A stretch of DNA of 64,000 nt from an uncultured bacterium. GTDB taxonomy: Bacteria; Cyanobacteriota; Vampirovibrionia; Gastranaerophilales; Gastranaerophilaceae. The stretch spans positions 12,216-76,215 of the forward strand of contig CATLLN010000006.1 of assembly GCA_950022695.1 (NCBI GenBank), given 5' to 3'. Shown in pieces: positions 1 through 64,000 of the stretch (positions are counted from its first letter, which is position 1; the number at the start of each line of letters is the position of its first letter). The translations under genes were made by a program, and so were the position numbers. A model generated the notes under the pieces. It was not told where the DNA came from. It saw only the letters and a program-made list of their open reading frames with translations, and did not search any database.

Positions 1-284
1 GCTGCTATATTTTGGGTATCTTTACAGTGTTTTTCTGAAAGTTCTTGAAGTTCAGACATATTTAAACGAACAGATAATTTGTTTTCTGAAAGAATTTTTT
101 TAACATCAGGATTTTGAGAAATCAGTTTTTTGATTTCGCTTTCATTAAACAATTGAAGCGGTGAGTTACTTTGAAAACTATCCTGAATAGGATTTTGTCC
201 AAAGTACACATTTTTCCCGAAATTATTTAGTTGTATATTTGAATTCAAGCCAATAGAGTACCGGCTTGGATTAAATACTTCCAT
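1..284 (-). CDS. hypothetical protein, N-terminal part (gene runs off the window start)
   Basis: Own minus-strand translation from ATG at 284 (MEVFNPSRYSIGLNSNIQLNNFGKNVYFGQNPIQDSF...) stays open to position 1; no family recognised. Confidence 0.4.
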   Translation of the reverse strand, partial: MEVFNPSRYSIGLNSNIQLNNFGKNVYFGQNPIQDSFQSNSPLQLFNESEIKKLISQNPDVKKILSENKLSVRLNMSELQELSEKHCKDTQNIA

Positions 285-402
285 TCCCACCAATTACCAC
301 ACTTTAAATTTTCACACACGAACTACTTATTTATATAAAGTTTTTGTTTTAGAAAAAGTTGCTTAATAATTACAAAATGTTAATTTATGATACAATCAAA
401 AT

Positions 403-1215
403 ATGAAAGAATTTGATTTTTACATAGTTCCAACACCTATAGGAAATTTAGGCGATATAACATTACGCGCAATTGAAATCCTCAAATCTGTTGATTTAAT
501 TGCCTGCGAAGACAGCCGTGTTACACAAAAACTTTTAAATCATTTTGATATCAGAACAAAATGTGTTTCATATCACAAATATAATGAAAAAGAACGAATC
601 AATCAGATTTTAGAAACGCTTAAAAGCGGTAAAAAAATGGCGCTTGTATCAGACGCCGGAACTCCATTAATATGTGATCCCGGTTCTGTTATTGTAAAAG
701 AACTTCGCCAAAACGGATTTTCAATAACATCGCTTCCCGGTGCAAATGCTGTAATCACGTTACTTTCACAGGTTTCAAGAGAAGATGAAGAATTCACATT
801 TATAGGATTTTTACCAAAAACACAAACCAAAATTGAAGAAATCGCATTAAAATATAAACATAATGATTTTATTTTTTACGAATCACCAAACCGTGTTATA
901 CAGACTTTAGAAATCATTCAAAAAGTCCGCCCTGATTCAAAATGCGCTTTCGGACGCGAACTTACAAAAGTTTTTGAGGAAATCGTTGTTGATAAAACTG
1001 AAAATATCATTTCTCATTTAAAAAATAATATTACAAAAGGTGAATTTGTCTGCTTAATATTCAGAGACGAATCACAAACAGATTCAGCTGATTTTGAAGA
1101 TAAAGTAAAACTCCTCCAAGACAAAGGATTCAGTGCAAAAGACATATCCGTAATTCTTTCTGAACTGTATGGAATTAATAAAAATAAAATTTATAAAATT
1201 GCTGTCGGTAAATAG
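403..1215 (+). CDS. rsmI: 16S rRNA (cytidine1402-2'-O)-methyltransferase, tetrapyrrole-methylase fold
   Basis: N-terminal YIVPTPIGNLGDITLRAIEILKSVDLIACEDSRVTQKLL and SDAGTPLICDPG motifs typical of RsmI. Confidence 0.85.
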   Translation: MKEFDFYIVPTPIGNLGDITLRAIEILKSVDLIACEDSRVTQKLLNHFDIRTKCVSYHKYNEKERINQILETLKSGKKMALVSDAGTPLICDPGSVIVKELRQNGFSITSLPGANAVITLLSQVSREDEEFTFIGFLPKTQTKIEEIALKYKHNDFIFYESPNRVIQTLEIIQKVRPDSKCAFGRELTKVFEEIVVDKTENIISHLKNNITKGEFVCLIFRDESQTDSADFEDKVKLLQDKGFSAKDISVILSELYGINKNKIYKIAVGK

Positions 1216-1295
1216 ATGTAAATTATTTGCACATTTTTATTAATTCATGCTACAATTTTATTGGAGAATAGTGAGAGTTTGTAAGGAAGAAATTC

Positions 1296-3317
1296 TTGAA
1301 ATCTAATAAAATTACCAGACACTTAATGTTAGCAGTAATCTTGGTTGTAACGGCTCAGGCAAATTGCGGAGCTGTTGATGATGTGTGGGGCAACATGGGG
1401 TTAACAGATGAAGCCGTGCAGTACAATAACAACTACGCAAATACTGTTTTTGATAAGTATACAGATTACTCAAATTCAAAAAATGAAGATGTTTCAAACG
1501 GTCAATACCCTACAAATTTAACATCAGGTACAGATTCTGAAGTTTCTGACCCTGTTGAAAAAGAAAAAAGAATTATTAAGGATATTGAATTCTATGGACT
1601 TAATTCTATTGCAGAACAAGAATTAAGAGAAAAAATGCAGATGAAACAAGGCGGTGATTATTCCCGTAATCTGCTTCAGACTGATTTAAAAGCAATATAC
1701 GAAACAGGTTATTTCACTGAAAAAATGAAAGCTATCCCATCAAAAAATGATGACGGTACTGTTACTGTTAAAATTGTTCTAGAAGAAAATATTCCTGTAA
1801 AAGATTTTACTGTTGAAGGTAATTCCGTTGTGCCAATTGAAGATATTCTTGCTACCCTTAACGACATGAAAGGAAAACCACAAAATATCGCTCAATTAAA
1901 CACTGCAATTGCACAAATTCAAGAACTATATACCTCAAAAGGTTATATTTTAGCAAGAGTTGATTCTGTTTCTGATGATCCGGACGGAACAATTAATATA
2001 AGTATTAAAGAAGGTATTATCGACAAAATTATGATTGAAGGTAATGAAAAAACCAAAGATTATATTGTTGCACGTAATATCTTAACCGAACCAGGTATGA
2101 TTTATAACGAAAATCTTATAAAAGAAGACTTGGTAAGACTTTATGCTACTCAAGCATTCAAAGATGTAACACGTGAAATCGAACCTAGTGAAGAAATCCC
2201 TGATGCTTATGATATTACTATCAAAATTCAGGAACAAAGAACTGCAAGTATTTCTGTCGGCGGCGGTATTGATACAGTTACAGGTTTATTTGGTTCAATG
2301 GGAATTACAGAAAATAACTTCCGCGGCAGAGCAGAAAGATTATCTTTAACAGGCTTAGTCGGTACAGGGGTAATGCTTAACGATTCATCTGTTAAAGACC
2401 ATATGAATATTCAAGCTGAATTAAGCTACTTCAAACCATACTTATTCAACGCTGATACATCATTAAATAACAGATTATTCTTTAGAGATTTTGGTTCATA
2501 TCAAATTCCGCTTGCAATTGAAAGAAGATTCGGCGGTGAGATGACTGTTGCACACAGACTTAAAAAGAACAGACACGCAACTGCATCTTTCAGCTTAGGT
2601 GTTGAAAACATTGACGTTCGAGAAGGTGATTTTAACGGAATTTCAAGAATGTATCAAAAATATAATATTCCGATTGCAGAACGTGCAAAACAACTTGAAG
2701 GCGGATTATTTATGTCTTTAAGCCCTGCATTAATATATGATACAAGAGATTCCGCAACAGTTACAAGACACGGTACAATGGCAAGTTTAAGATTTGATGA
2801 AAACATAGGTCTTAACGGGTTTGATAAAACTAACGGAAAACTTACCGGTATGATTAAACAATATGTCCCTATCGGTAAAAAATCATCCTTATCATTCACT
2901 GCAAAAGGCGGCGGGGCAATCCACGGCGATATTCCTGAAGTTATGGCTTACCGTTTAGGTGGACCTTATACTGTAAGAGGTTTCAAAATGAGTGGTGTCG
3001 GTACAGGTAACGCATTTATCATGGGTTCTGCCGAATTTGCAACACCAATTCCATTCATGGATAGAACAAGAATTGCATTCTTAAATAATATAAGATTTAC
3101 TGTGTGGGCTGATGCAGGTAAAGTATTTGACGGAACAGTATCAAATACTATCTACGACAGACCTGAATACGCAGTATCTGCCGGTGTCGGTTTGAAAGTA
3201 TTTATCCCGGGCATGGGACCTTTATCAATCGACTACGGTATCCCGCTTACAAATCCGGGTGACAGTGGTTCCAAAAACGGTTACTTCACTTTCGGTGTAG
3301 GGGACTTATTATACTAA
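1296..3317 (+). CDS. bamA: outer membrane protein assembly factor BamA (Omp85 family, POTRA repeats + beta-barrel)
   Basis: TTG start 6 nt after AAGGAAG; signal peptide; repeated POTRA-like segments (IKDIEFYGLNS, VKDFTVEGNS, IDKIMIEGNEKT); C-terminal barrel ending in aromatic residue (GVGDLLY). Confidence 0.85.
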   Translation: MKSNKITRHLMLAVILVVTAQANCGAVDDVWGNMGLTDEAVQYNNNYANTVFDKYTDYSNSKNEDVSNGQYPTNLTSGTDSEVSDPVEKEKRIIKDIEFYGLNSIAEQELREKMQMKQGGDYSRNLLQTDLKAIYETGYFTEKMKAIPSKNDDGTVTVKIVLEENIPVKDFTVEGNSVVPIEDILATLNDMKGKPQNIAQLNTAIAQIQELYTSKGYILARVDSVSDDPDGTINISIKEGIIDKIMIEGNEKTKDYIVARNILTEPGMIYNENLIKEDLVRLYATQAFKDVTREIEPSEEIPDAYDITIKIQEQRTASISVGGGIDTVTGLFGSMGITENNFRGRAERLSLTGLVGTGVMLNDSSVKDHMNIQAELSYFKPYLFNADTSLNNRLFFRDFGSYQIPLAIERRFGGEMTVAHRLKKNRHATASFSLGVENIDVREGDFNGISRMYQKYNIPIAERAKQLEGGLFMSLSPALIYDTRDSATVTRHGTMASLRFDENIGLNGFDKTNGKLTGMIKQYVPIGKKSSLSFTAKGGGAIHGDIPEVMAYRLGGPYTVRGFKMSGVGTGNAFIMGSAEFATPIPFMDRTRIAFLNNIRFTVWADAGKVFDGTVSNTIYDRPEYAVSAGVGLKVFIPGMGPLSIDYGIPLTNPGDSGSKNGYFTFGVGDLLY

Positions 3318-3346
3318 TATAATTAATTAATATATAGGAGGGTTTT

Positions 3347-3796
3347 ATGAAAAACTTAAAATTAATGGCTTTAATAATGGCTGCCGGTCTTGTTATTTCT
3401 ACAGGTACACAGGCAAATGCAGAAGTTGGTTACCTGAACTATCAAAAAGTTCTTGAAAACTACCCTGCAGCACAACAAGCAGTAAAAGAAATTGATGCTA
3501 AAAGCTTAGAATTACAACAATACATGGTTGATAAAGAAAAACAATACAAATCTTTAGATACACCATTAAAAAAACAAAACTTTGAATCTCAAACAGCAAC
3601 TGAATTTAACGCTAAACAAGAAGCTTTATATAAACTTAGAAGCAACAAAGAAGCTCAGATTTTAAATCAAATTCAAACAGCAGCAAAAGCTGTTATGGTT
3701 TCACAAAAACTTGATGCAGTTTTATCAGATCAAGTAATCTTCGTTGGCGGAGTTGATATCACTGATTTAATTATTCAAAAATTAAAAGGACAATAG
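3347..3796 (+). CDS. OmpH/Skp-like periplasmic chaperone
   Basis: Signal peptide, ~150 aa coiled-coil-rich protein immediately downstream of bamA (conserved bamA-skp synteny); strong SD AGGAGGG. Confidence 0.7.
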   Translation: MKNLKLMALIMAAGLVISTGTQANAEVGYLNYQKVLENYPAAQQAVKEIDAKSLELQQYMVDKEKQYKSLDTPLKKQNFESQTATEFNAKQEALYKLRSNKEAQILNQIQTAAKAVMVSQKLDAVLSDQVIFVGGVDITDLIIQKLKGQ

Positions 3797-3809
3797 AAAA
3801 ACAAAACTT

Positions 3810-3833
3810 CATTCCGGGTTAAAGCCCGGAATG
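3810..3833 (+). terminator. hairpin terminator after skp-like gene
   Basis: CATTCCGGG-ttaaag-CCCGGAATG perfect 9-bp stem followed by A/T-rich tract (weak U-run). Confidence 0.45.
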
Positions 3834-3856
3834 ATAATTTAAAACGAGGCATTTTA

Positions 3857-4615
3857 ATGAAATATTCACAAGACGGAGTTCAGTATCATATTGGTTTAAA
3901 ACAGGGTGATGTCGGTAAATACGTAATTTTACCGGGCGACCCGAAGCGCTGCGCGAAAATCGCACAGTACTTTGACGAACCGAAACTTGTTGCAGATAAT
4001 AGGGAATACGTGACATACACCGGTTATCTTGACGGTGAAAAAGTCAGTGTAACATCAACCGGTATCGGCGGTCCGTCTGCTGCCATTGCATTAGAAGAAC
4101 TTGTAAATGTCGGCGCAGAAACTTTTATTCGTGTCGGAACCTGCGGCGGTATGCAAATTGATGTTAAAGGCGGAGATATAGTTATTGCAACAGGTGCAAT
4201 CCGCGCGGAAGGTACATCAAAAGAATATGCTCCGATAGAATTTCCGGCTGTAGCAAATCTTGATGTTACAAATGCTCTTGTACAAGCCTCAAAAAATCTC
4301 GGATATACTTCACATACAGGCGTTGTACAATGTAAAGATTCATTCTACGGTCAGCATTCACCTGAAACAAAACCAGTAAGCGATGAACTTTTAAACAAAT
4401 GGGAAGCCTGGAAACGCTTAGGTTGTCTGGCATCGGAAATGGAATCTGCGGCATTATTTGTTGTTGCAAGTTATTTAAACGTCAAAGTCGGTTCGGTATT
4501 TCTAACTGTAGCAAACCAGGAACGCGAAAAACAAAATCTTGAAAATCCTGTTGTTCACGATACTGAAAAAGCAATTAAAACCGCTATTGAAGCAATTAAA
4601 ATATTAAAAGGATAA
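3857..4615 (+). CDS. nucleoside phosphorylase (PNP/UDP family, uridine-phosphorylase-like)
   Basis: [38 protein letters not shown] and SEMESAALF motifs of the PNP_UDP_1 family. Confidence 0.8.
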
Positions 4616-4619
4616 AATT

Positions 4620-6098
4620 ATGTTCAAAAAGAGAATGGAATATGTAATCAAAACCTGCTCAGCAGAAAATGCTCAAGAACTTCAAAACCTTCTTAATGAA
4701 ATGTCAATGAACAGCTGGGAATTATACAGCATGCACGAAGTCGGTGATGAAGAATCTGATAACCAATTGAACTGCATATTTATGCGCGAAGCAAAATCTG
4801 AAAATAATTCCGAATCTGACATAATTAATATCTCTGATTTTAAAAGTCAAATGGAAAAAATGCTTTCTCCAAAACTTACAGAATACGAACAATGTCTTGA
4901 AATTCAATCAAAAATCAGAGGACAAAAACAAAAAATCAATAAGATTAAGGCAGAACTTGAAGGGGAAGCACCTGCATCAGTTCCGAGAAAAAAACTTAAT
5001 GACAAAATTTCTGCAGGCTTAAAAGAGCTTGAAGACTTGAAAGCACAATTAAACAAAGCAACATCACCTGATTTAATGTACTCTAAACTTCACGAAGAAA
5101 AGCTTACTATTTATTTAAGCGAAGAACTTTTGGGTTTTGTGGATTCTGACCGCGAGAATTCAGGTGAAGAACTTATCGCGGAAACCGTAAAATCACGTCT
5201 TAAATTAACAGAACAAAACGGTTATATTATTCCAAAAGTCGTATTTAAAGATGATGAAAACCTTAATCCTTGCGAATTCAGTATCAGAATCCGCGGAATG
5301 GAAGTATTCAGAGCAGGAGTTTGTCCTGAATATTTGATGTTTTACGCTGACGAAATCCACACAGAGCATAAAATTAAAAATTCAATTAATGCAATTGATT
5401 CAATCACAGACAGAAAAACTATTTGGATTGAAAAAGATAAAGCAAAAGACTTCTGGCAAAAAGGTATCACACCGTCAGAATATATAGCAAAAGCTCTTGA
5501 ATATGTTGCAATTAAATATGTTGATGACCTTCTGGACTATGAGGATATAGACAAATATCTTGAAGTTGTTGAAAAAGAAAACGAGTATTTAATTGAAAAC
5601 ATCGTTCCGGATTTATTAACATATTCAGATATCAAATATCTGTTAGTAAGCCTTATTAAAGAAAAAGTTTCGATAAAAAATATCACATATATTTTTGAAA
5701 AGATTAACGACTTCGCAGAAGAAGGCAGTAAATCAGATATCTTAAACAAAATTCGTTTATCATTATCAAGACAAATTTGTAGAGCCTACACCAACGAAGA
5801 CGGTGAAACAATCAGCGCATTTGAGCTTTCTGAAAAAACATATTCAGATATCGTGCTTGGCTGTGATGAAACAGAGGACAGTTTGATAAAAATTGACGGC
5901 GAACTGGCAGAAAAACTTGCGACAAAAATCACTAAAAAAGCCAAAAAATTAAACATTCATTCGCCAAAATTGGTAGTACCGATGGAATACAGACAGATAT
6001 TTTTCACGCTGTTGTCGCTTTATATCAATGATATAACAGTTTTGGCACACGAAGAAATCGGCTGTTTATACAAGCTTGAAACTCTGGGCGAAATCTAG
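4620..6098 (+). CDS. soluble FlhA/SctV (FHIPEP) cytoplasmic-domain homologue with DUF4177-like N-terminus and coiled coil; no transmembrane region
   Basis: Residues ~160-490 align by eye along the FlhA C-terminal domain (IPKVVFKDDENLNPCEFSIRIRGMEVFRAG vs PPVxIRDNxxLxPxxYxIxxKGVEV; LIENIVPDLLTYSDIKYLLVSLIKEKVSIKNITYIFEKI vs LVxxLVPxxLxLxxxxKVLQNLLxExVxIRDxxTILEtL). Confidence 0.7.
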   Translation: MFKKRMEYVIKTCSAENAQELQNLLNEMSMNSWELYSMHEVGDEESDNQLNCIFMREAKSENNSESDIINISDFKSQMEKMLSPKLTEYEQCLEIQSKIRGQKQKINKIKAELEGEAPASVPRKKLNDKISAGLKELEDLKAQLNKATSPDLMYSKLHEEKLTIYLSEELLGFVDSDRENSGEELIAETVKSRLKLTEQNGYIIPKVVFKDDENLNPCEFSIRIRGMEVFRAGVCPEYLMFYADEIHTEHKIKNSINAIDSITDRKTIWIEKDKAKDFWQKGITPSEYIAKALEYVAIKYVDDLLDYEDIDKYLEVVEKENEYLIENIVPDLLTYSDIKYLLVSLIKEKVSIKNITYIFEKINDFAEEGSKSDILNKIRLSLSRQICRAYTNEDGETISAFELSEKTYSDIVLGCDETEDSLIKIDGELAEKLATKITKKAKKLNIHSPKLVVPMEYRQIFFTLLSLYINDITVLAHEEIGCLYKLETLGEI

Positions 6099-6101
6099 GG
6101 G

Positions 6102-6123
6102 GGAAACCGTCATTCCGGCCGCC
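6102..6123. terminator. GC-rich hairpin between convergent genes
   Basis: ATTCCGGC-cgccga-GCCGGAAT 8-bp stem; lies between the 4620-6098 (+) and 6140-6343 (-) genes; poor U-tract. Confidence 0.4.
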
Positions 6124-6139
6124 GAGCCGGAATCTATTT

Positions 6140-6343
6140 CTAATCCGGTATATATTTAAACAAATCATTTGGTGTACAATCCAAGGCGTAACACAATTTG
6201 CCAAGCGTAGAGAAATCAACACCTTTTGTCTTATCATTATATAATTTATGAATAGTATTATAACTAACACCAGCCAACTTTGCAGTTTCTGCAATAGTCA
6301 TACGGCGCTTTCCTATCATTGTTGAAACATTGTTTTTTAACAT
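6140..6343 (-). CDS. XRE-family helix-turn-helix transcriptional regulator (short, YozG-like)
   Basis: RMTIAETAKLAGVSYNTIHKLYNDK HTH core, 67 aa. Confidence 0.75.
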   Translation of the reverse strand: MLKNNVSTMIGKRRMTIAETAKLAGVSYNTIHKLYNDKTKGVDFSTLGKLCYALDCTPNDLFKYIPD

Positions 6344-6350
6344 AATATTA

Positions 6351-6566
6351 TTAATTTATTTGTAACAGTTTACTTACATCCACCTCAAAAAAGTCCGCGA
6401 TTTTCTCAAGCTTATCGATTGTAATATTTATTGTTCCACGCTCAAGCTTACTAATATACGAATTGTCAAACCCCAAAGATAAAGATAATTCTTCTCTTTT
6501 TAAGCATTTTTCTGTTCTATATTTTTTAATATTTTTCGCAATACGCTCTCTGGAATATTGATTCAT
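6351..6566 (-). CDS. XRE-family HTH transcriptional regulator
   Basis: REELSLSLGFDNSYISKLERG HTH_3-type core; tandem paralogue of 6627-6842. Confidence 0.8.
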   Translation of the reverse strand: MNQYSRERIAKNIKKYRTEKCLKREELSLSLGFDNSYISKLERGTINITIDKLEKIADFFEVDVSKLLQIN

Positions 6567-6626
6567 ATTCCATATATTGATGTATTTTTACATTTTCATA
6601 CAGGACTAATATTCCAATATTTTTTA

Positions 6627-6842
6627 TTAGTTTTCATCTAATAACTTAACAATTTTAACATTCAACACATTTGCAATTTGTTCAAGTTTATCTATCGTAA
6701 TATTAACATTTTTACGCTCAAGTTTACTAATATACGAGTTATCAAAACCTAAAATTAAAGATAACTCTTCTTTTGTGAGACCTTTTATTATTCTATACTT
6801 ATTCACATTTTTAGCAATATATTTTCTTGCTTCTTGACTCAT
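6627..6842 (-). CDS. XRE-family HTH transcriptional regulator
   Basis: KEELSLILGFDNSYISKLERK core; ~60% identical by eye to the neighbouring 6351-6566 product. Confidence 0.8.
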   Translation of the reverse strand: MSQEARKYIAKNVNKYRIIKGLTKEELSLILGFDNSYISKLERKNVNITIDKLEQIANVLNVKIVKLLDEN

Positions 6843-6908
6843 ATTCCAATTTTGTGATATAAATAATTATATTGACAGGAATAACATTCCATTAATTAGG
6901 AGGTAAAA

Positions 6909-7226
6909 ATGAAAAGGATTTTAATCAGTATGTTAGTCATTGGCGCAAGCGCGACAACAGCGTTCGCGGATGATTTATTTGCACCGCACGGGGTATTATA
7001 CGGAGAAACTGTTGCACCGTATTCTACTTACTTTGATTCATCTGTAGCACCGCGCAAGTCAGGCGAAGCAACATGTAAAAACTACTTTTTGCTCGTTGCA
7101 AAAGGTAATTGCAGTATTCAAGATGCAATGCGGGACGGCGATATCACTAAAATTCAATCTATAGACAGAAAAAACAAAAACATCCTGTTCTACCAAAAAT
7201 CAACAATCGTTGTTCACGGTGAATAA
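6909..7226 (+). CDS. small secreted protein, TRL-like family (tentative)
   Basis: Signal peptide; pattern GVLYGET...SGEATCKNYFLLVAKGNCSIQDAMRDGDITKIQSID...VVHGE resembles TRL-like proteins; SD AGGAGG. Confidence 0.5.
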   Translation: MKRILISMLVIGASATTAFADDLFAPHGVLYGETVAPYSTYFDSSVAPRKSGEATCKNYFLLVAKGNCSIQDAMRDGDITKIQSIDRKNKNILFYQKSTIVVHGE

Positions 7227-7228
7227 GG

Positions 7229-7708
7229 ATGAAAAAAGTTTTTTCTTTATTGGCAGCCCTAATAATAGGGCTGCTTCCCTTAAACGCTATTGCTGAATCT
7301 ATTCCGCTTGCGCTGCGTATCACCGAAACTGTAGATTCTGAAACTCTTGACCCGAAAACAGGTATTAATGCTGAAATTGTGTCAGATGTTATTGTTAATG
7401 GAGAAACTCTTTTTAAAAAGGGTTCTTATGCAAAGCTATATACAAAAAACGTTACAAAGCGTGCACGTATGGGTAAAGGCGGATATATTGAAGCGCGAAA
7501 AGGGATTATAACAGACATAAACGGAAATGAACATCTTGTTACAACAAGGTTAAAGGTTCAAGGGCTGGATAAAGATTGGGTTATTCCGACTGTGACGTTT
7601 TGTGCTATTACAATAATCCTTAGTCCCGTTAGTCTTGTTGGCCTTAAAAAAGGATATTCTGCCGTAATCGAAGAAGGGACTACTGTCGATGCAGTGTTGG
7701 AGAGGTAA
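7229..7708 (+). CDS. hypothetical secreted/membrane-anchored protein
   Basis: Signal peptide plus one C-proximal hydrophobic segment; translationally coupled to upstream gene. Confidence 0.5.
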   Translation: MKKVFSLLAALIIGLLPLNAIAESIPLALRITETVDSETLDPKTGINAEIVSDVIVNGETLFKKGSYAKLYTKNVTKRARMGKGGYIEARKGIITDINGNEHLVTTRLKVQGLDKDWVIPTVTFCAITIILSPVSLVGLKKGYSAVIEEGTTVDAVLER

Positions 7709-7739
7709 CTAGTTGGTAGCAATATATTTACCCCTACCC

Positions 7740-8411
7740 CTATTTTGACGGCATAAAATGGTACACCAGAAGCAGTGTCAAAATTGATGCCAAACCTACA
7801 ATTTTAAACTTCAAAATCGCAAAAGTTACGACTGCTCCAATAATCAATGCAAGAATAAATCGTTTTATAATTTCTTTTATTTTTTGGTTTACTTGTTTTT
7901 CAAGCCTGTATTCATGAGCCATCTTTTCAATATTAGACTGTCCTTTAGCTTTTTCTTCCACTGTTTCATCAATAACTTCGCTTTCTTTAAGTTCTTCTAC
8001 AGCATCTTTGTATGTTCTGTTCACAAAGCGTTCAACTAAAGACAGAACAACAGCTTCGGGAGCATCATTTTTTACACAGGCAAACATAACTTCCCACATC
8101 GCATACCAGATTTTTTGCATAACGCCTTTCCAGTATCTTGCAGGGATTCCTGAACGAAACAGGTCGATTTCCTTGTGAAAAGACCATTCTGCAATGACTT
8201 GAATATAAAAACACTGATTATCAAAATCCAATCTGCTGAATTCTTCATTTTCCTGAATAGACGTTGCCATAAGAGTTGCAGACTTTCGAATATTTGTAAT
8301 AAGGTAACTTTTTTGCAGCTCATTAACATCCTGAGGAAGCAAAGGTGTTACCTGCTCAATCAAATTCTCAATAAAATCCGTATATTTTTTATCGATAACC
8401 GGTTCGTCCAT
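7740..8411 (-). CDS. hypothetical protein with C-terminal transmembrane anchor
   Basis: 223-aa ORF, C-terminal ILALIIGAVVTFAILKFKIVGLASILTLLLV hydrophobic stretch; no family recognised. Confidence 0.5.
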   Translation of the reverse strand: MDEPVIDKKYTDFIENLIEQVTPLLPQDVNELQKSYLITNIRKSATLMATSIQENEEFSRLDFDNQCFYIQVIAEWSFHKEIDLFRSGIPARYWKGVMQKIWYAMWEVMFACVKNDAPEAVVLSLVERFVNRTYKDAVEELKESEVIDETVEEKAKGQSNIEKMAHEYRLEKQVNQKIKEIIKRFILALIIGAVVTFAILKFKIVGLASILTLLLVYHFMPSK

Positions 8412-8464
8412 TTTATTATTATAGGAAATAAGTTATCAGAATTTGTCATATATATAGACTAAAT

Positions 8465-10012
8465 TTAAGCAACCTTAGCAGATTCTTGCTGTTCGAATTC
8501 TTTAGTTCCAGGGAAAGCATCCGAGCCGGTTCTCAATTTTGTAATCATATATTGAAGTTTCGGAATAATTGTTGATAAGAACAATGCTGATGTTACAAAA
8601 CCTGCACCCCAGTTAAGAGCATTCATCTTGAGGTTAGTATTAGAAGCCTTGCGAACAAGTCTTTCGGTAACTTCGCCTGAACCTGCTCTGGCTTTTTCAA
8701 TTATAGAATTTACGTAATGAAGAAGTTCTTTTTTATGTGCATCTAAATCGTTCTGAGCAACAAATTTGTATTGTTCCATAAATTTACCGCCGAATCTGTT
8801 TTTGAAAAATTCCTGTAAGAATTCAGGGTTATTCAAATGACCGCCGTTTAATATATCTCTCACCTGACCTTCGGTTAAGATTGACAAACCATTAACCTGA
8901 GGTTGTAATTTAGACATTTCAACCGCTGTTTTTGTAAATTTGTTTACATCTTTTCTAGGTACAAGGTTATCTAATTCTGTTTTAAAATCTTCAAGTGAAA
9001 TTATTTTAATCTTATCGCCTTCAAATTTACCTTTTAGCGATTCCGGAATATCTCTGTCTGCACCTAACATTTCTTTTGCAAATGTTTCAACATTAACACT
9101 ATTTGCGCCTTTAGACTTGAAGTATTCTTCCATGTATTTTGTTGTAAACTCGGCTGAAACAGGATCAAGTCTTGTTCCTACACCTTTTTGCTCGATTTTG
9201 TTTAACCAGTTGTTCATCAACTGCATGTTAAACATATAGAAGTAAATCGAACTTAAATCTCTAAATAAAATTTCAACTCTTTCATCATTGTTTCGGGCTG
9301 AATATGCACGTCCTGACGCTGTACCGGCATCAACTGATAAAAGTTTATAATTTCTGTCACTTTCAAATTTGTTAGCTATAGAAAGCAAATTCAAACCGAA
9401 AGAAACATCTTTTTTATCTTCTTTTCCTTTATTTGGAGCAAAACTATCCATCATAGGACGAGCTACAAACGGATTTACAGCCTGTGAATTATTTTGTTCT
9501 ACTGGAACAGCCGATGTTTCAGGTTTGTTTTTATGATAAGAACGTGTGATTGCCTGATTGATTTTCGGCAGTACAAAACCAATAAATGCGTTAGCAATTA
9601 ATACACTTGAAATAACTTTAGCAAATTTAAATCTTGCCATAGTTTTTTCCAAAATTTTAGCACCGTCTTTGGTTCTTTCGTTTGTAAGATAATTTTCTAA
9701 CGGTTTACGAACTCCGTCACTTGCAATATCAACAACTTTGTTAGGAAGTTTCAGGAATTTTTGACCGATTTTTTCAAACAACCAGTTAAGCGCTGTTACA
9801 CCGCCAAGCCAAAAAACTGCGCCAGAAAATTCTTCCGTAATTCTTTCTCTTGCTTCATCAAAACCGCCTCTTTTGTAAGCCTGAAGAGTTCTTCCGCCTT
9901 CGACAAAAGCCTCCAATGCAATAACCGGCAAAAAGCCGTCACTTGCCATCTGCTTCACAAAATTTCTTGACATTACATTATTTGTATTTGCTACTGGTAT
10001 TCTTAAAGACAT
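8465..10012 (-). CDS. hypothetical membrane protein
   Basis: 515-aa uninterrupted ORF with several hydrophobic helices; no family recognised. Confidence 0.55.
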   Translation of the reverse strand: MSLRIPVANTNNVMSRNFVKQMASDGFLPVIALEAFVEGGRTLQAYKRGGFDEARERITEEFSGAVFWLGGVTALNWLFEKIGQKFLKLPNKVVDIASDGVRKPLENYLTNERTKDGAKILEKTMARFKFAKVISSVLIANAFIGFVLPKINQAITRSYHKNKPETSAVPVEQNNSQAVNPFVARPMMDSFAPNKGKEDKKDVSFGLNLLSIANKFESDRNYKLLSVDAGTASGRAYSARNNDERVEILFRDLSSIYFYMFNMQLMNNWLNKIEQKGVGTRLDPVSAEFTTKYMEEYFKSKGANSVNVETFAKEMLGADRDIPESLKGKFEGDKIKIISLEDFKTELDNLVPRKDVNKFTKTAVEMSKLQPQVNGLSILTEGQVRDILNGGHLNNPEFLQEFFKNRFGGKFMEQYKFVAQNDLDAHKKELLHYVNSIIEKARAGSGEVTERLVRKASNTNLKMNALNWGAGFVTSALFLSTIIPKLQYMITKLRTGSDAFPGTKEFEQQESAKVA

Positions 10013-10177
10013 AATTATACTTTCAATTTGATAATTATTTAATACAGCTCAAAAATATTTTTTGACTCATAATTACTTAATTTTAATATTTTGTAACAAA
10101 AATTAAAATATTATACTAAAATATAGCAACTATAATTTTGTTTTGGTTTAAAATAAATACAAATAAAGGATAAAAAA

Positions 10178-10960
10178 ATGATTATTAATAAGGTTAGCGC
10201 AAATACTTATCAAAATTTTAAAGGTCACGACTCTGAAACTAATATGACCAAAAAACAAAAAGCTGTTGTATTAGCATCATCTGCAGCAGGAATGACACCT
10301 GTTTTAGCAGTACTTGCAAAACGAAAAAGGTTTTCGCTAAATCCTGCCAAAATCATAAAAACTCCAATAAAAGATTGGGCAATTTTTAAATACGCGCCGG
10401 AAGGAAAGTATATACAATTTGAAGGACCTCAAATTATTGCAACAGCAGCAGGTTCTGTTGCCGGCGGCTTTATAGGCGGAGCTTTAGTTGATGATAAGGC
10501 TAACTTAAAAGCCAAAAAGCGTGAAGTTCTAAGCCAAATTCTCGGTAACGTAATGGTTCCTGTAGGTTGTGTAGCAAGCGGTGCTAAGCTTTATAATAAA
10601 TTTGCAGACAAAATTGAAAGCGCTATGCCGCAAATTAAATCAAGCAAAAAATTCGCTAAATATATAAATAAATTTATAACCATATTACCTAATGCCGCTA
10701 CAACAGCTGCTCTTTTAGGTGTTGGAATATATCTTGGAAATAAAGTTTCTAATCTTATAAATGAAAAACTTTATCATAAAAAAGTTGAACGTGATATTAA
10801 AGCAAGCGACTTTGCTCCACACGTAGATGATTTATGTTTAGCTGCAACAATGATGAATGAAGGTTCAAGTTTTGGAGCAAAACTTGGCAGAGTAATCCCG
10901 ATAGCACTTTTAGTTCCCGGCTACCAAACAGGTATTGCACAAGATTCATGGGGGAATTAA
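10178..10960 (+). CDS. hypothetical membrane protein
   Basis: 260-aa ORF with multiple Gly/Ala-rich hydrophobic segments; no family recognised. Confidence 0.5.
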   Translation: MIINKVSANTYQNFKGHDSETNMTKKQKAVVLASSAAGMTPVLAVLAKRKRFSLNPAKIIKTPIKDWAIFKYAPEGKYIQFEGPQIIATAAGSVAGGFIGGALVDDKANLKAKKREVLSQILGNVMVPVGCVASGAKLYNKFADKIESAMPQIKSSKKFAKYINKFITILPNAATTAALLGVGIYLGNKVSNLINEKLYHKKVERDIKASDFAPHVDDLCLAATMMNEGSSFGAKLGRVIPIALLVPGYQTGIAQDSWGN

Positions 10961-11073
10961 CAGTACTTTTTTGTCGGTACAAGAATATACCTTAAGGAAA
11001 ATCACTCTTGCGGTGGGAATTTGTTTAATATAAGATACATGTGTCAAACAGTACATGTAAAGGAGATATTATT

Positions 11074-11871
11074 ATGTCAAGAAAACCAATTATTGCAGGA
11101 AACTGGAAAATGAACCTTCTTCAAGCTGATGCTAAATCTTTATATGAAGGAATTAAATCATTTGTAGATAACTACAGTGCAACTCAATTACCTACAGTTG
11201 TAATTGCACCTGTATTTACTTCATTAAATCAGGTTGCTGAAATCCCTTGCAGTTGCGGTTGTGAAGGAAGCAAATTATATGTTGCAGGACAAAACTGCCA
11301 CTGGGAAAACTCAGGCGCATTTACAGGTGAAATTTCTGTTGAAATGCTAAAAGATGCAGGATGTTCATTTGTAATCATCGGTCACTCAGAAAGAAGACAA
11401 TACTTCTCAGAAACAGACGAAATGATTAACAAAAAAGCTAAAGCTATTTTAGCTGGCGGTTTGATTCCTATCATCTGCTGCGGTGAAACTTTAGAACAAA
11501 GAGAAGCAGGTGTAACAGATTCTCATATCGCATCACAAATCAGAGCAGCATTAGAAGGTATTTCATCTGAAGATGTTGCAAAATCAGTTATTGCATACGA
11601 ACCAATCTGGGCTATCGGTACAGGAAAATCTTGTGATGCTGAAGAAGCAAACAGAGTAATCAAAATGATCAGAGGCGTTGTTTCAGAAGTTGCAGGTTCA
11701 CAAGCTGCTGATTCTATCAGAATCCTTTACGGCGGTTCTGTAAAACCTTCAACAATCGAAGAACAAATGGCAAAATCTGATATCGATGGTGCTTTAATCG
11801 GTGGTGCTTCATTAAAAGCTGACAGCTTCAATGAAATTATTGAAAAAACAATGAAAGTTACTGTAGCATAG
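11074..11871 (+). CDS. tpiA: triosephosphate isomerase
   Basis: PIIAGNWKMN, IIGHSERR, AYEPIWAIGTG, ILYGGSV motifs; start moved from GTG 11041 to ATG 11074, which follows AAGGAG at 11059-11064. Confidence 0.9.
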   Translation: MSRKPIIAGNWKMNLLQADAKSLYEGIKSFVDNYSATQLPTVVIAPVFTSLNQVAEIPCSCGCEGSKLYVAGQNCHWENSGAFTGEISVEMLKDAGCSFVIIGHSERRQYFSETDEMINKKAKAILAGGLIPIICCGETLEQREAGVTDSHIASQIRAALEGISSEDVAKSVIAYEPIWAIGTGKSCDAEEANRVIKMIRGVVSEVAGSQAADSIRILYGGSVKPSTIEEQMAKSDIDGALIGGASLKADSFNEIIEKTMKVTVA

Positions 11872-11904
11872 ATTAAAATTTCGATTGACAGTCAAAATAT
11901 AAAA

Positions 11905-11938
11905 AAGGCGCAAACAGGAGTTTGCGCCTTTTACTTTT
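11905..11938 (+). terminator. rho-independent terminator of tpiA
   Basis: GGCGCAAAC-agga-GTTTGCGCC stem followed by TTTTACTTTTG. Confidence 0.7.
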
Positions 11939-12014
11939 GTGTCATACTTGAAAACCTGTTAAAAAAGTTGTATAATTTGTATATATGTATGAATAAAGGC
12001 AGGATATTATAAGT

Positions 12015-12677
12015 ATGAAAAAAGCCCTAACAATTGGTGAATTATTAATCACTATGGCAATCATTGGAACTATTGCAACACTGGTTCTTCCGGGATTTTT
12101 GAAGGATTATCATAAAAAATTATATGTTACAAGATTAAAAAAAACTGTTGAAATGCTTGAAAATGCAGTAAACCAAGCTTGTATAGATAATAATGTTTCA
12201 TATTTTTATCAAACACCTTATGCTAAAGATGATACTGCGACGTTAGAAGCATTTATAAATAAATATTTCAAAACATCAAATAAGGATAATAATTTCCCAT
12301 TTGCACAAAAATATAAAGAATTAAAAACCGGTAAAGAATATAAATTTAATTTATTCGGTAACCACGCATATAAAAAACTTGCAAGTGGAGAAGCTATATC
12401 TTTTCATTGTGCAAGTAATGAACCTGACCATTGTGATTTTAGAGTAGATATAAACTCAACAGATGGACCAAATATTGGAGGCAGAGATTTATTCCATCTT
12501 AATGTCCAAAAATATACAAATAAAATAACCGATTATTTAGATGCTTCATATTGTGGAGGATACGAAAAACAAGAAGGAGAAAATGAAGTGATATATCAAC
12601 TAAAACACATTAGCTCACGTTCCGGTGCAGGTTGTTACGCACGTCTTCTTCAAGACAACTGGGAAATGAAATATTAA
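12015..12677 (+). CDS. prepilin-type N-terminal cleavage/methylation domain protein (type IV pilin / pseudopilin-like)
   Basis: MKKALTIGELLITMAIIGTIATLVLPG leader/helix; shared paralogue motif VDINSTDGPNIGGRDLF; C-terminal NWEMKY. Confidence 0.75.
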   Translation: MKKALTIGELLITMAIIGTIATLVLPGFLKDYHKKLYVTRLKKTVEMLENAVNQACIDNNVSYFYQTPYAKDDTATLEAFINKYFKTSNKDNNFPFAQKYKELKTGKEYKFNLFGNHAYKKLASGEAISFHCASNEPDHCDFRVDINSTDGPNIGGRDLFHLNVQKYTNKITDYLDASYCGGYEKQEGENEVIYQLKHISSRSGAGCYARLLQDNWEMKY

Positions 12678-12692
12678 TTAGGAAGGATAAAT

Positions 12693-13382
12693 ATGAATAA
12701 GGGTTTTACATTATCAGAAATTTTAATAACACTGGGTATTGTCGGAATTGTTGCAGTTTTAACTGTTCCCGGGGTTATGAAAAATTACCAAAACAGATTA
12801 TATACAGCACAGTTAGAAAAAATTTACGCTCAATTATCTGATGCGGCACAAGCAATTATGACAGATGAACACGTTGATAATTTCTACGAAACAACAGCTG
12901 GCGGAGTATCAAACGCTGAATGTCATACCAGTGGCAATTGCACACAAGGTTTGGGATATTTCTTTAACAACTACTTAAAAACAGTTAAGAAAAATTGTTC
13001 AAATGGTAATGATAAATGTGTATTTACTGATAATACAACATACAAAACTGTTACCGGAGCTAATGTTAACGGACTCAGCGGGAGTTACTGTGTACAAACT
13101 GTTACCGGAGCTTCTGTTTGCGGCTCTTATAATAATAGTAACAAATGCCTTAGTATGATGGTGGATGTTAACGGAACAGCCCAACCTAACGTTGCAGGCA
13201 GAGATGTATTTTCAATGGATATGCATAAAAACGGCTCTATTTCTGATTACAGCTCAGGTTGTGCAGATAATGCTAAAGGATGTCGTGCAAACAGTTGTAC
13301 AACAGGTACCGGTTCTACATATACTGCGGCTTGCGGCTGTTTAAACAATGTTATTGATGCTGGTTGGAAAATGGAATACTAA
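12693..13382 (+). CDS. prepilin-type N-terminal cleavage/methylation domain protein
   Basis: MNKGFTLSEILITLGIVGIVAVLTVPG; VDVNGTAQPNVAGRDVF; C-terminal GWKMEY; Cys-rich head domain. Confidence 0.75.
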   Translation: MNKGFTLSEILITLGIVGIVAVLTVPGVMKNYQNRLYTAQLEKIYAQLSDAAQAIMTDEHVDNFYETTAGGVSNAECHTSGNCTQGLGYFFNNYLKTVKKNCSNGNDKCVFTDNTTYKTVTGANVNGLSGSYCVQTVTGASVCGSYNNSNKCLSMMVDVNGTAQPNVAGRDVFSMDMHKNGSISDYSSGCADNAKGCRANSCTTGTGSTYTAACGCLNNVIDAGWKMEY

Positions 13383-13393
13383 GGAGCATGGTC

Positions 13394-14149
13394 ATGATAA
13401 ACAAGAAAAAAATATCTATGCACCACAGGTCGTGTATTGATATAATAAGTGCTAAGATTGGCAACTTACTACCACTACCTACTCTAACCAAGAAGGGTTT
13501 TACACTTGCAGAAGTTTTAATTACACTTAGTATTATTGGCATTATTGCAATGTTAACAGTTCCAAGCATAATGAAAAATTACAGATATAAAACATATTCT
13601 GCCAGTTTAAAAAAAGTTTATTCTCAACTAACCGATGCTGTCCAAGCTATTATGAATGATGAGATGACAACAGAATTTCATAAAACAACAGCAGGAGTAA
13701 AAAGCAGTGATACTGCAGGCGAAGAAAAAGGTGCTTACTATTTCTTACATAATTACTTTAAAGTAGCGGCAAGTTGTGATAACAGTTTAAATACTCAATG
13801 CTTAGGAGCAAGTTATAAATCTTTTTCAGGTGCTGACGCAGGACCGGTATTTGGAGAATCCTGCATAAGAACAACTAACGGCGCAACTATTTGTATGACT
13901 TTAAATCCTGATAACGGTATTACATCAGTATTTATTGATGTAAATGGTCCGTCTGATCCAAATATTACCGGTTTGGATGCATTTGTTGCAAATATTAGCG
14001 GTGTTGACGGTTCTGTAACAGATTGGTCTACTGACGAAACAAAATGCAATGTAGGCGGCGCAGGAAATAACCATATAGCAGATTATGCATTAGGTTGCTT
14101 GAACCAACTTATGAATAACGGTTGGATTATTGATGATACTAAATGGTAA
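13394..14149 (+). CDS. prepilin-type protein with unusually long leader
   Basis: KKGFTLAEVLITLSIIGIIAMLTVPS core begins ~34 codons after the best start (ATG 13394, 7 nt after AAGGAG at 13381-13386); IDVNGPSDPNITGLDAF motif. The ORF track start at 13364 lacks an SD. Confidence 0.65.
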   Translation: MINKKKISMHHRSCIDIISAKIGNLLPLPTLTKKGFTLAEVLITLSIIGIIAMLTVPSIMKNYRYKTYSASLKKVYSQLTDAVQAIMNDEMTTEFHKTTAGVKSSDTAGEEKGAYYFLHNYFKVAASCDNSLNTQCLGASYKSFSGADAGPVFGESCIRTTNGATICMTLNPDNGITSVFIDVNGPSDPNITGLDAFVANISGVDGSVTDWSTDETKCNVGGAGNNHIADYALGCLNQLMNNGWIIDDTKW

Positions 14150-14167
14150 AAATAAATTTTAATAATT

Positions 14168-14208
14168 AAAACGACCGCTGAGTAAACTCAGCGGTCGTTT
14201 TACGTTTT
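14168..14208. terminator. bidirectional rho-independent terminator (pilin cluster / pfp)
   Basis: ACGACCGCTGAG-taaa-CTCAGCGGTCGT 12-bp perfect stem flanked by A-run and T-run. Confidence 0.75.
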
Positions 14209-14223
14209 AATTTGTCATATCAA

Positions 14224-15903
14224 CTATACAGAAGCTAGTTCTTTACTTCTTTCTAATTGTAATGTAACTGTTGTAATATCACAAACAGAACTTGGTCCAA
14301 AATACTGTACTGCACCTGGGAACAAGTATCTGTCATTCATTGCCCAGTCTTCTCTATTATCTTGTAATTGTTTAAATACAGGACCATCAAGTCTTACCAG
14401 TGCTTTTTGAATAACCGGTTTCATTTCACCGTGACGTTTTTCCATGTTCATCATCATTGTAAGAGGAACACCTCCTGCAATCCATTGGGATGCAGGTGAA
14501 GTTAAATTTCTTACAGATGATAAGTAACCTGTTAAACCGTTGTTAATCAAAGCAAATGCGTTGTAACCTAATGAGTAGCAGTAATCTGCATCAAAGTTAG
14601 AAGGGAATGCACAACGTCCTTCATAACCGAAGAAGTGTGATTGTGATGAGAATTTACCACTGAATTTACCTTCTTTTTTCATTTGGCTTAATCTTGCTGA
14701 AATCATTTCGATTAATAATTTTTCAGTTTCAATTTTAGAAACCTGAACGTTACCATGAGGGTCTCTGTCTGCCAATAATTGTTCTTTAATCAAAGCAGGC
14801 AATGATGAGTAAACTTTAGCGTTTTCACTGTCTAATTTGCTTTCAACAATTGAGAATTTTTCAACTGAAGATGCATTTACAAAGCTTGAATCTGATTCTA
14901 ATGAAGCCATAATATCGTTCAAATTAGAAATCATAGACCCCATTTCCGGAATAAATTCGATTAAGCCTTCAGGAATAACTGCAATACCGAAGTTTTTACC
15001 GCTTTCAGCACGTCTTGCAATGATATCTGACATATAATCAATAATTGAAGATAAAGACATTTTCTTAGCTTCAACTTCTTCTGATATTAAAGTAATATTT
15101 GGCTGAGTTTGTAAAGCAGCTTCTAAAGCTACGTGAGAAGCACTTCTTCCCATAATTTTGATAAAGTGCCAATATTTTTTAGCTGAGTTAGCGTCACGTT
15201 GGATGTTTCCGATAAGTTCAGCATAAGTTTTTGTAGCTGTATCAAAACCGAATGAAATTTCGATTTGTTCGTTTTTCAAATCACCGTCAATTGTTTTAGG
15301 ACATCCGATAACTTGAATTCCTGTGTTATTTTTTACAAACCATTCAGCTAAAAGTGCAGCGTTAGTATTAGAATCGTCACCGCCGATAATTACAACAGCA
15401 GAAATATTTAATTTTCTGCAAACTTCAAGTGAAGATTTAAATTGTTCTTCAGTTTCAAGTTTTGTTCTGCCTGAACCGATAATATCAAAGCCGCCTGTAT
15501 TTCTAAAGTCATTAATGAATTCATCATTGAATTCAACATATTTTCCTTCAATAATACCTGAAGGACCGCCTAAGAAACCGTATAATTTGTTAGCTGAATT
15601 AGCATTTTTCAAAGCATCATATAAACCTGCAATAACGTTGTGTCCGCCAGGAGCTTGACCACCTGAAAGGATTACACCAACATTTTTAACTTCTGATACA
15701 GAAGATGATGATGTAGATTTAAAAGTTACTGTTGGTTTTCCGTAAGTATTAGCAAATAAAGCCTGAATCTGTTCCTGATCTCTAACAGATTCTGTAGCAG
15801 CACCTTGAACCAATTCCAAAGAGTTTACACCGTTTTGTAAACTTGAAGGAAGTTTTGGTTGGTACTGTAATCTTTCAATTTGTAATGGTGAAAGTTTTGT
15901 CAT
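14224..15903 (-). CDS. pfp: diphosphate--fructose-6-phosphate 1-phosphotransferase (PPi-dependent PFK, long type)
   Basis: [42 protein letters not shown] motifs; 559 aa. Confidence 0.9.
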
Positions 15904-16290
15904 TTAATTGTCCTTTCCTTTTGTAACAGTGTTTACATGCTACATCATACTACAAAAACAGTTAAGAGGGTAAATAATACGTTTATTAACAATCCTTAAT
16001 ATAATTTAATTAAGGAATTACGAAATGTAAAGTATAATTTAAAGTTCAATCTTATGATTTTATAATTTATTTTTTTTGCATTTTTTAAAATGAAAAGTGT
16101 TGAATTTACACGCTTTGAACCCATTTTCAAATGTAAAGTTTTGTTAAAAGTGCTACATTTTTAGTAAACTTACATGGCATTTTAACCGTTACATGTAGTA
16201 TAATATATATAGAAGATATACCAATATACAAATCGCATCTAATAGCCATAAAATATTTTGTTATAATCAAAATAGAAAGGCAGCGAATAT

Positions 16291-17904
16291 ATGAGCAACA
16301 TACAATTTCAGAACGACTTAGACAGATTAGTTGAAATTCTGCCCGACAGGATTAGAAACCACATTGATTACCCTAAAATGGACGACGTAATAGAGATAGT
16401 GCTTGACATCGGACGACCGCCAGAAATTCGTCATGCGGACGGTAAGATTGAATACCTTGGTGCTTCTGAAATTACGTATGATGATATTTGCCATATAACA
16501 TCACGTGTTCAAGAATTTACCTCTGATAACCGCTCAGGTATTCCAGGAACACTTCACAGAATTAGTGCTATCAGAAACAGACAAGGAAAAGTTGTAGGTC
16601 TTACCTGTAGAATCGGCAGGGTTGTAACAGGAACTATCTCTTGTATAAAAGATATTTGTCTGCAAAACAAAAGTATATTATTTTTAGGCAGACCAGGAGT
16701 TGGAAAAACTACAAAACTCAGAGAGATTTCCCGCCTGGTTGCCGACGAACTTGGCAAAAGGGTTGTAATTGTAGATACATCAAACGAAATTGCAGGTGAC
16801 GGCGATACTCCGCACCCTGCAGTGGGTCATGCCAGAAGAATGCAGGTCAGACAGCCTGAATATCAAAAAGATATTATGATTGAAGCTGTCGAAAACCACA
16901 CCCCTGAAGTTATTGTTGTTGATGAAATCGGTACGGAAGCCGAAGCTCAAGCAGCAAGAACTATTGCAGAACGCGGGGTTATGTTAATCGCAACTGCACA
17001 CGGTAACAGCCTTGAAAGTTTGATTAAAAACCCTACATTATCAGATTTAGTCGGCGGTATTCAATCTGTTACTTTAGGTGATGATGAGGCAAAACGCCGC
17101 TCTTCACAAAAAACTGTTCTTGAACGTGAGAAACAGCCGACTTTCGATATCGTAATCGAAATTTTAGACAGAAATACCTTAGCGGTTTACAAAAACACAT
17201 CCGAAGCTGTAGATTATATTTTGCGAGGATGGCCAATCAGACCGGAACTTAGAAAAGTTGACAAAACTTACAGCTTCTCATCAGAACCGCCGGTTGAAAA
17301 AACTCCGACTGTTATCGACAAAATTAACGCACTTGATGAAAAAATCGAACATCCGGAAAGTTTGAAATTCAGCTTCTCAAGACAAAAGTATGTTGAAGAA
17401 GTTAAAAAATTCAAAAAAATATACCTCTATGCAGTTTCAAGAAGCATAGCAGAAAAAGTAATCGAACGACTTGATTTGAACGCTGAGATTACACGTAACC
17501 TTGATGATGCTAATATTGTAATCGCACACAAAAACTTTATCAAAGGCGGAGCAAAAGTTCTGTCAACTGCTGAAGAAAACAGATTACAAATATTCTATGT
17601 CAAAACAAATTCAATGGCACAAATTCAAAAAGTCATCAAAGAAGCTCTTGATATTGCAGAAGTAAACGAACGTCAAACCTTCTATGATATTACAGAAAAG
17701 GCACTTGATGAAGCAAAAACAGCTATTGAAAAAGTTCTTGCCGGTGCGGCAGATGTTGAATTAACCCCGCAAAACACACAAATAAGAAAATTACAGCACG
17801 AACTTGTTGAACAGCACAATCTTGAAAGTAAATCCATCGGCGAAGGCGACAACCGCCACCTGCGAATTGTTGGCGGAAAAGACTTCAAAGAAAAACTCGG
17901 CTAG
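16291..17904 (+). CDS. R3H-domain AAA+ ATPase (ycf45 / SpoIIIAA-like)
   Basis: Walker A GRPGVGKTT, Walker B VIVVDEIG, ATAHG sensor; C-terminal R3H-like RKLQHELVEQHNLESKSIGEGDNRHLRIV. Confidence 0.8.
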   Translation: MSNIQFQNDLDRLVEILPDRIRNHIDYPKMDDVIEIVLDIGRPPEIRHADGKIEYLGASEITYDDICHITSRVQEFTSDNRSGIPGTLHRISAIRNRQGKVVGLTCRIGRVVTGTISCIKDICLQNKSILFLGRPGVGKTTKLREISRLVADELGKRVVIVDTSNEIAGDGDTPHPAVGHARRMQVRQPEYQKDIMIEAVENHTPEVIVVDEIGTEAEAQAARTIAERGVMLIATAHGNSLESLIKNPTLSDLVGGIQSVTLGDDEAKRRSSQKTVLEREKQPTFDIVIEILDRNTLAVYKNTSEAVDYILRGWPIRPELRKVDKTYSFSSEPPVEKTPTVIDKINALDEKIEHPESLKFSFSRQKYVEEVKKFKKIYLYAVSRSIAEKVIERLDLNAEITRNLDDANIVIAHKNFIKGGAKVLSTAEENRLQIFYVKTNSMAQIQKVIKEALDIAEVNERQTFYDITEKALDEAKTAIEKVLAGAADVELTPQNTQIRKLQHELVEQHNLESKSIGEGDNRHLRIVGGKDFKEKLG

Positions 17905-18094
17905 GAAAGATAAATAATACCCAGTCAGTCAAGGACAATAGATTTGAACCCCTTTGAAAAGCGCGGAGAAACTACGTCATTCTTCCAAGTCTTTTTGAAG
18001 GGGTTCCCGTAATAAAAATACGCACAATAACAGAGCGAATAATCAATGTTTGTGAAACGATAAACACAAAACATTAAAAAATAATAAATTTCCC

Positions 18095-18122
18095 TTGAGA
18101 ATTCTCATTGATACTTTATAAT
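18095..18122 (+). promoter_or_regulatory. candidate sigma70-type promoter of grpE-dnaJ
   Basis: TTGAGA (18095-18100), 16-nt spacer, TATAAT (18117-18122), ~30 nt upstream of grpE; no CIRCE element seen. Confidence 0.35.
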
Positions 18123-18148
18123 ATAAGTATATAATGTTGTGAAGGGAA

Positions 18149-18709
18149 ATGTTTATGACAAACGAAAATTCAAATCCGTTTAAAAACGAGGAAGTCGTTA
18201 AAAACGAAGAAAACACTAATACAGAAGAACAAACAGAAAATACTGAAGCAGTTGATAATAAAAATAACAAGCTTCAAGAAGAATACGATAAATTAAATCA
18301 GCAGTATATTAGATTAGCCGCTGACTTTGACAATTACAGAAAACGCCAGGAAGCAGAACGCGAAAACTTAATTAAATTCGGTACCGAATCAGCGTTAAAA
18401 AGTATGCTTGAAGTATTAGACAACTTTGAACGCGGTCAAAAAGCTTTAGAAAGCGTTGAAGACTGTGAAAAAGTTAAAGAAAGTTTTAATCTTGTGCACA
18501 AACAGGTTTGCGAAACTTTAGCTAAAATGGGACTAGAGGAAATCAAAGCAATCGGCGAAGAATTTGACCCTAATTTCCACGAAGCAGTAATGCAGACCCC
18601 AACAAGCGAACACCCTGAACATACAGTAATAACTGAATTACAAAAGGGTTATAAAATGGGTGATAAGGTTTTGCGCCCTACACTTGTAAACGTTGCCGCA
18701 GCAGAATAA
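18149..18709 (+). CDS. grpE: nucleotide exchange factor GrpE
   Basis: RLAADFDNYRKR, LEVLDNFERG, GEEFDPNFHEA motifs. ATG 18155 has the better SD spacing and may be the true start. Confidence 0.9.
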   Translation: MFMTNENSNPFKNEEVVKNEENTNTEEQTENTEAVDNKNNKLQEEYDKLNQQYIRLAADFDNYRKRQEAERENLIKFGTESALKSMLEVLDNFERGQKALESVEDCEKVKESFNLVHKQVCETLAKMGLEEIKAIGEEFDPNFHEAVMQTPTSEHPEHTVITELQKGYKMGDKVLRPTLVNVAAAE

Positions 18710-18753
18710 TAAAAGCTGCCAAACTTGAGGATTAGAGGAAGTAGAAAAAGAAA

Positions 18754-19878
18754 ATGACAGACTTTTATGAAATATTAGGTGTATCAAAAGATGCAACCAA
18801 AGACGAAATAAAATCAGCTTTCCGCAGGAAAGCCAGAGAATTACACCCCGATGTAAATAAAGCCCCTGATGCCGAAGAAAAATTTAAAGAACTTGGTAAA
18901 GCTTACGAAACTTTATCAGATGATAACAAGCGTGCAACTTACGACACATATGGCGAAGACGGTTTAAAAAATGCCGGTTTTGATACAAACGGACCGTTTG
19001 CAGGCGGATTCGGCGACTTAAACGATATTTTTGAAAGCTTTTTTGGCGGATTCGGCGGTTTTGGTTTTGGCGGACAACCTGACCCTAACGCTCCGCAGCG
19101 CGGCGATGATTTAAGATACGATTTAAGATTAAAATTTGAAGATGCGGCATTTGGTATAAACAAAGAAATTAAATTTGACCATCTTGAAACTTGTCCTGAC
19201 TGCCGCGGAACAGGAGCAGAAAAAGGTTCTCAACCAAAGACCTGTCCGCAATGCGGCGGTTCAGGACAGGTTAAAACAGTTACCAGAACACCTTTAGGAA
19301 ACTTTGCACAAATTACAACATGCCCGCACTGTAAAGGAGCAGGTCAGGTTATAGATAAACCTTGCAAAACATGCCAGGGACACGGTGTAATAAATAAAGA
19401 AAAGAAAATTGAAATTAAAATTCCTGCAGGCGTTGACAATATGTCAAAAATCAGAGTTTCAGGTGAAGGGGATTGCGGCATAAACGGCGGTCCTAACGGA
19501 GATTTATTTGTTGTAATCCACGTTGAACCATCCAGATATTTCAAACGCGACGGAATAAACGTATTTACAGAGCTTGAAATTTCTCCTGCGCAGGCTGTTA
19601 TGGGTGATGTTGTGACAATCAAAACTCTTGACGGTGAAAGTGAAGTTCAGATTCCTGCAGGAGCTCAGCACGAAAATATTGTAAAAATTAAAGGAGCAGG
19701 TATCCCTGTTATTACAAAACCTTCTCAAAGAGGTGACCATATTGTAATTGTTAAAATCAAGATACCTACAAAATTAAATGAGGAAGAAAAACGCTTATAT
19801 CAAAGATTATATGAACTAAACGGCGGTAAAAAACCTCAAAAATCAATTATGTCAAAAGTTAAGGGAGTATTTAAATAA
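18754..19878 (+). CDS. dnaJ: molecular chaperone DnaJ
   Basis: J domain with HPD, G/F-rich linker, four CxxCxGxG zinc-finger repeats. Confidence 0.95.
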   Translation: MTDFYEILGVSKDATKDEIKSAFRRKARELHPDVNKAPDAEEKFKELGKAYETLSDDNKRATYDTYGEDGLKNAGFDTNGPFAGGFGDLNDIFESFFGGFGGFGFGGQPDPNAPQRGDDLRYDLRLKFEDAAFGINKEIKFDHLETCPDCRGTGAEKGSQPKTCPQCGGSGQVKTVTRTPLGNFAQITTCPHCKGAGQVIDKPCKTCQGHGVINKEKKIEIKIPAGVDNMSKIRVSGEGDCGINGGPNGDLFVVIHVEPSRYFKRDGINVFTELEISPAQAVMGDVVTIKTLDGESEVQIPAGAQHENIVKIKGAGIPVITKPSQRGDHIVIVKIKIPTKLNEEEKRLYQRLYELNGGKKPQKSIMSKVKGVFK

Positions 19879-19879
19879 T

Positions 19880-21295
19880 ATGCGCAAAATTTTAGCGGCA
19901 ATCTGCCTGTGTTTTATTACTTGTACAAGTGCTTTAGCTGCACAGGTGCCCAAATCAGTTCAGGATTTTGTAAATAAGGACTTCCCCGAAACAAATTTTC
20001 GTTTCGATGGTGCTATAATTTTGCCTGATAAAACTATGTATCTTCCGGTTTTCCCTGCAAAAACCAATGATTCAACAGAATTACAAATCAAAACAAGTTA
20101 TCCTGTTAATACCCAAATGAAACAAAAACCGGATATGTTGATTTTGGATAATAATTTTGTGCTGTTAAAAGTTATAAATACAAACGGTAAAAAAACTGTT
20201 ATAAACTTAAACGACCCGCCTGAAGAACTTCAATCAGGTCTTTTGCCGCAGGATATTTTACTGCCGAAAGGACTTGTGATTCCTGAAACTTTAAAAGGAA
20301 TTATCGGTGATATTGATGTTATGGTAACTCAAGATACAGGTTTGAGAATCAATAACACTAGACACAAAAATAAAAAAATTACAGCTCCTGTAGAACCGTT
20401 GGATGGTAAAAGTTTCTACGTGTCTTCCGGTGTAAATAAAAATATTCAGGTAATCCACACAAATACTCAAACTCCTGAATATTCACTTACACAAGAACAC
20501 GTGATTAATGATATGAAAGCATACAACAATGAATTTTTATTTGTTACATATTTTGATTACAAGACTATGAATATAATTTCGCTTATGGACGAAAAAGTCA
20601 TTAAGCAGGTTAATTTTGAAACAACACCGGAACAAATTATAATTGATAACAATAACAAAATTGCATATATCACATCAGGTTCAAATTCAAGCATTTATAT
20701 TTTCAGCCTTGAAACCATGACACTAAAAAAACAGCTTAAAATTAACGGTATGTGCGAAAAATTTACACTAACACAAGACGGTACAAAATTGCTCTATGTT
20801 GACAGAAATACCAACAACATCTGGTGCATTGAACTTGATAATAATTATTTGTTAAAAAATATCGGAAGTTTTCCTAACGTATCAAAAATTGCATACGCTA
20901 ACGGAAAAATCTACACAATAAGCAGAACAAAAAATAGACTTGCTATTATTGATTATGAAACAATAGATTTAATGTCAGAATTTGAAGTTAGTGAAAAACC
21001 TGTTGATTTATACGTAAAAGATAAGGATTTATTTATATTATGTGCACAAGATAATATTGTAGAAGTCTTAAACACTGAAGATGATGTAATTACAGATAAA
21101 TTATTTTTAAATACAAACGCGTTTGCTACAAAAATGACACCAATTGAAAACAGTAATTTAATTATGGTTACAAATGCTCTGTCAGGCTTGTATTCAGTAA
21201 TTGATACTGAATTAAAAGAAATCGTAAAAACAAGCCCGATTGATGTGCGTGTCAGAGAAATAGTTATTACAGATAAGGTGAAAACAATAAAATAA
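19880..21295 (+). CDS. secreted beta-propeller-like repeat protein (YncE/YVTN-like, tentative)
   Basis: Signal peptide; ~40-aa periodic repeats (KIAYITSGSNSSIYIFS, KLLYVDRNTNNIWCIE, KIYTISRTKNRLAIID, DLFILCAQDNIVEVLN). Confidence 0.5.
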   Translation: MRKILAAICLCFITCTSALAAQVPKSVQDFVNKDFPETNFRFDGAIILPDKTMYLPVFPAKTNDSTELQIKTSYPVNTQMKQKPDMLILDNNFVLLKVINTNGKKTVINLNDPPEELQSGLLPQDILLPKGLVIPETLKGIIGDIDVMVTQDTGLRINNTRHKNKKITAPVEPLDGKSFYVSSGVNKNIQVIHTNTQTPEYSLTQEHVINDMKAYNNEFLFVTYFDYKTMNIISLMDEKVIKQVNFETTPEQIIIDNNNKIAYITSGSNSSIYIFSLETMTLKKQLKINGMCEKFTLTQDGTKLLYVDRNTNNIWCIELDNNYLLKNIGSFPNVSKIAYANGKIYTISRTKNRLAIIDYETIDLMSEFEVSEKPVDLYVKDKDLFILCAQDNIVEVLNTEDDVITDKLFLNTNAFATKMTPIENSNLIMVTNALSGLYSVIDTELKEIVKTSPIDVRVREIVITDKVKTIK

Positions 21296-21864
21296 TGATT
21301 GAAAATTTTGATAATACAACACAGGAAATTTTAAAAGAATTAGAAAAAACTCAAAAAGAATTTTGGAATATATCGAGAACAACCGCAGAATTTTTATATA
21401 ATCTTGTTGTTGATTCAAAATCCAAAAGTGTAATCGAAGTCGGAACATCAAACGGATACTCTGGTATCTGGCTTGGAAAAGCTTTAAAAAAAACAGGCGG
21501 AAAACTTACAACAATTGAGTTTTACGATAAAAGACTTGATATTGCTAAAGAAAACTTTGAAAAATGCGGTGTTGCAGATATTATTGATACAAAAAAAGGT
21601 GATGCGGCAACAATTTTAGAATATTTACCGGAAGATTTTGAAGTAGATTTTGCATTTATTGACGCTAATAAAGCACAATATATTAAATTTTTTCATCTAA
21701 TAGCACCGCATTTAAAAGTCGGCGGGTATATAGCTTGTGATAATGTTTTATCACACGCTGCTAAAGTTCAAACTTTTATTGATGATATTAACGCAAATCC
21801 TGATTACGAAAATGTTGTATTACCGCTTCCGGCAGGATTGTCATTAGCGAAAAAGTTAAAATAA
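21295..21864 (+). CDS. class I SAM-dependent O-methyltransferase (family 3, caffeoyl-CoA OMT-like)
   Basis: VIEVGTSNGYSGIWLG SAM-binding motif, FAFIDANK, ACDNVL. Confidence 0.8.
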   Translation: MIENFDNTTQEILKELEKTQKEFWNISRTTAEFLYNLVVDSKSKSVIEVGTSNGYSGIWLGKALKKTGGKLTTIEFYDKRLDIAKENFEKCGVADIIDTKKGDAATILEYLPEDFEVDFAFIDANKAQYIKFFHLIAPHLKVGGYIACDNVLSHAAKVQTFIDDINANPDYENVVLPLPAGLSLAKKLK

Positions 21865-21888
21865 GTACTCTTGCACAAGGAGAAGATA

Positions 21889-22203
21889 ATGAGTGAAAAT
21901 TGTATTTTTTGTAAAATTATAAGAGGCGATTTCGGAACAGAATTTGTTCACGAAACAGAAAACACTGTTGTATTTAACGACATTAACCCAAAAGCTCCGG
22001 TTCATATGCTTGTTTGCCCGAAAAAGCACATAGAATCCTTAAATGAGCTTGAAGACAAAAACTTGATGGCTGAACTTTTACAAACAGTAAAAGATGTTAC
22101 AAAAAAAATTGGTCTAAAAGCATACAAAACTCAAATCAATACAGGAAAAGAAGCCGGACAGGAAGTTTTTCACCTGCATATTCATATTTTAGGAAATTTA
22201 TAG
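21889..22203 (+). CDS. HIT-family (histidine triad) protein
   Basis: CIFCKII N-terminus and HLHIHIL triad; start set at ATG 21889 after AAGGAG rather than TTG 21871. Confidence 0.85.
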   Translation: MSENCIFCKIIRGDFGTEFVHETENTVVFNDINPKAPVHMLVCPKKHIESLNELEDKNLMAELLQTVKDVTKKIGLKAYKTQINTGKEAGQEVFHLHIHILGNL

Positions 22204-22281
22204 AAATATTAAGCTATAATTAAAGATTTTCTGCATATCTACCGATAGATAAAATATATTTATTTAAATGGAGATATGTAA

Positions 22282-23715
22282 ATGGTAGACGGCATTGGAA
22301 AAAATCACAACAATTACCCTGATCAGATGAAGCTTAAAGGAACTGACAAATCAGTTGATTTGAAAAACCTGACAAATTTGCAGCGTACAGAAAAAAACAA
22401 AGCGCTCTTTGATATGTGTGATTTAAATAAAGACGGTAAGATTGATGAAAAAGAAGCTCAATCTATGCGCGGTGTTTTGCTAACTGCCTCTAAAGGTGAT
22501 GGGACATTAACCAAAAAAGAAGCAAATAAACTTTTTGGAAAAGAAATGAATGCTTTTGATGCAATTTCTGCTCTTGCCGACCAACAAGAAGCAATGATGA
22601 AAGACACTGAATACAAAGAAACTACCGGAAATAAAACAACCCACATTTACAACAGTAAAAATGGTGATCAGTATTCTTACAGAGCTGATTCAACAACTGA
22701 TAAAAACGGCACTGCAACAACAGAACTTGATGACGGCACTCAGGAAATAAAATATAAAGATGGCTCAAGACAAATTATCAAAAATGATGGTACAGTTGTG
22801 TCTTATGATTCAAAAGGCAACAAAACTTCTGCAATTGTGAACGGTTTAATAACAACATTTACACCTGACGGCAATAAAGGTGTGACAACAGATGCCAACG
22901 GAAAAACTGTTAAAATAGTTGAACTTCGCAATGGAGAAGAAGTTAGAACTGAATTTGAGCACAAAGACAGTCAAACTATCAGCAGAGAATACAATGGTTT
23001 AAGTAATAATGCTAAATTAACATCAATTACGGTTTCCGACAGAGAGAAAAACGACAACGGAACAACAAGTACAATAGAAACAAAATATAATTCAGAAGAA
23101 GACATGAAAAATAACCGTCCGGCTTCTGCAATTCGTAATAAAGGACTTCCTACAGAAACCACTATTTCATATACTTATGATGATAAAGGTAATCAAATGA
23201 TTACAGAAACAGATCAAACAAAAATACCAGCTTCAACTTTTAAAAATAAAGACGGTAAAACAATTGCATCTTCAGAATTTAATGCACCGCAGCCTCATAC
23301 TGTTCAAAAAGGTGAAAGCGTAAGCCAAATAGTTAAAAATGCCCTAAAAGAACAAGGCTTTGAAAATCCTACAAAAGAACAGCTAAAAGCTGCAACAGAA
23401 GAATTTTTAGAATTGAATAAAGATACCGTTAAAACTTATAACGGTCCAAAAGCTAAATTTAAAGGCAATAAATATTTCTATCCGAATGATAAAGTGAATA
23501 TTCCAAACTTTAAACTTTCAATTTCTGACAAATATCTTGATGAAGTTGAAGTTGTAGCTGCAAAACCTTCAGATAAAATGATGGCAAGTGAAGCTGATGA
23601 TACTAAAATACTTGATAAACAGCCGGTAAAAACAAAAATGCATGAGATGAACTATGTTGCACCAGATGAATTTGGTCCTGTAGAATTTGATCCGAATAAA
23701 AACTTTTTAGCATAA
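22282..23715 (+). CDS. hypothetical protein with EF-hand-like loop and LysM-like segment
   Basis: DLNKDGKIDEKEA EF-hand loop; HTVQKGESVSQIVKNALKEQG... LysM-like; T/N/K-rich repeats. Confidence 0.55.
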   Translation: MVDGIGKNHNNYPDQMKLKGTDKSVDLKNLTNLQRTEKNKALFDMCDLNKDGKIDEKEAQSMRGVLLTASKGDGTLTKKEANKLFGKEMNAFDAISALADQQEAMMKDTEYKETTGNKTTHIYNSKNGDQYSYRADSTTDKNGTATTELDDGTQEIKYKDGSRQIIKNDGTVVSYDSKGNKTSAIVNGLITTFTPDGNKGVTTDANGKTVKIVELRNGEEVRTEFEHKDSQTISREYNGLSNNAKLTSITVSDREKNDNGTTSTIETKYNSEEDMKNNRPASAIRNKGLPTETTISYTYDDKGNQMITETDQTKIPASTFKNKDGKTIASSEFNAPQPHTVQKGESVSQIVKNALKEQGFENPTKEQLKAATEEFLELNKDTVKTYNGPKAKFKGNKYFYPNDKVNIPNFKLSISDKYLDEVEVVAAKPSDKMMASEADDTKILDKQPVKTKMHEMNYVAPDEFGPVEFDPNKNFLA

Positions 23716-23750
23716 AATTTGAAAACAAAAATTTATATGATAGCATAAAA

Positions 23751-23785
23751 TTACGCGCAAAATTCGCGTAACTTTATATTTTAGA
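23751..23785 (+). terminator. rho-independent terminator
   Basis: TTACGCG-caaaatt-CGCGTAA stem then CTTTATATTTT. Confidence 0.5.
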
Positions 23786-23803
23786 GTGTAGAAAGGGAAA
23801 GAT

Positions 23804-24655
23804 ATGAAAAACGGAATAGAAAACGGATATTACCATGAAATAACCCCGGGAGGTTACGGCATAGCAATCAAAACCGGCAAAGTACTATTTTCAGATAATT
23901 CACCGTTTCAAAAAGTAGAAGTTTTCGAAACAGAATCAAAGTTAGGCAGAATCTTAACTCTTGATGATTTAATGATGACAACGGAAGGTGATGAATACCA
24001 TTACCACGAAATGATTACACATATTCCTATGATGCAGCACCCTTGCCCGAAATCAGTTCTTGTAATCGGCGGCGGAGACGGCGGCACAATCAGAGAAGTT
24101 ATGAAACATAAAACTGTAGAACGTGCTGTTCTATGCGAAATTGACGGTATGGTTATTGAAGCTTGCAAAAAATACTTACCTACAATTTCCTGTGAGCTTG
24201 ATAATCCTAAAGTTGAAATTCTTGTTGAAGATGCAATCGAATATATTAAAGATAAAAAAGATGAATTCGATATTATCCTGATTGATTCAACAGACCCTAT
24301 GGGCCCTGGAGAAGGCTTGTTTACAGAAGAATTTTATACTAACGTTAAAAATTCTCTTAAAAAAGGCGGTATTATGGCTGCTCAATCCGAATCTCCATTC
24401 ACAAATAAAGAAGAAATTAAAAAAATGTATAACCTTTTGAAAAAAGTATTCCCAACAGTTTCAACATACACATCGAATATCCCGACATACCCGGGCGGAT
24501 ACTGGGCATGGGCATTTTGTTCTGTTGATGTTAAACCGCTTGAATACTATAATGATGAACGCGCAAATGAAATTATTCCAACTTGTAAAATTTACAACAA
24601 GGATTATCACAACGCAAGGTTTGCATTGCCTAATTACTTGAAAGAATTATTATAA
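23804..24655 (+). CDS. speE: spermidine synthase
   Basis: YHEMITH, VLVIGGGDGGTIREV, IILIDSTDPMGPGEGLF motifs. Confidence 0.9.
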   Translation: MKNGIENGYYHEITPGGYGIAIKTGKVLFSDNSPFQKVEVFETESKLGRILTLDDLMMTTEGDEYHYHEMITHIPMMQHPCPKSVLVIGGGDGGTIREVMKHKTVERAVLCEIDGMVIEACKKYLPTISCELDNPKVEILVEDAIEYIKDKKDEFDIILIDSTDPMGPGEGLFTEEFYTNVKNSLKKGGIMAAQSESPFTNKEEIKKMYNLLKKVFPTVSTYTSNIPTYPGGYWAWAFCSVDVKPLEYYNDERANEIIPTCKIYNKDYHNARFALPNYLKELL

Positions 24656-24660
24656 AATTA

Positions 24661-24693
24661 AAGGCGGCGGGATTTCATCCCGCCGCCTTTTTA
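24661..24693 (+). terminator. rho-independent terminator of speE
   Basis: AAGGCGGCGGGA-tttca-TCCCGCCGCCTT 12-bp stem plus T-run. Confidence 0.8.
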
Positions 24694-24904
24694 AAACTCC
24701 TCATCAACGATTAATGATACTTTGAAAAATCCATAAAATACTTCCTGAATATATTTTAACCATACACACAAATAATAACAAATGCCAAAAAAACCTTAAA
24801 AATTCTAAATTTTTCAAATTTTTCATACTATAACCTATTACTTATAATTATATAAACTATAGCATAATACAAGTTATAACTCAATTAATTTACAATTATA
24901 ACTA

Positions 24905-25126
24905 ATGAATAAGAATGAATTATTAAAAAAGTTTGGTAAAAACGTTAAAATTGAACGAATTAAAAAAGATTTAACACAAGAACAATTTGCAGAATTATTG
25001 AATGTTAGTACAAATTATATTGCTTGTATTGAAAACGGCAGACAAAACATGTCGTTAGGAAAAATTCTTGAACTTGCTAATGCTCTTAATATAAATATTG
25101 AAAATTTACTTAAGTTTTATGAATAA
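24905..25126 (+). CDS. XRE-family HTH transcriptional regulator
   Basis: LTQEQFAELLNVSTNYIACIENGRQN HTH core. Confidence 0.8.
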   Translation: MNKNELLKKFGKNVKIERIKKDLTQEQFAELLNVSTNYIACIENGRQNMSLGKILELANALNINIENLLKFYE

Positions 25127-25128
25127 TT

Positions 25129-25452
25129 TTAATTTCCTGACGAGACAACCCTTTTATAAGTATCAACCACACTTTTATATAAAACCGGAACCTGTGTTAC
25201 TTTATGCGATAAATAATAAGGATTTGTAAAAGCTGAAAAAAACTCCGCACCAAGTGTTGTAGTCGCATTTGCGGCAACTCTTAAGCTTTTATTATTTATG
25301 TCATCTTTATCAAACTTACGACGAAGCGGATTATTACTTTCATACAAATCATAAGTAACTGTATTTACCGCCTGAGGCACGGGGGTTGAATTTATCCAGT
25401 TAGAAACTGATGACATTCCTTGTTTGAACACTGTAACATCAATTAAATTCAT
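25129..25452 (-). CDS. hypothetical protein
   Basis: 107-aa ORF, no family recognised. Confidence 0.4.
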   Translation of the reverse strand: MNLIDVTVFKQGMSSVSNWINSTPVPQAVNTVTYDLYESNNPLRRKFDKDDINNKSLRVAANATTTLGAEFFSAFTNPYYLSHKVTQVPVLYKSVVDTYKRVVSSGN

Positions 25453-25486
25453 ACATATATATTAAATCAAAAAATATTTTTTTTTG

Positions 25487-26788
25487 CTAATACCAAATAT
25501 ACCTTGAATGCATATAATAATAAGGTCGTGACATATAATAAAAATGCTGACGTTCTAAATAATTTCTAATCTGCTGTTCTCGAATCATTTCCTGCTGAAG
25601 CATATTATTACGTTGCTGCTCAATAATCAATGCTTGCTGAGCTTTTAGTTGCTCTTCCTGATAATATTGATTCTTTTTATCTTGAACATAATTTGTACAA
25701 TCCTGATTTAACGAATTAAAAGCATTAGTTAATTGTTGTCCATTGTATTTACTCAAATATAAATTGGCTGTTTTAAAAAATTCATCCTGTTTTTGTGAAA
25801 TTTCTGCCGCAGAAACATTCACTGGAAGTTGTTTTCTAAATTCTTCCCACTTAGGAATTTTTACAAAACCTGTTACTTTTGAAGCTAATTTTTCAAGTTT
25901 AGCCTGCTCAATTTTTCCGATAACTTCATTTGCTTTTGTGATCTGTTTATCATCTCTTGCAACAGTTCTTGCCTTATACGCATATTGTAAACGGGTTTCA
26001 TTGTTACTAATTGTCTGTTGAACACGCATCAAGTTTTCATAATTGTAATTCTCTTTCAACAATTCCTGAGCAAGTTTATTAGCTTCAAAATTATTTTGAA
26101 GATTGAAATAAGCAAGATATAAAAGCTCTTTGTCCTGATATTCTAACGGACTTATTTTCTTACAATATTCAATCGTTTTAGAATAATTTCCAAGTGCAAA
26201 ATAACAATGTGCAATATATGATATTGCAAAATTATCATTTGAATTTTCATACATCATGAAATAATTTAACGCTTGCGTATATTGCCCTGAAGCAAAATAC
26301 AATATTCCAAAAGAATAATTTACTAAATCTTTATTGATAATTTGACCTTGCATATCAAGTTTTCGAATTTTAGTAAGAATTCTTATTGCTTCGGGATAAT
26401 TTTCTTTTTGATAGTTCAAATCATAATATTCTAAATATGCAGGTAAAAAATTCGGATATTTTTCAAAAACTTTGTTCCAATCACCTTTATCAATTAATTT
26501 CTGAACTTTTTTAACATATTTGTAATCTTCTTTTTCGTCTTTTGTCAAAGTTTTTAGGAAATTACTTTCCTCTGTACCTGATAATTTTATAAAATCAGCA
26601 TCAATTTTCTCAGGATTTAAATTATAATACTTTAGATAAGAAGCATAAGGAATGTTTTTTAGCTGCAAACTTTGATTATATACAGCAGTTTGCTTGGTAT
26701 TTTCCGGTGTAAAAATGTAACCCTGTGCACCATATGCATGACCAACACAAAAAACTGCAATAGCTAAACTTAAAATAATCTTTTTCAT
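25487..26788 (-). CDS. secreted TPR-repeat protein
   Basis: Signal peptide; repeated A..Y/F...G.Y..A 34-aa pattern (e.g. GILYFASGQYTQALNYF, AHCYFALGNYSKTIEY). Confidence 0.6.
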   Translation of the reverse strand: MKKIILSLAIAVFCVGHAYGAQGYIFTPENTKQTAVYNQSLQLKNIPYASYLKYYNLNPEKIDADFIKLSGTEESNFLKTLTKDEKEDYKYVKKVQKLIDKGDWNKVFEKYPNFLPAYLEYYDLNYQKENYPEAIRILTKIRKLDMQGQIINKDLVNYSFGILYFASGQYTQALNYFMMYENSNDNFAISYIAHCYFALGNYSKTIEYCKKISPLEYQDKELLYLAYFNLQNNFEANKLAQELLKENYNYENLMRVQQTISNNETRLQYAYKARTVARDDKQITKANEVIGKIEQAKLEKLASKVTGFVKIPKWEEFRKQLPVNVSAAEISQKQDEFFKTANLYLSKYNGQQLTNAFNSLNQDCTNYVQDKKNQYYQEEQLKAQQALIIEQQRNNMLQQEMIREQQIRNYLERQHFYYMSRPYYYMHSRYIWY

Positions 26789-26835
26789 TCTACACCTCTT
26801 ACAATTTATTATACTGTAATAACGAAATAAGACAA

Positions 26836-26881
26836 AAAAAGTTCAAAAAGGTGCGCCGCGAGAATTTTCGCGGCGCACCTA
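26836..26881 (-). terminator. rho-independent terminator of the LysM gene
   Basis: 13-bp GC-rich stem AGGTGCGCCGCGA/TCGCGGCGCACCT; on the minus strand followed by TTTTTGAACTTTTTTT. Confidence 0.75.
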
Positions 26882-26892
26882 AAGCTTATATA

Positions 26893-27552
26893 TTACGGCA
26901 AAATAATATTATCTCCAGCATGAATCATTACACCTGTATGTGATTTATCCCATTTAAGATTTGGATTAGCATCCATTATTTTATTAATATAGTTTGCAAT
27001 TTGGGTAGCAGTCGCTTCCGAACCGAGATGTCGTTTTGCTATTTTCCACAAGTTATCACCGCGTCGGACTTCGTGTGTTGTCACAGGATTTTCTTGTTGA
27101 ACATTTTGACCTGCCTGACCGGTTTGATTTCCTGTTTGGGTATTCTGAGTATTTTGACCTGCTTGATTATTATGTTGATTATTCACAAGATTTTGCACGA
27201 CATTATTAAGATTTGTTTGAGCTGCACTTCCTGCTACTGGATTATTAGGATTAGCCTGAACATCAGCCACTGTCATTGCCGGTTTTGTAGTATCTGCAAC
27301 AGTAAGATGACCTACAGATTTAATAAAATCTTCTCTTGACATTGTAATTTCTTTATCAGGATGCCAAGGATTTATCAGTGTAACTGTATCTTCTGTAACA
27401 GATTTCAATGTAAAAGCATGACCACTGAGTTTACCATTAGAACGAACCATCCTAAAAGATGCAACTGCTACATTATCAATATGTCCATCTTTACCATCAT
27501 TCATAACACTATCAAGTATCACTAATCTGCCTTGATGCTCCAAAATTACCAT
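26893..27552 (-). CDS. LysM-domain protein with N/Q-rich linker (possibly the 3' half of a disrupted gene)
   Basis: C-terminal HEVRRGDNLWKIAKRHLG...GDNIILP LysM; N-terminal SGHAFTL...LINPWH resembles the His/Asn half of a papain-fold (calpain-like) peptidase; overlaps the upstream ORF by 41 nt in another frame. Confidence 0.6.
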   Translation of the reverse strand: MVILEHQGRLVILDSVMNDGKDGHIDNVAVASFRMVRSNGKLSGHAFTLKSVTEDTVTLINPWHPDKEITMSREDFIKSVGHLTVADTTKPAMTVADVQANPNNPVAGSAAQTNLNNVVQNLVNNQHNNQAGQNTQNTQTGNQTGQAGQNVQQENPVTTHEVRRGDNLWKIAKRHLGSEATATQIANYINKIMDANPNLKWDKSHTGVMIHAGDNIILP

Positions 27553-28384
27553 CTATTTCAGCAGAAATTTTATTTGTTATTTTATTATCTTTATCATACT
27601 GTTCCTGCTCTTTGATAACACCATTATCCCAGTATTCTGTTTTTGATTTTACAGCACCATTTTCATAATATTCATCTTTAGTTTGAATTTTACCGTTATC
27701 GTGAAATTTTGATTCTGATTTTAATTTGCCATCAGGATAACGTGATTCTGATGAAATTGGAGTTTTTCCGTCAGATTTGTACTGTAAATGCACTGTTTCT
27801 GCAAGTTTATTATCTTTATCATACACTTTTGCATCTACGGAATTATCTTTATTGTGAGTAAATTTTGTTTCTTTAAGTAATTTACCATTTTTATCATATA
27901 TTATACTATTTTCAATTTTACCATTTTTATCGAACTGCTCTTGTCTGGCTAATTTATTTTGACCAATTCTGGTTTCTTTATTTTTTACTTTTCCATTACG
28001 GTGATATTTATAGTTTATAATCGTACGTCTTGATAAATTTGTAGGATTTAAAATTTCACTAGATGGTTGCTTTTTATTTAATGCTTTTTCATTTTTAAAT
28101 TTATATTGATATAAAACATCTTTACCATTAATCTGTTTTTTAGATTGAAACATTAAAGAGCCATCATCAAGTTTAATTAAAATACCTTCAGCGTTATTAT
28201 ACTTATAAGGTTCTTTAGATACTATTTTTACTTTGGATTGATTATTTATTTCCCCGTTATTTGATCCATCAGCAAATTCAATCACTTTCTTTAATGAACT
28301 ATATTTAACATTAATATGACCATTTTCCATTTTTACAGGTAAGGAAAAACCTGTATTAACATTGTTCTGAATTTCACCTGCCAT
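27512..28384 (-). CDS. MORN-variant (YwqK-like) repeat protein (possibly the 5' half of a disrupted gene)
   Basis: Repeats of the type YDKNGKLLKETKF, YPDGKLKSESKFHDNGKIQTKDEYYENGAVKSKTEYWDNGVIKEQEQY. Confidence 0.6.
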   Translation of the reverse strand: MAGEIQNNVNTGFSLPVKMENGHINVKYSSLKKVIEFADGSNNGEINNQSKVKIVSKEPYKYNNAEGILIKLDDGSLMFQSKKQINGKDVLYQYKFKNEKALNKKQPSSEILNPTNLSRRTIINYKYHRNGKVKNKETRIGQNKLARQEQFDKNGKIENSIIYDKNGKLLKETKFTHNKDNSVDAKVYDKDNKLAETVHLQYKSDGKTPISSESRYPDGKLKSESKFHDNGKIQTKDEYYENGAVKSKTEYWDNGVIKEQEQYDKDNKITNKISAEIDGNFGASRQISDT

Positions 28385-28469
28385 GAAATAAACTCCTAAG
28401 CTTTCTAGTACATATTTTTACTATTCGACAGATTAGAGTTGAAACTTTAATTTTGACTTTACACTTCTT

Positions 28470-28512
28470 TACAATAAAACGACTTAGCTTAAATATAAGC
28501 TAAGTCGTTTTT
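28470..28512 (-). terminator. rho-independent terminator of the fab operon
   Basis: 15-bp perfect stem AAAACGACTTAGCTT/AAGCTAAGTCGTTTT just downstream of fabF, T-run on the minus strand. Confidence 0.7.
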
Positions 28513-28527
28513 ATAAATATTAAATTT

Positions 28528-29784
28528 TTACACTTCTTTAAATACTAAAGATGCGTTTTGACCACCAAATCCGAATGAATTTGAAAGTGCTGCATGAAGT
28601 TCAGCTTTTACAGCTTTATAAGGAACATAATTCAAGTCAGCAACAGCCTCATCCTGATTATCAAGGTTAATAGTTGGCGGTACAACATTATCATTAAGTG
28701 CTTTAACACAAACGATAGCTTCTGCTGCGCCTGTCGCACCTAACATGTGACCATGCATACTTTTTGTAGAAGTTACAAATAATGACGGATTTTCTTTTTG
28801 ATCACCAAAAACTTTTGCAACAGCATGAGATTCAGCCTTGTCACCCAAACCAGTACTTGTACCGTGAGTATTTACATACTGAATATCAGATGGTTTTAAA
28901 CCGGCATCTTGAAGTGCAAATTGCATTGCGTGAATTGCACCTTCACCATCCGGAGCAGGAGCAACAACGTCGTATGCATCACCTGTTTGACCGTAACCAA
29001 CGATTTCTGCATAAATTTTTGCACCACGTTTTTTCGCATGTTCGTATTCTTCAAGAACCAATACACCAGAACCTTCTGACATGATAAATCCATCTCTGTC
29101 TTTATCATATGGACGAGAAGCTTTTTGAGGTTCATCGTTACGTTTTGAAAGTGTTCTTGCAGCAGCAAATGCGCCTACACCTACATCACAAATTGTAGCT
29201 TCAGCACCGCCTGCAACCATAATGTCTGCATCACCCCATTGAATTGAACGGAATGCATCACCTACAGAATGTGAACCTGTTGCACAAGCTGATACAATAA
29301 CTTTATTAATACCTTTAAAACCATATTTCATAGAAATATTACCTGAAGGCATATTTACAATCATCATTGGAACTGTAAATGGTGAACATTTATGAGGTCC
29401 TTTTTCAATAATTCTAATATGATTTTCTTCAAATGTTTTGAATCCGCCAGCTGCAGAACTTACGATAACACCAATTCTGTATGGGTCAATTCCTAATTCT
29501 TCAATATTTTCAAGCTTAGCATCTTTAATAGCTTCATCAGCTGCAACCATAGCAAATTGAATGAATCTATCCATTTTCTTTGCAGCTTTGGCTTCCATAT
29601 AATCTTCAGGATTAAAGTTTTTAACTTCACCTGAGATTTTTACAACGTGTTTTTCAATATCAATTGATTCAGATGTTGAGATACCGCTTTTTCCAGCTTT
29701 TAAGTTTTCCCAGAATTTATCAACACCAACGCCGTATGGTGTAACTGCTCCCAACCCTGTAATCACTACTCTTCTTTTATTCAT
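28528..29784 (-). CDS. fabF: 3-oxoacyl-[ACP] synthase II
   Basis: RRVVITGLGAVTP, SACATGSH active-site Cys, NTHGTSTGLGD, SMHGHMLGATG, NSFGFGGQNASL. Confidence 0.95.
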   Translation of the reverse strand: MNKRRVVITGLGAVTPYGVGVDKFWENLKAGKSGISTSESIDIEKHVVKISGEVKNFNPEDYMEAKAAKKMDRFIQFAMVAADEAIKDAKLENIEELGIDPYRIGVIVSSAAGGFKTFEENHIRIIEKGPHKCSPFTVPMMIVNMPSGNISMKYGFKGINKVIVSACATGSHSVGDAFRSIQWGDADIMVAGGAEATICDVGVGAFAAARTLSKRNDEPQKASRPYDKDRDGFIMSEGSGVLVLEEYEHAKKRGAKIYAEIVGYGQTGDAYDVVAPAPDGEGAIHAMQFALQDAGLKPSDIQYVNTHGTSTGLGDKAESHAVAKVFGDQKENPSLFVTSTKSMHGHMLGATGAAEAIVCVKALNDNVVPPTINLDNQDEAVADLNYVPYKAVKAELHAALSNSFGFGGQNASLVFKEV

Positions 29785-29807
29785 TTAAGACATCCCTTTT
29801 TCATTCT

Positions 29808-29853
29808 AATAATAAATAATGCGAGAATGAGAATATTAAAATCCCACTCTCGC
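29808..29853 (-). terminator. acpP-fabF intergenic hairpin (attenuator/terminator)
   Basis: 11-bp stem 29821-29831/29843-29853. Its two mismatches are A.C on the plus strand but U.G wobbles on the minus strand, and it is followed on the minus strand by a U-rich tract. Confidence 0.5.
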
Positions 29854-29902
29854 AAATATAAAATTTCAGTTTGAATAATTCAAATTTCAATCAGTGAGAT
29901 AA

Positions 29903-30139
29903 TTACTTACCTAATTTGCTGTCGATGTAAGAAACTGCATCTTGAACTGTTTGAATTTTTTCTGCATCTTCATCAGGAATTTCGCATTTGAATTCTTCTT
30001 CTAAAGCCATAACTAATTCAACTGTATCTAATGAATCAGCACCTAAATCATCTGTGAAACGAGCTTCAGGTGTAACTAATTTTTCATCAACGCTCAATTG
30101 ATCTACTACAACTTTTTTAACTGTTTCTAATGTACTCAT
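29903..30139 (-). CDS. acpP: acyl carrier protein
   Basis: [19 protein letters not shown] phosphopantetheine-site motif, 78 aa. Confidence 0.95.
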
Positions 30140-30251
30140 GTTTTTTTCCTCTTATTATTTGTGTATTACTAATACTTTTCTTCCAGTATTATAACCTGTT
30201 GAATATTTTTTTGCAAGAAGTTTACAATATCAGCGGGTTTTTGTTACAAAA

Positions 30252-30983
30252 TTATATCATCAAACCGCCGGCAACTTCGATTGCTTGACCTGTTACATAT
30301 TCTGTATCCAAAGCTAAGAATTTAACAACTTTTGCAATATCTTCAGGAGTTCCAAGTCTTTTCATCGGAATTGCTTTTAAGTATTCATCAATGTTAGGAA
30401 GTTCAGCAGTCATAGCTGTTTGAATAAAACCAGGACATACTGCGTTTACTCTGATATTTCTTGAACCAAATTCTTTAGCAAGAGTTTGAGTAAAACCGAT
30501 TAAACCTGCTTTAGAAGACGAATAGTTAGCTTGACCAGCGTTACCGTGACGACCCACAATACTTGACATATTGATAATTGAACCTTGGCGAGCTTTTGAC
30601 ATGTATTTGATTACAGCATTAGTCACGCAGAAAGCAGATGTTAAATTAACTTTAATAACACTTTCCCATTGATTCATATCCATTCTTAGGAATAAACCGT
30701 CTCTTGTAATACCTGCATTGTTCAATAAGATATCAATTTTGCCGTGTTCAGCAATCATTTTATCAACATTTTCTTTAACTGCATCATAGTTTGATACGTC
30801 AAAGCTATAGAAGTATGCATTAACACCTAATGCTTTGATTTCGTCTAAAGCCGGTTGAGCTTTTTCTGCATCACAAATATCATTGATAATGATGTCGCAT
30901 CCAGCTTTTGCAAGTTCTTTTGCACAAGCTAAACCAATACCGCGAGAACCGCCTGTAATTAATGCAATTTTTCTTTCTGTCAT
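30252..30983 (-). CDS. fabG: 3-oxoacyl-[ACP] reductase
   Basis: ITGGSRGIG, NNAGIT, YSSSKAG SDR motifs; operon context. Confidence 0.9.
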   Translation of the reverse strand: MTERKIALITGGSRGIGLACAKELAKAGCDIIINDICDAEKAQPALDEIKALGVNAYFYSFDVSNYDAVKENVDKMIAEHGKIDILLNNAGITRDGLFLRMDMNQWESVIKVNLTSAFCVTNAVIKYMSKARQGSIINMSSIVGRHGNAGQANYSSSKAGLIGFTQTLAKEFGSRNIRVNAVCPGFIQTAMTAELPNIDEYLKAIPMKRLGTPEDIAKVVKFLALDTEYVTGQAIEVAGGLMI

Positions 30984-30999
30984 AATTTTTCTCCTTATT

Positions 31000-31947
31000 T
31001 TAAGCTAAAGCTAATTCTTCTTTTAAAGCATTTACTGTAGATTCTAACGAATCTTTATCATAAATATTATAAGTTTTTACACCTGCGTCGATTTTTTTAA
31101 TCAAACCTGATAAAACTTTACCCGGTCCGATTTCAATAAATGTATCAACACCTTCATTTACCATATTTTGAATTGTTTGAGTCCAGTGAACTGATGAATA
31201 AATTTGTCTTGGCATTTTATTTTTGAATTCAGCACCTAAAACAGTAGCCTGCGCATCAACATTTGTAAATACAGGAACTGAAGCATTGTTTAATTCAAGT
31301 TCAGACACAAATGATTCAAATTCGTGACCTGCACCTTCCATAAATTTAGAATGGAAAGCACCTGAAACAGCAAGAGGAACAACTCTTCTTGCGCCTGCTT
31401 GAGATAAAAGTTCACCGGCTTTAGCAACTGCTGCTTCATCACCAGTAATTACTACCTGCGCAGGTGAATTATAATTTGCAACATCAACATATCCGACACT
31501 TGAAGCTTCTTCTAATGCCTTTTCCAAACTTCCTTCCGGAGCATTTAAAATTGCTGCCATAGCACCGCCTTTTGTAGCGCCCATTAAATCAGCTCTTTTT
31601 TGAATAGCTTTTAATGTTGTTTCTAAATCCATAACACCAGATGCGTACATTGCGCAATATTCACCTAAACTGTGACCTGCTGTTGCATAAACTTCAACAT
31701 CTAATTGAGATTTAAAAGCTTCCAATGCTGCAATTGATGTTGTTACAATTGACGGCTGAGTATTAATTGTTTGTTTTAAATCATCTTCAGGACCTTCAAA
31801 ACAAATTGTTGTAATACTTTTACCTAAAACCTTATCAGCTGAATCAAAAACATTTTTTGCTGAGTCAAAGTTTTCGTACAAATCTTTTCCCATTCCAACA
31901 GATTGAGACCCCTGCCCAGGAAAAACAAATGCTATTTTCTTAGTCAT
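31000..31947 (-). CDS. fabD: malonyl CoA-ACP transacylase
   Basis: FPGQGSQ, GHSLGEY active site, GAFHS. Confidence 0.9.
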   Translation of the reverse strand: MTKKIAFVFPGQGSQSVGMGKDLYENFDSAKNVFDSADKVLGKSITTICFEGPEDDLKQTINTQPSIVTTSIAALEAFKSQLDVEVYATAGHSLGEYCAMYASGVMDLETTLKAIQKRADLMGATKGGAMAAILNAPEGSLEKALEEASSVGYVDVANYNSPAQVVITGDEAAVAKAGELLSQAGARRVVPLAVSGAFHSKFMEGAGHEFESFVSELELNNASVPVFTNVDAQATVLGAEFKNKMPRQIYSSVHWTQTIQNMVNEGVDTFIEIGPGKVLSGLIKKIDAGVKTYNIYDKDSLESTVNALKEELALA

Positions 31948-32028
31948 ATAATATATCCCTCAAGTAAGCTACCCTTCTTAATAAGATAATTATACAATAA
32001 AAAGCACTAAAGTAAAGATTTTTACAAA

Positions 32029-32552
32029 TTATTTGACATTTTTAATAACCCACTTAAAATAATCTGCATCGGTTTTAGCTTTATGAGCACAGGTAATTCC
32101 ATTAACACTATCTGTAGCTGATAAACTGCAGTATTGATCTAAATTAGCAGCATAATAAGTACCCACACTACCCATTGTTCTAAGTTCCCCATCTACAAAA
32201 TCAAATGTAAATAAATCATAACCCCATCTGTTAGGCTTATTTTTATATCCGTTCAAATCTACAGAAACCCAGGTTCTACCGGGTGCTCCGGGAGGATTTT
32301 CAATAAGGATATTTGTTCCGTCCATCAAAACAAATTGTCCGTTATCAAATAAATCTGTCCAAGCATCACTTTTTCCATTTAATGTTTTATATGGAGAGTA
32401 ATTAAATTTGGTATTGTCATTGCCGCCACAACACCTATTATGCCTAGAGTAATTAGAACCTCTGCTAATGTAAAACCAGCTTTAGAAAATACTGGTAACA
32501 TATTACCCCGTCCGGCGAGGACCTCTGCTAATGTAAAACCTGATTTTTTCAT
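32029..32552 (-). pseudogene. frameshifted prepilin-type gene with duplicated leader
   Basis: Own translation from ATG 32552 (SD GGAGG): MKKSGFTLAEVLAGRGNMLPVFSKAGFTLAEVLITLGIIGVVAAMTIPNLITLHIKH*, stop at 32379-32381. The pilin body (..KFNYSPYKTLNGKSDAW..VDLNGYKNKPNRWGYDLF..) continues in another frame into ORF 32029-32328. 20-nt direct repeat at 32458-32477 / 32521-32540. Confidence 0.6.
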
Positions 32553-32724
32553 ATTACCTCCATTAAAAGTTATCGTAATACAACTATTTTATTCGAAAAT
32601 CTAATGTATAAATCGTTTATTTAAAGTATTTTCAATCGTAATGCGATTAGTTTTGATTTTTATCAATTGTTTACCAACATTTTACAAGGGTTACAAATGT
32701 ATTATTTTGATATAGGGGCTAAAA

Positions 32725-33051
32725 ATGACATCATGTAAAAAACAATTGGGTAAAAGAATTAAAGAACTAAGAAAAAGAAATCATTTTACTCAGGAACAAT
32801 TATCCGAACTTATAGGACTTGAACCCAACCACATTTCAAAAATAGAATCAGGTGTTCACTTTCCTCAATCTGAAAAACTTGACTTAATAGCAAAAACTTT
32901 CAATATTCCCATTATGGAATTGTTCAATTACGAACACAAACAACCAATTGAAAAGATAAAACAAAAAATAACAGAATGGTTAAATAACGCTTCAAAAAAC
33001 GAAATTGAATATATATATAAAACAATAATAAATATTAAAGATTTAAGATAA
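32725..33051 (+). CDS. XRE-family HTH transcriptional regulator
   Basis: FTQEQLSELIGLEPNHISKIESG HTH core with C-terminal extension. Confidence 0.75.
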   Translation: MTSCKKQLGKRIKELRKRNHFTQEQLSELIGLEPNHISKIESGVHFPQSEKLDLIAKTFNIPIMELFNYEHKQPIEKIKQKITEWLNNASKNEIEYIYKTIINIKDLR

Positions 33052-33052
33052 T

Positions 33053-33084
33053 AAAAAAAGACGGGTTTTAACCCGTCTTTTTGG
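33053..33084. terminator. bidirectional terminator (XRE gene / fabH)
   Basis: AAAAAGACGGG-ttttaa-CCCGTCTTTTT. Confidence 0.7.
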
Positions 33085-33098
33085 TTTTCAAGCTTAAG

Positions 33099-34109
33099 TT
33101 AGCAAATACCTTCTCGTAATCTTACGATTGCACCGCCCCATGTCATACCGGCACCAAACCCGCAAAGAATTGCTGTTGAACCAAGTTTTACATTTCCTTT
33201 TTCAACACCTTCTGCCAATGCTATAGGAATAGAGGCAGCTGAAGTATTTCCATAATATTTGATATTCGTGACAACCTTATCATCTGAATATCCAAGACGC
33301 TCTTGAACAGCATGAATAATTCTTAAATTCGCTTGGTGAGGAATTAAATAATCAATATCTTCTGCTTTCATGTCAGCATTTGAAATTAAATCTTCCACAT
33401 ACTGAGGAAGAACTCTTGCTACAAACTTATAAACTTCTTTACCGTTCATTACAATATATTGCTTATGATTCTCACACGGTTCAACAAGCGGGCAATTTTG
33501 TCCTGATAAAGGAAGTTCAATCAAATTACCTAAAGTACCATCTGCTTTAATATCAATCGCAATAATATCATCAACCCCGTCATCTGATTCTGTTACAACC
33601 ATTGCACCTGCACCATCACCAAATAATATTGATGTTGAACGGTCTTCCCAATCCAAAAGTCGTGAATTATTATCAGTTGCAACTATTAAAATTGTTTTAT
33701 ACATACCGGATGATATATAGGCTTTTGCAATACTTAAACCGTAAATTAATCCGGAACAAGCTGCTGTAATGTCAAATGCAGGCACATGATTTGGAATACC
33801 TAATCTATCTTGAATTTGACATGCAATTGCAGGATATAATTTTGGAGGAGCTGATGAAGCTGCAATTATTAAATCCACATTTTCAGGGTTGATTTTTGAT
33901 TTTTCAAGTGCTTGCTTGGCAGCTTTCTCACCTAAATCAACTGCTCCCTCGTTACCTGAAACTAAATGTCTTTCTTTTATTCCTGTACGTGAATAAATCC
34001 ATTCATCAGATGTGTCATATAACTTTGTTAAATCATCATTAGTAACTACTGTTTCAGGAACACAATACCCTACACCTGCTATTTTTAATGGTTTTAAATT
34101 TTGTGTCAT
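33099..34109 (-). CDS. fabH: 3-oxoacyl-[ACP] synthase III
   Basis: TAACSGLIY active-site Cys, IPHQANLRI, GNTSAASIP, GFGAGMTWG. Confidence 0.9.
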   Translation of the reverse strand: MTQNLKPLKIAGVGYCVPETVVTNDDLTKLYDTSDEWIYSRTGIKERHLVSGNEGAVDLGEKAAKQALEKSKINPENVDLIIAASSAPPKLYPAIACQIQDRLGIPNHVPAFDITAACSGLIYGLSIAKAYISSGMYKTILIVATDNNSRLLDWEDRSTSILFGDGAGAMVVTESDDGVDDIIAIDIKADGTLGNLIELPLSGQNCPLVEPCENHKQYIVMNGKEVYKFVARVLPQYVEDLISNADMKAEDIDYLIPHQANLRIIHAVQERLGYSDDKVVTNIKYYGNTSAASIPIALAEGVEKGNVKLGSTAILCGFGAGMTWGGAIVRLREGIC

Positions 34110-34117
34110 AATTTTTC

Positions 34118-35182
34118 CTACCTATTAATATTTTCTGAAATCTTAGAGTTAATATCTTTATTAAGAACTCTGACAGCTGCTCTTACAGCATTTTTCATAG
34201 CATAAGATGAACTGCGGCCATGAGCAATTACAGATATACCCTTTACTCCTAATAATAGCATACCTCCAAAAACTTCCCAATTAATTCTTTTTAAAATGCG
34301 TCTTAAAAATGGTTTTGCCAACAAACCGATAATGCATCCGATAAAATCAGACTTAAATTCGGTTGAAATCATTTTTAAAAGCATAGAAGCAGTACCTTCT
34401 GTTACTTTTAATGCAATATTACCTGCAAAACCGTCACATACAACAACGTCACATTTATTTATGAATAATTCTTTTCCTTCAATATTACCGACAAAATTGA
34501 TATAACCTTTTTCATGCATATCTTTCAAAAGTGGGTAAGTATCTTTAACTAATGTATTACCTTTGCCTTCTTCTTCACCAATGCTTAAAATACCTACTTT
34601 TGGGTTTTCTATTCCAACGATATGTTCAGCATATGCAACACCCATTTCTGCAAACTGTGCAAGCATTTCAGGTGTACAATCACTATTAGCGCCGCCATCA
34701 ATTAAAACAACAGGTTCTTTCATTGTTGGTAAAGTTACAGAAATTGCAGGTCTTTGAACACCGTGGATTCTGCCTAAACCAAATAAACTTGCTGCCATAG
34801 CTGCACCTGTAGAACCTGCTGATACAACAGCTTCACATCTGCCTTCTGCAACTGCTCTGACTGATGCAACAATTGAGGAATCTTTTTTCTTACGAATAGA
34901 TTGCCCGACAGCTTCACCCATGCCAATAACTTCTGAAGCATGAGTAATTGTATAATCAATTTTATCTAAATCTATTTTAATTCTTCTTTTATGTCCCTTA
35001 GTACCACAATCGGAATAAACACATCCTGCAGCCTTAATTCTGTCAAGTTCAGCTTGAATATCTTCTTGCCTACCAACAAGTTCAAGACCGACACCATATT
35101 CTTGTGCCGCCCACACTGCACCTTCTACAATCGCTCTCGGTGCGTAATCTCCGCCCATCGCATCTATAGCTATTCTTGACAT
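34118..35182 (-). CDS. plsX: phosphate acyltransferase PlsX
   Basis: IAIDAMGGDYAP N-terminus, DGFAGNIALK, synteny rpmF-plsX-fabH. Confidence 0.9.
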   Translation of the reverse strand: MSRIAIDAMGGDYAPRAIVEGAVWAAQEYGVGLELVGRQEDIQAELDRIKAAGCVYSDCGTKGHKRRIKIDLDKIDYTITHASEVIGMGEAVGQSIRKKKDSSIVASVRAVAEGRCEAVVSAGSTGAAMAASLFGLGRIHGVQRPAISVTLPTMKEPVVLIDGGANSDCTPEMLAQFAEMGVAYAEHIVGIENPKVGILSIGEEEGKGNTLVKDTYPLLKDMHEKGYINFVGNIEGKELFINKCDVVVCDGFAGNIALKVTEGTASMLLKMISTEFKSDFIGCIIGLLAKPFLRRILKRINWEVFGGMLLLGVKGISVIAHGRSSSYAMKNAVRAAVRVLNKDINSKISENINR

Positions 35183-35211
35183 ATTATTCTCTCTCCAACG
35201 TTTGGTTTTAA

Positions 35212-35252
35212 TCTGAAAAATCAGAAGCGGTAATTAAATTGCCGCCTCTGAT
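35212..35252 (-). terminator. hairpin plus U-run downstream of rpmF (partial terminator/attenuator before plsX)
   Basis: 15-bp imperfect stem 35220-35234/35238-35252 followed on the minus strand by TTTTTCAG. Confidence 0.55.
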
Positions 35253-35265
35253 AGTTTTAAACTTA

Positions 35266-35574
35266 TTATTCTTCTGTTTTTTCTTCAACAGTTTCTTCAG
35301 CTTTTACTTCTTCAACTTCTACTTTAGCTTCTTCTGCTTTAGCTTTTTTTGAAGTTTTCTTAGCCGGTTTTTTTTCTTCTACTGCAACTGCTGCTGCTTT
35401 GTCTGCCAATCTTACAGGCTGACCTTTATAGGTGCCGCAAGCTGTACATACTGTATGTGTTAAAACTGTTTCGCCACAGTTAGGACATTTTGTTGTCTCA
35501 GGCTTTGTAGCTTTCCAGTTTGCTCTTCTGCTGCCTTGAGCAGAATGTCCTGTTCTTTTCTTAGGTACTGCCAT
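35266..35574 (-). CDS. rpmF: 50S ribosomal protein L32 with long Lys/Glu/Ala-rich C-terminal extension
   Basis: MAVPKKRTGHSAQGSRRANWK and CPNCGE...CTACG zinc ribbon, then a ~45-aa tail (EEKKPAKKTSKKAKAEEAKVEVEEVKAEETVEEKTEE). Confidence 0.85.
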   Translation of the reverse strand: MAVPKKRTGHSAQGSRRANWKATKPETTKCPNCGETVLTHTVCTACGTYKGQPVRLADKAAAVAVEEKKPAKKTSKKAKAEEAKVEVEEVKAEETVEEKTEE

Positions 35575-35605
35575 TTTGTCTTTCCTTTTTTATTTTCTTG
35601 TATTA

Positions 35606-36109
35606 CTAACTGTTTTTTGGGTTAATTTGGAGATTATTAAAGACTTCCAGTCTTGGATCAATGGTATTTTCTTCTGAAAGAAATTCCCTTCCTTTACAAT
35701 TAATACCACAAACTTTTTTATTTGGAAAACTTAATATTACAGATTGATACAATAAGTCATAAATATCAATTTCTTTTTCGCCATTTAAATCGGTAACAAA
35801 TTGACCGTCTTTTATCTCAAATTCTTGTCCGGATTCTTCATAATCCCCAAGTAGTGAGGTTTTCGAGTATAATTCGTCTATATTAAAATTCAATTCATGC
35901 TCAAATTTTTCCAGACATAAATCACATTCGAGATTTACAACACCTGTTACGTGCCCAGAAATTCCTACATAATTATCAAATGATTTTGCACATAACTCGG
36001 CATGGATAGGGGTAACACAATCAATACCTTCGATTTTTTCATCGAAAGTGAAATATAGTGTTTTATTTTCGGCGTTTTCTAAATCTTCCAGTAGTAAAAC
36101 TTTTTCCAT
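35606..36109 (-). CDS. yceD: YceD/DUF177 family (large ribosomal RNA subunit accumulation protein)
   Basis: Conserved position upstream of rpmF; CDLCLEKFE and C-terminal C..C/DPRL pattern typical of DUF177. Confidence 0.75.
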   Translation of the reverse strand: MEKVLLLEDLENAENKTLYFTFDEKIEGIDCVTPIHAELCAKSFDNYVGISGHVTGVVNLECDLCLEKFEHELNFNIDELYSKTSLLGDYEESGQEFEIKDGQFVTDLNGEKEIDIYDLLYQSVILSFPNKKVCGINCKGREFLSEENTIDPRLEVFNNLQINPKNS

Positions 36110-36111
36110 AA

Positions 36112-36378
36112 TTAATTTAAGTATTGTTCTTCCTGGATTGCTAATGCTGCAATCTGGTTAGAAACAAAACAAACCTCTTTTAACGGACCTTCCGTTTCTT
36201 TTTTTATTAAAACTGCGTTTGGAGAAATCATTCTTTCACTTAACTCCTGATATAATGCTTGGTAATCCTGAACATACAACACCAATGGCGCTGTTGAACC
36301 TTTGATAAATACTAAAACTGCATAACGTTTTTTAATATTTTGAGCATTCATACCCTGAGGGTTAAATTGTTGAGCCAT
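36112..36378 (-). CDS. hypothetical protein
   Basis: 88-aa ORF coupled to yceD; no family recognised. Confidence 0.45.
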   Translation of the reverse strand: MAQQFNPQGMNAQNIKKRYAVLVFIKGSTAPLVLYVQDYQALYQELSERMISPNAVLIKKETEGPLKEVCFVSNQIAALAIQEEQYLN

Positions 36379-36506
36379 AATTTTCTCCTTTTTGGTATAA
36401 ATATTTTAACAAAAAATCCCTAAAAATCAAGATATTTAACAAAATTTAAGCTGTTTTTAAATTTTTACAGCTTTATGATAAAATCATTTCATTAGAAAGG
36501 TTTATT

Positions 36507-37151
36507 ATGTGGGATAAATTAAAAGAACAGTTTAACATTTTAAAACTGGAAAAGAAAAAGCTTTATCTTGTTACAAATTCAGACAAGTTTGTTTCTCAAG
36601 ACGATTTTTTAAATGCATCAGCATCTGCACTTCAAGGCGGTGTTGATATTCTACAGTTAAGAGAAAAATCTATTCCGGACGGAGTTTTTGTAGAAATCGC
36701 GCACAAAATGAGAACTCTTTGTGATGAATATGGAGCAACATTTATAATAAATGACAGAATTGATATTGCACAAATCGTAGAAGCCGATGGAGTTCATCTT
36801 GGACAAAGTGATATAAGCATACACGATGCGCGCATGATTTTAGGAACTAATGCAATAATCGGAAAAACTACTTCAACCCCTGATGAAATAATAAAAGCTG
36901 CAGATGAAGGTGTTGATTATGTGACATTTGGGCCAATTTACACCAAGCAAGATGAGTTTGTTGACGAAAGTGTTGTAAATTGGATTATTAATAACGTAAA
37001 AATTCCTGTATTTTATACAGGTGACATAAATCAAAATAATATCACTGAATTAATTTCACTCGGGATTTCAAAAATCGCACTTACTGATGCTATTATGTAT
37101 TCAAAAATTCCGGAACAATCCGCAAGGAATTTTTTGAAATTTCTGCCGTAA
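36507..37151 (+). CDS. thiE: thiamine-phosphate synthase
   Basis: LQLREK, FIINDRIDIA, ADGVHLGQSD, GPIY motifs. Confidence 0.85.
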   Translation: MWDKLKEQFNILKLEKKKLYLVTNSDKFVSQDDFLNASASALQGGVDILQLREKSIPDGVFVEIAHKMRTLCDEYGATFIINDRIDIAQIVEADGVHLGQSDISIHDARMILGTNAIIGKTTSTPDEIIKAADEGVDYVTFGPIYTKQDEFVDESVVNWIINNVKIPVFYTGDINQNNITELISLGISKIALTDAIMYSKIPEQSARNFLKFLP

Positions 37152-37244
37152 GTTAAGCCTTGACAGAATCATGAGCCAAATGTTATAATAATTAAAAAAA
37201 TTAAATAAAATTTATATAGGGTATAAGATTGTGAAAATGCCAAA

Positions 37245-38702
37245 ATGGCAAGCGAAAAAGAAATTCACGTAAACGGATACGTAAAAAGAGATGGAACAGA
37301 GGTTTCCGAATACTACAGAAGTGCTCCAGAAGGTTCAGAATTATTCAGTAATAGTTCTAGCGGGTTATTTAACAATAATTCGTCATTTGGTGAAAACTCA
37401 CTTTTTGGACCTGTTGAAGATACTAAAAAAACAGAACAAACAGACTTTCCAACCATACCAGAAACACAGGATATTCCGCAAAATTCCGGAAATTATCAAT
37501 ATTCACCGGATTCTGTATTTAACAGCCCTGTCGGAAATTACTTACAACAAAATCAAGCACCGCAAGAACCTGTAGAAAATCAAGAATTGAATATTCATGC
37601 ATTTGAAGCAGAACAGCAAGTGAACGATGTTCTTAATTCAATAAAATACATGGACAAAAACCAAATGCGAAATGAGCTTATGAGAGAAAGAACTAACAAA
37701 ATGCTCGAAAAAATAACTCAAGCACATAATAAATCACGGGAATTTGAGCAACAAACTCTTGATAAATTGATTAATTCGCCAAATCAGCAGGAATATCAAA
37801 AAACATATAAAACTTATATTGAAATTAAAGTAAATAATGACCTGAAAGCTGATAATCTTAACCGGATAAAATTTACTGCAAAAAACAATAACATTCCGAT
37901 GCTTTATAATGAACTGAATAATTATAAAAGTGATTTTGACACAGTTGCTAAAACATACAGGCAAAAAAATCCACTAAAAAATCCGGAAAAACCTTTGTCG
38001 TATTATACAACACTAATGCATGATGAAGTTCCAATAAATCATGCCAATAATTATACATACAGCTCACAGCATAGAGCTGAAGTATTAAATGATATACATA
38101 AAAAAGAGCCTAAATATGCTATAGATATTGGTATGTGGGGAAAAAATTGGTTACAACATACAAACAAAATTAATGATGCCAAAGAAATGTGGAAAGCTTC
38201 ATCCCATGATTTTACTCAAAGTAAAGATTATGTTAATAAAAATGGTTCTTTATTAAGTAGTATTTCTGATTTAAAAGATAAAGAACTGCAAAATATTGTA
38301 AAAAATAAAGTTAAAAACTCATATGGAGCAGATGATTCTGTTGGTATGATTTTTAATTCTAATAGTAACCTATCTAAAGAAATGGCAAATTCTCCAGAGT
38401 ACAAAAAACTCTTTTTAGAAAACAAAAATGAATTACTTAATTACCAAGTTGTTAAAAACAAATCAGGTAACTTTAGCAGTTCAAAAAATTTAGAACTTGC
38501 AATAAGAAAATTTGATGTTCCTTACATGTTTATTGATGCAAATGGAGATTTTTGTACAGTAGCAATGGATGCATATGATTTTCAACCTGGCGAAGATTGG
38601 AAAATAGACCTAGCTGCAAAAGCACAAAATAGTGGTTCTGCAAGAAAATATTATACATTACATGTTACTAGAACTCCTAAAGCAATATGGGAGAAATGGT
38701 AA
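37245..38702 (+). CDS. hypothetical protein
   Basis: 485-aa ORF, N-terminal HVNGYVKRDGTEVSEYYRS motif, N/Q/K-rich; no family recognised. Confidence 0.5.
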   Translation: MASEKEIHVNGYVKRDGTEVSEYYRSAPEGSELFSNSSSGLFNNNSSFGENSLFGPVEDTKKTEQTDFPTIPETQDIPQNSGNYQYSPDSVFNSPVGNYLQQNQAPQEPVENQELNIHAFEAEQQVNDVLNSIKYMDKNQMRNELMRERTNKMLEKITQAHNKSREFEQQTLDKLINSPNQQEYQKTYKTYIEIKVNNDLKADNLNRIKFTAKNNNIPMLYNELNNYKSDFDTVAKTYRQKNPLKNPEKPLSYYTTLMHDEVPINHANNYTYSSQHRAEVLNDIHKKEPKYAIDIGMWGKNWLQHTNKINDAKEMWKASSHDFTQSKDYVNKNGSLLSSISDLKDKELQNIVKNKVKNSYGADDSVGMIFNSNSNLSKEMANSPEYKKLFLENKNELLNYQVVKNKSGNFSSSKNLELAIRKFDVPYMFIDANGDFCTVAMDAYDFQPGEDWKIDLAAKAQNSGSARKYYTLHVTRTPKAIWEKW

Positions 38703-39112
38703 AATCTAATTAAATAATCTAGTAAAAATTTAATTAAATAATCTAATAAAATAATTATTATAATATATTTAGAATATGAAATTAGAAAAATCTTTTCTGA
38801 ATTTGTAACTTTTATATTTTCTACTAGATGATAACTATGTCTTAATAACAATATATTTAATACTAGTATTAAAAAATATATTATTATATCTAAGATTAAG
38901 ACCAAAATATATATTATTATGTTTATTATTGATAATATATTTTCACTGGACATTGTTGGCATTAAATCAAAATCCAATGATATACACCACACTAATATAA
39001 AAGAAACTATAAAAATCCAAAAAAATAAAAATAAAAGTGAAAATATAAAATATATTATTGCTAAAATCTCTTTCATATCTAATATTTTAAACTCGGGAGG
39101 TGATAATTTCAT
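38651..39112 (-). CDS. hypothetical multi-pass membrane protein (weak call)
   Basis: Very AT-rich ORF with 3-4 Ile/Leu/Phe-rich helices. Exact 15-nt direct repeat (38707-38721 / 38731-38745, 24-nt period, LLDYLIK/RF x2). No SD; 3' end overlaps the convergent gene. Confidence 0.3.
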   Translation of the reverse strand: MKLSPPEFKILDMKEILAIIYFIFSLLFLFFWIFIVSFILVWCISLDFDLMPTMSSENILSIINIIIYILVLILDIIIYFLILVLNILLLRHSYHLVENIKVTNSEKIFLISYSKYIIIIILLDYLIKFLLDYLIRFYHFSHIALGVLVTCNV

Positions 39113-39134
39113 CAGTCAAGTTTCTATTAATTAA

Positions 39135-39161
39135 GAAGTGCGCCGAATTCTTCGGCGCACT
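39135..39161 (-). terminator. GC-rich hairpin downstream of the GGDEF/HD-GYP gene
   Basis: AAGTGCGCCGAA / TTCGGCGCACTT 12-bp stem; weak U-tract. Confidence 0.55.
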
Positions 39162-39166
39162 TAACT

Positions 39167-41158
39167 TTATACATTTGTTGTTAGTGATGGTGCGATTGAA
39201 ATAAATTGTCTTACCAAATCCGCATCCCACTGGATTCCTGCACCTTCTTTTAAAATCGCACAAGCTTTTTCTATTGGCATACCTTTTCTATACGGTCTGT
39301 CACTAACAAGTGCATGGTATGCATCTGCAACTGATACAATACGTGCCGCAAGAGGAATTTGATTACCTTTCAACTGTTCAGGATAACCCTTTCCGTCCAA
39401 GCGCTCGTGGTGATATTTAACAATAGGAATTAAGTCTCTTAATGCTTCATTTGGCGCTAATACTTTCTCTGCACCAATTGTTGGGTGCTGTTTCATAATT
39501 TCCCATTCTTCATCATCAAGTTTACCCGGTTTTTTCAATACACTTTCCGGAATACCAATTTTACCAACATCGTGTAAAAGTGCACCAATTTTAATTCTTT
39601 CAACTTCATGTTCCGGAAGATTCACGGCACGAGCTAAAGCTTCCGCATATCTTGAAACTGAGGTTGAGTGACCTTTTGTATATGGATCTTTTGCATCAAT
39701 TGCACCAGCAAGTGATGTTACCATTTCCATTAAGTGATTGTGGTTGACAATTTCTTCTTGGTTAAATTTGTGTACAAGTTCTTCTTCAAAATTTATACCA
39801 ATTTGAGAGTGACGTTTTGCAAGAACTTCAGCAAATGAATTCAATGCAACATCATCCCAGAAATTAAAATCTGAAGAACTTATTATTGCAGACATACCTT
39901 CTTTATAACCCTTAGCCTGAGAAATAAACATAGCTTGCTCTGCTAAAATTAATAATTTTTCCTGATCAATTGTGCATTCAGGATATGTTGAAATTCCTAC
40001 AGATACTTTAATCGGACCAACATCATCCACAAAGCAGCAAGACAAACAATAAGTTATATATTCTGCAAGATATTTTGCATCTTTTGTATCTGTATCAGGC
40101 ATGATTACAGCAATCTCATCGCCGCCGTATCTTCCTGCATAGTCATTTGCACGAATATTTTGACTGATTTTATCCGCAATTGTCTTAATTACTTCATCAC
40201 CTTTAGCATGACCAAGTTCTCTGTTAATTTTAGAAATATTGTTTACATCAAACATTACAATAGACAATGACTTGTTATTATCTTTTGCTTTAACCAATTC
40301 ATTTGCAAGAATTTCTTGAAACCCTCTGTGATTATATAATGATGTTAAAGTATCAGTATTTGCATATTTATTTGTTTGCTCTTGCAATTGAACATTATGA
40401 ATAAACATTCCCATATAATTAGAGAAAAATGATACGAGGTTTGTATTTATATTCGAAATGCTTTGTCCAACAAGCATTACACCAATACATTTGTTTACTG
40501 ACATCATTGGTACAATAACTGAACTTGTCTTAACAAGATAAGGAATATTTAAATAATTTATATTATCTTTATCAATAGTAACTTTATTATTTAAACATTG
40601 AACAATCGGATTTTTTTCATCTGATAAAAAAACTTTTGATGAATAGGTATTTCCTGTTTGACTAAAAAGTTTCAAGTTTATACATTTTGATTTTTCATGC
40701 AATAAACCAAAACCTACAAAATTCCATTTTAATTGGTTTACAAAGATATTATTCAATCTTGCAAGCAAGTCAACCATACTTTTATGAGCAGAAAAAGCAT
40801 CTGAAATACTTCTCATTACATCAAAATAATTAATATTTGTATTAACTTTTTTCAAGTTAGATGCATAATTATCAGTATAAGATCTTGGCTTTGTTTTATT
40901 ATTATTAAAATTATTGATAGTTTCTACAATATTTGTAAGAGAATTTTCTTCAGGAACAGAAATCGGCTTAATAAGATTATCTAATTTCTTTTTAGTCTTA
41001 ACAAGTGTTTGAGTTTCCGAGGCAGGCTTATTCTTTGGAACAGAAATCATTTTCAAATCTTCTACAAGTGATTTGTTCTTCTTGATAGGATTTGAACTTA
41101 ATTCCTTTTTATCCTGCTTTTTAGCTTTATTTAATTCTTTATTTTCTAAATTTTCCAA
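39167..41158 (-). CDS. GAF-GGDEF-HD-GYP multidomain c-di-GMP signalling protein
   Basis: DTLTSLYNHRGF ... RYGGDEIAVIM (GGDEF), then HSTSVSRYA, LLHDVGKIGIP, HHERLDGKGYP (HD-GYP). Confidence 0.85.
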   Translation of the reverse strand: MENLENKELNKAKKQDKKELSSNPIKKNKSLVEDLKMISVPKNKPASETQTLVKTKKKLDNLIKPISVPEENSLTNIVETINNFNNNKTKPRSYTDNYASNLKKVNTNINYFDVMRSISDAFSAHKSMVDLLARLNNIFVNQLKWNFVGFGLLHEKSKCINLKLFSQTGNTYSSKVFLSDEKNPIVQCLNNKVTIDKDNINYLNIPYLVKTSSVIVPMMSVNKCIGVMLVGQSISNINTNLVSFFSNYMGMFIHNVQLQEQTNKYANTDTLTSLYNHRGFQEILANELVKAKDNNKSLSIVMFDVNNISKINRELGHAKGDEVIKTIADKISQNIRANDYAGRYGGDEIAVIMPDTDTKDAKYLAEYITYCLSCCFVDDVGPIKVSVGISTYPECTIDQEKLLILAEQAMFISQAKGYKEGMSAIISSSDFNFWDDVALNSFAEVLAKRHSQIGINFEEELVHKFNQEEIVNHNHLMEMVTSLAGAIDAKDPYTKGHSTSVSRYAEALARAVNLPEHEVERIKIGALLHDVGKIGIPESVLKKPGKLDDEEWEIMKQHPTIGAEKVLAPNEALRDLIPIVKYHHERLDGKGYPEQLKGNQIPLAARIVSVADAYHALVSDRPYRKGMPIEKACAILKEGAGIQWDADLVRQFISIAPSLTTNV

Positions 41159-41486
41159 CAGAATCTACCTACAATTTCCTTAATTAAGTTTCGTAATGAA
41201 TATTATTTGACTAAAAAATCATAATTATTTACATTACTAAACAATTTTACCTCATACTACATTAAAATCAATCCTGCAAACAGACGGAAAAACTTCTGTT
41301 TGAAAAAATCTAAATTTTAGATTTACACTTTCTACTACAATTATAGTATAAAGTATAATTGTTCATTTTGCTAGTGCGATAAGACTGAATGTAAATATAT
41401 GTTACAATTGTTATTAAAATCCTAAAGTTTTCAAAAAAGATTTCCGATATCTAATTTGTGATTAGAAAACTTTAAGGAGTGTATAA

Positions 41487-41696
41487 ATGTTGGACAAAAA
41501 GATTATGGATGTAGAAGATTTAATGGTAGATTATGCTGAAATGACAAGCTTTGATTTCGGCTCATTATCTAACGAAGAAATGGATACATTAAATAAAATT
41601 ACGCACAGCGAATATGCAAATAAACCTGTAGCGTTTAAATATGGAAATTTCAAATTGGTGGATTTTTTCCACTCATTATTGACCAATGAAGGTTAA
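41487..41696 (+). CDS. hypothetical small acidic protein
   Basis: 69-aa ORF with SD AAGGAG; no family recognised. Confidence 0.4.
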   Translation: MLDKKIMDVEDLMVDYAEMTSFDFGSLSNEEMDTLNKITHSEYANKPVAFKYGNFKLVDFFHSLLTNEG

Positions 41697-41708
41697 TAGC
41701 TGAAGATT

Positions 41709-41948
41709 TTGGAGATATGTTGTATGAATGATAAGAAATTGTTTGAATCAGGATGTTTTTCACCGGAATGGGCAACAGATATGGAACAAAGTCCTATATC
41801 AACATTCTATACACGTCAAAACAAAGACCTGCAAACACTTTTAAATGAATTAGACGAAATAAAAGACCGGATACAAGAAATTCAAGCCAAACAATGGCAT
41901 CTGGCTAAACTAATTAATTTCCACGAAAATGAATTAGTCAGAGAATAA
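41709..41948 (+). CDS. hypothetical small protein
   Basis: 79-aa ORF following the previous one; predicted helical C-terminus. Confidence 0.4.
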   Translation: MEICCMNDKKLFESGCFSPEWATDMEQSPISTFYTRQNKDLQTLLNELDEIKDRIQEIQAKQWHLAKLINFHENELVRE

Positions 41949-41977
41949 CGACTACCAGACAGACACATACATAATAA

Positions 41978-42009
41978 AAAGCCATAAAAATATTTATGGC
42001 TCTTTTTTT
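41978..42009. terminator. bidirectional rho-independent terminator
   Basis: GCCATAAA-aata-TTTATGGC with A-run upstream and TCTTTTTTT downstream. Confidence 0.7.
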
Positions 42010-42032
42010 GCATATTGTACAATTCGAGGTTG

Positions 42033-42275
42033 CTAAGCTGTCTTTAGCTTTTTATCGGGTTCTCCGATTGTTTGAAGTAATGTGTCGATTACTTTAGGCA
42101 TTTGACAAATGAAAGAATAGTGTCCGTTTCTCAATGAACACTTTTTACAGTCACAATTTATGGAATAGCATTCAATAGCTTGTTCTGTCCAATTTTGTGT
42201 AATAGAATCAGACATTTCATCGTTACCGGGCATGTACATATCAACCATTTCATTTATCATACCGCCTCTTTCCAA
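42033..42275 (-). CDS. hypothetical Cys-rich small protein
   Basis: 80-aa ORF with CYSINCDCKKCSLRNGHYSFIC cluster. ATG at 42260 is probably the true start. Confidence 0.4.
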   Translation of the reverse strand: MERGGMINEMVDMYMPGNDEMSDSITQNWTEQAIECYSINCDCKKCSLRNGHYSFICQMPKVIDTLLQTIGEPDKKLKTA

Positions 42276-42480
42276 AATTCTTAAAACCTACCCAATATGA
42301 TTTTAAATGATTATAACACTATTTCAATCCTCTGTTTAATGGATTTTAATAACTGTGCAACTCACTTAACAGCTATTTCAATTTGCATAGCTCTTATTTT
42401 TAATCTAAAATGTGCGTAAATAGTTTTTTAACTTACAAAAATAAATACAAATATTCTATATAATAAAAAAATATAATAAA

Positions 42481-42556
42481 AGTTATCCAACCGAAAAGGG
42501 CTCACTGGAATACTCCAACCCAAATTCATTCTCGCTTAGCGATATTTGGATAACTA
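42481..42556 (+). ncRNA. candidate structured 5' leader/small RNA upstream of the Abi-like gene
   Basis: AGTTATCCAA (42481-42490) and TTGGATAACT (42547-42556) form a perfect 10-bp closing stem around a GC-richer 56-nt core containing a TCGC-tta-GCGA hairpin. TATAAT at 42472-42477 would place a TSS at the stem base. Confidence 0.3.
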
Positions 42557-42614
42557 TTATTATTATTACCGATTTATAGTACAATGTCAAGTGTAATAGG
42601 AGAATTTAATAGAT

Positions 42615-43397
42615 ATGAATGAATATACATTAACAGAGTTTTCAATATTCTATAAAAGATTAATGGTTGTTGAAAATTGCTTGAAAACTTTAATTATTAC
42701 TCAATATACAACTGTTTTTGGAGATAATGCTTACAATATTTTATACAGATATTTCCATACATTAGATGTTCAACGTAAATTAAAAGAACAGATTTTTAAA
42801 AACATATATTTATCCAAAAAAGATAATAATGAAAAACTTATTATGTCAGTCAACAAAATGTATTTAGGTGAAATCCTAAATATTTTTGCAAATCCAGTAT
42901 ATTTAAAAAACAAAAAAGTTGCTAATATATTTTTCCCAATTCCAACAGAAACAAATAACTCTAATTTTCAACAAAAACAAAAAGCATTAAAAGATTTTAG
43001 GAATTGTATTGCTCATGGCAATGAGAAAAAATATTATTTAGAAAGAACTCGAATGATAAAAGGTTTAGTATTTTTTGAAAAAATATTACAATGTGGAACA
43101 GTTTTTACATTTGATGTATTAGATAAAATCTCAAGTTACAGAAAATTATCTGTTATTGAAATATTGGCAATAATTTATGATATTAATAAATCATATTTTA
43201 AAGATGATAAAATGTTAATAATACTTTTTGATGACATTGCATTAATAAATGGTTATATATTTAAAAGTCTACCTCAAAGATGGACAATAATAAGACGTAA
43301 ATTTGAAATGGAAAAACAAATAAAAGAGAATAATATTAAAATTACGAATGTTTTAAAAGAAAATAATCAAATGCGTTTAAATTTTAATAACTATTAA
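42615..43397 (+). CDS. Abi_2 (AbiD/AbiF)-like / HEPN-domain abortive-infection-type protein
   Basis: LGEILNIF ... LKDFRNCIAHGN matches the Abi_2/HEPN R-x4-H core (RN.[IC]AH). Confidence 0.6.
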   Translation: MNEYTLTEFSIFYKRLMVVENCLKTLIITQYTTVFGDNAYNILYRYFHTLDVQRKLKEQIFKNIYLSKKDNNEKLIMSVNKMYLGEILNIFANPVYLKNKKVANIFFPIPTETNNSNFQQKQKALKDFRNCIAHGNEKKYYLERTRMIKGLVFFEKILQCGTVFTFDVLDKISSYRKLSVIEILAIIYDINKSYFKDDKMLIILFDDIALINGYIFKSLPQRWTIIRRKFEMEKQIKENNIKITNVLKENNQMRLNFNNY

Positions 43398-43629
43398 TGC
43401 ATTTTGTCATGGATTTACTTTCGAGAATTTGTAATTATAAAAAATAAAATATAAAATTATTTTTGAAGATAAACCTTGTTCTTATGAAGAATGTGTAATT
43501 TTGTATAAACAATTATTTTTAGAAATATTAAAAGCTGATGGATTTGAAACAAAAGAAATGATTGAAAAGAACTGTTAGAGAGACGTTTCCTCCCGATTCT
43601 TTTAAGGGGATAAGTGGACTCGAAATTTA

Positions 43630-43800
43630 TTAAATATGAGACCGCAGTGAACTGTCTTGCTCGTTTGCATTTAACAGGTCTACGGACTTTCTTTTCACAA
43701 GCTTTGCTTGCTCCAAAGAAAGCTCCTCCGCCCTCAGTTCACTCGCGTTCGAACCAAGACAAACCTCTCGGTTTGTGTGGTTCTCGTTCACTGATTTCAA
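43630..43800 (-). ncRNA. candidate structured RNA of unknown class (strand uncertain)
   Basis: GC content far above the flanks. Hairpin GAACCA-CACAAACC-GAGA-GGTTTGT-CT-TGGTTC (43751-43783). AGTGAACTG (43646-43654) can pair with CAGTTCACT (43735-43743) or the overlapping CAGTGAAC (43645-43652) with GTTCACTG (43786-43793). Nested CAAGC-aaa-GCTTG hairpin. Confidence 0.3.
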
Positions 43801-43805
43801 TGCAA

Positions 43806-43840
43806 TATAAAAAAGAGGTTAAGGAAAACCTTACCTCTCT
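43806..43840 (-). terminator. rho-independent terminator after tRNA-Ile
   Basis: Minus strand AGAGGTAAGG-tttt-CCTTAACCTCT followed by TTTTTTAT. Confidence 0.65.
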
Positions 43841-43846
43841 TTTACA

Positions 43847-43920
<74 letters not shown>

Positions 43921-44010
43921 GTATTTTCAACGTGGAAATCTTACTTCCCTTTCGCATGAACAAATGTACTATAAACATTTTTTAAAATCAAGTGTTTTTA
44001 TTAAATTCAC

Positions 44011-44046
44011 TAAAAAAGACTGCCAAAATTTCTCCTGACAGTCTCT
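44011..44046 (-). terminator. rho-independent terminator of 44070-44498
   Basis: AGACTG/CAGTCT stem with TTTTTT on the minus strand. Confidence 0.5.
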
Positions 44047-44069
44047 TCCTTCCTTTAAATAAGTCTTTA

Positions 44070-44498
44070 CTAGATGTTCATATTACGTTGAAAATTCTTT
44101 CTGATTTTCTTTTTTGCATTATCTAAGTTTTTAATTTTCTTTTCTGCATATTTAATTTGTTTTTTTGCTGCTTTTCTTTCTGTTTTTACAGTGTTATAAC
44201 GAGCATCAATTTCTGCATAGCTATTTTTGTAATTTAATAGTTTATTTCTAATTTCTACTTGTGCATTATCTATCTGTAAAATTGAATTTTGCATTTTAGA
44301 GCCTGCTACAACCTGACTTGCATCTAATAAATCTGTTCCTTTAGCATCAACTGATGTTGAAGTTGTACTTACTGCCGGTTTTACTGATGTGTTATCATCA
44401 AAATTCAACGGAGTAAATTTTGTTTCTGCCATAACTACAGAACCGCTTGCAATAATCAAGCCCAGTGTTAAAACTATAAGTTTAGATATTTTTTTCAT
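44070..44498 (-). CDS. secreted coiled-coil protein, hypothetical
   Basis: Signal peptide, Lys-rich helical C-terminus; SD GGAGGTG. Confidence 0.5.
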   Translation of the reverse strand: MKKISKLIVLTLGLIIASGSVVMAETKFTPLNFDDNTSVKPAVSTTSTSVDAKGTDLLDASQVVAGSKMQNSILQIDNAQVEIRNKLLNYKNSYAEIDARYNTVKTERKAAKKQIKYAEKKIKNLDNAKKKIRKNFQRNMNI

Positions 44499-44639
44499 TT
44501 ATACACCTCCATTACCTTTGTCAATTTATAATTTTATTTTAATTTATTTTTTTAGGAAGAAAAAGAAATTTACATAATTTAATAGTCCTTTAAAGATTAG
44601 ATTTTGTGCTATTATTTTTATTAAATAGGACTTGGGAAG

Positions 44640-46994
44640 ATGAAAAAAGATTGGATTTTAGAAAGCACGGGCTCAAATGAAAAGTCGTTAATTAAAAGAC
44701 TTTTAATATCACGCGGAATTAAAACAGATGAAGAAATAAAAGAATTTCTTAATCCGCTTGAAATGACAATAACATCGCCGGATGTTTTTACTGACATGCA
44801 AAAGACAATCGAGCGTCTTTCACGTGCTATTGAAAACAATGAAACCATTATCATTTATGGCGATTTTGATGCTGACGGTGTAACTTCTACTTCTGTTCTA
44901 TACAAAACTTTGAAATTTTTAGGTGCAAATGTTCATTATTTTATTCCGGACAGGGAAAATGAAGGTCATGGATTTGACAAAAAAGCTTTAATTAAACTTA
45001 TGACAACAGTAAAACCTAAAGTTATAATTTCTGTTGACTGCGGGATTTCAGATGTCGATGCAGTAAAATTTATAAATAGTTTTAAAATTATTGATGTAAT
45101 AATCACTGACCATCACGAAGCACCGGAAATTTTACCTGATGCTTATGCGATTATTAACCCTAAATCGCCAGGAGCACTGGATGAAAACTTAACAGCAAAA
45201 CAAATTGAACATCTTACATATCTTGCAGGGTGCGGTGTTGCTTTTAAAGTTGCTCAGGCTCTTTTAACAAAATACGGCAAAGTCGAATTTGTTTATGAAA
45301 TTCTACCGTTTGTTGCTGTTGGAACAGTAGCTGACGTTGTGCCGCTTCTAGGTGAAAACAGATATTTTGTTACAAAAGGATTAGAACTTATCTCAAGAGG
45401 TAAACATAACGGACTTAAAAGGCTTTTAGAAAGTGCCGGATATGATATTACAAAAGGTGTTACATCCGAAAACATTGCTTTTGGAATTGCACCAAGAATC
45501 AATGCTTCCGGTCGTCTTGACACAGTTGACGCAGCTTTAAAAGTTTTGATTTCTGAAAATCCTCAAGAAGTCGAAATGGCTGTAACAACATTAAATGAAT
45601 TAAATAAAGTTCGACAAACACTATGTGCAGAAGTTTTTGAACAGGCAGATAAAATGGTTCAAAAAGAAGGTAATAAAAACTCTGCAATTGTTTTATTTAG
45701 TGAAGCATGGCATATCGGAATTATAGGAATTGTAGCTTCAAAGCTTGTTGAAAAATACTACAAACCTGTATTTTTGATGTCTTATGTTAAAGAAAAAGAT
45801 CAGTACAGATGTTCTGCAAGAAGTATTGAGGGTGTACCTTTATATGATGTAATTGCTGCTAATTCTGACCTTTTTGACGGTTTTGGCGGACATAAACTTG
45901 CTGCAGGATTAAGTTTTACAGGCGAAAAAACACCATTTGAAATAGTTAAAAAAGCTCTGAATGAAACTGTTAGAGAATATACTTCAACAAAAGAACTCAA
46001 ACCTTTTATAAAAATTGATTTAATAGTTGACCCAAAAGATGTTACAACTGATTTGGTTGAAGAAATTTCACAGCTTGAACCGTTCGGAGCATCAAACCCT
46101 AGTCCTGTTTTTGCAATAAATAACCTAAAAGTCACACAAAAAAGACTTATGGGTTCTGATAATTCGCATTTAAGACTGAATGTAACTTCCGGTGCTGATG
46201 AATTTACGGCAATCTGGTGGAAACGGGGAGATGCTGGATTAAGTTCCGGAGATAGTCTTGATATAGCTTTTCACCCGCAAATAAATGAATTTAACGGCAA
46301 CGTTTCAGTACAATTAATTATTGATGATGTACATTCTGATGCGTTAAAAGAAGAAGAAATTACACCTCAAAGTACCTATAAAATCTATGATAATCGTACA
46401 AAAACAGGGATTTTACCTAATGTAAATGATTACATCAAAAATTCAAAATTGAACATAAAAGTTTTTGCAGAAAGTAAGTATATTTTAGATACCATAAAAT
46501 CTTACCCTGAAATAACCTCAAAAACCTTTACCAGACAGGATATTCCGACTTGTGATGTTGTAATGTTTTTTGATTATCCTGCTGATAAACAAACTCTTGA
46601 TTTAATCTTAGACAAAGCACAACCAAAAGGGGTTCATTTTATGAACTATGAGCCGAAAATCCTTGATGAACAGGAGTTTTTGAAGATTTTTACAGGAATG
46701 TTGAAGTTTGCTGCACACAACAATAGTGGAAAAGTTGAATTGGTACGCTGTGCAAGCTTTTTAGGCAAATCTTTAAAAATATTTGAAATGCTTTTAGCGC
46801 TTTATGAAGAAGTCGGATTTATAAAAATTCTTGAGAAAAATTCTGCATTCTATCTGATAGAATTTATAGGTGTGGATGACATTTCAAAAGTTCTTCACTG
46901 TGAAAAATACTCACAAATTTTTGAACTTATAATTGAATGCGAACAATTCCAAAAAAGCCTATTGGAAGACGATTTAGCTGCAATTTTAGTTTAA
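44640..46994 (+). CDS. recJ: single-stranded-DNA-specific exonuclease RecJ (long form)
   Basis: DHH-family motifs IYGDFDADGVTS, VDCGIS, ITDHHE; DHHA1 GGHKLAAG. Confidence 0.9.
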   Translation: MKKDWILESTGSNEKSLIKRLLISRGIKTDEEIKEFLNPLEMTITSPDVFTDMQKTIERLSRAIENNETIIIYGDFDADGVTSTSVLYKTLKFLGANVHYFIPDRENEGHGFDKKALIKLMTTVKPKVIISVDCGISDVDAVKFINSFKIIDVIITDHHEAPEILPDAYAIINPKSPGALDENLTAKQIEHLTYLAGCGVAFKVAQALLTKYGKVEFVYEILPFVAVGTVADVVPLLGENRYFVTKGLELISRGKHNGLKRLLESAGYDITKGVTSENIAFGIAPRINASGRLDTVDAALKVLISENPQEVEMAVTTLNELNKVRQTLCAEVFEQADKMVQKEGNKNSAIVLFSEAWHIGIIGIVASKLVEKYYKPVFLMSYVKEKDQYRCSARSIEGVPLYDVIAANSDLFDGFGGHKLAAGLSFTGEKTPFEIVKKALNETVREYTSTKELKPFIKIDLIVDPKDVTTDLVEEISQLEPFGASNPSPVFAINNLKVTQKRLMGSDNSHLRLNVTSGADEFTAIWWKRGDAGLSSGDSLDIAFHPQINEFNGNVSVQLIIDDVHSDALKEEEITPQSTYKIYDNRTKTGILPNVNDYIKNSKLNIKVFAESKYILDTIKSYPEITSKTFTRQDIPTCDVVMFFDYPADKQTLDLILDKAQPKGVHFMNYEPKILDEQEFLKIFTGMLKFAAHNNSGKVELVRCASFLGKSLKIFEMLLALYEEVGFIKILEKNSAFYLIEFIGVDDISKVLHCEKYSQIFELIIECEQFQKSLLEDDLAAILV

Positions 46995-46996
46995 AC

Positions 46997-48367
46997 TTAA
47001 GCTCTGCCGTACATATCTTCGTAGCGAATAATATCATCTTCTGATAAAATATCACCTTTTTGTACTTCAATAATCTCAATATCTTCATCAAACGGGTTTT
47101 GAAGTGAGTGGATTGCTTTTACTGCAATATCTATGCTGTGACCTGGTGAAAGAATATGTTCTTTACCTTCCAAAACTACTTTTGCCATGCCTGATAATAC
47201 AACCCAGTGTTCGCTTCTGTGATTATGAGATTGTACAGAAAGTTTTTGACCAACATTTACGTGAATTAGTTTTGTCTGGAATCCTTTACCTTCTGCTATT
47301 ACGGTATAAAATCCCCACGGACGGTATACTGTTTTATGAACCATTTGTGTGCCGTCATGCTGTTCTTTTAATGTTTCATAAATCTGTTTTACTTCTTGTG
47401 TTTTGTCTTTTTTACAAGCAAGAATCGCATCTTCTGTTTCAATCACAACAGTATCTTCTAAGCCAATAGTTGCAACAAGTTTTGATGATGAATAAACAAA
47501 AGAATTTTTGGAGCCTTTATCTAATACATGACCTACAAAAACGTTATTATCAGAATCTTTTGGGCTAACTTCATAAATAGACTGCCAAGAGCCTAAATCT
47601 TTCCAATCTGATGCCAATTCAACCATTGCAATATTTTTACTTTTTTCCATCAAAGCATAATCTATTGAAATATTCGGCATTTTTTCAAATTCTGTAAAAG
47701 ATATAGATTTTTCTGTACAATTTATATTTTTAATAATTGTAGAAATTTCAGGACAGTAATGTTCTAATTCTTTGATAATTGTAGAAACTTTGAACATAAA
47801 AATTCCGCTATTCCAGAAATAACCGCCATCATTTAAATATTTTTCTGCCGTTTCCAAATTTGGTTTTTCACAAAATTCTACAACATGACTATCAACAGAT
47901 TTAATATAACCATAACCTGTTTCAGCATAAGACGGTTTTACACCAAAAGTAACTATTTTACCTTGTTCAACAAATTTTTCTGCTTCTTTTACGGATTGTA
48001 TAAATTTTTCATTATCTTCAATCAATAAATCAGACGGAACAACTAATACTGTTTCATCATCATCACTGTTTTCAATAATATATTTTACAGATAATGCTAT
48101 AGCAGGTGCTGTATTTTTTGAAACAGGTTCAGGTAAAACTATTGAATTTCCGTTAAATTTATCAAGCTGCATTTTAACATTAGCGTGATGTTTAGAGTTT
48201 GTCACACTGATAATATTTGTTGACGGTATAAATTTATTTAATCTTTCAAAAGTTGACTGCAACAAACTTTTTTCAGCATATAAATTTAAAAGCTGTTTCG
48301 GGTACAATTCTCTTGATAAAGGCCATAATCTGCTGCCTGAACCTCCTGCAAGTATAACTCCAAACAT
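46997..48367 (-). CDS. manC: mannose-1-phosphate guanylyltransferase / mannose-6-phosphate isomerase (bifunctional type II PMI-GMP)
   Basis: ILAGGSGSRLWPLSR N-terminus; C-terminal cupin RPWGFY...VQSHNHRSEHWVV. Confidence 0.9.
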   Translation of the reverse strand: MFGVILAGGSGSRLWPLSRELYPKQLLNLYAEKSLLQSTFERLNKFIPSTNIISVTNSKHHANVKMQLDKFNGNSIVLPEPVSKNTAPAIALSVKYIIENSDDDETVLVVPSDLLIEDNEKFIQSVKEAEKFVEQGKIVTFGVKPSYAETGYGYIKSVDSHVVEFCEKPNLETAEKYLNDGGYFWNSGIFMFKVSTIIKELEHYCPEISTIIKNINCTEKSISFTEFEKMPNISIDYALMEKSKNIAMVELASDWKDLGSWQSIYEVSPKDSDNNVFVGHVLDKGSKNSFVYSSSKLVATIGLEDTVVIETEDAILACKKDKTQEVKQIYETLKEQHDGTQMVHKTVYRPWGFYTVIAEGKGFQTKLIHVNVGQKLSVQSHNHRSEHWVVLSGMAKVVLEGKEHILSPGHSIDIAVKAIHSLQNPFDEDIEIIEVQKGDILSEDDIIRYEDMYGRA

Positions 48368-48414
48368 TTCCTGCTCCTTTTCTTATCCCTTAATAAGATT
48401 ATACTATAAAAAGA

Positions 48415-49998
48415 TTATTTTTGCTCTGCATTATTACGTTTAAATAACAATAACAAAGGAATCAACATAAAACACAGCAAGCCAAAGATTCTAAATGAAT
48501 CCATAAATGCCCATAAACTTGATTGTTTTAATAAAGTTCCATACTGAGAATATTCAGCCATATGTTTTGCAACAGTTACATGTGTATATTGTGACAAAGC
48601 AGCTGTTGTGGATTGTACTCTTTCTACAAATACCGGGTTAAGTTCACTTAATTTTCCAACCATCATAAATTGATGCATTTGCCCGAATCTTGTAATCATT
48701 GTTGCAACAAGTGATGTTCCTATTGCACTGCCGATATTTTTCAACAGGTTTTGAAGCCCTGTAGCGTTTGTCATTTGAACATTCGACATTGTTTCCATTG
48801 AAAGGTTTATGATAGGAACAAATGATAATCCCATACCCAAGCCCATAATGAAATTAGGTATCATAATGTTAATACTTGATATTTGAAGATTTAAAAATCC
48901 TAAAACCAATCCGGCTACACCTAACAAAAACAAACCTATACCTACAAGATATCTTTTATCAACTTTGTCTGCTATAAATGCGCAAATTATAGTTGCGGTC
49001 ATACATCCAACACCTCTTGGCATCATTGAAAAACCGCTTAAAAATGCAGTATATCCCATCATACTTTGTAAAAATTGCGGCAAAATAGCTAAAGATGCAT
49101 ATAATACAGCTTGCATAACAACTTGAATAATAGTACCAATTACAAAGTTTCTATCTTTAAACACACTTAAATCAACAAGAGTATTTTTACGAACAATTTG
49201 TGAAATAAAGAAACAAATTCCCGAAACGCAAGATACTCCAAATAACCAGCAAATCCAGGTAGCATTAAACCAGTCTGCATTATTACCTTTATCAAAAAAT
49301 ACTTGCAAACATAATAACCAAACTGCTAAGAAAAAGAATCCTAAACTATCAATTTTTACATTTTTTTGACGTAATGAATACGGGGGATTAAATAGAAGTT
49401 TTTGAGATAATACAGCAGCAAGACAGCCAAAAGGTACATTTATATAAAATATCCACGGCCAAGTCCAATTATCAGTAATCCATCCGCCTAATACAGGTCC
49501 AACGATTGGTGCAACAATAATTCCCATACCAAATATTGCCATTGCTGTACCACGTTTTTCTTTAGGGAAACTTTCCATCATAATAGCTTGAGAAATCGGT
49601 AAAATTCCGCCGCCGCCTGCGCCTTGTAAAACCCTGAAAATTACCATTTGTCCAAGATTTTGTGCCATACCGCAAAGCATAGAAGCAACAGTAAATATTA
49701 AAATACTTATTACATAAAAATTCTTTCTTCCAAAAAGCTTACTGAAAAAATCAACCGATGGAATAATTACACCACTGGCAATTAAGTAACTTGTCAAAAT
49801 CCATATACTTTCATCACGTGTAGCAGAAAAACTACCTGCCATATGCGGCAAAGCTACGTTTGCAATCGTACCGTCAAGTACATATATAAATACGGCAAGC
49901 ATTGTTGGAATAGCCGAAATCCACGGATTCTCGGGTAAATATTTACTATCATCATCTGTTTGCGAAACAGAATTATCTTTTAAAACTTCTTCTGACAT
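48415..49998 (-). CDS. emrB: DHA2-family MFS multidrug efflux transporter (EmrB/QacA type, 14 TMS)
   Basis: LDGTIANVALPHM, RVLQGAGGGG motifs; adjacent HlyD-type adaptor. Confidence 0.85.
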   Translation of the reverse strand: MSEEVLKDNSVSQTDDDSKYLPENPWISAIPTMLAVFIYVLDGTIANVALPHMAGSFSATRDESIWILTSYLIASGVIIPSVDFFSKLFGRKNFYVISILIFTVASMLCGMAQNLGQMVIFRVLQGAGGGGILPISQAIMMESFPKEKRGTAMAIFGMGIIVAPIVGPVLGGWITDNWTWPWIFYINVPFGCLAAVLSQKLLFNPPYSLRQKNVKIDSLGFFFLAVWLLCLQVFFDKGNNADWFNATWICWLFGVSCVSGICFFISQIVRKNTLVDLSVFKDRNFVIGTIIQVVMQAVLYASLAILPQFLQSMMGYTAFLSGFSMMPRGVGCMTATIICAFIADKVDKRYLVGIGLFLLGVAGLVLGFLNLQISSINIMIPNFIMGLGMGLSFVPIINLSMETMSNVQMTNATGLQNLLKNIGSAIGTSLVATMITRFGQMHQFMMVGKLSELNPVFVERVQSTTAALSQYTHVTVAKHMAEYSQYGTLLKQSSLWAFMDSFRIFGLLCFMLIPLLLLFKRNNAEQK

Positions 49999-50056
49999 TT
50001 TTCCTCTATTACGGCATCTGGTGCGCCGAAAACATTGTTTTCGGCGTTATAAACTA

Positions 50057-51052
50057 TTATTTTACTTTAACTTTTGGAACAACTGACATTCCAGGAACAA
50101 TATTGTATTTAGATGTATCAATTTCTTCCGTAAATACAATTTTAACAGGAATTCTTTGTACAATTTTTACAAATGAACCAACAGCATTTTCAGGCGGGAA
50201 TAAACTAGACTTAGCACCTGATGCTCTTTGAATACTATCAATTTTACCTTTAAAAACCTTACCGGGATATGTATCAATTTTAATATCAACTGGTTGACCG
50301 GGTTTTATATTTGTTAATTGGTTTTCTTTAAAGTTTGCAACAATCCATACTTCTTCAGGAACTAAAGTAAACAAAGGTGCTCCTGCTGTAACATACATAC
50401 CTTTTTCAACTCTGCGGGATGATACTGTTCCGGCTTGCGGAGCGTAAATTTTTGTATAAGATAAATCCAAAGCAGCTTTATCTTTTGAAGCTTTTGCACT
50501 TCTTAAATTTGCATCTGCAACTGTTTTTCCGTTTTTATCAGAAAATAAAGCCTGATTTGCCTGTGTTAAGCTTGCTTGAGCAGTATCATATTTTACTACT
50601 GCTGCATCATATGTTTGTTTAGATACAGCACCTTGTTCGTACAAATTTTTATATCTGTCTAAATCTTTCTTTGCTAAATCTATATTTGATTGTGCAGCGT
50701 TTAAATTTGCCTTAGCGTTAGATTGATCAAGTTTAATTTTTTCATAAGTTGATTCTGCTTGTTCTAATTTTATTTTATAGTCTGCATCATCAATAACTGC
50801 AACTAAATCGCCTTCATTAACATGCTGATTATCTGTTACATAAACTTCTTCAATTTGACCTGATACGCGTGGTGCAACATTTACTGTTGTTGTTTCAACA
50901 TAAGCATCGTCTGTTGACTGATATTGCATTTCACGTATTGCATATAATGTAACCAAAGCTATTGCAACAATTGCTATTACACCTGTTATTGTTCTTTTTA
51001 TACCTTTAGGTTTTTTAATTTCTTCAGCATTCTGTTGTTCTTGATTTTCCAT
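50057..51052 (-). CDS. emrA: HlyD-family membrane fusion protein (EmrA-like)
   Basis: N-terminal TM anchor, lipoyl-like segments flanking a long coiled coil, beta-barrel C-terminus (IVQRIPVKI). Confidence 0.85.
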   Translation of the reverse strand: MENQEQQNAEEIKKPKGIKRTITGVIAIVAIALVTLYAIREMQYQSTDDAYVETTTVNVAPRVSGQIEEVYVTDNQHVNEGDLVAVIDDADYKIKLEQAESTYEKIKLDQSNAKANLNAAQSNIDLAKKDLDRYKNLYEQGAVSKQTYDAAVVKYDTAQASLTQANQALFSDKNGKTVADANLRSAKASKDKAALDLSYTKIYAPQAGTVSSRRVEKGMYVTAGAPLFTLVPEEVWIVANFKENQLTNIKPGQPVDIKIDTYPGKVFKGKIDSIQRASGAKSSLFPPENAVGSFVKIVQRIPVKIVFTEEIDTSKYNIVPGMSVVPKVKVK

Positions 51053-51063
51053 GTTTTAACCTC

Positions 51064-51525
51064 TTATATTTTCATTTCTACTTCTTTTTCTAAACTTTCT
51101 CTAAATCTAATCATTAATTCTTTAAGTTTATTTTTATCTTCATCAGAAAAAATTTTTGGTAAATTACTAATATATTCCCTCAATCTTTCAGATGTTTCTT
51201 CCGTAACTTTTCTGCCTGTATCAGTAATTCTCATTCTTCTGACAAGTCTGTTATTTTTTGTATCTGCAAACCGTTCTATATATCCCTTCCCTTCCAGAGA
51301 ATCCAAAATTCTGCCGGTATTTGGACGGTCTTTTAATATTAATTTTGCCAACTCCCTTTGACAAATATTATCATGCATCATTATAACATCCAAAGCATAA
51401 AACTCATCAGGTGAAATAGACATATTCAGTTTTTGAAAAACCTGCACACCTAAAAATCGGCAATACTTTGCTGTTTGCTCAAATTGATAAAATATAGAAT
51501 CAGTATAGTGTTCACATTTATACAT
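51064..51525 (-). CDS. MarR-family transcriptional regulator
   Basis: Winged-helix core QRELAKLILKDRPNTGRILDSLEGKGYIER...D.R; heads the efflux operon. Confidence 0.8.
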   Translation of the reverse strand: MYKCEHYTDSIFYQFEQTAKYCRFLGVQVFQKLNMSISPDEFYALDVIMMHDNICQRELAKLILKDRPNTGRILDSLEGKGYIERFADTKNNRLVRRMRITDTGRKVTEETSERLREYISNLPKIFSDEDKNKLKELMIRFRESLEKEVEMKI

Positions 51526-51549
51526 CTTTAGATTTAGAATTTTCTCTAC

Positions 51550-51579
51550 GTTGCAAAAATTATATGTTGCATTTGCAAC
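51550..51579. promoter_or_regulatory. candidate MarR operator in the marR / tolC-like divergent region
   Basis: Perfect palindrome GTTGCA-TT-TGCAAC (51566-51579) plus an additional half-site GTTGCAAA (51550-51557). Confidence 0.45.
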
Positions 51580-51608
51580 AATATTATGTTATCATACTGA
51601 TATAGAAA

Positions 51609-53036
51609 TTGCAAGTAAATATTTTTAGAAGGATTAAAACATTGAAAAAGACCATAATTACACTACTATTAGCAAGTTTTATATTAACAGAAATATCACC
51701 TGCGGCTTTCGCAATCAGCGGGAAAAATAGTGAACCTAAAAAAGTTTCTATATCAAAATCACATAAACAAAGAGCTAAAAGTGATGTTTTTAAATATGAA
51801 TATATTAATTATAACTGGTGGAGCAATTTTAATGATGATATTTTAAACGGTTATATTGATAAAGCAATTAAAAATAATTATGACTTAAAAATGGCAACAA
51901 TTGCTGTTGATGAATACTATCAGGCTGTAAAAATCCAGTTTGCAAATGAATTACCATCAGCAAATGTCGGTTTTGGTGCAGGTTATTCAAAAATGCCTTA
52001 TACAACCAATTCTGACTGGGGATTTTCAACTCCTGCCTTTGCAAGTTATGAACTTGATTTATTTCTAAAAAACAGAGATAAAACAAAAGCTTCTAAAAAA
52101 GATTACGAAGCTTCATTACAAGATGAACGCGCTGCATATATATCTATTGCTTCTGCTGTTGGTACAACTTATTTAAATATTGTTAAACTTGATAAAATGA
52201 TTGAACTTCAAGAAGAAATTGTTCAAGATAGAAAGTTAATTTATGATTTAATGCTTGCAAGAAATAAAGAAGGTTTAACTTCTACTGCAGATACCGTAAA
52301 AGCAAACAAATCATATATTGCAGGAAATACTGATCTTACCGAATACAAAAAACAAAGAACAAAATTATTAAATCAACTTGCTGTTTTAATCGGCGAAAAT
52401 CCTAATAATTCTGATAGTTTAACCAGAACAAGTTATGATAATTTGAATTATACAGGAATAATTCCTGCTGAAATTCCATCAGAAATTATCACAACAAGAC
52501 CAGATTATATTAAAGCCGAACAAATGGTTGAAAAAGCCGGAATAAACGTAAGAGTTGCTAAAAAAGAATTTTTACCGTCAATAAATCTTATGGGTCTTGC
52601 ATTTTTCTTAGCAAATGATTTCGGAAGTATTTGGACAACAAAAAACGCTCTTGCTATGCTTGGTGGTGGATTAAACCTGCCGATTTTCACAGGCGGAAGA
52701 AGACGTGCTAATTTAAAACTTAAAAAAGACGAATATGAAAGAATTTTAAATAATTATTATAAAACAAATTTAACTGCTATCCAAGAAGTTAATGATGCTC
52801 TTGTTTCAATAAAACTTGACGAGCAAAAGCTTCAAGATACAAAAAAACAAGCACAACTTGAACAAGAAGATTTCGGATACAGTACAAATAAATACAATCA
52901 GGGAACTATTTCAAAACTTGATTTAGTTCAGGTAAAAGAAAATGTTTTATTCACAGACAAAATGGTTGTAAATGATAAAATTAACTGCCTTGTTAATTAT
53001 ATTGGATTATATAAAGCAACAGGCAGTCAATTATAA
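51609..53036 (+). CDS. TolC/OprM-like outer membrane efflux channel
   Basis: Signal sequence; two-fold repeat of coiled-coil/beta segments (LPSANVGFGAGYS ; LPSINLMGLAF). TTG start is uncertain. Confidence 0.8.
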   Translation: MQVNIFRRIKTLKKTIITLLLASFILTEISPAAFAISGKNSEPKKVSISKSHKQRAKSDVFKYEYINYNWWSNFNDDILNGYIDKAIKNNYDLKMATIAVDEYYQAVKIQFANELPSANVGFGAGYSKMPYTTNSDWGFSTPAFASYELDLFLKNRDKTKASKKDYEASLQDERAAYISIASAVGTTYLNIVKLDKMIELQEEIVQDRKLIYDLMLARNKEGLTSTADTVKANKSYIAGNTDLTEYKKQRTKLLNQLAVLIGENPNNSDSLTRTSYDNLNYTGIIPAEIPSEIITTRPDYIKAEQMVEKAGINVRVAKKEFLPSINLMGLAFFLANDFGSIWTTKNALAMLGGGLNLPIFTGGRRRANLKLKKDEYERILNNYYKTNLTAIQEVNDALVSIKLDEQKLQDTKKQAQLEQEDFGYSTNKYNQGTISKLDLVQVKENVLFTDKMVVNDKINCLVNYIGLYKATGSQL

Positions 53037-53078
53037 AAAGCTAATTCAAAAATCTTAATCATATTTTTACTTACTAAG

Positions 53079-53110
53079 ACCGGTATTTTTCCCAATACCG
53101 GATTTTTTTT
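53079..53110 (+). terminator. rho-independent terminator of the tolC-like gene
   Basis: ACCGGTATT-tttccc-AATACCGG then ATTTTTTTT. Confidence 0.75.
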
Positions 53111-53190
53111 GGGGTAAATGTTGTTACCAAATATTTCCAAGTCATTTCAACAGCTCAGCTTCTGAGCGAATTTGCATACGGATGTTACCA

Positions 53191-54225
53191 CTATGCTATT
53201 TCAACAATCCAGCCTTCCGGTGCTTCTATTTTGCCAGATTGGATTCCTGTTAAAGTTTCATAAAGTTTTTTAGAAATCGGTCCCATTTCATCCATACCTG
53301 ACGGTAAACAAATCTCTTTACCGTGATCAACAATTTTACCGACAGGAGAAATTACAGCAGCAGTACCACAAAGTCCACATTCAGCAAAATCTGATAGTTC
53401 TGATAAATAAACTTCTCTTTCTTCTGTTTCCAAACCTAAATATTCTTTTGCTACATACATCAATGAACGTCTTGTAATAGACGGCAAAATTGTATCAGAT
53501 TTTGGTGTAACAACTTTATTATCTTTAGTTACAAAGAAGAAATTAGCTCCACCTGTTTCTTCGACTTTTGTACGGGTCAAAGCATCAGGATAAAGATTTT
53601 CATCATAACCTTCTTTATGCGCTGTTACTATTGCATGCAAACTCATAGCGTAATTCAAACCTGCTTTTACATGACCTGTTCCGTTTGGTGCAGCACGGTC
53701 AAAATCACTTACTTTTAATGTAATAGGTTTTGCTCCGCCTTTAAAATATGGTCCGACAGGAGATGCAAAAATTCTAAACTGATATTCTGCAGCTGGCTTT
53801 ACACCCATAACCGGAGACGAACCAAATAAAAACGGTCTTAAATACAATGATGCACCTGTTCCATATGGCGGAACATATTTTAAATTAGCTTTAACAACTT
53901 CTTTAACTGCTTCAATAAATCTTTCTTGTGGAAATGGTGTCATTTCTAATCTTTGTGCAGTTTCATACATTCTTTGAGCGTTCATATCAGGACGGAAAAC
54001 TACAACTTTGCCATCAACTGTTGTATAAGCTTTCATACCTTCAAAACAAGTTTGAGCATATTGTAAAACTCCGGCACTTTCATTTAATACAATATTTTCA
54101 TCCCCTGTTAAAGTACCTTCATCCCATTTTCCGTTTACGAAATTTGAAACATATCTTTTATCGGTTTTATAATATCCAAAACCTAAATTTGACCAATCTA
54201 TATTGGCTTTTTCCATAGTAGCCAT
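53191..54225 (-). CDS. ilvE: branched-chain amino acid aminotransferase (class IV PLP fold)
   Basis: QTCFEGMKAY, YLRPF, GTGHVKAGLNY, GGANFFFV, ILPSITR motifs. Confidence 0.9.
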   Translation of the reverse strand: MATMEKANIDWSNLGFGYYKTDKRYVSNFVNGKWDEGTLTGDENIVLNESAGVLQYAQTCFEGMKAYTTVDGKVVVFRPDMNAQRMYETAQRLEMTPFPQERFIEAVKEVVKANLKYVPPYGTGASLYLRPFLFGSSPVMGVKPAAEYQFRIFASPVGPYFKGGAKPITLKVSDFDRAAPNGTGHVKAGLNYAMSLHAIVTAHKEGYDENLYPDALTRTKVEETGGANFFFVTKDNKVVTPKSDTILPSITRRSLMYVAKEYLGLETEEREVYLSELSDFAECGLCGTAAVISPVGKIVDHGKEICLPSGMDEMGPISKKLYETLTGIQSGKIEAPEGWIVEIA

Positions 54226-54397
54226 AAAACACTCCTTCTATAACTTAAAGCTATATATATTTTAGCATAAAAACTATTTAATATTTTTCAAAACAATATA
54301 TGCTGTTTTTAGCTTTTCATAATCGTTTTAATTAAACACATCTCAATGACATTGTTGCAATATTTAATGCCTTAACTAATTTTTTTCTGACTAAACC

Positions 54398-55519
54398 CTA
54401 TCTGATTTGAACAGGCATAATCAAACAGATAAAGTCGTCTTCACTGTTTGGTTTTAAAACAGTTGCTGATAAACTTGCATTTAATCCGATTACAACTTCA
54501 TCACTTTCAATTATTCTCAATGCATCAAGAACAAATTTGTAGTTAAAAGCAATAAGTAATTCTTCAGCTGTATATTGGATATCAATTTTATCTTCTGATT
54601 TACCTGAATCCGGAGTATCTGCTGATAGTGTTAACTCATTATCTGCAAAAAGCATCTTAACAATACTTGTTTTATCGTTAACCATAACAGAAACTCTTTC
54701 AAGTGCTGCTATAAGTTGAGATACATTTACTATTGCTTGTTTTGGACTTTCTGAAGGTATAAGTTGATTATACTTAGGGAACTGACCTTCAAGAAGTCTT
54801 GAAATTGTAAGAGTTTTTTCGGTTTTTAAAACAATTGTTGATTTATCTTTGCAGATTTTTATTGTTTCATCATCAATAAATGCACCCATTTTCATGAATT
54901 CATTTAATGTACGAGATGGAATAATCAATTGAGTTTGCTCTGTTATATCAGAATTAATTTTTTCTCTTACACGAGCAAGTCTGTTACCATCAGTTGAAGC
55001 AATTTCTAAAATTCCGTTTGAAAAATCACAAACAATACCTGATAAAAGATTACTTACTTCATAGCTTGCTGCTGCAAAACCAGCTTGTCTTATAGCTTTC
55101 AAAAACGGTTTTAATTCAACATCAAAACATTTTGTTTCATCCATTTCGTAATTTGTAACTTCCGGTGGAAATTCATTTGCTGAAATACCTATAATATCGA
55201 ATTTTGATTTATTGCAAGAGATATTTACATTTGTACCATTTTCTTCCATTTCAAAAGTAACTAAATCATTACCGAGTTTTGAAACGATTTCGTTTAATTT
55301 TTTAGCAGGAAGAGTAATTTTTCCCATTTCTTCAATTTGAGCATCAACAGTTGTAGTTACTGTTAAAACTAAATCTGTCGCTGTTAATCTGATTGAATTG
55401 TTTTCTAAAGTTTCAATCAAAATATTGTATAAAACAGGCTGAACTGCTTTTTGAGATGTTGCACGTTCTACAATCTTAATTCCGTTATATAAATCCTCTT
55501 TTCTGATAATAAATTTCAT
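54398..55519 (-). CDS. dnaN: DNA polymerase III beta sliding clamp
   Basis: MKFIIRKEDLYNGIKIVERATS...PVLYNILIE N-terminus, three-domain length, C-terminal LIMPVQIR. Confidence 0.9.
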   Translation of the reverse strand: MKFIIRKEDLYNGIKIVERATSQKAVQPVLYNILIETLENNSIRLTATDLVLTVTTTVDAQIEEMGKITLPAKKLNEIVSKLGNDLVTFEMEENGTNVNISCNKSKFDIIGISANEFPPEVTNYEMDETKCFDVELKPFLKAIRQAGFAAASYEVSNLLSGIVCDFSNGILEIASTDGNRLARVREKINSDITEQTQLIIPSRTLNEFMKMGAFIDDETIKICKDKSTIVLKTEKTLTISRLLEGQFPKYNQLIPSESPKQAIVNVSQLIAALERVSVMVNDKTSIVKMLFADNELTLSADTPDSGKSEDKIDIQYTAEELLIAFNYKFVLDALRIIESDEVVIGLNASLSATVLKPNSEDDFICLIMPVQIR

Positions 55520-55622
55520 ATCCCTGCTCCTATAAGTTATCTTTTACAATAATTATAGGATAAAGACATTAAAAAATAAATTAAAATCAATAATTATCAG
55601 AAATATTCTGTTACACAATAAA

Positions 55623-56273
55623 CTAATAAGTTATTGTCCAGTTATTTCTTAAAATTTCAGAAATACAATAAGAGCCCATACCACTTTTACAGTCAGTTAT
55701 AGATGTTTCTTTATTATATTCTTCACCGGTAGCTTCATACCAACCCATTATTTTACCTTTTTCTGATATAAAAAATTCAAATACATCTCTGCCAACTATA
55801 TTTGGTTTATCTTTTCCGTTCATATCAATATAAAATCTACCAAAAGTCTTATCATCATTTGTTGTATATCCATTATCAAGTTTATAAGTTAAAACAGTTC
55901 CATTTTTTAAAACAACTGTTTTACCATCAGGTGGAAAAAGATTTGTTTCGCTCATATCTGATATTTGTTTATATTTATTTGACCAACAATCAGCTGCTGT
56001 ATTACATAATTTAGCTATTTGAAAGTTTTTTTCTTGCAATAATTTTTGAGGATCTGAAAAATCTGTATCTAATAAAGATTTAGATTTTTTTATAGTTAAC
56101 TGGTTACCTGCTAAAGTTTGAATAGCTGTTATTGTACTTTTTAATTGAGTAACCATTTGTTTTCTATTTAAGTTTCCCATTAATGACGGTATAGATAAAG
56201 CTGCTATCGCTCCAATTATTGTTAAAGCAATAAGCAATTCTGTTAGAGTAAAACCAATCTTTTTATTTAACAT
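55623..56273 (-). CDS. prepilin-type N-terminal cleavage/methylation domain protein
   Basis: MLNKKIGFTLTELLIALTIIGAIAALSIPS; IDMNGKDKPNIVGRDVFEF; C-terminal NNWTITY, as in the 12015-14149 paralogues. Confidence 0.75.
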   Translation of the reverse strand: MLNKKIGFTLTELLIALTIIGAIAALSIPSLMGNLNRKQMVTQLKSTITAIQTLAGNQLTIKKSKSLLDTDFSDPQKLLQEKNFQIAKLCNTAADCWSNKYKQISDMSETNLFPPDGKTVVLKNGTVLTYKLDNGYTTNDDKTFGRFYIDMNGKDKPNIVGRDVFEFFISEKGKIMGWYEATGEEYNKETSITDCKSGMGSYCISEILRNNWTITY

Positions 56274-56284
56274 CCAAAATATCC

Positions 56285-56650
56285 TCTTGTTTAATTCAAA
56301 CTTTATTCTTTTATTATAATATATTTTCTAATCGAATACAAATTTATAAATGACATTCTTTTTTTGAATCTATATATAATAATATATATTTAAATAAATA
56401 TATTAATATAATATTCTTCATGATAGTAACGTGTCAATATTTGTAGAAAACTACGAAAACAATGACTATTAGATAATTACAGGTTGTAGAAAAATTGTAG
56501 AAAAGTTTTTATAATTTTTAGATAAAATGTAGAAAACATTTATTTTATAATTATTAAACAATAAAATGTAGAAAACTTTTATTTTTCTACAATTTATAAA
56601 CATAGTTTTCTACAATAATATTTATAATATAATATTTTTTGTACGTTAAT
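56285..56650. other. candidate chromosomal replication origin (DnaA-box-like repeat cluster plus AT-rich unwinding tract)
   Basis: Seven exact copies of TTTTCTACA. Five read TGTAGAAAA on the plus strand at 56442, 56485, 56496, 56528 and 56567; two read TTTTCTACA at 56583 and 56606. Adjacent nearly pure A/T tract 56290-56420; ~0.8 kb from dnaN. Confidence 0.45.
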
Positions 56651-56661
56651 TGGAGAAATAT

Positions 56662-58365
56662 ATGAAGTTGATTAAATTATGGTATAATTTGAAAGAATTT
56701 GGAAATAAAAATGCAGATATTTTGACAGTTTTCGGATTAGCAATAATATTTTATTTCGTATTTTTTCACGGAATCGGAACATATTCTTTGATGGATGTCG
56801 ATGAAACAAGATATGTTGCAATGGCTCGGGATATGTTCTTATCAAAAGATTTTTTGACATTATATTTAAATGGTGAATATTTCTTTGAAAAACCACCTTT
56901 ATATTTTTGGCAGGAGTGTTTGTCTTTTGCTTTATTTGGTAAAATAAATGAATTTACTGCAAGATTTCCTGTAGCACTTTTAGGTTTTTTATTTTGTTTT
57001 GTTGTATATTTTACCTGCAAAAAAAGAATAAATAGAAGATTTGGTGTATTCACATCTTTAATTCTTGCCACATCTTTAGAATTTATCATGCTTGCAAAAT
57101 ATGCGATATTAGATATTGTTTTAACTTTTTATATCGGACTTGCTTTAGTTTGCTATTTTCAGATTTATTTTTGCAAAGAAAATCATAAAAAATTATATTG
57201 GTGGGCATTTTATGTATTTTCCGGACTTGCTGTTATGGCAAAAGGAATACCCGGATTTATAATACCATTTGGTACGGTATTTTTTACATCAATTATGGCT
57301 AAAAAATTTAAAGAAATTTTTAAACCATTATATTTTATACCCGGTGTAATTCTATTTTTATTAATTGTTCTTCCGTGGCATATTGTAATGTTGAATAAAT
57401 ATAATCCTTTATTTTTTGATGAGTATATTATAAAACATCATTTACATAGATTTTTAAATACTGAAAATAATGAAATTGGCAGAAAACAACCTTTTTATTA
57501 TTATCTTTCAGTTATTTTATGGGGATTTATTCCTTGGGTATTTTCAATGATAGCTGTTGCAATTGAAAAAATTAAAAATTGGGATAAACAAAAGTATGTT
57601 GAAAAAATAAGAAATTTTGATTTTGATAAACTTGATAATGTTCATAAAATGCTTGCTCTTTGTTGGGTAATGGTTGTTTTTATTGTACTGTTTTTCTCAA
57701 GTTCTTCAACAAAACTTGTAACTTATATTTTGCCTGTATATTATCCGCTAGCGATAATTATGGGGCTTGTTTGGATGGATTATGCAGATAGAAAAAAACA
57801 CGAAAAGCCAATCAATATTTCAGTTAAAATTTTTGGATGGTTTGCTGTAATAGCAGGAATTGCAGCAATGTTTACTCAATTTTATCTGCCGGCTCAAATT
57901 GAAGATGATATTGCTGAAATTAAATGGTTCAGCTTAATTTGTCTTTTGGTTTTTGGTGTAGGTACTTTATTACTTGTAAAATATAAAAAATATATTGGTG
58001 TATTTGTTTTTTATGTTTTATTTATGACTGTTGTTTCAGCCTTTGCAACAGAAGAATTTTTTGAAGTTGATTACAGATTTGGTCAAAGAGATTTGGTTCA
58101 GTTTGCAAAATATGCAAAAGAAAAAGATTATGCAATTTCGGCGTTTAAGCTTAATAGAAAATATTCACTACTGTATTATAATGACGAAAAAGTAGATTTT
58201 AATGAAAATTTAGAAATTAATTTAAAAACAGTTCAAGAAGATTTAAATAAAAAAGACAATGTTGTTGTTTTGAAAAACAAAGATATGATAAAAATAAAAG
58301 ATAAATTAAAATACAAAATTATCAAAACCGGGCGACGTTATACAATGATTAAAGGAATAAAATAG
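56662..58365 (+). CDS. GT39/GT83-type glycosyltransferase (ArnT / PMT-like, polyprenyl-phosphate-sugar dependent)
   Basis: ~12 TM helices; N-terminal loop DVDETRYVAMARDM and EKPPLYFW motifs. ATG 56662 follows GGAGA (the ORF track TTG 56650 is less likely). Confidence 0.8.
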   Translation: MKLIKLWYNLKEFGNKNADILTVFGLAIIFYFVFFHGIGTYSLMDVDETRYVAMARDMFLSKDFLTLYLNGEYFFEKPPLYFWQECLSFALFGKINEFTARFPVALLGFLFCFVVYFTCKKRINRRFGVFTSLILATSLEFIMLAKYAILDIVLTFYIGLALVCYFQIYFCKENHKKLYWWAFYVFSGLAVMAKGIPGFIIPFGTVFFTSIMAKKFKEIFKPLYFIPGVILFLLIVLPWHIVMLNKYNPLFFDEYIIKHHLHRFLNTENNEIGRKQPFYYYLSVILWGFIPWVFSMIAVAIEKIKNWDKQKYVEKIRNFDFDKLDNVHKMLALCWVMVVFIVLFFSSSSTKLVTYILPVYYPLAIIMGLVWMDYADRKKHEKPINISVKIFGWFAVIAGIAAMFTQFYLPAQIEDDIAEIKWFSLICLLVFGVGTLLLVKYKKYIGVFVFYVLFMTVVSAFATEEFFEVDYRFGQRDLVQFAKYAKEKDYAISAFKLNRKYSLLYYNDEKVDFNENLEINLKTVQEDLNKKDNVVVLKNKDMIKIKDKLKYKIIKTGRRYTMIKGIK

Positions 58366-58372
58366 AAAAATA

Positions 58373-58398
58373 AAAAGACCGAAAGAAATTTCGGTCTT
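58373..58398. terminator. bidirectional terminator
   Basis: AAAGACCGAAA-gaaa-TTTCGGTCTTT. Confidence 0.65.
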
Positions 58399-58428
58399 TA
58401 ATTAAAGATTTGCTTTTATTATAAAAAT

Positions 58429-58617
58429 TTATTTTACATCATCTTTAACAACAATCAAATTGTTCATAATTTTCATAGCACAAGTAGGAAGAACAACGTG
58501 TTCTAAACCATCAGCGATGCCGATAATTTTACCTGCTCCAAGAACAACTTCTTCACCTTTGTACATGAATTTGTAATCTGTTTTTCTGTCTGAACGAATA
58601 GTGATTTTTTCTGCCAT
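58429..58617 (-). CDS. hypothetical small protein
   Basis: 62-aa ORF upstream of nothing recognisable; predicted beta-rich; no family recognised. Confidence 0.45.
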   Translation of the reverse strand: MAEKITIRSDRKTDYKFMYKGEEVVLGAGKIIGIADGLEHVVLPTCAMKIMNNLIVVKDDVK

Positions 58618-58691
58618 AACAATTTGCCCCTTAAATACTGGTTACAGTAAGGAATTATAACTTATTTTCGAGCAAAAATCAAGTATTAAAT

Positions 58692-59933
58692 CTAAACTTC
58701 AAGCATTTTTACGCAGCAATTTCTGTCGACAGTTATTTGATTTCCTTTTTCAAGGTTTTTAATTGATACTTGATGTTTTAGGATTTCATCTTCACCTAAA
58801 ATAAATGCGTATTTAGCAACTTTTGAAGCTTTTTCAAGTTGTTTAGTGAATTTTTTGTTAGTTAAATCAAGTTCAACATTCAATCCCTGACTTCTTAATT
58901 CTTCGGCTAAAACAAAAGCATCGACAGGGAAGTTTGAAACAACATAACCATCAAGTTTTTTAGATTCTTTTTCAGGGAGTAGTGAAATCAATCTTTCCAT
59001 TCCCATTGCAAAACCTACAGCAGGTGTTGGTTCTCCGCCAAGCTGACCAACTAAGCTATCATATCTTCCGCCGCCGCAGACAGCGTTTTGTGAACCTAGA
59101 TTGTTTGATTTAATTTCAAAAACTGTTCTGTTGTAATAGTCTAAACCTCTTACAAGAAGTTTATTTTCACTGTATTTTACACCCATTTTATCAAGATATA
59201 ATTTTAATTCGGTATAATGTTCCGCGCATTCATCGCAAATAAAATCAGAATTAATAACTTCTTGAATTTCAGGTTTTTCAAATATTTTTTTGCAAGATTC
59301 AACTTTGCAATCTAAAAGTCTTAACGGATTTTTTTCGTATCTGTTCTGACAATCTTCGCAAAGCTCGTTAAAATAAGGTTTTAAAACTTCTTTTAACTTG
59401 TTTTTAAATTCTTCACGGCATTTTGGACAACCAAGCGAATTTATTTCGACATCCAAGTCATTCAAACCGATTGATTTTAAATAGTTAACTGCCATTAAAA
59501 TAACTTCAGCATCAGCAGTCGGTTGTTTTATACCAAACATTTCAACTCCAACTTGGTGGAATTGTCTTTGACGTCCGGCTTGCGGTCTTTCATAACGGAA
59601 CATTGGACCTTTATACCATAATTTAACAGGTGCTGAAAGTCTTGACATACCGTTTTCGATATAAGAACGAACTACACCGGCTGTGTTTTCCGGTCGAAGA
59701 GTAATTGATCTGTCACTTTTTTCAAAAGTGTACATTTCTTTGTTTACGATATCAGTTGTATCACCAACACCGCGTGAAAAAAGTTCTGTAACTTCAATTA
59801 TTGGTGTTCTGATTTCTTTGAAACCGTATTTAGAAAAAACTTCATCAGCTTTTTGTTCTATGAAATGCCACATATCAATATTTTGTGGCAAAATGTCTTT
59901 TGTTCCTTTTAAAACTTTTAAAATATTAGCCAT
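58692..59933 (-). CDS. hisS: histidine--tRNA ligase
   Basis: LKGTKDILP, FKEIRTPIIE, LRPENTAGVVR, MFRYERPQAGRQRQFHQ, CGGGRYD motifs. Confidence 0.95.
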   Translation of the reverse strand: MANILKVLKGTKDILPQNIDMWHFIEQKADEVFSKYGFKEIRTPIIEVTELFSRGVGDTTDIVNKEMYTFEKSDRSITLRPENTAGVVRSYIENGMSRLSAPVKLWYKGPMFRYERPQAGRQRQFHQVGVEMFGIKQPTADAEVILMAVNYLKSIGLNDLDVEINSLGCPKCREEFKNKLKEVLKPYFNELCEDCQNRYEKNPLRLLDCKVESCKKIFEKPEIQEVINSDFICDECAEHYTELKLYLDKMGVKYSENKLLVRGLDYYNRTVFEIKSNNLGSQNAVCGGGRYDSLVGQLGGEPTPAVGFAMGMERLISLLPEKESKKLDGYVVSNFPVDAFVLAEELRSQGLNVELDLTNKKFTKQLEKASKVAKYAFILGEDEILKHQVSIKNLEKGNQITVDRNCCVKMLEV

Positions 59934-60007
59934 AATTGAATTATATAATTTAAAGGCTCAAAGTCAAACATATTGACAAAAAGAAAAAAATAATAAATAA
60001 TATAATT

Positions 60008-60116
60008 GTAGGGCGAAGCTCCTAAGAACTAAGCTAACCTTAGAAGCTCCTCAACACCCTATAAAACTAGAAGTAAAATTTGTAAAATCGCTATCATTGC
60101 CGTGATGGCGATTTTT
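60008..60116 (+). ncRNA. candidate antisense (antitoxin-like) sRNA, cassette 1
   Basis: TTGACA (59973-59978)-N17-AATAAT (59996-60001). Intrinsic terminator 60084-60115 (13-bp stem with one U.G that would be A.C on the other strand) plus T-run. Fully antisense to the 3' part of ORF 60059-60136. Confidence 0.35.
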
Positions 60117-60136
60117 ACAATTAATCTAAGTTTCAT
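60059..60136 (-). CDS. 25-aa hydrophobic peptide, type I toxin-like
   Basis: Own translation: MKLRLIVKIAITAMIAILQILLLVL*. SD AAGGAGG 7 nt upstream; TAGACA-N17-TAATAT (with TG) promoter-like pair at 60214-60242. Confidence 0.45.
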   Translation of the reverse strand: MKLRLIVKIAITAMIAILQILLLVL

Positions 60137-60298
60137 AGATTCACCTCCTTTCTGACCAATTTCCTCAAAAAATTGTGTGTGTCAGTGGAAGCATGTATTC
60201 GCCCTATAGATAAATATTATCATGATTCGGTATTCTTGTCTATAAACTTAATAATATGTCAGATATTGATATCTTGACAAAACTAATGAAATAATAAA

Positions 60299-60428
60299 TA
60301 ATATAATTGTAGGGCGAGAGCCTTTAAGTTTTAGTCGGATTAAAGACTCTACTACGCACCCTACGGTTTAAATAATTTTAATGCTACTAAGAGTAAGTCG
60401 AATGCTATTAGTAGCATTATTATTTTAT
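60299..60428 (+). ncRNA. candidate antisense (antitoxin-like) sRNA, cassette 2
   Basis: TTGACA (60264-60269)-N17-AATAAT (60287-60292). Hairpin AATGCTACTA/TAGTAGCATT (60380-60418) followed by a T-rich tract. Antisense to ORF 60361-60435. Confidence 0.35.
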
Positions 60429-60435
60429 CAACCAT
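60361..60435 (-). CDS. 24-aa hydrophobic peptide, type I toxin-like
   Basis: Own translation: MVDKIIMLLIAFDLLLVALKLFKP*. SD AAGGAGG 9 nt upstream; TAGACA-N17-TAAAAT at 60513-60541. Confidence 0.45.
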   Translation of the reverse strand: MVDKIIMLLIAFDLLLVALKLFKP

Positions 60436-60611
60436 AGTTTAAGCCCTCCTTTCGTCCAATTTCTACGTAAATTGTGTGTGACGAAATGGCAGTGTGCCAA
60501 CCCTACGAACCAATTTTACAATAATATGTTATATTTGTCTATAAACTTAATAATAAGTCTGTATTTTTGCATTTTATTTCGTGATATAATCACTCAGAAA
60601 GGAGAGAATTT

Positions 60612-60995
60612 ATGAAATTATTACATACAATGATAAGGGTCAAAAATGCTGATGAGAGTGTAAAATTTTACACTGAACTTTTGAATATGAAACTTGATAA
60701 AAAGAAAAGATTAGATGATTGCTGGTTATATTTTTTGACAGATGAAGACGGTACAACACAGCTTGAACTTACAGCAAATGATGAAACACCTGAGAATGGT
60801 TATAATTTGGGTTCAGGATTCGGACATTTGGCATTTTCTGTGGAATCTTTGGATGAATTTACTGAAAAACTACACTCGCTTGGATATGAGTATCTTTATG
60901 AACCTTTTGATTTAAACGGAAAAGGTACAAAGATTGCTTTTGTTACAGATCCTGACGGTTATGAAATAGAGCTTATAGAAAAAGTTGTTTGGTAG
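60612..60995 (+). CDS. gloA: lactoylglutathione lyase (glyoxalase I, VOC family)
   Basis: LLHTMIRVKN...FY, ELT.N, GFGHLAF, DPDGYEIELIE motifs; SD AAAGGAGAG. Confidence 0.85.
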   Translation: MKLLHTMIRVKNADESVKFYTELLNMKLDKKKRLDDCWLYFLTDEDGTTQLELTANDETPENGYNLGSGFGHLAFSVESLDEFTEKLHSLGYEYLYEPFDLNGKGTKIAFVTDPDGYEIELIEKVVW

Positions 60996-61051
60996 TGCTT
61001 TGTAAGGGGTCAACTCTTGACAAAAGATGTAAAATCGTAAATAATAAAATA

Positions 61052-61132
61052 ACAGGGTGGTACCTTGAGAAAGTGCCGGAAACCTTGAGAAGACTATACG
61101 GTTCTTATCTGTTTAGATGAGAGCCGTTTTTT
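61052..61132 (+). ncRNA. candidate antisense (antitoxin-like) sRNA, cassette 3
   Basis: TTGACA (61017-61022)-N17-AATAAT (61040-61045), same layout as cassettes 1 and 2. Terminator 61098-61127 (13-bp stem with two U.G pairs that exist only on the plus strand) plus TTTTT. Confidence 0.35.
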
Positions 61133-61185
61133 AATATGTACAAAATCAAAAAGATTAAAAATAAAGTCAGATTGAAATTATCCAT
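61105..61185 (-). CDS. 26-aa hydrophobic peptide, type I toxin-like
   Basis: Own translation: MDNFNLTLFLIFLILYILKNGSHLNR*. SD AAGGGGG 5 nt upstream; TATAAT at 61283-61288 (minus). Confidence 0.4.
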   Translation of the reverse strand: MDNFNLTLFLIFLILYILKNGSHLNR

Positions 61186-61290
61186 ATCAGCCCCCTTTCT
61201 AGCCGGGAACCAACCCGAAGACTATACAATAATTGTCGGCTGGTTTCTTTAAGAAAAGGTCTCTTTTACCCTGTTAAATATTATTATAAT

Positions 61291-61566
61291 TTATTCATCA
61301 ATTAATGTAAAATTTTTACCGAGTTTATTTTCTAATTCTTTCATAAATTCTGAGGGTGTAATATCAAGAGCTTGTAATATTTTTAATAATGTAACAAATT
61401 TTATTTCTCCCAATCCTCGTTCAATTCTGCTTAAATTACTGTCATTTAAATCATATTCATCTGCGAATTTTTTACGGGAAATATATCCTTTTTTAATTCT
61501 AAGTTCTTTAATGTAAGAACCTAAAACAACCGCTAAATGTAAAGTTTTTTCAGAAATCTCTTGCAT
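61291..61566 (-). CDS. XRE-family HTH transcriptional regulator
   Basis: SRKKFADEYDLNDSNLSRIERG HTH core. Confidence 0.75.
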   Translation of the reverse strand: MQEISEKTLHLAVVLGSYIKELRIKKGYISRKKFADEYDLNDSNLSRIERGLGEIKFVTLLKILQALDITPSEFMKELENKLGKNFTLIDE

Positions 61567-61575
61567 TATCTTTTA

Positions 61576-61908
61576 TTATTTATTTAGTACAAAATCCGCA
61601 AATAATTTGAGAATATTTAAAATTAATTTTAAATATTTGCTTTCAAATTTATTTAACTCTTTTTCTATTGATTTAATTAATTGTTCATCAGTTTTGTTTT
61701 GTTCAAAATCAAATAATTCATAATAACTAACATCAAGTTTTGACGCAATCCGTTCTAATGTTTTAAAAGAGATTGTTCGTTTACCTGTTTCAATCAATCC
61801 AATAGTGGTTGGTTCAAGCCCAACAACCTCAGCAAACTGCTGTTGAGTCTGTTTTCTGCTTTCTCTTATTTCTTTTAATTTTTTTCCAAACAAAGTACTT
61901 AATGACAT
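61576..61908 (-). CDS. XRE-family HTH transcriptional regulator
   Basis: TQQQFAEVVGLEPTTIGLIETGKR HTH core with helical C-terminal extension. Confidence 0.75.
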   Translation of the reverse strand: MSLSTLFGKKLKEIRESRKQTQQQFAEVVGLEPTTIGLIETGKRTISFKTLERIASKLDVSYYELFDFEQNKTDEQLIKSIEKELNKFESKYLKLILNILKLFADFVLNK

Positions 61909-61999
61909 ATATTCATACTAATCGGTTATAAGTTTAGTTACTACTACCAATTAAGATATAAAATTTAACTAATTTTGTTAAGTTTTATGAATTAAATTA

Positions 62000-62209
62000 T
62001 TACGATTCTTCATTTACTTCGATTAAAATATCATTTATTTTACAATTAAAGAATTTTGCTATAGTTTCTAATGTCTTTAATTCATAATTATAGTATTTTC
62101 CGCTAAATAATTGACTTACAGTATTTTTACTTAAGCCAGTTTTATCAGCAATTTCTTCTTGTGTATATTTCTTTTTCCAACGAATATTATACAAATTAAC
62201 AATATACAT
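62000..62209 (-). CDS. XRE-family HTH transcriptional regulator (short, YozG-like)
   Basis: YTQEEIADKTGLSKNTVSQLFSGK; same architecture as 6140-6343. Confidence 0.7.
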   Translation of the reverse strand: MYIVNLYNIRWKKKYTQEEIADKTGLSKNTVSQLFSGKYYNYELKTLETIAKFFNCKINDILIEVNEES

Positions 62210-62320
62210 ATATTTAAATATATAATTTGATTGTGTTTATTGAACAATATCCAAATATAAAGTATAATTAATCCTATATAGTAGGAAATTTGAAATATTT
62301 TTTAATATTATTGAGGAATA

Positions 62321-62785
62321 ATGAAACTAGTCACACTGAATAAAGACCAGATAGATAAATTACTTGAATACAAACGATTGAATATCGATTATAAAAAATC
62401 AATATCGCTCGATATATACGATAATCAACTTACACTAAATAACAATGGGATTATCTTTACACTACAAAGTGCCAATTTTGAATTTGAAAACTATGAAAAA
62501 ATACATTATTGGGTTGCAGATGAACTTAAAAATATGGTTTGCGAATATTTTAATTTAAATTCCAATGAAGTAATTCTTCGCTCTTTTTCTCCGGAAGAAA
62601 CTATTTTTGGTGTTCGACTGGTTCCGCAAAAAGAGTTACTTTTGCTAGTTTGCACGAGAAAAATAGCAATGACAAATACTTCTGAATTGTTTGAAATAAA
62701 TGATCCTGAAAGACATGAACAAATTGGACTTTATAGACAGCTTGGTAATTCTTATTATTACTTCAAGTGGATTGATGAAGAATAA
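62321..62785 (+). CDS. hypothetical protein
   Basis: 154-aa ORF divergent from the XRE trio; no family recognised. Confidence 0.45.
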   Translation: MKLVTLNKDQIDKLLEYKRLNIDYKKSISLDIYDNQLTLNNNGIIFTLQSANFEFENYEKIHYWVADELKNMVCEYFNLNSNEVILRSFSPEETIFGVRLVPQKELLLLVCTRKIAMTNTSELFEINDPERHEQIGLYRQLGNSYYYFKWIDEE

Positions 62786-62910
62786 TTATATTTAATAATC
62801 AGCATGCCAGTATATACAATCTTTACATATTTTAATTTATTTACAACAAAATTTCCTCATTGTATTATGATATAAGTAAGTTATGATAAAGATTTCTTTC
62901 GGAGGCTAAA

Positions 62911-64000
62911 TTGGTAGAAAGATTTTATATAAAAGGCGGAACCCCGTTAAAAGGTGAAGTTTCTATAGGCGGTGCTAAAAATTCGGTTTTAAAACTTATG
63001 GCAGCAGCTATTCTTGCCAAAGGTGAATCCAAAATTTATAATGTACCGGATTTAACAGATGTTGAAATTATGCTTAGCGTAATTGCACAGCTTGGATGTA
63101 AAACAAGTTATAACAGAGAAGAAAAATCTCTTACAATTGATGCGACTGATATTACTAACGTAACTGCAAGTTATGAATTGGTTAGTAAAATGAGAGCATC
63201 TTTTATCGTTTTAGGAGCATTGGTTTCCCGCTGCAAAGAAGCTCGTGTAGCGTTACCGGGCGGATGCGCTATCGGTGAAAGACGTGTTGATTTCCATATT
63301 CGAGGACTTGAAGCATTAGGTGCTAAAATTAAAATCGAAAACGGTTACGTACACGCTAAAACTAACAAACTTGTTGGTTCTGATGTATATCTTGATATTC
63401 CGTCAGTTGGTGCTACAGAAAATATTATGTTAGCATCAGTCTTAGCTGAAGGATCTACAAAGATTCAAAACGCGGCTCAAGAACCGGAAATTGTTGATTT
63501 AGCAAATTTCTTAAATACAATGGGTGCTGATATTGTCGGTGCAGGTACTTCTGAAATTATTATCAATGGTGTAAAACAAACAGATTTACATCCAATTGAA
63601 TATACAACAATTCCTGACAGAATCGAAGCCGGAACTTATATGACAGCAATTATTGCAACTAAAGGTAAGGGTATTATCAAAAATATTTATCCGGCACATT
63701 TGACATTTTTCACTGATAAATTGTTAAAAATGGGCGCTAATATTAAGCTTTTAGACCCGACATCTATGGAAGTAAGCTGTAAAAACCGATTGAATTCTAT
63801 AAACTTTGTAACTCAGCCGTATCCGGGATTTCCTACCGATTTGCAATCAATGGCAATGACTCTTTTGACAACAGCAAACGGTGTTGGAATTATTACAGAA
63901 AGTTTATACGAAAACAGATTTATGCAAGTGCCTGATTTAAACAGAATGGGCGCTGATATTCATCAGGATAGAAACCACGCTATTATAAAAGGTGTTAAAA
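62911..64000 (+). CDS. murA: UDP-N-acetylglucosamine 1-carboxyvinyltransferase, 5' part (runs off the window end)
   Basis: Own translation from TTG 62911 (5 nt after GGAGG): VERFYIKGGTPLKGEVSIGGAKNSVLKLMAAAIL..., LPGGCAIGERRVDFHIRGLEALGA (active-site Cys loop); open to 64000. Confidence 0.9.
   Translation, partial: MVERFYIKGGTPLKGEVSIGGAKNSVLKLMAAAILAKGESKIYNVPDLTDVEIMLSVIAQLGCKTSYNREEKSLTIDATDITNVTASYELVSKMRASFIVLGALVSRCKEARVALPGGCAIGERRVDFHIRGLEALGAKIKIENGYVHAKTNKLVGSDVYLDIPSVGATENIMLASVLAEGSTKIQNAAQEPEIVDLANFLNTMGADIVGAGTSEIIINGVKQTDLHPIEYTTIPDRIEAGTYMTAIIATKGKGIIKNIYPAHLTFFTDKLLKMGANIKLLDPTSMEVSCKNRLNSINFVTQPYPGFPTDLQSMAMTLLTTANGVGIITESLYENRFMQVPDLNRMGADIHQDRNHAIIKGVK

Follow-up and report, generated by a model that had tools for sequence, protein, structure and literature searches.

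A hallmark of toxin-antitoxin (TA) systems of type I is a non-translatable primary transcript, in which the SD is sequestered or the two ends of the mRNA are held in a 5'-3' long-distance interaction (PMC6733600). Known type I families include 3'-overlapping antisense RNAs, with interaction also beyond the overlap (PMC8594479, PMC4147584). In par (Fst RNA I/RNA II) of Enterococcus pAD1 and in SprA1/SprA1AS of Staphylococcus aureus, the mRNA has further complementarity close to the ribosome-binding site, in its 5' region (DRa/DRb in par) (PMC4147584, PMC8594479). TxpA/RatA, BsrG/SR4, BsrE/SR5, and YonT/SR6 are found in Bacillus subtilis prophages (PMC8594479, PMC4147584, PMC5848175). Type I systems are held to be narrowly distributed and poorly mobile (PMC5367252). 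By the account of a 2025 paper they were previously known only from Proteobacteria, Firmicutes, and Tenericutes; the paper proposes one candidate from a photosynthetic cyanobacterium (PMC12390103).

Here we describe cassettes from Gastranaerophilaceae (Melainabacteria) that probably form a candidate type I TA family, i.e., antisense-controlled genes for very small membrane peptides. A literature search found no paper naming both type I TA and Melainabacteria. Since the claim stands on in-silico evidence (anatomy, conservation, covariation, strand assignment, cognate covariation of leader loop and antisense RNA, mobility, and phage context), "TA-like" is the fitting strength for it.

Three cassettes in the window

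The window (the whole stretch of DNA analysed, 64,000 nucleotides) has two tandem units of ~300 bp, U1 and U2, between hisS and gloA. Directly past gloA is a third unit, U3, which is diverged (61017-61311). A sequence-only reading of this DNA had described the pair between hisS and gloA, and both of its members are there; it overlooked the third unit at ~61017-61311, which brings the total in the window to three. It also gave the unit length as ~291 bp, while the measured spacing of U1 and U2 is 299-301 bp, and in stating that the units have little sequence in common it overstated their divergence, the transcribed parts being ~55-67% identical. Two blocks, TTGACA..AAATAATAAATAATATAATTGTAGGGCGA and TTGTCTATAAACTTAATAATA, are 100% identical between U1 and U2, and two block matches were reached in 0 of 100 shuffles. 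By sequence the two units are clearly homologous. In both, a predicted minus-strand mRNA meets a predicted convergent plus-strand antisense RNA. All transcript ends of the mRNAs and antisense RNAs are placed from consensus motifs.

59973..60001, plus strand: U1 antisense-RNA promoter, TTGACA-17-AATAAT (11/12 match)
60008..60118, plus strand: U1 predicted antisense RNA, ~110 nt (fold z -5.4; putative ends)
60214..60242, minus strand: U1 mRNA promoter, TAGACA-17-TAATAT, with the conserved block TTATTATTAAGTTTA before it (motif scan)
59990..60207, minus strand: U1 predicted mRNA (fold z -5.8, covariation)
60059..60136, minus strand: U1 ORF, 25 aa, MKLRLIVKIAITAMIAILQILLLVL (SD GGAGG at 60144-60148; GRAVY 2.19)
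60274..60302, plus strand: U2 antisense-RNA promoter, TTGACA-17-AATAAT (11/12 match)
60309..60428, plus strand: U2 predicted antisense RNA, ~120 nt (fold z -3.7)
60513..60541, minus strand: U2 mRNA promoter, TAGACA-17-TAAAAT (10/12 match)
60290..60506, minus strand: U2 predicted mRNA (fold z -5.2, covariation)
60361..60435, minus strand: U2 ORF, 24 aa, MVDKIIMLLIAFDLLLVALKLFKP (SD GGAGGG at 60444-60449)

Most of this anatomy had been read from the sequence correctly. The TTGACA-N17-AATAAT pairs of the plus strand start at 59973 and 60274 (11/12) and the TAGACA-N17-TAATAT/TAAAAT pairs of the minus strand at 60242 and 60541; the leaders, described as ~70 nt with a strong SD, are 71 nt each (SD AAGGAGG/GGAGGG); and the minus-strand ORFs at 60059-60136 and 60361-60435 encode the peptides that had been named. 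Promoter-like sites number 16, against 4.5±1.7 in shuffles. All homologues keep the antisense promoter hexamers, at a constant distance from the TAGGG start, and on both strands the hexamers stay in place and the spacers vary. The TAGACA -35 of U1 recurs in U2, L024, L014 (as TAGACT), L054, L052, L061, L045, L043, and the Dulem phage. U1-like peptides are also found in L024, Dulem virus 31, L065, L045, and L047. Homologues of the U2 type (MV[DE]KIIMLLL..) are numerous, and in L014 the U2 peptide is identical, two synonymous changes being all the differences in the ORF.

The third unit has the same parts:

61017..61045, plus strand: U3 antisense-RNA promoter, TTGACA-17-AATAAT (weak nhmmer match to the promoter block)
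61052..61133, plus strand: U3 predicted antisense RNA, ~80 nt (fold z -4.5)
61283..61311, minus strand: U3 mRNA promoter, TTTACA-17-TATAAT, which overlaps the end of an HTH gene that lies upstream (read off the sequence)
61040..61275, minus strand: U3 predicted mRNA, whose 5' AACAGGGU pairs with its 3' ACCCUGUU (repeat word, long-distance pairing)
61105..61185, minus strand: U3 ORF, 26 aa, MDNFNLTLFLIFLILYILKNGSHLNR (SD GGGGG at 61191-61195)

From its 5' end the U3 antisense RNA is predicted to form a hairpin; the linker GAAGACUAUAC (61089-61099) after it is single-stranded, and the RNA ends in a canonical terminator with a 13-bp stem and U6 (61099-61132). Covariance model R1 does not detect U3; the covariance-model survey described below covers U1/U2-type cassettes.

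Two other readings of the locus were tried and rejected. A MITE was dismissed on seeing neither terminal inverted repeats nor a target duplication, and a leader or attenuator of hisS because relatives that lack the cassette keep an identical hisS promoter.

RNA folding, covariation, and strand assignment

The claim that the units encode structured RNAs rather than chance patterns is borne out by comparison with shuffles (z -5.8/-5.2 for the mRNAs and -5.4/-3.7 for the antisense RNAs of U1/U2). In the predicted fold of the U1 mRNA, the 5' UAGGGCGAA pairs with the 3' UUCGCCCUA, the leader hairpin occupies 60152-60185, and the 3' domain occupies 60007-60062; an anti-SD pairing (GCUUCC:GGAGGU) and a start/stop helix are also predicted. 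In the U2 mRNA, the leader hairpin has the apical loop ACGUAG (CGUAG at 60462-60467), the start/stop helix is CUAUGGUU/AACCGUAG, and the 3' domain occupies 60308-60364. The helices proposed earlier, including the 5'-3' closing helix, are present in both folds, but this last helix has only ~6 bp in U2. The minimum-energy fold of U2 leaves the SD largely free, and SD sequestration is not uniform among the cassettes. The 3' stem of the mRNA has no U-run directly after it.

The predicted U1 antisense RNA carries, in its 5' stem-loop, an open internal loop (CCUCAACA), and inside the ORF a terminator hairpin with U5 (60080-60117). That of U2 ends within the ORF as well, in the hairpin AAUGCUACUAA../..UUAGUAGCAUU and a U-rich tract. 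The predicted folds agree with the suggestion that a hairpin and T-run end the antisense RNA inside the ORF, but a simple terminator scan flags neither intra-ORF hairpin, and the antisense terminators of U1 and U2 would be weak ones. These hairpins are the stabler on the antisense strand, with -19.6 kcal/mol against -14.1 on the mRNA strand in U1 and -17.9 against -14.8 kcal/mol in U2. The G·U asymmetry between the strands, first noted in the sequence-only reading, extends to 7/7 cassettes in both directions: the 3' domain is stabler on the mRNA strand and the intra-ORF hairpin on the antisense strand. It assigns the 3' domain to the mRNA and the intra-ORF hairpin to the antisense RNA as its likely terminator. 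Compensatory changes in the U2 hairpin alter the peptide sequence in L007 and L025.

Compensatory changes are found at 19 of 48 pairs in a MAFFT alignment (10.7±2.1 in shuffles), at 27 of 52 pairs in nine model-aligned sequences (12.2±2.5), and at 41 of 52 mRNA base pairs in a covariance-model alignment of 17 sequences (24.6±2.4 in shuffles), counts that lean towards the model where alignments are fitted to it and that come from phylogenetically related sequences. In the 17-sequence alignment 91% of the cells are paired; slid controls give 6-18. The 5'-3' closing helix, the leader hairpin, the start-codon/stop-codon helix, the intra-ORF hairpin, and the 3' stem-loop all have covariation support. 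Note that three segments (5' end, post-ORF motif, 3' end) change together, from UAGGGCG/UAGGGUG/CGCCCUA to CAGGGUA/AAGGGUA/UACCCUA in L024. The equivalent 5' and 3' segments in U3 are ACAGGGU/ACCCUGU. Covariance models on related sequences had been proposed as a check, and by this check more than 20 homologues retain the ORF and SD, the two promoters, and each of the helices first proposed, with many compensatory changes.

A probable second contact of the antisense RNA

The antisense RNA may also recognise the apical loop of the leader hairpin. When the cassettes are taken together, the summed pairing between each leader loop and its cognate antisense RNA is 349, where permutations give 306±12 (p≈0.0007); it always occurs at leader positions ~39-47, and smaller sets of cassettes are concordant. 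This covariation points to a second mRNA contact adjoining the SD. In U1, the leader-loop word UUGAGGA (60162-60168) recurs in the 3'UTR (complement 60048-60054). In the phage copy, the 7-nt word is UACGAAG, and the loop UUCGUA of the antisense RNA is unpaired. In U3, the 11-nt word GUAUAGUCUUC occurs both in the leader (61217-61227) and in the 3'UTR (61089-61099) of the mRNA (repeat p~0.001). This repeat lets the linker of the antisense RNA pair with the leader, and the cognate helix, with 14 bp, ranks 1 of 22.

In most cassettes the complementarity is short (4-8 bp), and a semi-conserved GAAG core is common to it. A longest-common-word test on single cassettes is significant for U3 alone. 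The match is broken in two recombinant cassettes, L038 and L044_1507. RNAduplex on the entire antisense RNA and the entire leader permits long internal loops and is therefore uninformative. The leader-loop contact, like the third cassette and the phage link, is an addition to the earlier reading.

Homologues and carriage by phages

More than 20 homologues of the cassette are found in contigs of Gastranaerophilaceae, in a GenBank phage, and in IMG/VR phage contigs, and they support the anatomy first proposed, with a hydrophobic ORF on a structured mRNA and a convergent antisense RNA ending in the ORF. The hisS site of related Gastranaerophilaceae has 0, 1, or 2 cassettes. A strain with 98% identity in HisS has one copy there, species at 92-93% have other variants, and L016/L017, from a related species, have an empty site of 75 bp. 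No cassette is found in the HisS relatives L016-22, L026, L033, and L034, and in L007 and L014 the genomic surroundings of the cassette are different ones. The cassettes are gained and lost as whole units. An exact look-up of GloA returned the same species only.

In PP511318.1, a temperate tailed phage, a cassette (17878-18081) has tail genes on one side and lysis genes on the other. The covariance model adds at least 13 further cassettes from IMG/VR, on at least 12 phage contigs, where they adjoin endolysin, tape-measure, baseplate, and sheath genes. A distant-mode blastn search of plasmids gave no match to the cassette. Exact search for the 19-mer TAATATAATTGTAGGGCGA, whose GCGA part is not conserved, gave one true match in genome contigs and two in metagenome contigs, the rest being chance. 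A viral scan with the pattern TTGTAGGGCGA..CACCCTA gave chance matches only, and one with TAAATAATATAWWTGTAGGG gave zero.

Proposed mechanism

The moderate minus-strand promoter (TAGACA -35) would yield an mRNA of ~200 nt. In the full-length form the 5'-3' helix would close it, the AUG would be paired to the stop-codon region, and an upstream anti-SD segment would pair with the SD or its spacer; with AUG and SD or spacer so paired, the primary transcript should be poorly translatable. From the near-consensus convergent promoter just past the mRNA 3' end, an antisense RNA of ~80-120 nt would be made, stopping at the hairpin and U-tract in the ORF. The mRNA's 3' domain and most of the ORF would have full complementarity to it, and an internal loop or linker in it would in addition base-pair with the leader hairpin's apical loop, which lies just upstream of the SD. 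Binding would block translation, and the long duplex would feed RNase III-type decay. The peptide, usually one transmembrane helix of 21-26 aa, would, if made, insert in the membrane and depolarise or damage it. The cassettes are mobile: tailed temperate phages of gut Melainabacteria carry them in the manner of morons, and host chromosomes have them as variable intergenic inserts. Their role may be stabilisation of a prophage or locus, exclusion, or help in lysis.

Comparison with known type I families

The ORF of the cassettes is small (<60 aa) and in most cases hydrophobic, with its own translation signals, as in the type I class. A separate antisense RNA gene is present at the level of sequence, and a non-translatable primary transcript is indicated by predicted folds and covariation, with weaker SD sequestration in U2. 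Most type I toxins are longer, and the charged tail usual at their C-terminus is missing from these peptides.

As claimed in the sequence-only reading, the peptides lie outside named families: six of them match 0 families of Pfam and NCBIfam at E<=10, which includes the profiles of Hok/Gef, Ldr, Fst, Ibs, TisB, TxpA, and other toxins. PHROGs gave one chance-level match only. Rfam covers the antitoxin RNAs Sok, Sib, RdlD, IstR, OhsC, RatA, SR4-type, RNAII/SprA1AS, and others; it returns nothing relevant on 58000-62000 at E<=10 ("mir-450", "pan", etc. are chance matches below threshold), and in the whole window one tRNA alone reaches the gathering score.

Like par and SprA1/SprA1AS, the cassettes have convergent RNAs with a 3' overlap and a small hydrophobic peptide. 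They also have a 5' contact site as in this group, the leader-loop word taking the role of DRa/DRb of par. The antisense RNA of Fst/SprA1, however, does not enter the ORF, while that of the cassettes is predicted to, overlapping most of it in cassettes of the U1/U2 type and, in U3, the last ~29 nt. In addition, each cassette RNA would have its own terminator, whereas Fst/SprA1 share a bidirectional one; the peptides have 21-26 aa instead of ~30-33 aa; and the host phylum differs.

The TxpA/RatA group has, like the cassettes, a 3'-side antisense RNA over the 3'UTR and part of the ORF and a prophage or mobile location. The outcome to be expected would also be shared: decay of the RNase III type, which may be accompanied by a structural change at the SD. 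The toxins TxpA, BsrG, BsrE, and YonT, of 38-59 aa, are unlike the cassette peptides in length and unrelated in sequence. To our knowledge, TxpA/RatA-type systems are confined to Firmicutes, and we know of no 5'-3' closing helix or leader-loop contact described for them.

In AapA/IsoA of Helicobacter and in hok/sok, a 5'-3' interaction closes the full-length mRNA and makes it translationally inert, anti-SD segments sequester the SD, and paralogues are module-specific (PMC6733600); the cassettes resemble them in these points, the closure and the SD sequestration being predicted from folds. Their antisense RNA, in contrast, falls inside the mRNA and acts on its 5' part or translation-initiation region, while the cassettes have the antisense promoter past the 3' end of the mRNA, reading into the ORF from its 3' side. 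Activation by 3' trimming is shown for AapA/IsoA and hok/sok and would be conjecture for the cassettes. AapA and Hok toxins, with 30-50 aa, are also longer.

Ibs/Sib of Enterobacteria has very small hydrophobic peptides (Ibs, 18-19 aa) in tandem multi-copy loci with diverged recognition regions, and an antisense RNA that spans the ORF wholly or for the most part (PMC4147584). Sib, however, lies wholly inside the ibs transcript, the hosts are Proteobacteria, and neither sequence nor Rfam matches the cassettes. MsoT1/MsoA1 of Microcystis aeruginosa is likewise a candidate from Cyanobacteriota whose antisense RNA complements the 3' end of the ORF and the 3'UTR; going by its described length and topology, MsoT1, with 63 aa, two predicted membrane helices, and a photosynthetic host, is set apart from the one-helix peptides of 21-26 aa in non-photosynthetic Melainabacteria (PMC12390103).

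Toxin, other peptide, or RNA

The product may be an antisense-regulated small membrane peptide other than a toxin, such as a phage moron micro-protein for lysis timing, superinfection block, or a host membrane complex, with the elaborate RNA control setting its timing instead of averting self-killing. The effect of the peptide is the only difference between this explanation and a type I TA system. In 7/8 phage contexts the peptide mRNA runs in the same direction as the late genes for structure and lysis, often beside an endolysin/holin module, and the small size of the peptides (21-26 aa) and their lack of charged tails suit such a role. Some cassettes bear another ORF, charged or amphipathic (MSLLLFQLFDLLVKKYKEKAPELELLELFLKS, GRAVY 0.4), and not a transmembrane helix, so the scaffold is not bound to one peptide. 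We nevertheless consider this rather unlikely. Stand-alone chromosomal copies have their own promoters and are distant from lysis genes, the copies, which are tandem and multiple, have diverged recognition stems, and the mRNA is multiply locked, a combination known for toxic products (PMC6733600). Both partners have also decayed jointly in L023b, a copy at the site orthologous to U3 that is headed by the antisense promoter sequence of U3 and has neither SD nor antisense promoter spacing.

An explanation with still lower probability is that the cassettes are a structured non-coding RNA pair, or a phage-derived bidirectional terminator or insulator, with an incidental, untranslated ORF. RNA-level constraint does explain much of the ORF conservation, given that covariation is found in both the intra-ORF hairpin and the start/stop helix. 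The conserved N-terminus MVDKIIM lies on the DNA encoding the antisense U-tract, the stop codon of L007 has shifted while the pairing element ACCGUAG is kept, and the plus-strand terminator of U3 could double as that of gloA. At U1 and U2, however, no terminator is needed because the flanking genes are divergent. An ORF of 21-32 codons with a correctly spaced strong SD and ATG (GTG in L063_14158) is kept in 22/23 cassettes, L023b being the single exception, over at least three sequence classes that share little ORF sequence, and the products are overwhelmingly hydrophobic helices (usually 21-26 aa; GRAVY 1.5-2.3 in 18/23). The U1 and U2 ORFs are, moreover, unique on both strands of the 64 kb as ORFs of 16-50 codons with ATG, a strong SD, and >=60% hydrophobic residues. 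A chance pattern or a functionless duplicated spacer, for which one may cite the AT-rich intergenic DNA with its many promoter-like hexamers and common short hairpins, is effectively refuted by fold z-scores of -3.7 to -5.8, conserved blocks missing from 100 shuffles, and homologues with 41/52 covarying pairs across genomes and phages.

Implications

A broader view, which we offer tentatively as a possibility, would make the cassette an RNA "expression lock", modular in build and spread by phages, with swappable micro-peptide payloads and a primary role in the phage life cycle. The scaffold would consist of the 5'-3' closed mRNA and an antisense RNA recognising the 3' domain and a programmable leader loop, and the payloads would be single-helix membrane peptides or amphipathic charged peptides. 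The 5' half, ORF, and 3' stem would recombine between copies. Read-through from late operons would override the lock, and the peptide would fire at lysis or superinfection. If true, two-site antisense specificity would evolve by coordinated change of three RNA segments.

ORFs below 30 aa are seldom called by gene callers. Current annotation is blind to the cassettes, with nothing called or spurious ORFs as in PP511318.1. If the cassettes are type I TA systems, as is probable, they would add to that class a new family from gut Melainabacteria that are uncultivated. Tailed temperate phages clearly carry the cassettes, and the peptides rank among the shortest known. Their RNA architecture, including the three-way 5'/post-ORF/3' switch and the second antisense contact, is unusually well backed by natural covariation, and the family may therefore be a model for the co-evolution of antisense specificity and mRNA "locking".

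Tandem cassettes in the hisS-gloA spacer

The window comes from a Melainabacteria lineage of the gut; the 90% GloA cluster has members named 'Cyanobacteria bacterium SIG26' and 'Candidatus Gastranaerophilaceae bacterium'. The two genes flanking the spacer are:

58692-59933, minus strand, hisS
60612-60995, plus strand, glyoxalase gene (gloA)

The spacer between them is 678 bp long, and the gene callers find no gene in it. It contains two cassettes in tandem, U1 and U2, at a spacing of 299-301 bp. On the plus strand each has a TTGACA-17-AATAAT promoter-like pair. On the minus strand a TAGACA-17-TAATAT/TAAAAT promoter-like pair is followed by a 71-nt leader, a strong Shine-Dalgarno sequence (SD), and an ORF of 25 (U1) or 24 (U2) codons. 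All of these elements had been named in the sequence-only reading. Its tandem pair is real, with units of about 300 bp rather than ~291 bp, and the layout is common to both. Its remark that the units share little sequence goes too far: U1 and U2 are plainly homologous, with two blocks that are 100% common to both and absent from shuffled sequence. No other ATG ORF of 16-50 codons in the 64-kb window both follows an SD and reaches a hydrophobic share of at least 60%. The fold z-scores against shuffles are -5.8 and -5.2 for the predicted mRNAs of U1 and U2 and -5.4 and -3.7 for the predicted antisense RNAs.

In most family members the mRNA -35 element is TAGACA, not TTGACA. A block spanning this element and its upstream sequence (GAC[AT]TATTATTAAGTTTATAGACAA; window 60236-60260 and 60535-60559, L024 about 600-625) is near-identical in U1, U2, and L024 and partial in L025 and L035 (L-numbers denote contigs with homologous loci). 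It could be a UP element or an operator.

A third cassette after gloA

A weak profile match to the promoter block just past gloA led to a diverged third cassette, U3 (about 61017-61311):

U3 predicted mRNA, minus strand, TTTACA-17-TATAAT promoter, AAAGGGGG SD, 26-codon ORF (MDNFNLTLFLIFLILYILKNGSHLNR)
U3 predicted antisense RNA, plus strand, TTGACA-17-AATAAT promoter, canonical terminator (13-bp stem and U6), z -4.5

The closing helix of the mRNA is formed by 5' AACAGGGU and 3' ACCCUGUU. An 11-nt word (GUAUAGUCUUC) is common to the leader and the 3'UTR (p~0.001), which makes the antisense RNA complementary to the leader as well, through its single-stranded linker.

The stretch between U3 and aroA (61291-62209, minus strand) carries a 154-aa ORF and three XRE-family HTH genes in tandem, of 91, 110, and 69 aa. 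The L016 locus, though related, lacks this block. An HTH_3 gene directly adjoins the cassette of L025, and the decayed copy L023b adjoins an HTH gene fragment. The block may be a small variable island or a set of cassette-linked regulators.

RNA structure and strand assignment

Eight helices of the mRNA are supported by RNAalifold and pair counts. They comprise the 5'-3' closing helix, a small 5' hairpin, a two-part leader hairpin ending just before the SD, a helix between the start-codon and stop-codon regions, the intra-ORF hairpin, and the 3' stem-loop.

Compensatory pairs in alignments of cassettes
MAFFT, 6 sequences: 19/48 (shuffled 10.7±2.1)
Model-fitted, 9 sequences: 27/52 (shuffled 12.2±2.5)
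Model-fitted, 17 sequences: 41/52 (shuffled 24.6±2.4)

The 17-sequence alignment has 91% of its cells paired; the observed values were reached by 0/500 shuffles, and slid controls gave 6-18 pairs. Because fitting to the model favours it and the sequences share ancestry, the pair numbers make the evidence look more independent than it is; the MAFFT alignment, made without such fitting, gives the same picture. The covariation proposed earlier for the leader hairpin is thus borne out, and compensatory stem changes are kept in homologous loci. The complementarity noted between the two mRNA ends is also kept: the 5' end, the post-ORF motif, and the 3' end change jointly (UAGGGCG/UAGGGUG/CGCCCUA; CAGGGUA/AAGGGUA/UACCCUA; ACAGGGU/ACCCUGU), which supports two alternative pairings of the 3' end. 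In minimum-energy folds most cassettes form the 5'-3' helix, whereas L024 and L025 form the local 3' stem.

The structures can be assigned to strands, as G·U asymmetry had suggested. In 7/7 of the U1/U2-type cassettes first analysed, the domain 3' of the ORF is more stable on the mRNA strand by 2.4-9.7 kcal/mol because of its G·U pairs. The intra-ORF hairpin is more stable on the antisense strand by 1.6-6.4 kcal/mol (7/7), where it is followed by a U-rich tract. In the antisense promoter, the hexamers and the distance to the TAGGG start are constant and the 17-nt spacer is free to vary, a sequence pattern that is promoter-like. Distant members have TTGATT/TTGAAT-16/17-TATAAT.

A probable second contact between mRNA and antisense RNA

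The apical loop word of the leader hairpin recurs in the 3'UTR just past the post-ORF GGGU motif, which makes an internal loop of the antisense RNA complementary to the leader loop. These words vary by cassette and change jointly (UUGAGGA, CGUAG, CGAAG, CAGAG(A), CGAAGAAA, UAUGGAG with G·U, UGUGAAG, UACUAAG, UACGAAG, AACGGUGUAA). Across 22 cassettes cognate partners score 349 for pairing, compared with 306±12 for permuted partners (p≈0.0007), and the site stays at leader positions ~39-47; smaller sets gave p 0.007-0.024. Cassettes found after the idea arose mostly agree (L035, Dulem virus 31, L052, L061, L044, L058, L065). Two evident recombinants, L038 and L044_1507, have no leader-loop/antisense match. 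From this covariation we infer, with good support, that the leader loop is a second contact site for the antisense RNA.

Encoded peptides

Homologous loci preserve the ORF. The start codon (ATG; GTG in L063_14158) and open frame are present in 23/23 cassettes and a correctly spaced SD in 22/23, across classes with little ORF identity. Most of the predicted peptides are a single hydrophobic helix, 21-26 aa long, that begins with a short polar stretch and contains the motif A-x-L-[KQ]-[IL]. The ORFs of U2 and L014 differ by only two changes, both synonymous. The ORF is also constrained at the RNA level. Compensatory changes in the hairpin lead to amino-acid replacements, and the antisense U-tract specifies the conserved MVDKIIM, so that selection on the peptide itself cannot be told apart cleanly from selection on the RNA.

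Some phage copies carry an alternative payload of 28-32 aa, amphipathic or charged (MSLLLFQLFDLLVKKYKEKAPELELLELFLKS, MTLLLETIIKALVVLELLAKLILAIIEM), in place of the hydrophobic helix. The RNA scaffold is the same:

L058 6893-7122
L048 6041-6270
L043 5004-5219

Gain, loss, and recombination

Homologous cassettes are found in L007 (a 'Candidatus Melainabacteria' MAG, beside a nifU-like gene) and L014 (another metagenome). HisS relatives and their contigs were walked through to survey the hisS-proximal site. It has two copies in the window species, one U1-like copy in the 98%-HisS strain (L023/L024), which has a decayed copy (L023b) after gloA, and other variants in the 92-93% species (L025, L035, L036, L038). 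The gloA-hisS spacer of L016/L017, at only 75 bp, has no cassette. L023b no longer has an SD, and the spacer of its antisense promoter carries an 8-nt deletion; therefore, both partners have decayed. L023b (L023 8936-9186) and L063 14158-14377 have an extra ~75-125 nt in the leader or between the SD position and the ATG, and are either decaying copies or copies with a small insertion. Chimeric cassettes are L025 415-607 (U2-type ORF, U1-type 3' stem), L038 1855-2049 (5' half L025-type, 3' half L035-type), and L044 1507-1732 (5' half L058-type, 3' domain L045-type, ORF end shifted). Cassette modules thus appear to recombine, and Logan and IMG contigs could also be assembly chimeras.

The glyoxalase is 171 aa in some assemblies (L023 9234-9749; cluster member P0141, on 240 contigs) and 127 aa elsewhere. 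The N-terminal extension overlaps the spacer in which the cassette lies and probably arose as an artefact of annotation.

Phage carriage

A blastn search of GenBank phages found Dulem virus 31 (L040, PP511318.1; 35.8 kb, circular). Since it encodes terminase, portal, tail sheath, baseplate J, tape measure, and CI repressor, it is a temperate tailed phage misfiled under Microviridae. One complete cassette (17878-18081) lies between tail-fibre-like genes and the holin/endolysin module. The GenBank record has spurious small CDS over it (XCD03072.1, XCD03102.1) and leaves the 24-aa ORF unannotated. At least 13 further cassettes were found in IMG/VR phage contigs, scanned with two promoter-based patterns and then a covariance model; their neighbours are endolysin, tape-measure, baseplate, and sheath genes. 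In 7/8 phage contexts (L052, L054, L045, L047, L063, L044, and L040 versus L061) the peptide mRNA is co-oriented with the flanking late (tail/lysis) genes, and therefore the antisense promoter opposes late transcription. U1 and U2 likewise have the orientation of the downstream hisS.

Proposed mechanism and relation to known systems

The most likely reading, which we consider probable, is that each cassette is a type I toxin-antitoxin-like module. Its primary mRNA would be locked by closure of the ends and by two pairings, of the AUG with the stop region and of an anti-SD with the SD or its spacer. The convergent antisense RNA would form a duplex of about 80-120 nt with the 3' domain and ORF and additionally contact the leader loop beside the SD, blocking translation and marking the duplex for RNase III-type decay. 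The peptide, if made, would act on the membrane. Candidate unlocking events are 3' trimming, as in hok/aapA, and read-through from phage late operons, which would alter the 5' context and interfere with the antisense promoter. A locked mRNA and antisense pairing with decay are hallmarks of the type I class (PMC6733600, PMC4147584, PMC8594479).

In layout the cassettes are closest to the Gram-positive 3'-overlap families TxpA/RatA and BsrG/SR4. A similar extra 5' contact is found in par/SprA1 and a similar 5'-3' closing helix in hok/AapA, and Ibs peptides are equally short. A 2025 paper describes the type I class as known only from three phyla, plus its own 63-aa Microcystis candidate (PMC12390103). 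The cassettes match no Rfam, Pfam, NCBIfam, or PHROGs family, placing the peptides outside any named type I toxin family, as suspected earlier, and our literature search found no paper connecting type I systems with Melainabacteria. For these reasons they appear to be a new family within the type I toxin-antitoxin-like class, notable for its phage carriage, modular recombination, and strong natural covariation.

Follow-up and report, generated by a model that had tools for sequence, protein, structure and literature searches.

A probable type I toxin-antitoxin-like cassette of gut Gastranaerophilales and phages, with a predicted second antisense target in the toxin leader

The window analyzed here, 64,000 nucleotides of DNA from a gut Gastranaerophilales (Melainabacteria) MAG, carries an islet of ~1.8 kb between gloA and murA. 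At the edge of the islet lies cassette 3 (c3), a unit of roughly 290 bp. The question raised by this unit is whether it is a type I toxin-antitoxin (TA) module and, if so, whether its two RNAs are expected to meet at more than one site, as an earlier note on this DNA had claimed. All c3 features listed in that note are in the sequence, and chance controls place them far from chance; the observation of the cassette is confirmed. Since relatives keep its pairings through compensating mutations, we consider it probable that cassette 3 is a chromosomal type I TA-like module of a previously undescribed family of gut Gastranaerophilales and phages. The assessment was made in silico, from anatomy, ORF conservation, covariation of both helix sets and cognate-pair specificity; from these we infer the transcripts and their ends, the toxicity of the peptide, translational repression and the decay route. 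No report of such a family for this lineage was found in the literature, and the c3 family was unmatched in Rfam, Pfam, NCBIfam and PHROG.

Table 1. Features of cassette 3 in window coordinates (+, plus strand; -, minus strand)
Feature	Coordinates	Strand	Remarks
Antitoxin promoter	61017-61046	+	-35 at 61017-61022, -10 at 61040-61045; within family motif TTGACAAAA-N6-AAAT-N2-TAAATAATA
Predicted antitoxin RNA, ~81 nt	61052-61133	+	5' hairpin, linker, terminator, U6
Antitoxin 5' hairpin	61053-61087	+	
Antitoxin single-stranded linker	61088-61097	+	
Direct repeat copy a	61089-61099	+	core of antitoxin linker; other strand is toxin 3' UTR
Terminator stem-loop	61098-61127	+	13 bp including two G.U pairs
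Terminator U6 run (T6 in DNA)	61128-61133	+	
Toxin promoter	61283-61311	-	TTTACA-17-TATAAT; overlaps last codons and stop of XRE-family gene 61291-61566
Predicted full-length toxin mRNA, ~235-240 nt	61036-61276	-	3' end without canonical terminator
Toxin mRNA 5' end	61256-61276	-	helix-1 strand UAACAGGGU at 61268-61276, helix-2 strand GAGACCUU at 61256-61263
3'-UTR partners	61050-61086	-	ACCCUGUUA at 61050-61058, AAGGUUUC at 61079-61086
Leader hairpin	61208-61245	-	stem AACCAGCC / GGUUGGUU; presents repeat copy b
Second antitoxin target in toxin leader	61203-61227	-	copy b at 61217-61227, imperfect extension at 61203-61216
Shine-Dalgarno (SD) AAAGGGGG	61191-61198	-	5 nt before ATG; strong SD in every member
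Toxin ORF, 26 aa + stop, MDNFNLTLFLIFLILYILKNGSHLNR	61105-61185	-	26 codons kept in eight cassettes

The individual signals are uncommon in this DNA. The plus-strand promoter pair at 61017-61045 (TTGACA-17-AATAAT) has 11/12 matches; sigma-70-like sites of at least 11/12 with a 17-nt spacer number nine in the 64-kb window, both strands counted, and four of these nine are cassette promoters. The minus-strand ORF and its SD are present as described, and they fit the generic type I TA pattern of a small (<60 aa) hydrophobic ORF with its own ribosome-binding site. Among the window's ATG ORFs of 15-50 aa, only four combine an SD with at least 50% hydrophobic residues, and three of them are the cassette toxins. 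The cassette ORFs are absent from all gene-caller annotations. The terminator, whose two G.U pairs would be A.C on the opposite strand, is likewise present with its T-run and overlaps the last toxin codons. A toxin promoter, unmentioned in the earlier note, would put the mRNA start at ~61276, right on the 5' box. The note also gave 60264 as the start of the cassette-2 promoter, which in the sequence begins at 60274.

Besides the window copy, gut metagenome and phage contigs yielded seven distinct full-length relatives and a partial one. The full-length set therefore comprises the window, L101, L198, L219, L220, L221, L091 and L182, with L168 as the partial member; L218, a viral match of the ORF-based pattern, was a chance match and was discarded. 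All full-length members have a 26-codon hydrophobic ORF, a strong SD and a convergent ~80-nt RNA with hairpin, linker and terminator; L219 and L182 deviate in the -35 or spacer sequence, and L091 is too divergent for reliable full-length alignment. Same-species MAG loci are 99.7-100% identical and supply no variation for comparison. A blastn search of phage and plasmid collections with the cassette gave no match, and the XRE91 gene had no matches in viral contigs.

These relatives bear on a simple reading of the locus, in which the plus-strand hairpin is only the terminator of gloA, and the promoter-like sites and the minus-strand ORF arose by chance in AT-rich intergenic DNA. Indeed, no other gloA terminator precedes 61098, and promoter-like hexamers are common at a lax threshold (18 observed vs 11 expected in this DNA). 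However, the whole unit recurs without gloA, beside unrelated genes and in phage contigs, with ORF and helices kept, and the gloA loci of 70 related species have a terminator of their own instead of the cassette. A synteny search of 80 gloA loci of other species found no homologues of c1, c2 or c3. Together with the rarity in the window of 11/12 sites and of hydrophobic ORFs with an SD, the comparative data contradict this reading, which we rejected as extremely improbable.

Conservation of the ORF in relatives had been set beforehand as a test. All eight distinct cassettes keep the ORF at precisely 26 codons, and the substitutions within it are conservative. Conservation along the cassette is highest over codons 1-19 (81-91% identity vs 67-82% in the UTRs). 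The 26-residue hydrophobic peptide is presumed to be a membrane toxin. Its own search against Pfam and NCBIfam gave no match even at E <= 10; the toxin peptides and ORF154 fell into no family in Pfam, NCBIfam, PHROGs or PADLOC, and tblastn with the 24-26-aa peptides returned low-complexity noise only.

The opposite strand offers a competing coding frame, a lysine-rich antisense ORF of 38 aa at 61136-61252 on the plus strand. This frame is open in all members, and because the two frames share their wobble positions, synonymous-site patterns cannot separate it from the minus-strand frame. Its length, however, varies (38 aa in the window, 45 in L182, 50 in L091, 31 in L101, 21 in L198 and 29 in L219), its C-terminal parts are unrelated between members, it lacks an SD, and its ATG directly follows the terminator U-run, whereas on the minus strand the ORF length is constant and the SD is strong. 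We rejected the plus-strand frame and give it hardly any credence as the true coding frame.

The plus strand would encode a separate antisense RNA, complementary to the toxin mRNA over a long stretch, for which promoter, fold and terminator are predicted and covary. The predicted RNA folds at -29.5 kcal/mol (z = -4.8). Its three-part fold recurs in 5 homologues with compensatory changes at 10/25 pairs, and the linker of 8-10 nt and the G.U pairs of the terminator stem are kept across c3-type antitoxins. A covariance model built from five c3 antitoxin sequences recovered four unseen members and none of the c1 or c2 antitoxins; its matches are confined to c3-type loci. No gathering-level match was obtained in Rfam, which holds 13 type I antitoxin families, and the matches returned (the pan motif at E = 0.1 and miRNA models) were at chance level.

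The earlier note had further proposed that the toxin mRNA pairs its two ends. The end boxes AACAGGGU (61268-61275) and ACCCUGUU (61051-61058) are in place, and covariation across c3-type relatives supports the pairing. The predicted toxin mRNA has a fold z of -3.2, and 5'-3' closure by two helices appears in the MFE of all members folded. Because a MAFFT alignment of six mRNAs mis-registers helix 2, anchored mini-alignments were built. In the hand-anchored alignment, 87.7% of cells were paired (slid controls, 40-55%), double (compensatory) changes occurred at 10/19 pairs and none of 500 shuffles reached this result; the strongest counts come from mini-alignments A8 and A10, which were anchored by hand with pairing in mind, and the shuffle statistics are inflated by relatedness, three of the eight sequences in total being from one metagenome. 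An independent MAFFT/RNAalifold alignment gave 93.9% paired cells, double changes at 8/17 pairs and 1/500 shuffles reaching this. Helix 1 is weak in L101 (4 bp), and helix 2 has a rival in an alternative anti-SD helix, which RNAalifold prefers with six sequences; the SD is paired with alternative pyrimidine tracts in predicted toxin mRNA folds. Family-wide, cognate closure energies averaged -18.0 kcal/mol vs -16.5 kcal/mol for non-cognate ones, in a comparison where the 5' and 3' boxes are common to many cassettes and the AT-rich promoter is included; column-wise covariation within the c3 type was therefore used instead. The 3'-UTR partners of the closure are the same stretch to which the antitoxin 5' hairpin is antisense.

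The second contact depends on the exact 11-nt repeat GAAGACTATAC, both copies of which are present and which extends imperfectly to 61077-61099 and 61203-61227. Within the leader hairpin, the target falls in or beside the apical loop, and it stops 5 nt before the SD. Since it spans -42 to -18 relative to the AUG, adjoining the SD and covering neither SD nor start codon, direct occlusion is not evident. The antitoxin x leader duplex reaches -47.6 kcal/mol vs -34.0 +/- 4.6 kcal/mol in shuffles, a value attained by 6-8/1000 shuffles and by 1/609 native window segments. The claim that the repeat makes a second antisense target gains support from intermolecular covariation: in the hand-anchored alignment of linker x leader, 89.8% of cells were paired (slid controls, 20-46%), compensatory changes affected 9/11 pairs and 0/500 shuffles reached this. 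Cognate antitoxin-leader duplexes ranked 1, 1, 2 and 1 among 45 cassettes, at -23 to -36 kcal/mol vs about -15 +/- 3 kcal/mol for non-cognate ones, while cassettes 1 and 2 ranked 26 and 27; the leader target was found only in the c3 type. In the near-identical phage copies L219 and L220, both repeat copies changed in concert. The c3 type amounts to a natural experiment in which antisense linker and leader target change together, even between nearly identical phage copies, and its variants are ready-made compensatory pairs for dual-site antisense recognition with 5'-3' mRNA closure.

A repeat of this kind might instead be a pair of DNA operators for neighboring XRE-family regulators. An XRE gene lies within 600 nt in 4/5 of the c3-type cassettes with context examined, compared with 9/45 cassettes overall, and the repeat sequence varies by locus, as operator specificities could. 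Yet L101 and L198 share the repeat GAGGTCTA while their XRE neighbors differ, and covariation persists in the phage copies L219 and L220, which lack an XRE gene alongside. One copy, moreover, is always in the only single-stranded segment of the antitoxin and the other in the leader hairpin loop, a placement expected for RNA pairing and not for operators. The operator reading was rejected as very unlikely.

Herein, we describe how the preferred TA-like module would operate. A minus-strand mRNA of ~235 nt, starting near 61276, would encode the 26-residue hydrophobic peptide. Two helices would join its extreme 5' end to its own 3' UTR, giving a closed molecule, while the leader hairpin would display the 11-nt target. 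The plus-strand RNA of ~81 nt (61052-61133), made from a strongly conserved promoter, would match the end of the toxin ORF and the 3' UTR with full complementarity, and its only single-stranded stretch, GAAGACUAUAC, would pair with the leader target ~18 nt upstream of the SD. This linker-loop contact may nucleate or clamp the complex, so that the ribosome-binding region stays closed. The long 3' duplex would displace the mRNA's own 5' end and mark the mRNA for double-strand-specific decay, and the leader site would let the antitoxin also act on a 3'-trimmed mRNA that lacks the overlap.

A rival reading is a small membrane-protein gene under cis-antisense control, with a physiological or phage role (e.g., a membrane modulator or a holin-like accessory) and no TA function, in which the antisense RNA would do no more than tune expression. 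In its favor, the hydrophobic core of the peptide spans only about 13-15 residues, no known toxin family accommodates the peptide, some copies adjoin phage lysis-like genes, and toxicity is presumed. The layout argues the other way: it is that of a 3'-overlapping type I system, in which the hydrophobic ORF is tiny, the antisense promoter looks strong and constitutive, and the SD is predicted to be sequestered. The tandem copies, with several unrelated hydrophobic peptides between the same promoters, and the location in islets and phages point the same way. All of these traits are typical of type I TA (PMC8594479, PMC2887945). We regard the non-TA role as unlikely.

How does the TA-like module compare with known systems? 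The earlier note had likened its repeat to the DRa/DRb logic of the Enterococcus par locus; the analogy of logic stood and family membership did not, as cassette 3 appears to resemble par in its logic and is not a par/Fst member. Like par of pAD1 with Fst/RNA I-RNA II (Enterococcus, Firmicutes), it has convergent promoters. In both, a direct repeat transcribed both ways gives a second complementarity in the toxin 5' region beside the 3' contact, intramolecular structures, predicted ones in c3, lock away the SD along with the extreme 5' end, and poor repeat conservation among homologues lends specificity (PMC7472228). In contrast to the bidirectional shared terminator of par, the c3 terminator is plus-strand-specific by virtue of its two G.U pairs, the minus strand has no T-run, and the toxin mRNA runs through the entire antitoxin gene. 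Whereas par has DRa plus DRb, with a repeat covering the start codon and SD, c3 has one repeat, upstream of the SD; the c3 5' end pairs with the 3' UTR, and that of par with a nearby upstream helix. Fst has a PXXXG(C) hydrophobic domain and a charged tail, whereas the c3 peptide has no proline and no match to Pfam Fst_toxin, and the host phyla differ.

SprA1AS of Staphylococcus aureus covers the SD and start codon, whereas the second site of c3 stops short of the SD and its overlap takes in the ORF end. The sequences are unrelated; shared by SprA1/SprA1AS and c3 are the 3'-side antisense overlap and an interaction outside it, which for SprA1AS is described as functional (PMC8594479). In TxpA/RatA, BsrG/SR4 and YonT/SR6 of Bacillus, as in c3, the antitoxin overlaps the toxin mRNA 3' end including the ORF end, and the loci lie in prophages or islets. 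RNase III-type decay and/or an SD-burying structure change is described for these Bacillus systems (PMC12390103, PMC8594479). The same outcome would be expected for c3, which adds a covarying leader site and 5'-3' closure to what in the Bacillus antitoxins is 3' overlap alone; the c3 peptides are unrelated to TxpA, BsrG and YonT, and shorter.

In hok/Sok, and likewise in AapA1/IsoA1, long-range pairing of the mRNA 5' and 3' ends produces a closed, inert full-length mRNA, and MFE folds and covariation point to such pairing in the full-length c3 toxin mRNA. There, the antitoxin binds the 5' region only and the 3' element is no antisense target, unlike in c3, where the 3' partner of the closure is the fully complementary site of the antitoxin; closure and antitoxin binding at this site are therefore mutually exclusive in c3. 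The c3 antitoxin gene is at the 3' end of the toxin gene, c3 lacks a leader ORF, and its peptide is neither Hok nor AapA and matches neither family. For hok, refolding is set off by processing at the 3' end (Franch et al. 1997, cited in PMC8594479). MsoT1/MsoA1 of Microcystis aeruginosa is a candidate type I TA that was reported in 2025 as the first outside Proteobacteria, Firmicutes and Tenericutes (PMC12390103). Compared by description only, both it and c3 belong to Cyanobacteria sensu lato, the MsoT1 host being of a different, photosynthetic class; unlike MsoT1/MsoA1, the c3 family is defined by comparative RNA evidence and not by a toxicity assay.

Cassette 3 had been called a member of the same family as cassettes 1 and 2. 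Promoter motif, geometry, tandem co-occurrence and interchangeable position bear this out, and homology of the cores does not: nhmmer detected no similarity of c3 to the c1 or c2 core, and the peptides are unrelated. Given this lack of detectable core homology, cassette 3 is, by sequence comparison, a distinct subtype. A more daring reading, which we hold tentatively and think doubtful as a whole, is that Melainabacteria and phages swap unrelated toxin/antisense cores between two conserved convergent promoters, and that c3 adds strand exchange and a linker clamp. The 5' part of the c3 antitoxin would then be a sequence mimic of the toxin mRNA 5' end and would open the closed mRNA by displacing that end from its 3'-UTR partner, while the linker clamps the leader loop, so that full-length and 3'-processed mRNA would both be silent. 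If true, the strand-exchange layout would be one described for no type I system, and non-photosynthetic Cyanobacteria would gain their first type I family with support at the RNA level. In this little-understood inhabitant of the human gut, the small unannotated genes flagged here may influence the interplay of phage and host or stabilize islets and prophages. The family, from the uncultured gut lineage Gastranaerophilales and its phages, is defined by covariation and by a searchable 22-base antitoxin-promoter motif. In the window this motif matches the three cassettes only (expected 0), and it recurs in more than 55 cassettes elsewhere, whose toxins fall into at least six classes. Several unrelated hydrophobic peptides, with copies in tandem, lie between the same promoters. 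As delimited here, this superfamily combines the motif with a toxin stop on the opposite strand, 95-110 nt downstream; in cassette 3 the stop is at +98.

Both strands of 59400-61800 were read to verify the elements of cassette 3, a minus-strand ORF for a putative toxin and a convergent plus-strand RNA of ~81 nt, the predicted antitoxin, downstream of gloA. The elements claimed in the earlier note (a plus-strand promoter pair, a good plus-strand terminator with two strand-discriminating G.U pairs, a minus-strand 26-codon ORF with a Shine-Dalgarno (SD) sequence, complementary 5' and 3' boxes and an exact 11-nt direct repeat) were all found in place. The G.U pairs of the terminator stem are A.C on the opposite strand. 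Two features go beyond the note: the repeat extends imperfectly to ~25 nt, and a toxin promoter places the predicted mRNA start at ~61276, precisely where the 5' box lies. The promoter of cassette 2, an upstream unit of like architecture, had been placed at 60264; its true position is 60274.

Features of cassette 3, as read from the sequence, and of the adjoining islet genes
Feature	Position	Strand	Sequence
Antitoxin promoter	61017-61045	+	TTGACA-17-AATAAT
Antitoxin terminator (13-bp stem, then T6 run)	stem 61098-61127	+	
Toxin ORF (26 codons)	61185..61105	-	MDNFNLTLFLIFLILYILKNGSHLNR
Shine-Dalgarno	5 nt upstream of ORF	-	AAAGGGGG
5' box	61268-61275		AACAGGGU
3' box	61051-61058		ACCCUGUU
Exact 11-nt repeat, copies a and b	61089-61099 and 61217-61227		GAAGACTATAC
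Toxin promoter	61311..61283	-	TTTACA-17-TATAAT
Three XRE-family HTH genes	61291-61566, 61576-61908, 62000-62209		
ORF154 (154 aa)	62321-62785		

Sigma-70-like sites with at least 11 of 12 matches and a 17-nt spacer occur nine times on both strands of the 64-kb window, and four of these are cassette promoters; three of the four ATG ORFs of 15-50 aa with an SD and at least 50% hydrophobic residues are cassette ORFs. The 22-base motif TTGACAAAA-N6-AAAT-N2-TAAATAATA is matched in the window only by the three cassettes, against 0 matches expected even with one mismatch. For the predicted plus-strand RNA of 81 nt the folding energy is -29.5 kcal/mol (z = -4.8), and the ends of the predicted minus-strand mRNA are paired in its fold (z = -3.2). 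The duplex of antitoxin and toxin leader reaches -47.6 kcal/mol, compared with -34.0 +/- 4.6 for shuffles; the -47.6 kcal/mol was equalled by 6-8 of 1000 shuffles and by one of 609 native window segments.

Homologues of the XRE gene adjoining cassette 3 gave the first leads to relatives. At locus L089 a unit of the cassette 2 type (c2-type) directly follows the XRE gene, the spot held by cassette 3 in the window, and L091 carries c1-type and c3-type units in tandem. A promoter-motif scan of IMG/VR yielded four matches, all of them real cassettes. Metagenome contigs, most of them from the human gut or other gut samples, yielded at least 119. About 57 matches had a convergent SD and hydrophobic ORF with the stop 80-115 nt after the -35 element, and their peptides form at least six classes. 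Phage-borne copies and one promoter variant were added by c3-specific patterns and the antitoxin covariance model R1. The c3-type set comprises eight distinct full-length cassettes (window; L101 = L107; L198; L219; L220 = L222, L223; L221; L091 = L092, L093; L182) and one partial cassette (L168).

The earlier note had named absence of the ORF from relatives as grounds for rejection; it is kept at exactly 26 codons in all eight full-length cassettes. The peptides (MDNFNLTLFLIFLILYILKNGSHLNR in the window; MDNFNLALFLIFLILYILKNGSHQIR; MDNFNLSLLLIFLILYILKNGSCSKE; MDKFNISLLLIFLILYILKNGSYLNR; MDKFNISLLLIFMILFVLKNGSYLNR; MENINLTLILVLLILFILKNGSYRIR; MENINLSLMILFLIIFILKSDIQHKI; MENINLTLIMIFLILYIMKNGASHKR) differ by conservative changes, synonymous changes are seen too, and codons 1-19 are the best-conserved stretch of the cassette. 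Codon statistics cannot discriminate this frame from a plus-strand antisense ORF, whose wobble positions coincide with the minus-strand frame; we nevertheless reject the antisense ORF as a coding frame, because its length varies and it has no SD.

All five antitoxins folded share a plan of 5' hairpin, single-stranded linker of 8-10 nt and terminator with G.U pairs, with compensatory changes at 10 of 25 pairs. Model R1 finds L219, L220, L221 and L182, none of which was used to train it, but no antitoxin of the c1/c2 type and nothing in gloA loci. The repeat core always lies within the linker (copy a), while the leader copy (copy b) lies in or beside the loop at the tip of a leader hairpin, with the SD 16-20 nt further downstream, and covers neither SD nor AUG. 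The repeat varies among members, both copies being altered in concert; the phage copies L219 and L220 are near-identical apart from it.

Repeats and closing helices of c3-type cassettes
Locus	Repeat at copies a and b	Helix 1	Helix 2
Window	GAAGACTATAC	UAACAGGGU / ACCCUGUUA	GAGACCUU / AAGGUUUC
L198	GAGGTCTA(A)	AUGCAGAGU / ACUCUGCAU	GAAAACUCU / AGAGUUUUC
L101	GAGGTCTA(A)	weak, 4 bp	GAUACUCUUU / AAAGAGUAUC
L220	GAGGTCTA(A)		
L219	GAGACTTA		GAUGCUCUU / AAGGGCAUC
L221	GAGGTCA		GUACCUU / AAGGUAC
L091	TATGGCTAAAG	AGGGGC / GCCCCU	
L182	a AAGTCGGAAT / b AAATCGGAAT		

When linker and leader were treated as an intermolecular helix (eight sequences), 89.8% of cells paired and 9 of 11 pairs showed compensatory changes, a result reached by 0 of 500 shuffles, with slid controls at 20-46%; the mini-alignments A8 and A10 were anchored by hand, and their sample is small and partly related. 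This covariation argues for the proposal that the repeat provides a second antisense target in the leader. In an all-against-all duplex test of 45 non-redundant cassettes, c3-type cognate antitoxin-leader pairs ranked 1, 1, 2 and 1, whereas the cognate ranks of cassettes 1 and 2 were 26 and 27, with no cognate-specific second site. The second site is thus a c3-type feature.

In the minimum free energy (MFE) fold of every member folded, the very 5' end of the mRNA is paired to the 3' UTR, through sequences that vary among members. When four sequences were aligned with MAFFT/RNAalifold, 93.9% of closure cells paired and 8 of 17 pairs showed double changes (equalled by 1 of 500 shuffles). The anchored alignment of six sequences gives 87.7%, with double changes at 10 of 19 pairs (0 of 500 shuffles; slid controls 40-55%), which supports the 5'-3' pairing that had been predicted for the toxin mRNA. 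With six sequences RNAalifold favours another helix, in which a UCUUUUC further upstream pairs with the SD. This anti-SD helix and helix 2 seem to be mutual alternatives, and the SD is paired in both folds. The partner of the SD in MFE folds of the full-length mRNA is CUUCU or CCUCU, the pyrimidine part of the 3'-UTR repeat copy (61088-61093 with 61191-61198, and in homologues); in leader-only folds its partner is the upstream UCUUUUC. Two alternative SD-sequestering partners suggest a conformational switch.

The in silico work shows the anatomy of the cassette, the conservation of its ORF, covariation in the two sets of helices, and cognate specificity. In the mechanism we propose, the toxin mRNA would be closed and translationally inert. 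The antisense RNA would nucleate by linker-loop contact and then form a long duplex, ~80 bp, that takes in the end of the ORF and the 3' UTR; since its 5' part repeats the sequence of the mRNA 5' end, it would have to displace that end on binding to the 3' UTR. The leader site would keep the ribosome-binding region shut and also permit control of 3'-trimmed mRNA without overlap. Decay would presumably proceed via a double-strand-specific RNase, as in TxpA/RatA (PMC12390103).

The closest analogy in logic is par of pAD1, in which promoters converge, direct repeats give a second complementary region, SD and 5' end are sequestered, and specificity comes from repeat divergence (PMC7472228). The suggested likeness to par (DRa/DRb) stands for the predicted convergent promoters and the putative repeat-based second site, but does not extend to membership of par/Fst, because cassette 3 lacks a bidirectional terminator, its repeat is not over the initiation region, and its peptide has neither the Fst motif nor a Pfam match. 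The 3' overlap resembles TxpA/BsrG/SprA1-type organisation (PMC8594479) and the 5'-3' closure resembles hok and AapA1, although the antisense RNA does not target the 3' element of those two systems, unlike that of cassette 3. Cassette 3 matches no Rfam family. The finding is real, and sequence analysis, as far as it reaches, supports the first interpretation. Cassette 3 represents a new type I toxin-antitoxin-like family and subtype within a kind of system already known, and is not categorically new. A full-text search found no paper joining "type I toxin-antitoxin" with "Melainabacteria"; a search with Gastranaerophilales instead, satisfied by either term, listed eight papers, in which that name is absent. 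According to a 2025 paper, Proteobacteria, Firmicutes and Tenericutes were the only groups with known type I systems; the paper puts forward a first cyanobacterial candidate (PMC12390103). For RNA and toxin-antitoxin specialists the appeal lies in a lineage new for type I systems, a modular, promoter-defined superfamily, and predicted dual-site recognition and mRNA closure, both backed by covariation.

Judged by its GloA relatives, the genome is a MAG of gut Gastranaerophilales (Melainabacteria/Vampirovibrionia) with 32% G+C, and same-species MAGs carry the locus at 99.7-100% identity. None of the three cassettes occurs at the gloA loci of ~70 related species, where a terminator of its own, and often murA, come after gloA. 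In the window, the region upstream of murA starts again at 62808. Compared with L011, L017 and L019, cassette 3, the three XRE genes and ORF154 (no match in family searches) thus form an islet of ~1.8 kb (~61000-62805) inserted after gloA and before the region upstream of murA. In the window gloA has no terminator of its own and the first one downstream is that of the antitoxin, so the 3' UTR of a read-through gloA mRNA would include the whole of the antitoxin sequence (60995-61133). Such an mRNA could act as, or be regulated like, an antitoxin.

Among 45 non-redundant cassettes, 9 have an XRE-type HTH gene no more than 500 nt away, ~10x the background of 8 per 544 kb, and three c3-type cassettes have one within 45 nt, in either orientation (sites: window 61283-61311; L101 3050-3344; L198 401-653; L089 2501-2830; L100, L102, L108). 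The two may be linked through regulation or mobility. No such gene is near the phage copy L219. Phage-like contigs with c3-type cassettes are L219 (2924-3262), L220, L221, L222 and L223 (IMG/VR 3300045988); the L219 cassette holds a moron-like position between lysis-like genes (peptidase, small membrane proteins) and tail-fibre-like genes.

The superfamily defined by the promoter also includes cassettes 1 and 2 (59970-60560; toxins MKLRLIVKIAITAMIAILQILLLVL and MVDKIIMLLIAFDLLLVALKLFKP), of whose types dozens of relatives are spread over gut metagenome contigs and the IMG/VR phage contigs L095-L098. Further toxin classes share the antitoxin promoter (L122, L133, L149, L172, L196, L200, L204; L110, L128; L164, L177); one is of 32 aa, MELYFVLFLEFLIRKYKDKAPILELLELILKM-like, and its conserved middle part is charged and contains proline; two more are of 24-25 aa. 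About half of the 119 matches (L099-L217) had no toxin ORF by a simple filter, and some came from non-gut samples; the ORF-less matches may represent other types of cassette, copies that have degenerated, or coincidence. Across all cassettes the antitoxin promoter is conserved well outside its hexamers (AAAT-N2-TA before -10, AAA after -35), while the cores are unrelated. On the toxin strand, in the complementary toxin 3' end, its bases (61017-61046) make up the U-rich tract after helix 1. The extended conservation may reflect a dual role as promoter and toxin-mRNA 3'-end signal, or a regulator site. Most toxin promoters have T(A/C)GACAAA in common.
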